NCBI GenBank assembly: GCA_030753015.1
Contig: JASMDC010000059.1
Coordinates: 1 to 17,367 of the forward strand
DNA: 17,367 bases
Origin: Candidatus Undinarchaeales archaeon
Lineage (GTDB): Archaea > SpSt-1190 > JASMDC01
Reading direction: 5' to 3'
A program made the translations under genes and the position numbers. Shown piece after piece: positions 1 to 17,367 of the stretch; position 1 is the first letter of the stretch; each line of letters starts with the position of its first letter. Under the pieces are notes generated by a model. It saw only the letters and a program-made list of their open reading frames with translations, was not told the origin of the DNA and did not search any database.

Positions 1-516
1 ATACGGGACTTCTTCCTCTCCCGGAAGGAGACCTTCGCCAACGATCAGGTCGGGAACCAGCGCCTGATGTACCAACTGGCCAACGTCCAGAAATCCATCG
101 AGCAATTGTACAAGCACCGGGAGAAGAAGGTGCTCATCCTTGCCCTCAACGACTCACGATCGGATAGCCAATGCCCGGAGGTCTCTGACATGGTGCCCCA
201 CGAGAAGAAGCTTTACGGAGCGCTCATCAAGATCCTCAACGAGCACCGCGACCAGTATTACGTCCCGCTCTTCAACGACGACAAGCGCGCGGGTTCGACG
301 CCGGTCCCCGCGAAAGACACCGCTCCTGTCCAGGTTGAAAGGAACGCCCCGACCGATGGTTTCATCAACGTGGAGTTCCTCACCGATGTGCCGAGAACGC
401 TAGGGATGGACGCCAAGGAGTACGGACCCTTCAGACGTGGTGAGCGGGCCCAGATCCCTGCGACCAACGCCGAAAACCTTATAAATAGAGGTAAGGCTAG
501 GTCGGCGGAGGCCTAA
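1..516 (+). CDS. gins15: DNA replication factor GINS subunit (Gins15/Gins51 type), 5'-truncated by window edge
   Basis: Frame is open from base 1 ([12 protein letters not shown]...). A-domain-like [21 protein letters not shown] and [10 protein letters not shown]; C-terminal B-domain [43 protein letters not shown]. Position directly upstream of rpl44e-rps27e-aIF2a-nop10 is the conserved archaeal context of gins15. Confidence 0.85.
471..488 (+). promoter_or_regulatory. Putative BRE+TATA promoter for rpl44e operon, embedded in 3' end of gins15
   Basis: CGAAAACC-TTATAAA-TAG (purine-rich BRE, then TATA at 479-485), ~35 nt upstream of rpl44e ATG (519); GGAGG at 507-511. Confidence 0.6.
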
Positions 517-518
517 CG

Positions 519-794
519 ATGAGGTTCCCGAAGGAGATCAAGACGTACTGTCCTTTTTGCGATACTCACACTCTTCACGAGCTCAAGGAGGTCAAGAAGC
601 ACAAGCCGGGCGAGCTCACCTGGGGTCAGCGACAGTTCCGCCGCGTGCTCAAGGGCTACCGCGGATACCCGCGCCCTCTGCCCCACCATGAGAAGCCTAC
701 CAAGAGGAAGGACGTTCGTGTGTGGTGCAAGATCTGCAAGAAGGGCCATGGACGCAAGGCCATCCGTTCGAAGAAGTACCAGATTGGGAGGTAG
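519..794 (+). CDS. rpl44e: 50S ribosomal protein L44e (eL42)
   Basis: [20 protein letters not shown]...[17 protein letters not shown]...[19 protein letters not shown]: two CxxC pairs and L44e signature; conserved operon context. Confidence 0.97.
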
Positions 795-799
795 TCATC

Positions 800-982
800 A
801 TGGAGCTCATTCCACGTCCAAAGACCAAATTCATCAAGGTAAAGTGCAAGTGCAAGAACGAGCAGATAATCTTCGGGAACGCAGCAAGCCAGGTGAAGTG
901 CCTCGTATGCGACGAGGTTCTCGCCGAGCCGCGTGGCGGCATGGCCAATGTCAAGGCAAAGGTGCTCGAGGTCCTGGAGTAG
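800..982 (+). CDS. rps27e: 30S ribosomal protein S27e
   Basis: Start reassigned to ATG 800 (GGAGGT SD at 787-792). MELIPRPKTKFIKVKCKCKNEQIIFGNAASQVKCLVCDEVLAEPRGG matches the S27e Zn-ribbon pattern. Confidence 0.96.
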   Translation: MELIPRPKTKFIKVKCKCKNEQIIFGNAASQVKCLVCDEVLAEPRGGMANVKAKVLEVLE

Positions 983-988
983 GCTCGG

Positions 989-1777
989 ATGCGTGTAAAG
1001 AAGGGATTCCCCAGTTCGGGCGACATCGTCGCTTGCACCGTGAAGAGCGTATCCTCCTATGCCGCCTTCGCCTCACTTGACGAGTACAACAACCATGAGG
1101 GCATGATCCACATCTCTGAGGTATCCACTAAATGGGTGAAGAACATCCGGGACCATGTCAAAGAAGGCCGCAAGATCGTATGCAAGGTCCTCTCCGTCGA
1201 TTCTAGGAAGGGCCATATCAACCTCTCGCTCCGCCGTATCACTTCAGCTCAGGAAAAGACCAAGCTCGAGGAGGTGTCCCAGGCCAACAAGGCCGAGAAG
1301 CTACTGGAGATGGTCGCCAAGGACATGAACGTTGAGCTCAATATCGCTATCGAGACGATAGCGATCCCCCTGGAGGACCAGTATGGTGCTCTCTACTATG
1401 CGCTCGAGGACTCTGTTGACAAGGGGGAGAAGGTCTTCACCGATGAGGGCATCTCGGCCGAATGGGCCAAGGCCCTGGTCGAGGTGGCCAAGAAGAACAT
1501 CGTCCCTCCGACCGTCACGATCTCCGGTGTGCTCACCCTTTCGAGCGAGATGCCTGCGGGCCTCGAAGACATAAAGAAAGCGCTCCTGGAGGCGGAGAAG
1601 GCGACAAAGGAAAAGGAGACGCAAGGTGAAGTAGTGGTCATCGCGGCACCCCGGTACCGCATCAAGATCACTGCTCCCGATTACAAGGTGGCCGAGTCGA
1701 CGCTCAAGCGGGCATCGGAAACGGCCATCAGCATCGTCACAAAGGCCGGCGGTTCAGGCGCCTTCCAAAGGAAATGA
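989..1777 (+). CDS. eif2a: Translation initiation factor 2 alpha subunit (aIF2alpha)
   Basis: N-terminal S1 domain with EGMIHISEVSTKWVKNIRDHVKEGRKIVCKVLSVDSRKGHINLSLRR; C-terminal APRYRIKITAPDYKVAE; context. Confidence 0.97.
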   Translation: MRVKKGFPSSGDIVACTVKSVSSYAAFASLDEYNNHEGMIHISEVSTKWVKNIRDHVKEGRKIVCKVLSVDSRKGHINLSLRRITSAQEKTKLEEVSQANKAEKLLEMVAKDMNVELNIAIETIAIPLEDQYGALYYALEDSVDKGEKVFTDEGISAEWAKALVEVAKKNIVPPTVTISGVLTLSSEMPAGLEDIKKALLEAEKATKEKETQGEVVVIAAPRYRIKITAPDYKVAESTLKRASETAISIVTKAGGSGAFQRK

Positions 1778-1962
1778 AGAAACTTCGCAAATGCTCGGAG
1801 TGCGGGACGTACACACTGCTCGAGGCTTGTCCCCGATGCGGTGGGGACGCAACTAGCCCGCATCCCGCGAGGTTCTCTCCCGACGATCCCTACGGTCGGT
1901 ACCGCCGTCAGCGAAAGAAGGAGGTTATGGTAGAACATGGTGACCCACCTGAACGTGCTTGA
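1774..1962 (+). CDS. nop10: H/ACA RNP protein Nop10
   Basis: LRKCSECGTYTLLEACPRCGG...PHPARFSPDDPYGRYR Nop10 signature; ATGA overlap with aIF2alpha stop. Confidence 0.96.
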   Translation: MKKLRKCSECGTYTLLEACPRCGGDATSPHPARFSPDDPYGRYRRQRKKEVMVEHGDPPERA

Positions 1963-2722
1963 ACGACCCAAGCTCACGAAACCCGTCCTTATCGAGGGAC
2001 TCCCCGGTATCGGGAACGTGGGCAAGGTCGTGGTGGAGTACCTCATCGAGATGCTCGGTGCGACCAAGTTCGCCGAGCTCCACTCCAGCCACTTCCCCTA
2101 TCACGTCTTCGTGGGGGACGACGACACCGTGGACCTCCCGACCAACTCGTTCTACTACTGGAAAAAGCAGAAGCGCGGGCAGCGCGACATCATCATCCTC
2201 ACCGGCGACATCCAGTCCATCACGCCTGAAGGCCACTACGAGGTAGTGTCCACGATCCTCGACCTCTGCCAGGAGCACAAGGTCAAGGACCTGATCACCA
2301 TCGGCGGGTTCGGGGTGCAGAAGATCCCCGACGTCCCCAAGGTCATCGGTGCCGTCACCGACACCAAGCTCAAGAAGAAGCTGAAGAAGAGCGATGTCAT
2401 CTTCAGCGGCGGCAATCGCGTGGGCTTCATCGTCGGCGCCTCCGGTCTCCTCCTCGGTCTAGGGAAGATCAGGGGCATCGAAGGCTGCTGCCTCATGGGC
2501 GAGACCGTGGGTGCCCAGCCGTTCTTCACCGACTCCAAGGCGGCCAAGTCCGTGCTGTCGGTCATAAACGACATTCTTAAGCTAAGGCTCGACATGGCGG
2601 GGATCGACGAAATGACCCAGGACATGGAGAAGGCCATCGGAAAGGCCAAGGAAATCCAATCCCGCATCATCGAGGAGATGGGCCGAGGTGGCCCCGCGGA
2701 AGAATTGCGTTATATCGGGTAG
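1937..2722 (+). CDS. PAC2-family proteasome assembly chaperone-like protein
   Basis: PVLIEGLPGIGNVGKV, IIILTGDIQ, ITIGGF, IVGASGLLLGLG...GCCLMGET, C-terminal LRYIG; typically follows nop10 in archaea. Confidence 0.92.
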   Translation: MVTHLNVLERPKLTKPVLIEGLPGIGNVGKVVVEYLIEMLGATKFAELHSSHFPYHVFVGDDDTVDLPTNSFYYWKKQKRGQRDIIILTGDIQSITPEGHYEVVSTILDLCQEHKVKDLITIGGFGVQKIPDVPKVIGAVTDTKLKKKLKKSDVIFSGGNRVGFIVGASGLLLGLGKIRGIEGCCLMGETVGAQPFFTDSKAAKSVLSVINDILKLRLDMAGIDEMTQDMEKAIGKAKEIQSRIIEEMGRGGPAEELRYIG

Positions 2723-2727
2723 GTCCG

Positions 2728-3129
2728 TTGGTCGATAAGACACTGAAAACCAAGCATTCGAAGAAAGGGGACTCGTTGCTGGGCTCCATCAAGAACCTGT
2801 GCGGTAAGATCCTTCCCAGTAAGAAGAGCGCTGCAAATGACATCATGGTGGACACGAAGGTATATACCTCAAACACCTACGAGAAGGCGCTGGCCTTCGC
2901 CCAGTCCCACGAGAACTTCACCCTCGAGGAGATCGAGATAGACACACAGTGTTCGCGACAGAGCCTGAAGAACCAGCTATCCTTCCTTGTTAAGGCCGGT
3001 GAGCTCGAGTCCGTGATGCGATGTGTGTTATGCGGTTACATCTTCCGTGATGGCGAGGACATCTGTCCCACCTGCCGGAAGCGGAAGAGGGCCCACGCCT
3101 ATCGCCTCAAGGTCAAGCGCGAGTACTAG
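2728..3129 (+). CDS. Putative winged-HTH plus Zn-ribbon protein (COG3357-like); start uncertain (TTG 2728 or ATG 2845)
   Basis: FTLEEIEIDTQCSRQSLKNQLSFLVKAGEL is wHTH-like, followed by CVLCGYIFRDGEDICPTC (two CxxC). Confidence 0.6.
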   Translation: MVDKTLKTKHSKKGDSLLGSIKNLCGKILPSKKSAANDIMVDTKVYTSNTYEKALAFAQSHENFTLEEIEIDTQCSRQSLKNQLSFLVKAGELESVMRCVLCGYIFRDGEDICPTCRKRKRAHAYRLKVKREY

Positions 3130-3150
3130 CTGGCTCACCCGTGAACGATT

Positions 3151-3161
3151 CCCTTTTATGC
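3151..3161 (+). promoter_or_regulatory. Putative TATA box for surface-protein gene
   Basis: TTTTATG at 3154-3160, ~22 nt upstream of ATG 3183, consistent with a leaderless/short-leader archaeal transcript. Confidence 0.4.
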
Positions 3162-3182
3162 TTTGGGTGGCCTCCGCACCGT

Positions 3183-5975
3183 ATGGTAAGACGGAGGAGT
3201 GTCGCGGTCCTGGTGGCCTTCCTGACGCTCCTCTCACCGGTCACCGGCGAGGACGAACCGACGTTCGACTCGACCGTCTTTCTGGCATCGCTCCTCCCCG
3301 GGACGATCGACTGCCCTCCGGGTATGGTCCGCGTTGACGCCTTCTGGGGGAGCTTCTGTATCGATCAGTACGAGGCGTCCCGCGACGATCGTATGTGGAC
3401 AGTGTCCATCGTGGGGGGGAGGCCATGGACCAATATAACCTGGGAGCGGGCGCGGTTCGTATGCGGGCTCTCCGGAAAACGCTTGTGCACTGGCAGGGAA
3501 TGGCTCGCTGCCTGTGACCTCCAGGGACAGAAGTACGACCTCACGCAAGAGGGTACAGCGGAGCGCTTCGATTGCCACACGTACTGCTCGAACTGCACGC
3601 TGGAGGCGGCCGCGAACCACGATACGGGCGCACACCCCGAGTGTCGGTCTGGATCGAACGCCTACGACATGGTCGGCAACGTTTGGGAGTGGACCGAAGA
3701 GACGGTGCCCGATCATGGCTGGGCAGGTTCTGAGCGTTCCGTGGGCGATGTGCTCGGCAAGGACCCCAAGCGTTATGGGAACGATCATGTCTACCCTCCG
3801 GTCGATAATACCGGGAAGGGGAACCCGGTCCGGCGTGGCGGCTCGTGGAGCACCATCTCCTTCCAGGGGGCCGAGCGGGCCGGATGCTTCTCGCTACATT
3901 TCGCGAACAGCGGGCCTGACGTGCGCACCGGCTACCGGTGCTGTTACGGCTTCGATCCGAGCCCGCTCCCCACGGGGACGCTCGCCGATGCATTAGAGGA
4001 TCGTAACAGCCGCTATCTGGAGGGCATGCGCCAGGGTATCGACCTCAGCCATGAAAAGCGGTTCCAGGAAGCACTGGTCGCCTTCGAGGACGCCCGCGCC
4101 ATCTCGCCAGCGAGCCCCGAGGCCAATAACGGCCGGGCGGTGGCGCTGGCCGGACTGGAACGTCTGGACGCGGCCATCGTAGTGGAGGACAGCGTCCTGG
4201 ACAACGATCCCGACGATACCTACGCGCTCGCCAACAAGGGCGTGTTCCTTATCCGTGCGAAACGATACGAAGAGGCCATCAACACCTACGACCACCTCCT
4301 CGAGCTCGTCCAGGGAGATGAGCGGGCAATCGGTAACTATGCGTACGCTCTCACCGCCATGCTCGCCGAGGCCACTGCAACACCTTCGCAAGTCCCTTCC
4401 CCGGAACCGCCTGCTCCCACACCCACCGCTGAGCCTACGCCGATCTCCGAGCCCACACCGACCGCCGAGCCTTCGGCCACGCCGACCGTGGAAGTGGTCG
4501 GTCCGTCACTCAAACCCTGTCTGGGGCACCGCATCCAATGCGAGGGGAAGTGCATTGATATCACGAGCGATCCCCGGAACTGCGGTGCGTGCGGAATATC
4601 ATGCATCGTCCCCAACGCCGCAGTGGGATGCTCGGGCGGCGTCTGTTCCCTCATCGACTGCATGCCCGGGTACGAAAGCTGTGACCTGCGTCGGAATACA
4701 GGGTGCGAGACCTTCGTTCGAACTGATCCTGGGAACTGTGGGGGATGCAGGAGGCGATGTCCTTTGGGGGAGGCGTGCGTTGACGGGGCCTGCATGGTGC
4801 TCACGGCAGAGCCCCTGGTGTCCGTGATCCCCCCGGAGGAGGTGTGCGAGGACGACAATCCCTGCACACGGAACGCGGGTGCGGACGGCGCCTGCGAGAT
4901 AGTCGCCGTCGACTGCGGCCACTCGTGCGGAGAGGGTCGCGTCTGCAACGGTGACACCGAGTGCGTCCCGCTCAGCGATATCGATGGGCCCTGTGCCTGT
5001 GCTGCCATGTGCACCCCGGGCCTGACCTGCACTTCCAGTGGCTGCAGCCGGGTCATCTCCTCGTGCGGTGATGGGCGGTGCGAGCCGGGCGAGTGCTCGG
5101 AATGCCCTGGCGACTGCTCCCCGACCCATTGCGCAGGGAACGGCCGGTGCGATGCCACGGTCGGCGAGACATGTGCCACCGCCCGCACCGACTGCCTCTG
5201 TGCCCAGGGCCTGGTCTGCAAGCCCGAGATCGAGGGCGCCCTGAAGAACGGGTGCTACGAGGTGGTGTGCGGTGATGGGAGCTGTGATTTCCCCGAGACC
5301 GCCGTCGGCTGCTGCCATGACTGTCCAAGCCCCGAGGGTTACGGTTGTCACGATGAATCCCAGATGTGCATGCTCACGTGCGGCAACGGTCAATGTAACG
5401 AGTGGGAATGCAATATCTGCACACAGGACTGCACCTGTGACGATTGTCGATGCTCTTTCACGATGAGCATAATCAAGAACATCGAACTGAAGGTGAACGA
5501 GAACCACAAGCATCTGTTCTTCATTCGCAACACGGGCATCATCCAGGACACCTACCATGTCGGTGTCACCTCCCCGATCGATACTGGCTGGCTCGGCGAG
5601 CGTACGGTGCAGCTCGAGCCGGGGGAGGACGAGGAGTTCACCCTCCATATCCGCCCCGAAGAGGCGGGGACATTCAGGATAACCGTTCACGTTGAGGCAC
5701 TGGGCACACACGATACGAAGGAGCTCTCGACCGTGCTCACCGTCTCCCGCCAGGGGGCCATGGACGAGGTGCTGGGCGGGCTGGCCCCGATCTTTGGGCT
5801 CAAGGACCTAGCAGAGATCATCATCATCACAGTCTCGCTCGTGTTCGCGGGCCGACGCTACCTGCAGTACCGACGGAACCTCGATGCGATGTCCCGACAG
5901 ACCCATGCGCTCGAACGGATGCGGGCAGAGACCCTGCATGGTGGAGGCCAAGCATATGCCAACAGACGCTATTGA
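3183..5975 (+). CDS. Large secreted, C-terminally membrane-anchored multidomain protein: FGE-sulfatase (CLec-fold) domain, TPR repeats, Pro/Thr linker, Cys-rich repeats, Ig/CARDB-like domain
   Basis: Start reassigned to ATG 3183 giving signal peptide MVRRRSVAVLVAFLTLLSPVTG. FGE-type motifs CPPGMV..FCIDQYEAS, KRLCTGREW, YDMVGNVWEW, RGGSW...GYRCC (~3312-3947); TPR-like helices (~4020-4360); PTPTAEP linker; Cys-rich 4518-5453; IRNTG...DTY beta-sandwich; TM LAEIIIITVSLVFAG followed by basic RRY. Confidence 0.85.
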   Translation: MVRRRSVAVLVAFLTLLSPVTGEDEPTFDSTVFLASLLPGTIDCPPGMVRVDAFWGSFCIDQYEASRDDRMWTVSIVGGRPWTNITWERARFVCGLSGKRLCTGREWLAACDLQGQKYDLTQEGTAERFDCHTYCSNCTLEAAANHDTGAHPECRSGSNAYDMVGNVWEWTEETVPDHGWAGSERSVGDVLGKDPKRYGNDHVYPPVDNTGKGNPVRRGGSWSTISFQGAERAGCFSLHFANSGPDVRTGYRCCYGFDPSPLPTGTLADALEDRNSRYLEGMRQGIDLSHEKRFQEALVAFEDARAISPASPEANNGRAVALAGLERLDAAIVVEDSVLDNDPDDTYALANKGVFLIRAKRYEEAINTYDHLLELVQGDERAIGNYAYALTAMLAEATATPSQVPSPEPPAPTPTAEPTPISEPTPTAEPSATPTVEVVGPSLKPCLGHRIQCEGKCIDITSDPRNCGACGISCIVPNAAVGCSGGVCSLIDCMPGYESCDLRRNTGCETFVRTDPGNCGGCRRRCPLGEACVDGACMVLTAEPLVSVIPPEEVCEDDNPCTRNAGADGACEIVAVDCGHSCGEGRVCNGDTECVPLSDIDGPCACAAMCTPGLTCTSSGCSRVISSCGDGRCEPGECSECPGDCSPTHCAGNGRCDATVGETCATARTDCLCAQGLVCKPEIEGALKNGCYEVVCGDGSCDFPETAVGCCHDCPSPEGYGCHDESQMCMLTCGNGQCNEWECNICTQDCTCDDCRCSFTMSIIKNIELKVNENHKHLFFIRNTGIIQDTYHVGVTSPIDTGWLGERTVQLEPGEDEEFTLHIRPEEAGTFRITVHVEALGTHDTKELSTVLTVSRQGAMDEVLGGLAPIFGLKDLAEIIIITVSLVFAGRRYLQYRRNLDAMSRQTHALERMRAETLHGGGQAYANRRY
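4416..4472 (+). repeat. Intragenic direct repeat encoding PTPTAEP linker (2 copies, 36-nt period)
   Basis: cccacacccaccgctgagcct (4416-4436) and cccacaccgaccgccgagcct (4452-4472). Confidence 0.7.
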
Positions 5976-7230
5976 TTCCGTATCATCGCTCGGAAAGGTC
6001 GCCCGGGACCTCGCCACGCAGGTCAGGGGCCGCGAGGCGGAGGTCGTCGGCCGGTACGGCGGCGCCCTCGGTACCGACGAGACGAAGCGCTATCTTCGCA
6101 CCCGGTCCAAGGCGGTCGAGCGCGTGGTATCGCTCGGTGCCGTGCTCGATCACAGTGACAACTGCCTGTACTACGGGGCGCTCTCACCCGGATGCGAGCT
6201 GTGCCGCAGAGGTTCGTGGGACTGCGTGTACGTGACACATGCATGCACCCGGTCATGCTTCTTCTGCGCTCAGTCCCGGACGAGCGCCACGCCCCTGCCC
6301 AACGTGGGGGGTGAGCACTTCACCGCGCCGGCGGGCCTCGTCGCCCACGAGCGTCGACGTGGGAACGACGGGTGCGCTCTCTCGGGGGGTGATCCCCTGT
6401 GCCGTCCGGATGACTCACTGGCCATGATCGAAGCGATGCGGTCGTCCTTCGGTCCATCGTTCCGCATCTGGCTCTACACCAACGGCGATCTCCTCACCCC
6501 CGACCTCCTCACCCGGCTCAAGGACGCCGGCCTCGACGAACTTCGCTTCAACATAGCGGGGAAGGGTTACGATGTCAAGGCGCTCGAGCTGGCCCGCGAC
6601 ATAATCGACCGGATCGCCGTGGAAATCCCCATGATACCCGAGGACGAGGAGCGGCTCAGACGCATGCTCCCGGTGTTCAAGGACGTCGGTGTCGACCACA
6701 TCAACCTCCATGAGCTCGTGTACACGCCCGACAACGTCGAACAGCTCAGCGAGCGAGGGTACCTGTGCATGACCGGCGCCTCGCCCATGGACCGGTACGT
6801 AGAGAACCGCCCCGTCCTTGGCAGCGAGCTGACCGCCCTTCGGCTGCTGGAGCACAACATCCGGTCTGGCATCCGGCTCCCGATCAACATCTGCACCTAC
6901 TGCTACAAGGTCAACGTCCAGATCCCGGCCCTACGCCGCCGCGATTCCCGGCTGGTGGTCCGGCCCCACGAGCGCGTCGGGTACGACGGGATGTGCGAGA
7001 CCCTGCTCGTCAAGGGCCCGCCGCCGCTCCTGACGAAGGTCGAGAGCTTCCTCCTGGGACGGGGGGTGGCGCGCGATGCCCTGCGTCGCCAGCGTGACCG
7101 GCTCTATGTCCACCCGCGCCATGCCCGTGACGTGAAGGAACTGGAGGGCCTTCCCGGTGTCGAGAGCGGACTGCTGCGGACGCAACCGACCCAGGGCCCG
7201 GAGCGCAATGACGTCGAGCTCAGGCTATGA
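5956..7230 (+). CDS. Radical SAM protein (COG2108-like, uncharacterised)
   Basis: Start reassigned to ATG 5956 (GGTGGAGG SD at 5940-5947). CxxxCxxC motif CTRSCFFC preceded by LSPGCELC; LSGGDP, LYTNG, LKDAGLDELRFN, VEIPMIP, INLHEL. Confidence 0.88.
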   Translation: MPTDAIDSVSSLGKVARDLATQVRGREAEVVGRYGGALGTDETKRYLRTRSKAVERVVSLGAVLDHSDNCLYYGALSPGCELCRRGSWDCVYVTHACTRSCFFCAQSRTSATPLPNVGGEHFTAPAGLVAHERRRGNDGCALSGGDPLCRPDDSLAMIEAMRSSFGPSFRIWLYTNGDLLTPDLLTRLKDAGLDELRFNIAGKGYDVKALELARDIIDRIAVEIPMIPEDEERLRRMLPVFKDVGVDHINLHELVYTPDNVEQLSERGYLCMTGASPMDRYVENRPVLGSELTALRLLEHNIRSGIRLPINICTYCYKVNVQIPALRRRDSRLVVRPHERVGYDGMCETLLVKGPPPLLTKVESFLLGRGVARDALRRQRDRLYVHPRHARDVKELEGLPGVESGLLRTQPTQGPERNDVELRL

Positions 7231-7545
7231 GCCCTGTCGAGAGCGGGGAGCAAGACGCACGCTACCATGGCCGAGCGCAAGCTCCACGGTGCGCCCGTAG
7301 ATCTTGACGATCCCGTCCCGGACCTCCACAACGTTCCCCAGGCGGAACCGCCCGGCGTCCTCACCCCACAGGACGAGCCTGATGCGGGGGCTGCCCTCCG
7401 GGTCCTCGATCTCGAGACGCTGGCGGGCGACCGTGCGGCCGTCCTTGGTGGTGACCTCCTTTGCAGGCTCCGACTTGACGATGCGGGCGCGTACGTTCAT
7501 GTCCACGGTGAACGGCTTGAGGTCGGCGACCCGGGTCCACTTCAT
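7225..7545 (-). CDS. ssb: Single OB-fold ssDNA-binding protein (SSB/RPA-like)
   Basis: VADLKP..NVRARIV....EVTTKDGR....IEDPEG..IRLVLWGEDA..FRLGNVVEVRDG.VKIY.RTVEL resembles archaeal RPA/SSB OB folds; AGGAG upstream of start on minus strand. Confidence 0.8.
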   Translation of the reverse strand: MKWTRVADLKPFTVDMNVRARIVKSEPAKEVTTKDGRTVARQRLEIEDPEGSPRIRLVLWGEDAGRFRLGNVVEVRDGIVKIYGRTVELALGHGSVRLAPRSRQGS

Positions 7546-7565
7546 GGACGTCTCTCCTATGGCAC

Positions 7566-7578
7566 AAGTTTAAGAATC
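7566..7578. promoter_or_regulatory. Putative shared TATA element between divergent ssb and helicase genes
   Basis: AAGTTTAAGAATC is the only AT-rich patch in the 51-nt intergenic region, centred at ~7571, midway between the two ATGs (7545 and 7597). Confidence 0.5.
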
Positions 7579-7596
7579 ATCCCGCGGGTGGCGGAC

Positions 7597-10065
7597 ATGA
7601 TGCTCCTGGCCATCCACGGACACGAACGCAAGGCCGGGACCTGGCGGATCGAGCACATCCGTGCCACGAATGCCGGTTCGGTGCGTCACATAGATCCGGT
7701 GCGTCGGATGACGGTGAAGATGGACATGTCCGACCTCACCCCTGTGAAGTACTACACCGACGTCGAGGGACGGCGCGAGTTCGACGAGCCCCGCTCCTTC
7801 ATCGACCATCTCCGCAAGGCCAAGCACATCCTCCTCGAGGACGACTCGCTCACACAATTGCTCGAGCGCTACCAGCTTGAGGGCGAGACGGCGTCCTTCT
7901 GCCGACACTGTTTTCTGGCAGAACGGGCCACTGTGCTGGACGAGAGCGACATCCAGTGGGGCTCCGAACGGCTGTGCCTGGACTGCGCTGAGCACGAGAT
8001 GAAGCACGAGTTCCGCAGCTGGTTCGGCAGGAACGTGGACTCGGACCTCAAGCCCTTCATCAGGAAGGCGGGAGAGCTGGACGCCGCGATGAAGCTCTTT
8101 GATCCCCGCATCGATCCTCTGACCACTCCCGAGAAGAGCCTCCACTCGGTCGTGAAGCCCAAGAAGGACGCAGTGCGCTGCCTGCAGGTCGCACGGCTCC
8201 CCATCCCTGGCGGAATGAAGGCTACCCTGAAGAAGGTGGGTGTCAAGGAGCTCACACCGGTCCAATCGCTCGCCGTCAAGGCCGGGCTCCTGGATGGGAA
8301 TGACCTTTTGGTCGTCTCCGCCACGGCCTCGGGGAAGACCCTTGTCGGTGAGCTCGCGGGCGTGCCCCGGGCGCTCGACGGTCGCCGGCTCCTGTTCCTC
8401 GTGCCCCTGGTGGCGCTTGCCAACCAAAAGTACAACGAGTTCACCGAGCGGTACGGTCCTCTAGGGCTCACCGTGTCCCTTCGCGTGGGCTTCTCGCGCC
8501 TCGAGATGGTGTCCGGCGTGAACCGGGACCATGCAGCGGACATCGTGGTCGGTACGTACGAGGGTGTGGACCACCTCATGCGCTGCGGCACGCGGCCCGA
8601 CAACGTCGGCTGCGTTGTCATCGACGAGGTCCACATGCTCGGTTCCGATGAGCGGGGCCCACGGCTCGACGGCTTCCTGGCGCGTCTGCGGACGTTCTAC
8701 CCTGACGCCCAGTTCGTGGGCCTCTCCGCCTCGGTCGGGAACCCGCGTCGCCTCGCCGAGTCACTGGGGACCGAGCTGGTGGAGCATGCCGGACGACCGG
8801 TCGCCCTGGAACGCCACCTGGTGATCGTGCGCGATGCCAACGACAAGCAGCGACAGCTGGAGCGGTACTGCGCTCGCGAGTGGAACACCCGCGCCAAGGG
8901 CGGCGTGCGCGGCCAGTCGCTCGTGTTCACCAATGCCCGTCGCAAGGCGGAAGAGCAGGCAAGGACGCTGACGAAAGCAGGCATCCCGTCCAAGGCCTAC
9001 CACTCCGGCCTCACCTACGCCAAACGCAAGGAGGTCGAGCGCGAGTTCATGTCGCGTGCCATCGGCGCGGTAGTGAGCACCGCAGCATTGGGGGCGGGTA
9101 TCGACTTTCCCGCGTCGCAGGTGGTGTTCGAGTCGCTGGCCATGGGTATCGAGTGGCTCACCGTGCAGGAGTTCCAGCAGATGGCGGGGCGTGCGGGCAG
9201 GCCCACCTACCATTCCCGGGGGCTTGCAGTAGTGCTCGCGGAAGTTGGACGCGGCCTCCATCCGTCGATCGGTGGCACGGAGGAGTCCATGGCGTTCCGT
9301 CTAATGGAGGGCACCCTAGAGCCCGTGGACGTGGAGTACTCCAAGGACGCCGATGACGAGCAGGTGCTCGCAACGATGGTGTGCGGAGTGCCTGCCGACG
9401 ACGTGGACGGGCTGCTCCATCGTGCGGTGGGGTTCGACGCGGACGTTGATCCAATCATCGAAGGGCTCGTGCGCGCGGGGCTCGTTGCGGACGGGCGGCC
9501 CACGCCACTGGGCGAGGTGGCGTCACGGCACTTCCTCACCATCGAACAGGTCGACCTCATGGTGGACACGATCGGTAAGGAGCCCGAGGAGTTCGTGGAA
9601 CGGGCGCGCCCCTTCGACCGGGCGTACCTCGGCCGCGGCCTTTCTCGGACCATCGAGGGGATACTGGGCATCCGGGCGCCCACGCGGTTCTTCGACGGCA
9701 GGTTCCTCGACATCTACCAGCGGAACCGGGACCAGCTCGAGGCACGTATGGGCCGGTACGTGCGCATGGTCACCAAGGCGTTCTTCTCCTGCCATTGCCG
9801 GGGCCGTCCATTCTGCGGGTGCCCCGAGCGGCGGTTCACGGAGTACCTGCTCACCCTCCGGCGCCGTGGTCTCGATCCCCGGGCCATGGCGAAGCAGGCA
9901 CAGAAGGACTACTGGCTCAAGGTCTACTCGGGCGACGTCATCCGCTGGCTGGACGATGTCATCCGCTGGCTCGAGGCCAGGGAGGCGGTGGCCCGCATCC
10001 TGGATGAAGGGAAGGTCGGGCGTGAGACCCGTGATCTACGCAATAAATTACAGGGAAGGATCTAA
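7597..10065 (+). CDS. Archaea-specific Ski2-like SF2 DEVH-box helicase (ASH-Ski2/COG1202-like, C-terminal DUF5814-like Cys domain)
   Basis: Start reassigned to ATG 7597/7600 because the upstream extension overlaps ssb antisense. Q motif LTPVQ, Walker A SATASGKT, DEVH, LSAS, YHSGL, LGAGIDFPASQV, QMAGRAGR; N-terminal CRHC...CLDC and C-terminal CHCRGRPFCGCPE Cys clusters. Confidence 0.9.
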   Translation: MMLLAIHGHERKAGTWRIEHIRATNAGSVRHIDPVRRMTVKMDMSDLTPVKYYTDVEGRREFDEPRSFIDHLRKAKHILLEDDSLTQLLERYQLEGETASFCRHCFLAERATVLDESDIQWGSERLCLDCAEHEMKHEFRSWFGRNVDSDLKPFIRKAGELDAAMKLFDPRIDPLTTPEKSLHSVVKPKKDAVRCLQVARLPIPGGMKATLKKVGVKELTPVQSLAVKAGLLDGNDLLVVSATASGKTLVGELAGVPRALDGRRLLFLVPLVALANQKYNEFTERYGPLGLTVSLRVGFSRLEMVSGVNRDHAADIVVGTYEGVDHLMRCGTRPDNVGCVVIDEVHMLGSDERGPRLDGFLARLRTFYPDAQFVGLSASVGNPRRLAESLGTELVEHAGRPVALERHLVIVRDANDKQRQLERYCAREWNTRAKGGVRGQSLVFTNARRKAEEQARTLTKAGIPSKAYHSGLTYAKRKEVEREFMSRAIGAVVSTAALGAGIDFPASQVVFESLAMGIEWLTVQEFQQMAGRAGRPTYHSRGLAVVLAEVGRGLHPSIGGTEESMAFRLMEGTLEPVDVEYSKDADDEQVLATMVCGVPADDVDGLLHRAVGFDADVDPIIEGLVRAGLVADGRPTPLGEVASRHFLTIEQVDLMVDTIGKEPEEFVERARPFDRAYLGRGLSRTIEGILGIRAPTRFFDGRFLDIYQRNRDQLEARMGRYVRMVTKAFFSCHCRGRPFCGCPERRFTEYLLTLRRRGLDPRAMAKQAQKDYWLKVYSGDVIRWLDDVIRWLEAREAVARILDEGKVGRETRDLRNKLQGRI

Positions 10066-10185
10066 TTCGGATATTTTTAAGCCGTATGGGATATATTTTG
10101 TCTATTTATGGATACATATGGGGTGTATTTTTAAAAAGAATGACAAACTATATGAAGTAGCTTAGACATAATTATTATCGGGGAT
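10066..10185. promoter_or_regulatory. AT-rich intergenic island with T-tracts, TATA-like boxes and repeated GGATA motifs
   Basis: Sharp AT enrichment against GC-rich flanks; GGATA at 10069, 10089, 10110; TTTTTAAAAAG at 10128-10138; ATAATTATTAT at 10168-10178. Confidence 0.55.
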
Positions 10186-10221
10186 CTGAAAACCTCGTCC
10201 GCCCCCCACGGTGGCTTTGCG

Positions 10222-10332
10222 ATGCTCGATGTCACAGTCGTACAACTATCTCTGCTGATACTGGGTCTGATCCATATCCTGGACCGGCAGTTGCTGTGGG
10301 GCCATCCGAAACCGTTCTCCCGGGACCTGTGA
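10222..10332 (+). CDS. Putative small hydrophobic protein (36 aa)
   Basis: Hand translation: MLDVTVVQLSLLILGLIHILDRQLLWGHPKPFSRDL*; N-terminal hydrophobic helix; lies downstream of the AT-rich promoter-like region; no clear SD. Confidence 0.4.
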   Translation: MLDVTVVQLSLLILGLIHILDRQLLWGHPKPFSRDL

Positions 10333-10357
10333 GCGACCGGTCCGGGGGGTGAATACC

Positions 10358-10483
10358 ATGGGTATCGAGACCGTCATCTTCCTGGTGTTACTTGTTCTCG
10401 CACTTCTGGTGCTCGGTGCGATCTACATCTCGTCAGGACAGGGTGAGTGGCGGTACGATGCCCGGTTCTCCGGCGAGAAGTAG
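10358..10483 (+). CDS. Small single-pass membrane protein (41 aa)
   Basis: Hand translation: MGIETVIFLVLLVLALLVLGAIYISSGQGEWRYDARFSGEK*; strong archaeal SD GGGGGTGA just upstream (ending at 10352); ~20-residue hydrophobic segment; fills the gap before the convergent gene. Confidence 0.7.
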   Translation: MGIETVIFLVLLVLALLVLGAIYISSGQGEWRYDARFSGEK

Positions 10484-10500
10484 GAGCACGTCGCAGGAGT

Positions 10501-11331
10501 TCAACCGAACCTGAACAGGATGCAGGGACCTGCCTTCTTCCCCACCCATTTCACCGCTCGCCCCTCCTTGAGGAACACGACCTCCTCGTCGTCGAGGCGT
10601 ACGGTGTCGAAGTCGGGCAGGTCGAGCGCGGCCGGACGGAGGGCCACGGAGATGTCACGAACCTCGTTGTCCTTCACCACGCCATCGGTGAGGAGCACCT
10701 CCCTCCCGTCGCCGAGGTAGAGGAGGGGGGACGCAAGGTAGCGCAGCATATCCTTCTCGAACGCGGGGTCGTGCTCGCACAAAAGCTTGCGGACCGTCTT
10801 CCCGAGCGATACTGCCTGCGGACATGCGTACGAACAGGGGAAGTTCGAGATGAACCCGTGCCCGGTGATGCCCCGTAGCAGAGAGTGGGCGTGGATATCG
10901 AACCTTTTGGAGCGTCCGTGGATCGCTACCGGGATGTCACGCTTGGGCTGGGCGACGTAGAACTCGATGCAGCATTCGGGATAACCGAGAACGCTGCCGA
11001 GACGGGCTATGTGCCCATCCTCCTCGTGCCGGCGAGCACGTATGCAGCCTTCCCGTGTGCCGATGTACACGATCCGGCGATCGGCGCCGGGGTGGCAGGA
11101 GGGCACCCGCTCGAAGGTCCCGCTCGGGTGGAGCGCCACACGCTCGGTTGAGATGATCAGGTCGAGATCCAGACGCTTTGCAGCCTCTTTGAGCCCCGGG
11201 ACCTCGCTCTCACGTGCGATGTCGCGTACCGACTCGCGGAGGCCTGCCCTGAGGGCGAGTATCTCGCAGAGCATACCGTGAGCGGCGAGCGTTGCCAGCG
11301 CGTCATCCTCGCTCGATGCGTCCGTCGTCAC
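10501..11331 (-). CDS. Hypothetical protein with DUF483-like LGYPECC motif
   Basis: LGSVLGYPECCIEFY and FISNFPCSYAC motifs; GTG start uncertain; TTCATAAAG TATA-like element ~23 nt upstream. Confidence 0.6.
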   Translation of the reverse strand: MTTDASSEDDALATLAAHGMLCEILALRAGLRESVRDIARESEVPGLKEAAKRLDLDLIISTERVALHPSGTFERVPSCHPGADRRIVYIGTREGCIRARRHEEDGHIARLGSVLGYPECCIEFYVAQPKRDIPVAIHGRSKRFDIHAHSLLRGITGHGFISNFPCSYACPQAVSLGKTVRKLLCEHDPAFEKDMLRYLASPLLYLGDGREVLLTDGVVKDNEVRDISVALRPAALDLPDFDTVRLDDEEVVFLKEGRAVKWVGKKAGPCILFRFG

Positions 11332-11375
11332 CGCAGGAGTGTCCGCGGCCCAGCTTTATGAACCTGACTATGCTG

Positions 11376-12746
11376 CTAGGCAGACCGCTTGAACCGGGAC
11401 TGGAAGTGGCGGAGGATGGGCGCCTCGTACTCGAAGTCAAGGCCCTGGACATCGTGTCGCCGCCCCCACACACCAGCGACGGTGTCGGCGATGTAGTCCA
11501 TGTGCTCCTGGGTGTACACGCGGCGGGGGATGGTAAGACGCGTGAGCTCCAGGGCCGGGTGGATGTTCTCTCCGGTGTCCGGGTCACGTCCTGCGAGCAG
11601 GGTACCGATCTCTACCGAGCGCACACCGCCCTCGAGGTATAGCTCCACGCACAGGGTGTGGGCGGGGAACATGTCCTGAGTGATGTGGGGGAAGAACGTC
11701 TTGGCGTCGATGTAGATGGCATGCCCTCCAACGGGCTTGACGATTGGAACCCCTGTCGCCTCCAGACGCCGGCCCAGGTACTCGATCTGGCCGATACGGT
11801 AGGCGAGATACGGCTCCTCGATGGCCTCGTACAGCCCGCGCGCCATCGCCTCGATGTCCCGGCCGTTCATGCCGCCGTAGGTCGGGAAGCCCTCGAACAG
11901 CACACAGATGGGGCACAGCTTCTGGTACAGTTCCTCGTCGCGCAGGGCCAGGAAACCGCCCATGTTGACGATGGCGTCCTTCTTCGCGCTCATCAGCACG
12001 CCGTCGACGCACGAGAATATGTTGCGCACGATATCGCGGATGGACTTGTTCTTCTGCTCGGGCTCCCTGGTCTTGATGAACCAGGCGTTCTCGGCGTACC
12101 TGGCTGCGTCGATGTAGAGCAGGACCTTGTGCTCGTGGCAGATGGCCGACACGTCACGGATGTTCTGGAGGGATACCGGCTGGCCGCCGCCCGAGTTGTT
12201 CGTGATGGTGATCAGAACGTAGGCGACGTTCAACGGGTCCGGCTCGATGACGGCGCGCAGCTTGTCCAAGTCCAGATCCCCCTTGAAGGGGAGCTCGGCC
12301 GCGGGGTCGTGGATGGCATCGATGGTGCAGTCCACGGCCCGTCCGCCGAGGACCTCGATGTGGGCCTTTGTGGTGTCGAAGTGGATGTTGCCCGGGACGG
12401 TCTGGCCTTCCTTGAGCAGGACGCGGTTGAGCACCTGCTCGGCACCCCTCCCCTGGTGGCAGGGGATGACGAACTCGAACCCCATGATGTCCTTGACGGT
12501 GTTACGGAGGTTGTGGAAGTTGCGCGAGCCCGCGTACGACTCGTCGCCCAGCATGATGCCCGCCCACTGGTTGTCGCTCATGGCACCCGTACCGCTGTCG
12601 GTGAGAAGATCGATGAACACGTCCTTGGAGTTGAGGAGGAAGGGATTGAAACCGGCCTCGACGATCGCCCGCTCGCGCTCCTCCCGAGGTATGAGCTTGA
12701 TGGGCTCGACCATCTTGATCTTGTAGGGCGGTATCATCCGTTCCAT
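11376..12746 (-). CDS. tnaA: Tryptophanase (PLP-dependent beta-eliminating lyase)
   Basis: Start reassigned to ATG 12746. PYKIKMVE, FIDLLTDSGT, GDESYAGS, HQGRGAE, MSAKKD (PLP Lys), GFPTYGG. Tryptophanase-type residues VEIG (tyrosine phenol-lyase has MERG) and LRHF (TPL has LRFF). Confidence 0.9.
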   Translation of the reverse strand: MERMIPPYKIKMVEPIKLIPREERERAIVEAGFNPFLLNSKDVFIDLLTDSGTGAMSDNQWAGIMLGDESYAGSRNFHNLRNTVKDIMGFEFVIPCHQGRGAEQVLNRVLLKEGQTVPGNIHFDTTKAHIEVLGGRAVDCTIDAIHDPAAELPFKGDLDLDKLRAVIEPDPLNVAYVLITITNNSGGGQPVSLQNIRDVSAICHEHKVLLYIDAARYAENAWFIKTREPEQKNKSIRDIVRNIFSCVDGVLMSAKKDAIVNMGGFLALRDEELYQKLCPICVLFEGFPTYGGMNGRDIEAMARGLYEAIEEPYLAYRIGQIEYLGRRLEATGVPIVKPVGGHAIYIDAKTFFPHITQDMFPAHTLCVELYLEGGVRSVEIGTLLAGRDPDTGENIHPALELTRLTIPRRVYTQEHMDYIADTVAGVWGRRHDVQGLDFEYEAPILRHFQSRFKRSA

Positions 12747-12768
12747 GCAGCCAGCCTGCGGGAGTAGA

Positions 12769-12775
12769 CTTAAAA
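12769..12775 (-). promoter_or_regulatory. Putative TATA box of tnaA
   Basis: TTTTAAG on the minus strand, 23-29 nt upstream of ATG 12746 (leaderless geometry). Confidence 0.5.
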
Positions 12776-12831
12776 GAGGACCCGGGAGGCGTGCCACCAT
12801 GGGACAGGGCCGTGTTGTGGCCTGCAGGTTC

Positions 12832-12846
12832 GAAAACTATATATAC
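12832..12846 (+). promoter_or_regulatory. Putative BRE+TATA for glycine-zipper protein gene
   Basis: GAAAAC-TATATATA, ~35 nt upstream of ATG 12879. Confidence 0.55.
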
Positions 12847-12878
12847 CGCCTGTCCTGCCGAGATTGTCGGACAGGGCG

Positions 12879-13700
12879 ATGGATTCTATCGTGAGCAACG
12901 AGTACTTGGACCTCGACCTCGAGGTCTATCAACCAGACGACCTCGTGCCCGGCCAGGACTCGTGCAACCTCGCCTTCGACGTCCATATCGACGGAAAGAG
13001 GGTCGACAAGGTCAAGTACGACCTGGAGTTCCATGCACCGTCCTACGGCGACATCCCGCCCGAGATCAAGTTCTCCGAGGACTTCTCCAACGGCCAGACA
13101 CGCTACCGGGGCAAGGAGGTCAAGGCATTCATCGGCACGTCCCTTGTCCAGGGGACCAAGGAGTTCCTCAAGGCCGGGTTCCTCGCAGGCGGCGCCTTCC
13201 TCGGCCTGGCAGCGGGCCCGTACGGTCCACTGGCCGCGGTAGGGCTGGGTGCTGCGGGCGCCACGGTCGGACGGTACCTCGGTGACAGGCTCGGCGACTA
13301 CGTGGAGTCCAAGCAGACGTACAAGTTCTTCCAGGAGCAGGACTGGGGCAAGCGCTCCTTTGGCACCAGCCGCGCCACCATGGACCGCCTCGAAGAGGAC
13401 TATCTCAACCTGCCCGACGAGATCGCGCCGTCCGCCGAGTACAACGAACGCATCCTGCACGCCAAGCTCAAGCTCAACCCGGACGCCGGCCCCGTCGTCG
13501 ACAACACCTTCGTTAGCGTCCGCTACGACGTGCGCCACGACAAGGACCACTACATGCCCTTCAGCCTGACGGTGAAGTACAAGCCCAAGGGCGAGAAGCG
13601 GCAGGAGAAGGTGGTCCGCGGGTACGCTGTGTTCCACGACGATGTGTTCTCGCGTGTGGAGCTGCTTAAGGAAGGGGAGCCCGGGGCAGAGGACTGCTAG
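12879..13700 (+). CDS. Hypothetical protein with central glycine-zipper hydrophobic hairpin
   Basis: Strong C/G third-position codon bias; AGFLAGGAFLGLAAGPYGPLAAVGLGAAGATVGRYLG (GxxxG repeats) between two polar, beta-rich-looking regions; no signal peptide. Confidence 0.75.
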   Translation: MDSIVSNEYLDLDLEVYQPDDLVPGQDSCNLAFDVHIDGKRVDKVKYDLEFHAPSYGDIPPEIKFSEDFSNGQTRYRGKEVKAFIGTSLVQGTKEFLKAGFLAGGAFLGLAAGPYGPLAAVGLGAAGATVGRYLGDRLGDYVESKQTYKFFQEQDWGKRSFGTSRATMDRLEEDYLNLPDEIAPSAEYNERILHAKLKLNPDAGPVVDNTFVSVRYDVRHDKDHYMPFSLTVKYKPKGEKRQEKVVRGYAVFHDDVFSRVELLKEGEPGAEDC

Positions 13701-13772
13701 ATCTTTCGCCCGGCACCTGCCAGACGACCATTTGGACATGTGTCAGCCTTGCCGAGCTCGTCCTCACTTGGA

Positions 13773-13808
13773 GAAAAGGTGGTGAAGGGGGCCCGCAGAC
13801 CCCCTTCA
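13773..13808 (-). terminator. Hairpin terminator between convergent genes
   Basis: Perfect 9-bp stem TGAAGGGGG (13783-13791) / CCCCCTTCA (13800-13808), 8-nt loop, followed on the minus strand by CCACCTTTTCT; 13 nt after the DUF35 stop. Confidence 0.65.
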
Positions 13809-13821
13809 ATCCATTATAGGT

Positions 13822-14184
13822 TCACCCCTTGGGCCTGAACCTGAAGCCCTCTATGGTCTCCTCGCCGAGCATGCGCAGCATGCCCCAGTCGGGGACGAGC
13901 TTCATGCCCATCTCGACATCTTCCGGCTTAGCAAGGACCTGTCCGGTGGCACGTACGGGTTCGTCGAAACCGTCGAAGGCCACGATGCCGAGCACCAGAG
14001 GCCTGGTCTTCACGCCTGTAGGCACTGCCGTGAGCACCGTGTAGGTGACAAGGCTCGCCTCGGCGCCCAGCGGCACCTCCTTGAAATCCCGCGCACCGCA
14101 CTTCGTGCACAAGTCGTGGGCGGGGTACATCACCTTGCCGCACGCAGTACACTGCATGCCCATCATCTTTCGTTCCTCGTCCAT
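13822..14184 (-). CDS. DUF35-family Zn-ribbon + OB-fold protein (thiolase partner)
   Basis: CTACGKVMYPAHDLCTKCG followed by LVTYTV..AVP.G...PLVLGIVAF...GQV...VEMGMKL...GFRFRP. Start reassigned to ATG 14184 (SD GAGGTGA at 14196-14190, 5-nt spacer). Confidence 0.92.
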   Translation of the reverse strand: MDEERKMMGMQCTACGKVMYPAHDLCTKCGARDFKEVPLGAEASLVTYTVLTAVPTGVKTRPLVLGIVAFDGFDEPVRATGQVLAKPEDVEMGMKLVPDWGMLRMLGEETIEGFRFRPKG

Positions 14185-14185
14185 C

Positions 14186-15364
14186 TCAGTCACCTCGCTC
14201 CAGGATGTGGGCGACGACGTTGTTGCCGAACCCGCCGAAGTTCACCGTGAAAGCGCGCTGGGCTCCGCTGACCTGCCGCCTACCGGCATCGCCGCGAAGC
14301 TGCCACGTGCACTCAACGAGCTGGGCCGCACCTGTCGCGCCGACAGGGTGGCCTCTTGCTTTGAGCCCGCCGGACGGATTGATCGGGAGCTTCCCGCCGA
14401 TCTGGGTGACGCCCTCGCGCAGCGCTGTCGCGCACTTCCCGGGCTCGAAGAAGCCGGCGTTCTCGCTCTCGGCGAACTCCAGGATGGTGAACGCGTCGTG
14501 CAGCTCCAGGAAGTCGATGTCCTTGCGCTCGACGCCCGCCATGGCAAACGCCCTGTCGGCAGCAATCTGCACGCTCTTGAGCACCAGCGGATCTGGCCGC
14601 TCGTGCACGGCATGCAGGTCGGTGCCCTGCCCCACGCCCGCGATGCGTACCGGGGTGTCGCAGAGCTCTTTTGCCTTCTCCAGCGGACAGAGGATGAACG
14701 CGGCAGCACCGTCGCTCACCGGGCACATGTCGTAGAGCCGGAGCGGATCAGCGATGACCGGGTTGTTGAGCTTTGCCTCACGCGAGAGCAGGATGCCCTC
14801 AAGGGCGATCTTCTGGTGGATGTGGGCGTAGGGGTTGAGCATACCGTTGGCATGGTTCTTCACGGCGACGTTGGCCAAATCCTCGCTGGTGATGCCGTAT
14901 TTGTCCATGTACAATCGTGCGAACATCCCCGCCAGCGACGGCAGGGTGACGCCGTGGATGTACTCGGCCTTCGGATGGCTCATCATGGCGACGAAGTCGG
15001 TGATGGTCCCGCCGGGAGCGACGCGCATGCGCTCGCCTCCGGCCACCAGCACGCAATCCGAGTAGCCCGATGCCACCTCGAAGAACCCCAGCTTGGCGGC
15101 GTTCTGGCCTGACGCTGGACCGTTCTCGATGGCCACGGCACTGGTCTTTCCAAGGAGCCCCAGCCGGTCGATGACGGCGGACGCGAGGGCGGTCTGGCGG
15201 TTGATTGCGCCGGCGCCCATGTTTGCCACGTACACCGAGTCGATGCCCGGGTTCCCGCAGTCGTCCATGGCAGCAAGACAGGCCTTGGCGATCATCTCGT
15301 CCAGTTCGTACGAGAGGCGCCCGAACTTGGTCATGCCAACGCCGACGATGGCGACGTCGCGCAC
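14186..15364 (-). CDS. Thiolase-fold protein (SCP2/archaeal type) lacking both catalytic cysteines
   Basis: VAIVGVGMTKFG, AVKNHANG..NPYAH, PLRLYDMCPVSDGAAA, ELHDAFT, PINPSGGLKARGHPVGATG; nucleophile site reads ENGPASG (Pro83, codon CCA at 15118-15116). Confidence 0.9.
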   Translation of the reverse strand: MRDVAIVGVGMTKFGRLSYELDEMIAKACLAAMDDCGNPGIDSVYVANMGAGAINRQTALASAVIDRLGLLGKTSAVAIENGPASGQNAAKLGFFEVASGYSDCVLVAGGERMRVAPGGTITDFVAMMSHPKAEYIHGVTLPSLAGMFARLYMDKYGITSEDLANVAVKNHANGMLNPYAHIHQKIALEGILLSREAKLNNPVIADPLRLYDMCPVSDGAAAFILCPLEKAKELCDTPVRIAGVGQGTDLHAVHERPDPLVLKSVQIAADRAFAMAGVERKDIDFLELHDAFTILEFAESENAGFFEPGKCATALREGVTQIGGKLPINPSGGLKARGHPVGATGAAQLVECTWQLRGDAGRRQVSGAQRAFTVNFGGFGNNVVAHILERGD

Positions 15365-15367
15365 GGT

Positions 15368-16042
15368 CTATCCTTCCCCTGTGACGCGGCGCCTGATCTC
15401 TTCTGGCGGCGGTACGATGATCTCTTTGTTGGCCTCGATGATCTCGTCGGGCACGGGTCGCTCGCCAAAGAGCTTCTCGGGCTTCATGAAGGTCTCGAAG
15501 TTCTCTTTAGTGAGCACCCAGGAGTCGACACCGCCCAGCTCGTGATGGACCTCGTTCTTGGGCTCGAGCCTCAGCTCCTCCATCCAGCGCCGGAACCCGA
15601 TCGGGCTCTCGGCCACGACGAGGACCTCCTCCTGGTCCATCATGAAGTGGTACTCCATCTTGGCCGGGAACAGGTGCGCCCCCACGCGCAGGCCCCGCTT
15701 CAGGGCCATGGTGTGGTAGCTCATCCCCGTCTTGTCGTCCACGATCCGGCCGTTGACGATCCCGACGATCTCGCCGTCGATGAGGCCCACCAGGCAGTAC
15801 TCGTCGCGAACGCGGTAACGGTACCAGCCCAGCAGCTCGGCGTACACTCGTGATGCCACGATGTCGTAGTAGTCCTTGGCAACGGTGGTCAGCGGGCGGA
15901 CCGCATCGAGGAGCTTGGGCACCTCCTCGCGTTCTGCCTGCCGGATCAGCAGCTTCTCCCCGCTCACAAGCGTGATAACCTTGGGCGGGTAGGGTTTCAT
16001 CTCCCTTTCAGGAGGTCTCAGAAGGTCCTCGTCTCCAACCAT
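15368..16042 (-). CDS. GNAT-like N-acetyltransferase fold protein
   Basis: Start reassigned to ATG 16042 (GGGGGA SD upstream). LLIRQAEREEVPKLL, CLVGLIDGEIVGIVNG (beta hairpin), HTMALKRGLRVGAHL (motif A-like), VAESPIGFRRW (motif B-like). 3 nt from thiolase start. Confidence 0.65.
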   Translation of the reverse strand: MVGDEDLLRPPEREMKPYPPKVITLVSGEKLLIRQAEREEVPKLLDAVRPLTTVAKDYYDIVASRVYAELLGWYRYRVRDEYCLVGLIDGEIVGIVNGRIVDDKTGMSYHTMALKRGLRVGAHLFPAKMEYHFMMDQEEVLVVAESPIGFRRWMEELRLEPKNEVHHELGGVDSWVLTKENFETFMKPEKLFGERPVPDEIIEANKEIIVPPPEEIRRRVTGEG

Positions 16043-16149
16043 GATTAGTCCCCCATAGTCTGGGTGTCGGCGGATAGGGACCAAATGCATTTAATCCTTG
16101 TGATGCGTCCGCTCGTAACGTCGTCACCGTGCAGTGGTCGCACAACAAT

Positions 16150-16177
16150 CTATTAATAGGACAAATAGTGCTAAATA
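16150..16177. promoter_or_regulatory. AT-rich divergent promoter region with perfect palindrome CTATTAATAG
   Basis: CTATTAATAG at 16150-16159, then AAATAGTGCTAAATA, between the divergent GNAT operon and transglutaminase-like gene. Confidence 0.45.
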
Positions 16178-16222
16178 CCGCCACGGTTCGTAGAGAATCG
16201 TGTGTTCAGAGGAAAGGGGACC

Positions 16223-17260
16223 ATGTACGGGATTGTGGACGTTGATCTGGAGACGGAGGGGTACGCCGACGCGCTCGGTGCCGAGACGCGGCACGAGGCC
16301 GACGACCTCGTTGCGAACAAGCTCTCGCAGTACGCCATCTCTGCTGCCACGCTCATCGGTGTATCGTACGGCCTCGACGTCTTCACCTCGTTCTCGATCG
16401 CCCGCCTGACCAACGCGCGACAGGACCCCAACGAGTACCTCTCGTCGGAAGGACAGGAACGCGTCGCAAGCGTCATCGACACCGAGGAGGTCTGGAACGA
16501 CATCTCCGAGAACCCGGACCAGTACTCGGGACAGGACATCGTCGAAAGGCTCCATGCAAAGGTGATGATACACCTTGATTACGACGACTCCTTTGCTGAC
16601 ACCGGCATCGATCCGGCGGTCGACGACGGTTCTGGCATCTGCTTCGACTTCTCGGGCATGACCTACTCGGCCCTGCTCAAGCTCGCGGCCGACCACCCCG
16701 AGATCGCCGAGCAGGCACAGGACGTGCGCTGGGTGTTCGGGGCCTCCGGCGAGGAGAACATCGGGCATGCCTGGTTGCACGTGCGCGGGGAGGACGGCGT
16801 CTGGCACAACTACGATGCCACCGTGGACTACGTGGAGAACGGCATGGGCAACGCCGACATCGTTCACCAGTACCCGCCCGTGGACATGGGCAAGTACATC
16901 GACATGGGCAGCGTCCAGCAGGCGGCCGACGGTACGTACGATCATGACATGGTGTGGGAGAACATCCTCCTCCCCAAGATGTCCGCCGGCGAGCAGCTGC
17001 TGAACATGTACGAGATGAAGACCGGCAACGACATCCCCAACAACGTCGAGCAGTACCTGCCCGAGACGTTCATCCTCGTGGCCGGCACCACCGGTATCAC
17101 CACCGGTGTCAAGTGGACCTTTGGGAAGGTCTGGGAGTGGATCAAGGGCCGCCGTGGCGGCGGTGGCGGAGATGACGGGGACGACGACAGTGGTGGAGAG
17201 GATCTCGAGCGCTACCTCGAGGAGATGGAGCGCAAGCACCGGCAGAAGGACGGGGAGTAG
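16223..17260 (+). CDS. Acidic membrane-anchored transglutaminase-like (Cys-His-Asp) protein
   Basis: Start reassigned to ATG 16223 (GGAAAGGGG upstream). GICFDFS (Cys at 16640), GHAWLHV (His at 16766), WHNYDAT (Asp at 16814) match the transglutaminase-like GxCxD / HAW / W..D.T pattern; hydrophobic segments near both termini; Gly/Asp-rich tail. Confidence 0.8.
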   Translation: MYGIVDVDLETEGYADALGAETRHEADDLVANKLSQYAISAATLIGVSYGLDVFTSFSIARLTNARQDPNEYLSSEGQERVASVIDTEEVWNDISENPDQYSGQDIVERLHAKVMIHLDYDDSFADTGIDPAVDDGSGICFDFSGMTYSALLKLAADHPEIAEQAQDVRWVFGASGEENIGHAWLHVRGEDGVWHNYDATVDYVENGMGNADIVHQYPPVDMGKYIDMGSVQQAADGTYDHDMVWENILLPKMSAGEQLLNMYEMKTGNDIPNNVEQYLPETFILVAGTTGITTGVKWTFGKVWEWIKGRRGGGGGDDGDDDSGGEDLERYLEEMERKHRQKDGE

Positions 17261-17367
17261 GGCACTTACCGGGTTCTTTCGGGTCCGGATATCATATCAA
17301 TTCAACTTATTTTCCGAATATCGGATATATCCCTGGTGTGGTGGCGTATTCGACCTCCCTTGGGGAT

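Follow-up and report, generated by a model that had tools for sequence, protein, structure and literature searches.

A conserved trio of GNAT-fold, cysteine-less thiolase-fold and DUF35 proteins in anaerobes, a candidate end module for acyl-urea N-heterocycle catabolism

Three adjacent genes of an archaeal contig, encoding a GNAT-fold protein, a thiolase-fold protein and a DUF35 protein, form one conserved unit that is present in hundreds of oxygen-avoiding microbes. This trio is probably a three-protein enzyme, and a literature search found no paper on it. Its gene neighbourhoods make it likely that the trio belongs to an anaerobic pathway for acyl-urea N-heterocycles. More tentatively, and with somewhat less than an even chance, the trio may be a heteromeric enzyme that completes an undescribed anaerobic acyl-urea pathway, most likely for pyrimidines, as its CoA-dependent final module.

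Organisation of the locus

The window, meaning the whole stretch of DNA analysed, is a contig of 17,367 nt from a Candidatus Undinarchaeales archaeon. The trio consists of three minus-strand ORFs with the following features:

15368..16042, minus strand: GNAT-fold subunit, 224 aa (ORF, fold match and alignment; without a Pfam family of its own)
14186..15364, minus strand: thiolase-fold subunit, 392 aa, GTG start, nucleophilic Cys absent (ORF, domain matches and alignment)
13822..14184, minus strand: DUF35 subunit, 120 aa, C4 zinc ribbon followed by an OB fold (ORF and domain matches)
13780..13813, minus strand: GC-rich hairpin 3' of the DUF35 stop codon, then a TTTT run (folding energy)
16043..16201, no strand assigned: divergent intergenic region of 159 nt that precedes the GNAT gene and contains an AT-rich TATTAATA stretch; putative promoter region (sequence read)

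Direct reading of the sequence confirmed the tight packing described in the first-pass annotation: the GNAT and thiolase genes are separated by 3 nt (TAG to GTG), the thiolase and DUF35 genes by 1 nt (TGA to ATG), and a purine-rich, SD-like stretch (GGGGGA, GGGGAAGGA, GAGGTGA) is found 4-17 nt upstream of each start. Homologue alignment favours the ATG at 16042 as the start of the GNAT gene over an extended ORF beginning at 16090, and an identical 224-aa protein has a database entry. The hairpin terminator claimed at the 3' end was borne out by folding energy (MFE -24.1 kcal/mol, z -2.85, equally stable folds in 3 of 200 shuffles) but not by the consensus terminator scan, which called none in the window and missed this hairpin because its tail consists of four T only; it is probably the end of the operon. 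A sigma-70 promoter scan returned zero sites, as expected for an archaeal host. Metatranscriptome contigs from four libraries (three studies) match parts of the thiolase gene, its junction with the GNAT gene and the 5' end of the latter, although such libraries can contain DNA and the matches are therefore no proof of transcription; the thiolase 3' end and the DUF35 gene (13804-14339) have no such match, which is not evidence of absence.

A tryptophanase-family gene (tnaA), 1 kb downstream of the trio and sharing its strand, had prompted the suggestion that the trio serves amino-acid, here tryptophan, fermentation. This role is very improbable and the suggestion was abandoned, because tnaA is set apart from the trio by the hairpin and by an ORF on the opposite strand (12864-13700), no tnaA homologue occurs in any of 80 related loci, and the recurrent neighbours are catabolic genes for N-heterocycles and acyl-ureas.

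Conservation and distribution

The GNAT gene was located in at least 579 species loci, 80 of which were fetched for the neighbourhood study. The linkage postulated from the single locus holds elsewhere, the GNAT gene being followed immediately by the thiolase gene in 76/80 loci and the DUF35 gene coming next in 72/80. This order spans Bacillota, Chloroflexota, Bipolaricaulota, Eisenbacteria, Zixibacteria, Thermoproteota and others, and the cultured hosts include Clostridium magnum, Neomoorella/Moorella and Anaerocolumna aminovalerica. Of 17 genomes of the window's phylum, just two have the GNAT gene, and both belong to the genus of the window, so these counts are unusable for statistics; it was found in a single genome from a sample of 300 Clostridia, one genome being left unscored, and for that reason the sample serves as background for AllG only. 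In the GNAT tree the window's sequence, on a long branch, is placed next to the other archaeal row (support 81, with a long-branch warning), and no clear donor emerges. Four longer proteins were considered as GNAT-thiolase fusions, three of which run into thiolase sequence but with garbled Arg/Pro-rich stretches; they were discounted because such stretches look like frameshifted read-throughs.

Properties of the three subunits

The third gene had been called GNAT-like, and according to the structural models its product clearly has a GNAT fold, though by Pfam it is only weakly GNAT-like (PF00583, 14.9 bits, below the cut-off of 20.7) and no NCBIfam GNAT model matched. The AF2 model has a pLDDT of 88, the top Foldseek rows are GNATs with E about 1e-6 (probability 1.00 at E 7e-7), and all 50 rows listed by VIA are GNAT-type acetyltransferases (Z 12.2-10.0, 121-179 aligned residues). 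The family comprises 2,496 database clusters and carries no family name, and the literature search yielded no paper on it. Homologue alignment gave a mean column identity of 67% and the invariant motifs SYHT (108-111), RGLRVG (116-121), KMEYH (128-132), AESPIGFRRWM (144-154) and HELGG (167-171). In canonical GNATs the pyrophosphate loop after strand 4 reads Q/R-x-x-G-x-G/A; here it is R116-G-L-R119-V-G121, with an invariant Arg in place of the middle Gly. The GNAT-fold malonyl-CoA decarboxylases (MCD, CurA loading domain) use a His plus Ser/Thr pair. None of these enzymes is among the Foldseek and VIA matches listed for the subunit, in which S108, H110, T111 and H167 are invariant in the sequence alignment.

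The thiolase-fold subunit matches Thiolase_N (E 6e-27) and Thiolase_C_1 (E 3e-42), and its closest named relatives are archaeal acetoacetyl-CoA thiolases. Among PDB entries it matches 6ESQ (E 2e-62), 6OK1 (E 7e-28) and PhlC (E 1e-16). No functional paper on 4YZO was found in the literature search. The equivalogs of the benzoylsuccinyl-CoA thiolase BbsAB are not passed (BbsB 180 against a cut-off of 750, BbsA 31.7 against 250). Alignment with the genome's own canonical thiolase (42% identity) corroborated the loss of the catalytic Cys, P83 of IENGPASG standing at the Cys of EAACASG and A291 of HDAF at the Cys of HDCF. The subunit retains His339 of GHP as well as NFGGFG, and it carries a 7-aa insertion at 193-199 that the canonical thiolase lacks. 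In thiolases two His, here H289 of HDAF and H339 of GHP, stabilise the thioester enolate. The motifs [VI]ENGPASG and LHDAF are found in 69/69 thiolases of the trio family (mean column identity 71%), and ENGPASG, HDAF, GHPxGATG and NFGGFGNN are invariant across phyla. HDAF by itself does not denote a lost residue, because the Cys-bearing thiolase 7YVY has it too. Databases routinely label the trio thiolase as an acetyl-CoA acetyltransferase, though from its sequence it is predicted to be unable to form an acyl-enzyme.

The DUF35 subunit passes the cut-offs of both zf-ChsH2 (35.7, cut-off 23.2) and OB_ChsH2_C (32.1, cut-off 27.1), and the four zinc-ribbon cysteines C12, C15, C26 and C29 are all invariant. 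As the first-pass annotation had noted, no HMG-CoA synthase gene is adjacent to the trio; an intact canonical row of HMGCS, thiolase and DUF35 genes sits on another contig, C67, with an HMG_CoA_syn_Arc match of 555 bits. The trio could be regarded as a spare or degenerate copy of this mevalonate system, given the archaeal acetoacetyl-CoA thiolase relatives and the DUF35 protein common to both. Such an origin is, however, scarcely credible in view of the intact canonical set, the replacement of the nucleophile by Pro in 69/69 family members, the GNAT in place of HMG-CoA synthase and the strong purifying selection in bacteria that have no need of mevalonate.

Relation to characterised thiolase/DUF35 systems

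The literature search disclosed no characterised thiolase/DUF35 complex that combines a GNAT partner with a Cys-less thiolase, in agreement with the earlier claim that this composition is unlike that of characterised complexes. The archaeal thiolase/HMG-CoA synthase/DUF35 complex shares with the trio three co-transcribed subunits, an archaeal-type thiolase fold and DUF35, together with the idea of an interface-shared CoA site that pulls an unfavourable step, which is proposed for the trio too (complex as cited and described in PMC12960953). It differs in the nucleophilic Cys of its xACASG motif, which is Pro in the trio, in its thiolase-fold HMG-CoA synthase as third subunit, in its mevalonate rather than catabolic gene context, and in that the modelled contact of the trio's third subunit falls at a family-specific thiolase insertion. 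The Friedel-Crafts C-acetyltransferases PhlACB (PDB 5M3K) and MucABC/SmaATase (9VBO) are likewise tripartite thiolase/DUF35 systems with rewired active sites, but their ACAT-like subunit keeps the catalytic Cys88/Cys87 where the trio thiolase has Pro, and their third subunit is an inert HMGS-like protein instead of a GNAT (PMC12960953). A parallel for a Cys-less thiolase fold with a DUF35 domain is provided by the steroid side-chain retro-aldolases Ltp2-ChsH2(DUF35) and Sal-Shy(DUF35) (PDB 6OK1; PMC12329534). The proposal that the trio thiolase acts as a lyase or aldolase of this type was not sustained, since these enzymes have a catalytic Tyr motif, YDHF or YDCY (PMC12329534), where the trio family has HDAF; moreover, they have DUF35 fused to a MaoC hydratase, in contrast to the separate 120-aa trio protein with its zinc ribbon and OB fold alone, and there are no steroid genes near the trio.

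Predicted assembly of the trio

Co-folding of the trio at a 1:1:1 stoichiometry, with the GNAT as the scored partner, gave GNAT-thiolase ipSAE values of 0.76, 0.70 and 0.75 (median 0.75) against 0.00 for the best control. This mark is reached by 58/80 solved complexes and 2/110 mismatched pairs, in a calibration that differs from the custom alignments and stoichiometry used here. The runs have at least 89% of contacts in common, with a partner pLDDT of at least 81. These models favour a GNAT-thiolase complex, and it is probable that the trio products form a complex. The first-pass annotation had cast DUF35 as the bridge between the two enzymes; in the models the GNAT interface is with the thiolase subunit itself, where residues 184-201, including the insertion 193-199, face GNAT residues 23-28, 117-119, 122-123 and 189-193; binding of the GNAT at this family-specific insertion is supported by the predictions. 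In the AF2 model the GNAT interface loop 117-123 connects strand 4 to helix 3, the place where GNATs bind the CoA pyrophosphate.

A complex of this kind could also be built around an ordinary acyl-CoA N-acyltransferase, in which the GNAT would acetylate an amine intermediate or a protein while the thiolase and DUF35 subunits were inert, holding CoA or shaping the site. The GNAT fold and the missing thiolase nucleophile would suit such an arrangement, and inert HMGS-like partner subunits are documented in PhlACB and MucABC (PMC12960953). It is nevertheless an improbable explanation, because the thiolase active-site motifs are invariant across phyla to a degree seldom required of a scaffold, the pyrophosphate loop has changed to R-G-x-R-x-G, and genes for amine production are not among the recurrent neighbours.

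Link to N-heterocycle and acyl-urea catabolism

At least one pathway gene is found near the trio in 43/80 loci. The neighbours include FdrA/AllF (29 loci), AllG (22), AllH (16), the cyclase (23), Mo-hydroxylase subunits (24), the NCS2 permease (15) and PucR (12), while a carbamate kinase equivalog match (397 bits, cut-off 358) occurs in three loci. The other 37 loci hold none of these genes within 6 kb, and those of the Bipolaricaulota type have housekeeping neighbours. At the genome level, AllG is present in 49/56 genomes with the GNAT gene versus 12/301 sampled Clostridia, counts that ignore genome relatedness; many of the seven trio genomes from which it is missing are incomplete MAGs, and 11 of the 12 AllG-positive sampled Clostridia are without the trio. 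In the window's own genome the partner modules are on contigs other than that of the trio and thus unlinked to it, namely AllH-FdrA-AllG on C28, cyclase-FAD-FeS-MoCo on C54 and, truncated by the contig start, a carbamate kinase on C47; they share 42-55% identity with the Clostridium magnum cluster. No NCS2 nucleobase permease was matched in this genome (completeness 98.9%).

A described relative of these clusters is the AllFGH oxamic transcarbamylase of E. coli, which with carbamate kinase supports anaerobic allantoin use. AllFGH converts an acyl-urea and phosphate into carbamoyl phosphate and an amide, the amide being metabolised no further in E. coli (PMC11326118). AllF/G/H homologues, the cyclase and carbamate kinase are the most frequent companions of the trio, and the logic of cleaving an acyl-urea with phosphate is common to both systems, whereas in E. 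coli the trio is absent and oxamate is left over. The trio-linked clusters contain in addition a Mo hydroxylase, an amidohydrolase of the cyclase type and transporters of the pyrimidine type. The permease at the Moorella locus is a uracil-permease equivalog (643, cut-off 477) and adjoins a cytosine-deaminase-like gene that scores just below its cut-off (423 against 438).

Other neighbours lean towards purines, namely the PucR regulators, a purine-nucleoside phosphorylase equivalog in three loci, and the Mo subunits, which score best against XdhA but below every cut-off. For the trio-linked CoA-transferases, CoA:oxalate transferase is the best or nearly the best match, also below the cut-offs. 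Under a purine/allantoin branch, AllFGH would make oxamate from oxalurate and the trio would activate or degrade the oxalyl fragment, from oxamate to oxalyl-CoA and onward. Decarboxylation of an oxalyl thioester requires thiamine-type chemistry, for which an enolate-stabilising thiolase pocket is wrong, and the oxamate branch of E. coli works without the trio; together with the best-typed transporter being the uracil permease beside the cytosine-deaminase-like gene, this renders the purine branch unlikely, even though AllFGH is proven for oxalurate and oxamate only (PMC11326118).

Proposed function

We infer the substrate of the trio, the direction of its reaction and the division of steps among its subunits in the setting of a pyrimidine pathway. 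A molybdenum hydroxylase would convert uracil to barbiturate, a cyclase-family amidohydrolase would open the ring to ureidomalonate, and an AllFGH-type enzyme would turn ureidomalonate and phosphate into carbamoyl phosphate, from which carbamate kinase would yield ATP, and malonamate. The trio would then release acetyl-CoA and CO2 from the malonyl fragment, as well as NH3 if the amide is the substrate. This conversion of a malonyl-type fragment into acetyl-CoA, with a substrate guessed from gene neighbourhoods, is doubtful.

An oxidative route from uracil through barbiturate and ureidomalonate to urea and malonate operates in Rhodococcus and Nocardia, and it resembles the proposal in uracil hydroxylation, opening of the barbiturate ring and a malonyl-type end fragment. 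That route is aerobic, uses a barbiturase of the cyanuric-acid-hydrolase fold and a ureidomalonase, conserves no energy and involves no CoA. Literature searches for an anaerobic barbiturate/ureidomalonate route returned nothing relevant, and those for barbiturase, uracil dehydrogenase, malonamate and ureidomalonase returned aerobic or cyanuric-acid work only.

Within the trio, the GNAT subunit would dock on the loop domain of the Cys-less thiolase that keeps H289 and H339, with the DUF35 zinc-ribbon/OB protein as third subunit. The GNAT may shift the malonyl moiety between the amide N and the S of CoA, and the malonyl thioester may be decarboxylated in the Cys-less thiolase site. Because the interface would keep CoA bound, as in the thiolase/HMG-CoA synthase complex, the unfavourable first step could be pulled by the second. 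A Cys-less thiolase-like protein of T. brucei shows weak malonyl-CoA decarboxylation, as cited in PMC12329534. This reverse GNAT reaction, in which the acyl group of malonamate moves from N to CoA and decarboxylation in a Cys-free thiolase pocket with a shared CoA site pays for the uphill step, is more doubtful still.

The same parts could run towards synthesis, with the thiolase site decarboxylating malonyl-CoA to the enolate and the GNAT delivering the acyl group, and acetoacetyl-CoA or a similar compound would then form by a Cys-free route. Acyl transfer by GNATs proceeds without a covalent intermediate, both folds bind acyl-CoA, and the relatives PhlACB and MucABC perform C-acylations. Since the trio has catabolic, transporter and regulatory genes around it, none of them biosynthetic, and the genome already has the canonical thiolase/HMGCS set, a C-C bond-forming role is decidedly unlikely.

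If the catabolic reading is correct, the trio would supply the missing last step of the oxygen-free breakdown of pyrimidines or other acyl-ureas, and the fate of the amide that E. coli AllFGH leaves would be explained. It would also be a fourth, chemically different thiolase/DUF35 complex, with a non-thiolase partner and no nucleophile. Should the reverse GNAT reaction hold as well, anaerobes, this marine archaeon included, would gain two ATP-equivalents per pyrimidine ring through a widespread, undescribed energy-conserving pathway and a new kind of enzyme coupling.

In Clostridia without the trio, AllHFG-cyclase clusters that are orthologous in other respects contain a family III CoA-transferase. 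The idea that this enzyme is a non-orthologous substitute for the trio was considered and then dropped, because 2/80 loci (L052 and L082) have both; in these the trio shares its row with a short-amide CN-hydrolase and with a family III CoA-transferase of the dicarboxylate type. The CoA-transferase and amidase beside the trio in these two loci imply that the trio may only decarboxylate, the amide not being taken.

Gene layout and protein families

The three genes are read in one direction with 3 nt between genes 1 and 2 and 1 nt between genes 2 and 3. The features discussed are the following:

15368-16042, minus strand: gene 1, GNAT-fold protein (ORF, purine-rich stretch before the start)
14186-15364, minus strand: gene 2, thiolase-fold protein (ORF, purine-rich stretch before the start)
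13822-14184, minus strand: gene 3, DUF35 protein (ORF, purine-rich stretch before the start)
13780-13813: GC-rich hairpin after the trio (-24.1 kcal/mol, z -2.85), with a four-T tail
11376-12800, minus strand: tnaA, beta-eliminating lyase matching the tryptophanase subfamily model

A consensus terminator scan made no call on the hairpin. The genes on either side of the trio, 16202-17260 (+) and 12864-13700 (+), belong to no Pfam family; the former has a paralogue (47% identical) on contig C49 of the same genome. Further genes of the window, which is contig C72 of its genome, encode aIF2-alpha, a PAC2 protein and a Ski2-like helicase.

Gene 1 gave only a sub-threshold GNAT match in Pfam, and its predicted fold is GNAT, as agreed by two independent structure searches of the AF2 model (pLDDT 88). 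Gene 2 contains Thiolase_N and Thiolase_C_1 domains (Pfam), and its best NCBIfam matches are archaeal-type thiolases, every one below cut-off. The Pfam matches of gene 3, to a zinc ribbon and an OB fold, mark it as a DUF35 protein. When gene 2 was aligned with the canonical thiolase of its own genome on contig C67, it was found that Pro83 replaces the nucleophilic Cys (EAACASG), that Ala291 replaces the second Cys (HDCF), and that seven residues are inserted at 193-199. Since the canonical row of HMG-CoA synthase, thiolase and DUF35 is intact on C67, the trio is a separate system.

Loss of the nucleophile is also seen in 4YZO ("putative acyl-CoA acyltransferase"), the second-best solved relative of gene 2, which has NTSGSG at this position, while the best PDB match, 7YVY, keeps ACASG yet has HDAF. 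A third thiolase-like gene of this genome (C73:88682-90461, locus L003 and flanks; 425 aa) has GGGATGG there, without Cys; its own DUF35 gene comes next, and it lies within a beta-oxidation cluster (acyl-CoA dehydrogenase, ETF, enoyl-CoA hydratase, classic thiolase).

Conservation and distribution of the trio

Among 2,797 candidates, 2,496 relatives of the GNAT protein were found at E <= 0.001; the 120 matches listed share 58-87% identity with the window protein. With one genome per species, at least 579 stretches encode a relative. In the 80 best loci a thiolase lies directly downstream of the GNAT gene in 76, and DUF35 follows the thiolase in 72, a linkage beyond chance. The arrangement with a Cys-less thiolase described in the first-pass annotation is confirmed. 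As for the loci without a thiolase, L019 stops at the GNAT stop codon, L026 holds a second GNAT copy in a genome with a full trio elsewhere, and L035 and L042 are sister rows; a search of the genome of L042 found no ENGPASG-type thiolase. The genome of L026 belongs to Thermoproteota, and its other GNAT gene (L096) stands in the complete row on a different contig.

The motifs [VI]ENGPASG and LHDAF are invariant in all 69 thiolases, window included. The four zinc-binding Cys of DUF35 are likewise invariant, and the GNAT tree tracks phyla. It follows from this retention that the trio is old and strongly constrained, not a decaying paralogue. A plain N-acetyltransferase inside an inert scaffold, a reading consistent with the GNAT fold and the missing nucleophile, is considered unlikely beside such invariance. 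Within the phylum of the window, the trio is confined to one genus among 17 genomes; 15 of the 17 measure 0.6-1.2 Mb, and those of the window's genus 3.6-3.8 Mb.

Predicted complex

Thiolase, DUF35 and GNAT were co-folded in one job at 1:1:1 stoichiometry, with our own alignment for each and GNAT as the scored partner. The scores were 0.76, 0.70 and 0.75, against 0.00 in all three controls. In calibration, 58 of 80 solved complexes attained the mark passed here, as did 2 of 110 mismatched pairs. At least 89% of contacts were common to all runs, with a partner pLDDT of at least 81. To our knowledge, GNAT-thiolase pairs are absent from the solved complexes, which makes it unlikely that the model passed by reproducing a memorised structure. 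The modelled interface would involve thiolase residues 184-201, including the family-specific insertion, and, on the GNAT side, strand 1 (23-28) and loop 117-123, a loop that in GNATs binds the CoA pyrophosphate. The earlier suggestion of a three-protein complex therefore gains support, as a predicted complex. It differs from known thiolase/DUF35 complexes in its third fold and its absent nucleophile, and no description of the trio was found in the published literature.

Genomic neighbourhood

The first-pass annotation had also tentatively tied the trio to amino-acid fermentation through tnaA. This did not hold, since a tnaA homologue occurs in 0/80 related loci, and the hairpin and an opposite-strand ORF intervene. 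The lyase itself scores 687 bits on the tryptophanase subfamily model (cut-off 285), below the equivalog cut-offs of TnaA and tyrosine phenol-lyase alike. What recurs are genes of acyl-urea and N-heterocycle catabolism, with at least one listed neighbour in 43/80 loci, from Bacillota, Chloroflexota, Eisenbacteria and unclassified bacteria.

Table. Catabolic neighbours in the 80 best loci
FdrA/AllF: 29/80
AllG: 22/80
AllH: 16/80
Cyclase-family amidohydrolase: 23/80
Three-subunit Mo hydroxylase: 24/80
NCS2 permease: 15/80
PucR regulator: 12/80

A typical Clostridium row reads PucR-AllH-FdrA-AllG-cyclase-GNAT-thiolase-DUF35-permease-FAD-FeS-MoCo. By curated models, a carbamate kinase equivalog is present in 3 loci, and a Moorella locus has a uracil-permease equivalog adjoining a cytosine-deaminase-like gene. 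Genome-wide, AllG occurs in 49/56 genomes with the GNAT gene (many of them MAGs), against 12/301 sampled Clostridia and 1/14 control genomes, counts that ignore relatedness.

The same modules are found in the window's own genome (3.85 Mb, 62% G+C, completeness 98.9%, contamination 5.0%), unlinked to the trio: AllH-FdrA-AllG on C28, cyclase-FAD-FeS-MoCo on C54, and a carbamate kinase truncated by the contig start on C47, with 42-55% identity to Clostridium magnum proteins. No NCS2 permease was found in this genome at that completeness.

Proposed pathway and mechanism

In PMC11326118, E. coli AllFGH is described as converting oxalurate and phosphate into carbamoyl phosphate and oxamate, with no further metabolism of oxamate in that organism. 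By analogy with this chemistry, a route from uracil to malonamate is proposed. The Mo hydroxylase would oxidize uracil to barbiturate, the cyclase-type amidohydrolase would open the ring to ureidomalonate, and the AllFGH homologue would yield carbamoyl phosphate and malonamate. From the malonyl unit the trio might then form acetyl-CoA and CO2, with the GNAT subunit shuttling the acyl group between nitrogen and the CoA sulfur. No description of an anaerobic barbiturate/carbamoyl-phosphate route was found in the published literature.

The thiolase subunit retains H289 and H339, the two His that stabilise the thioester enolate in thiolases, and, judging from its residues, appears unable to form an acyl-enzyme; malonyl-thioester decarboxylation would thus be its best-suited chemistry. 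A Cys-free condensing enzyme is regarded as an improbable reading. In T. brucei, a thiolase-like protein that lacks the Cys has weak malonyl-CoA decarboxylase activity, as cited in PMC12329534. Two known identities were rejected: Ltp2/Sal aldolases carry YDHF or YDCY whereas the trio thiolase has HDAF, and PhlC/MucB acyltransferases keep the Cys that it has lost.

An oxalyl or purine branch in place of the malonyl one is improbable. A purine-nucleoside phosphorylase (curated model) in 3 loci is a purine signal, and none of the Mo subunits passed the cut-off of the xanthine-dehydrogenase curated models. The assignment of the trio to the uracil-to-malonamate pathway is plausible, and its conversion of a malonyl fragment to acetyl-CoA is proposed from neighbourhoods and analogy.

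In trio-less Clostridia with close AllHFG-cyclase orthologues, a family III CoA-transferase lies inside the cluster, between AllG and cyclase, at 4 loci (L103, L104, L105, L107); a second cluster type (L108, L109) adds a short-amide CN-hydrolase and a xanthine-type permease, all these matches being below curated cut-offs. Two Chloroflexota loci (L052:6001-12155 and L082:553-4927) hold the trio, a short-amide CN-hydrolase, a dicarboxylate-type CoA-transferase and FdrA in a single row, so the trio is adjoined by a branch leading, for a small dicarboxylate, from amide through acid to acyl-CoA, and this branch is not a plain replacement of the trio. The finding suggests that the pathway intermediate is a small dicarboxylic monoamide and that the trio carries out CoA thioester chemistry.

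Occurrence in environmental data

The stretch was found in marine and seawater metagenomes of 12 studies. Four metatranscriptome libraries (three studies) contain contigs that match portions of the thiolase gene, the 5' end of the GNAT gene and the junction between the two (15309-15478; here the contig belongs to a related strain and differs at 6 positions), which establishes presence in RNA libraries and does not prove transcription. RNA-library contigs also cover both flanking genes, 16202-17260 and 12864-13700. Elsewhere in the window, 3141-5975 (+) encodes a 944-aa protein with an FGE-sulfatase-like domain, TPR repeats, long Cys-rich repeats and a probable C-terminal membrane anchor.
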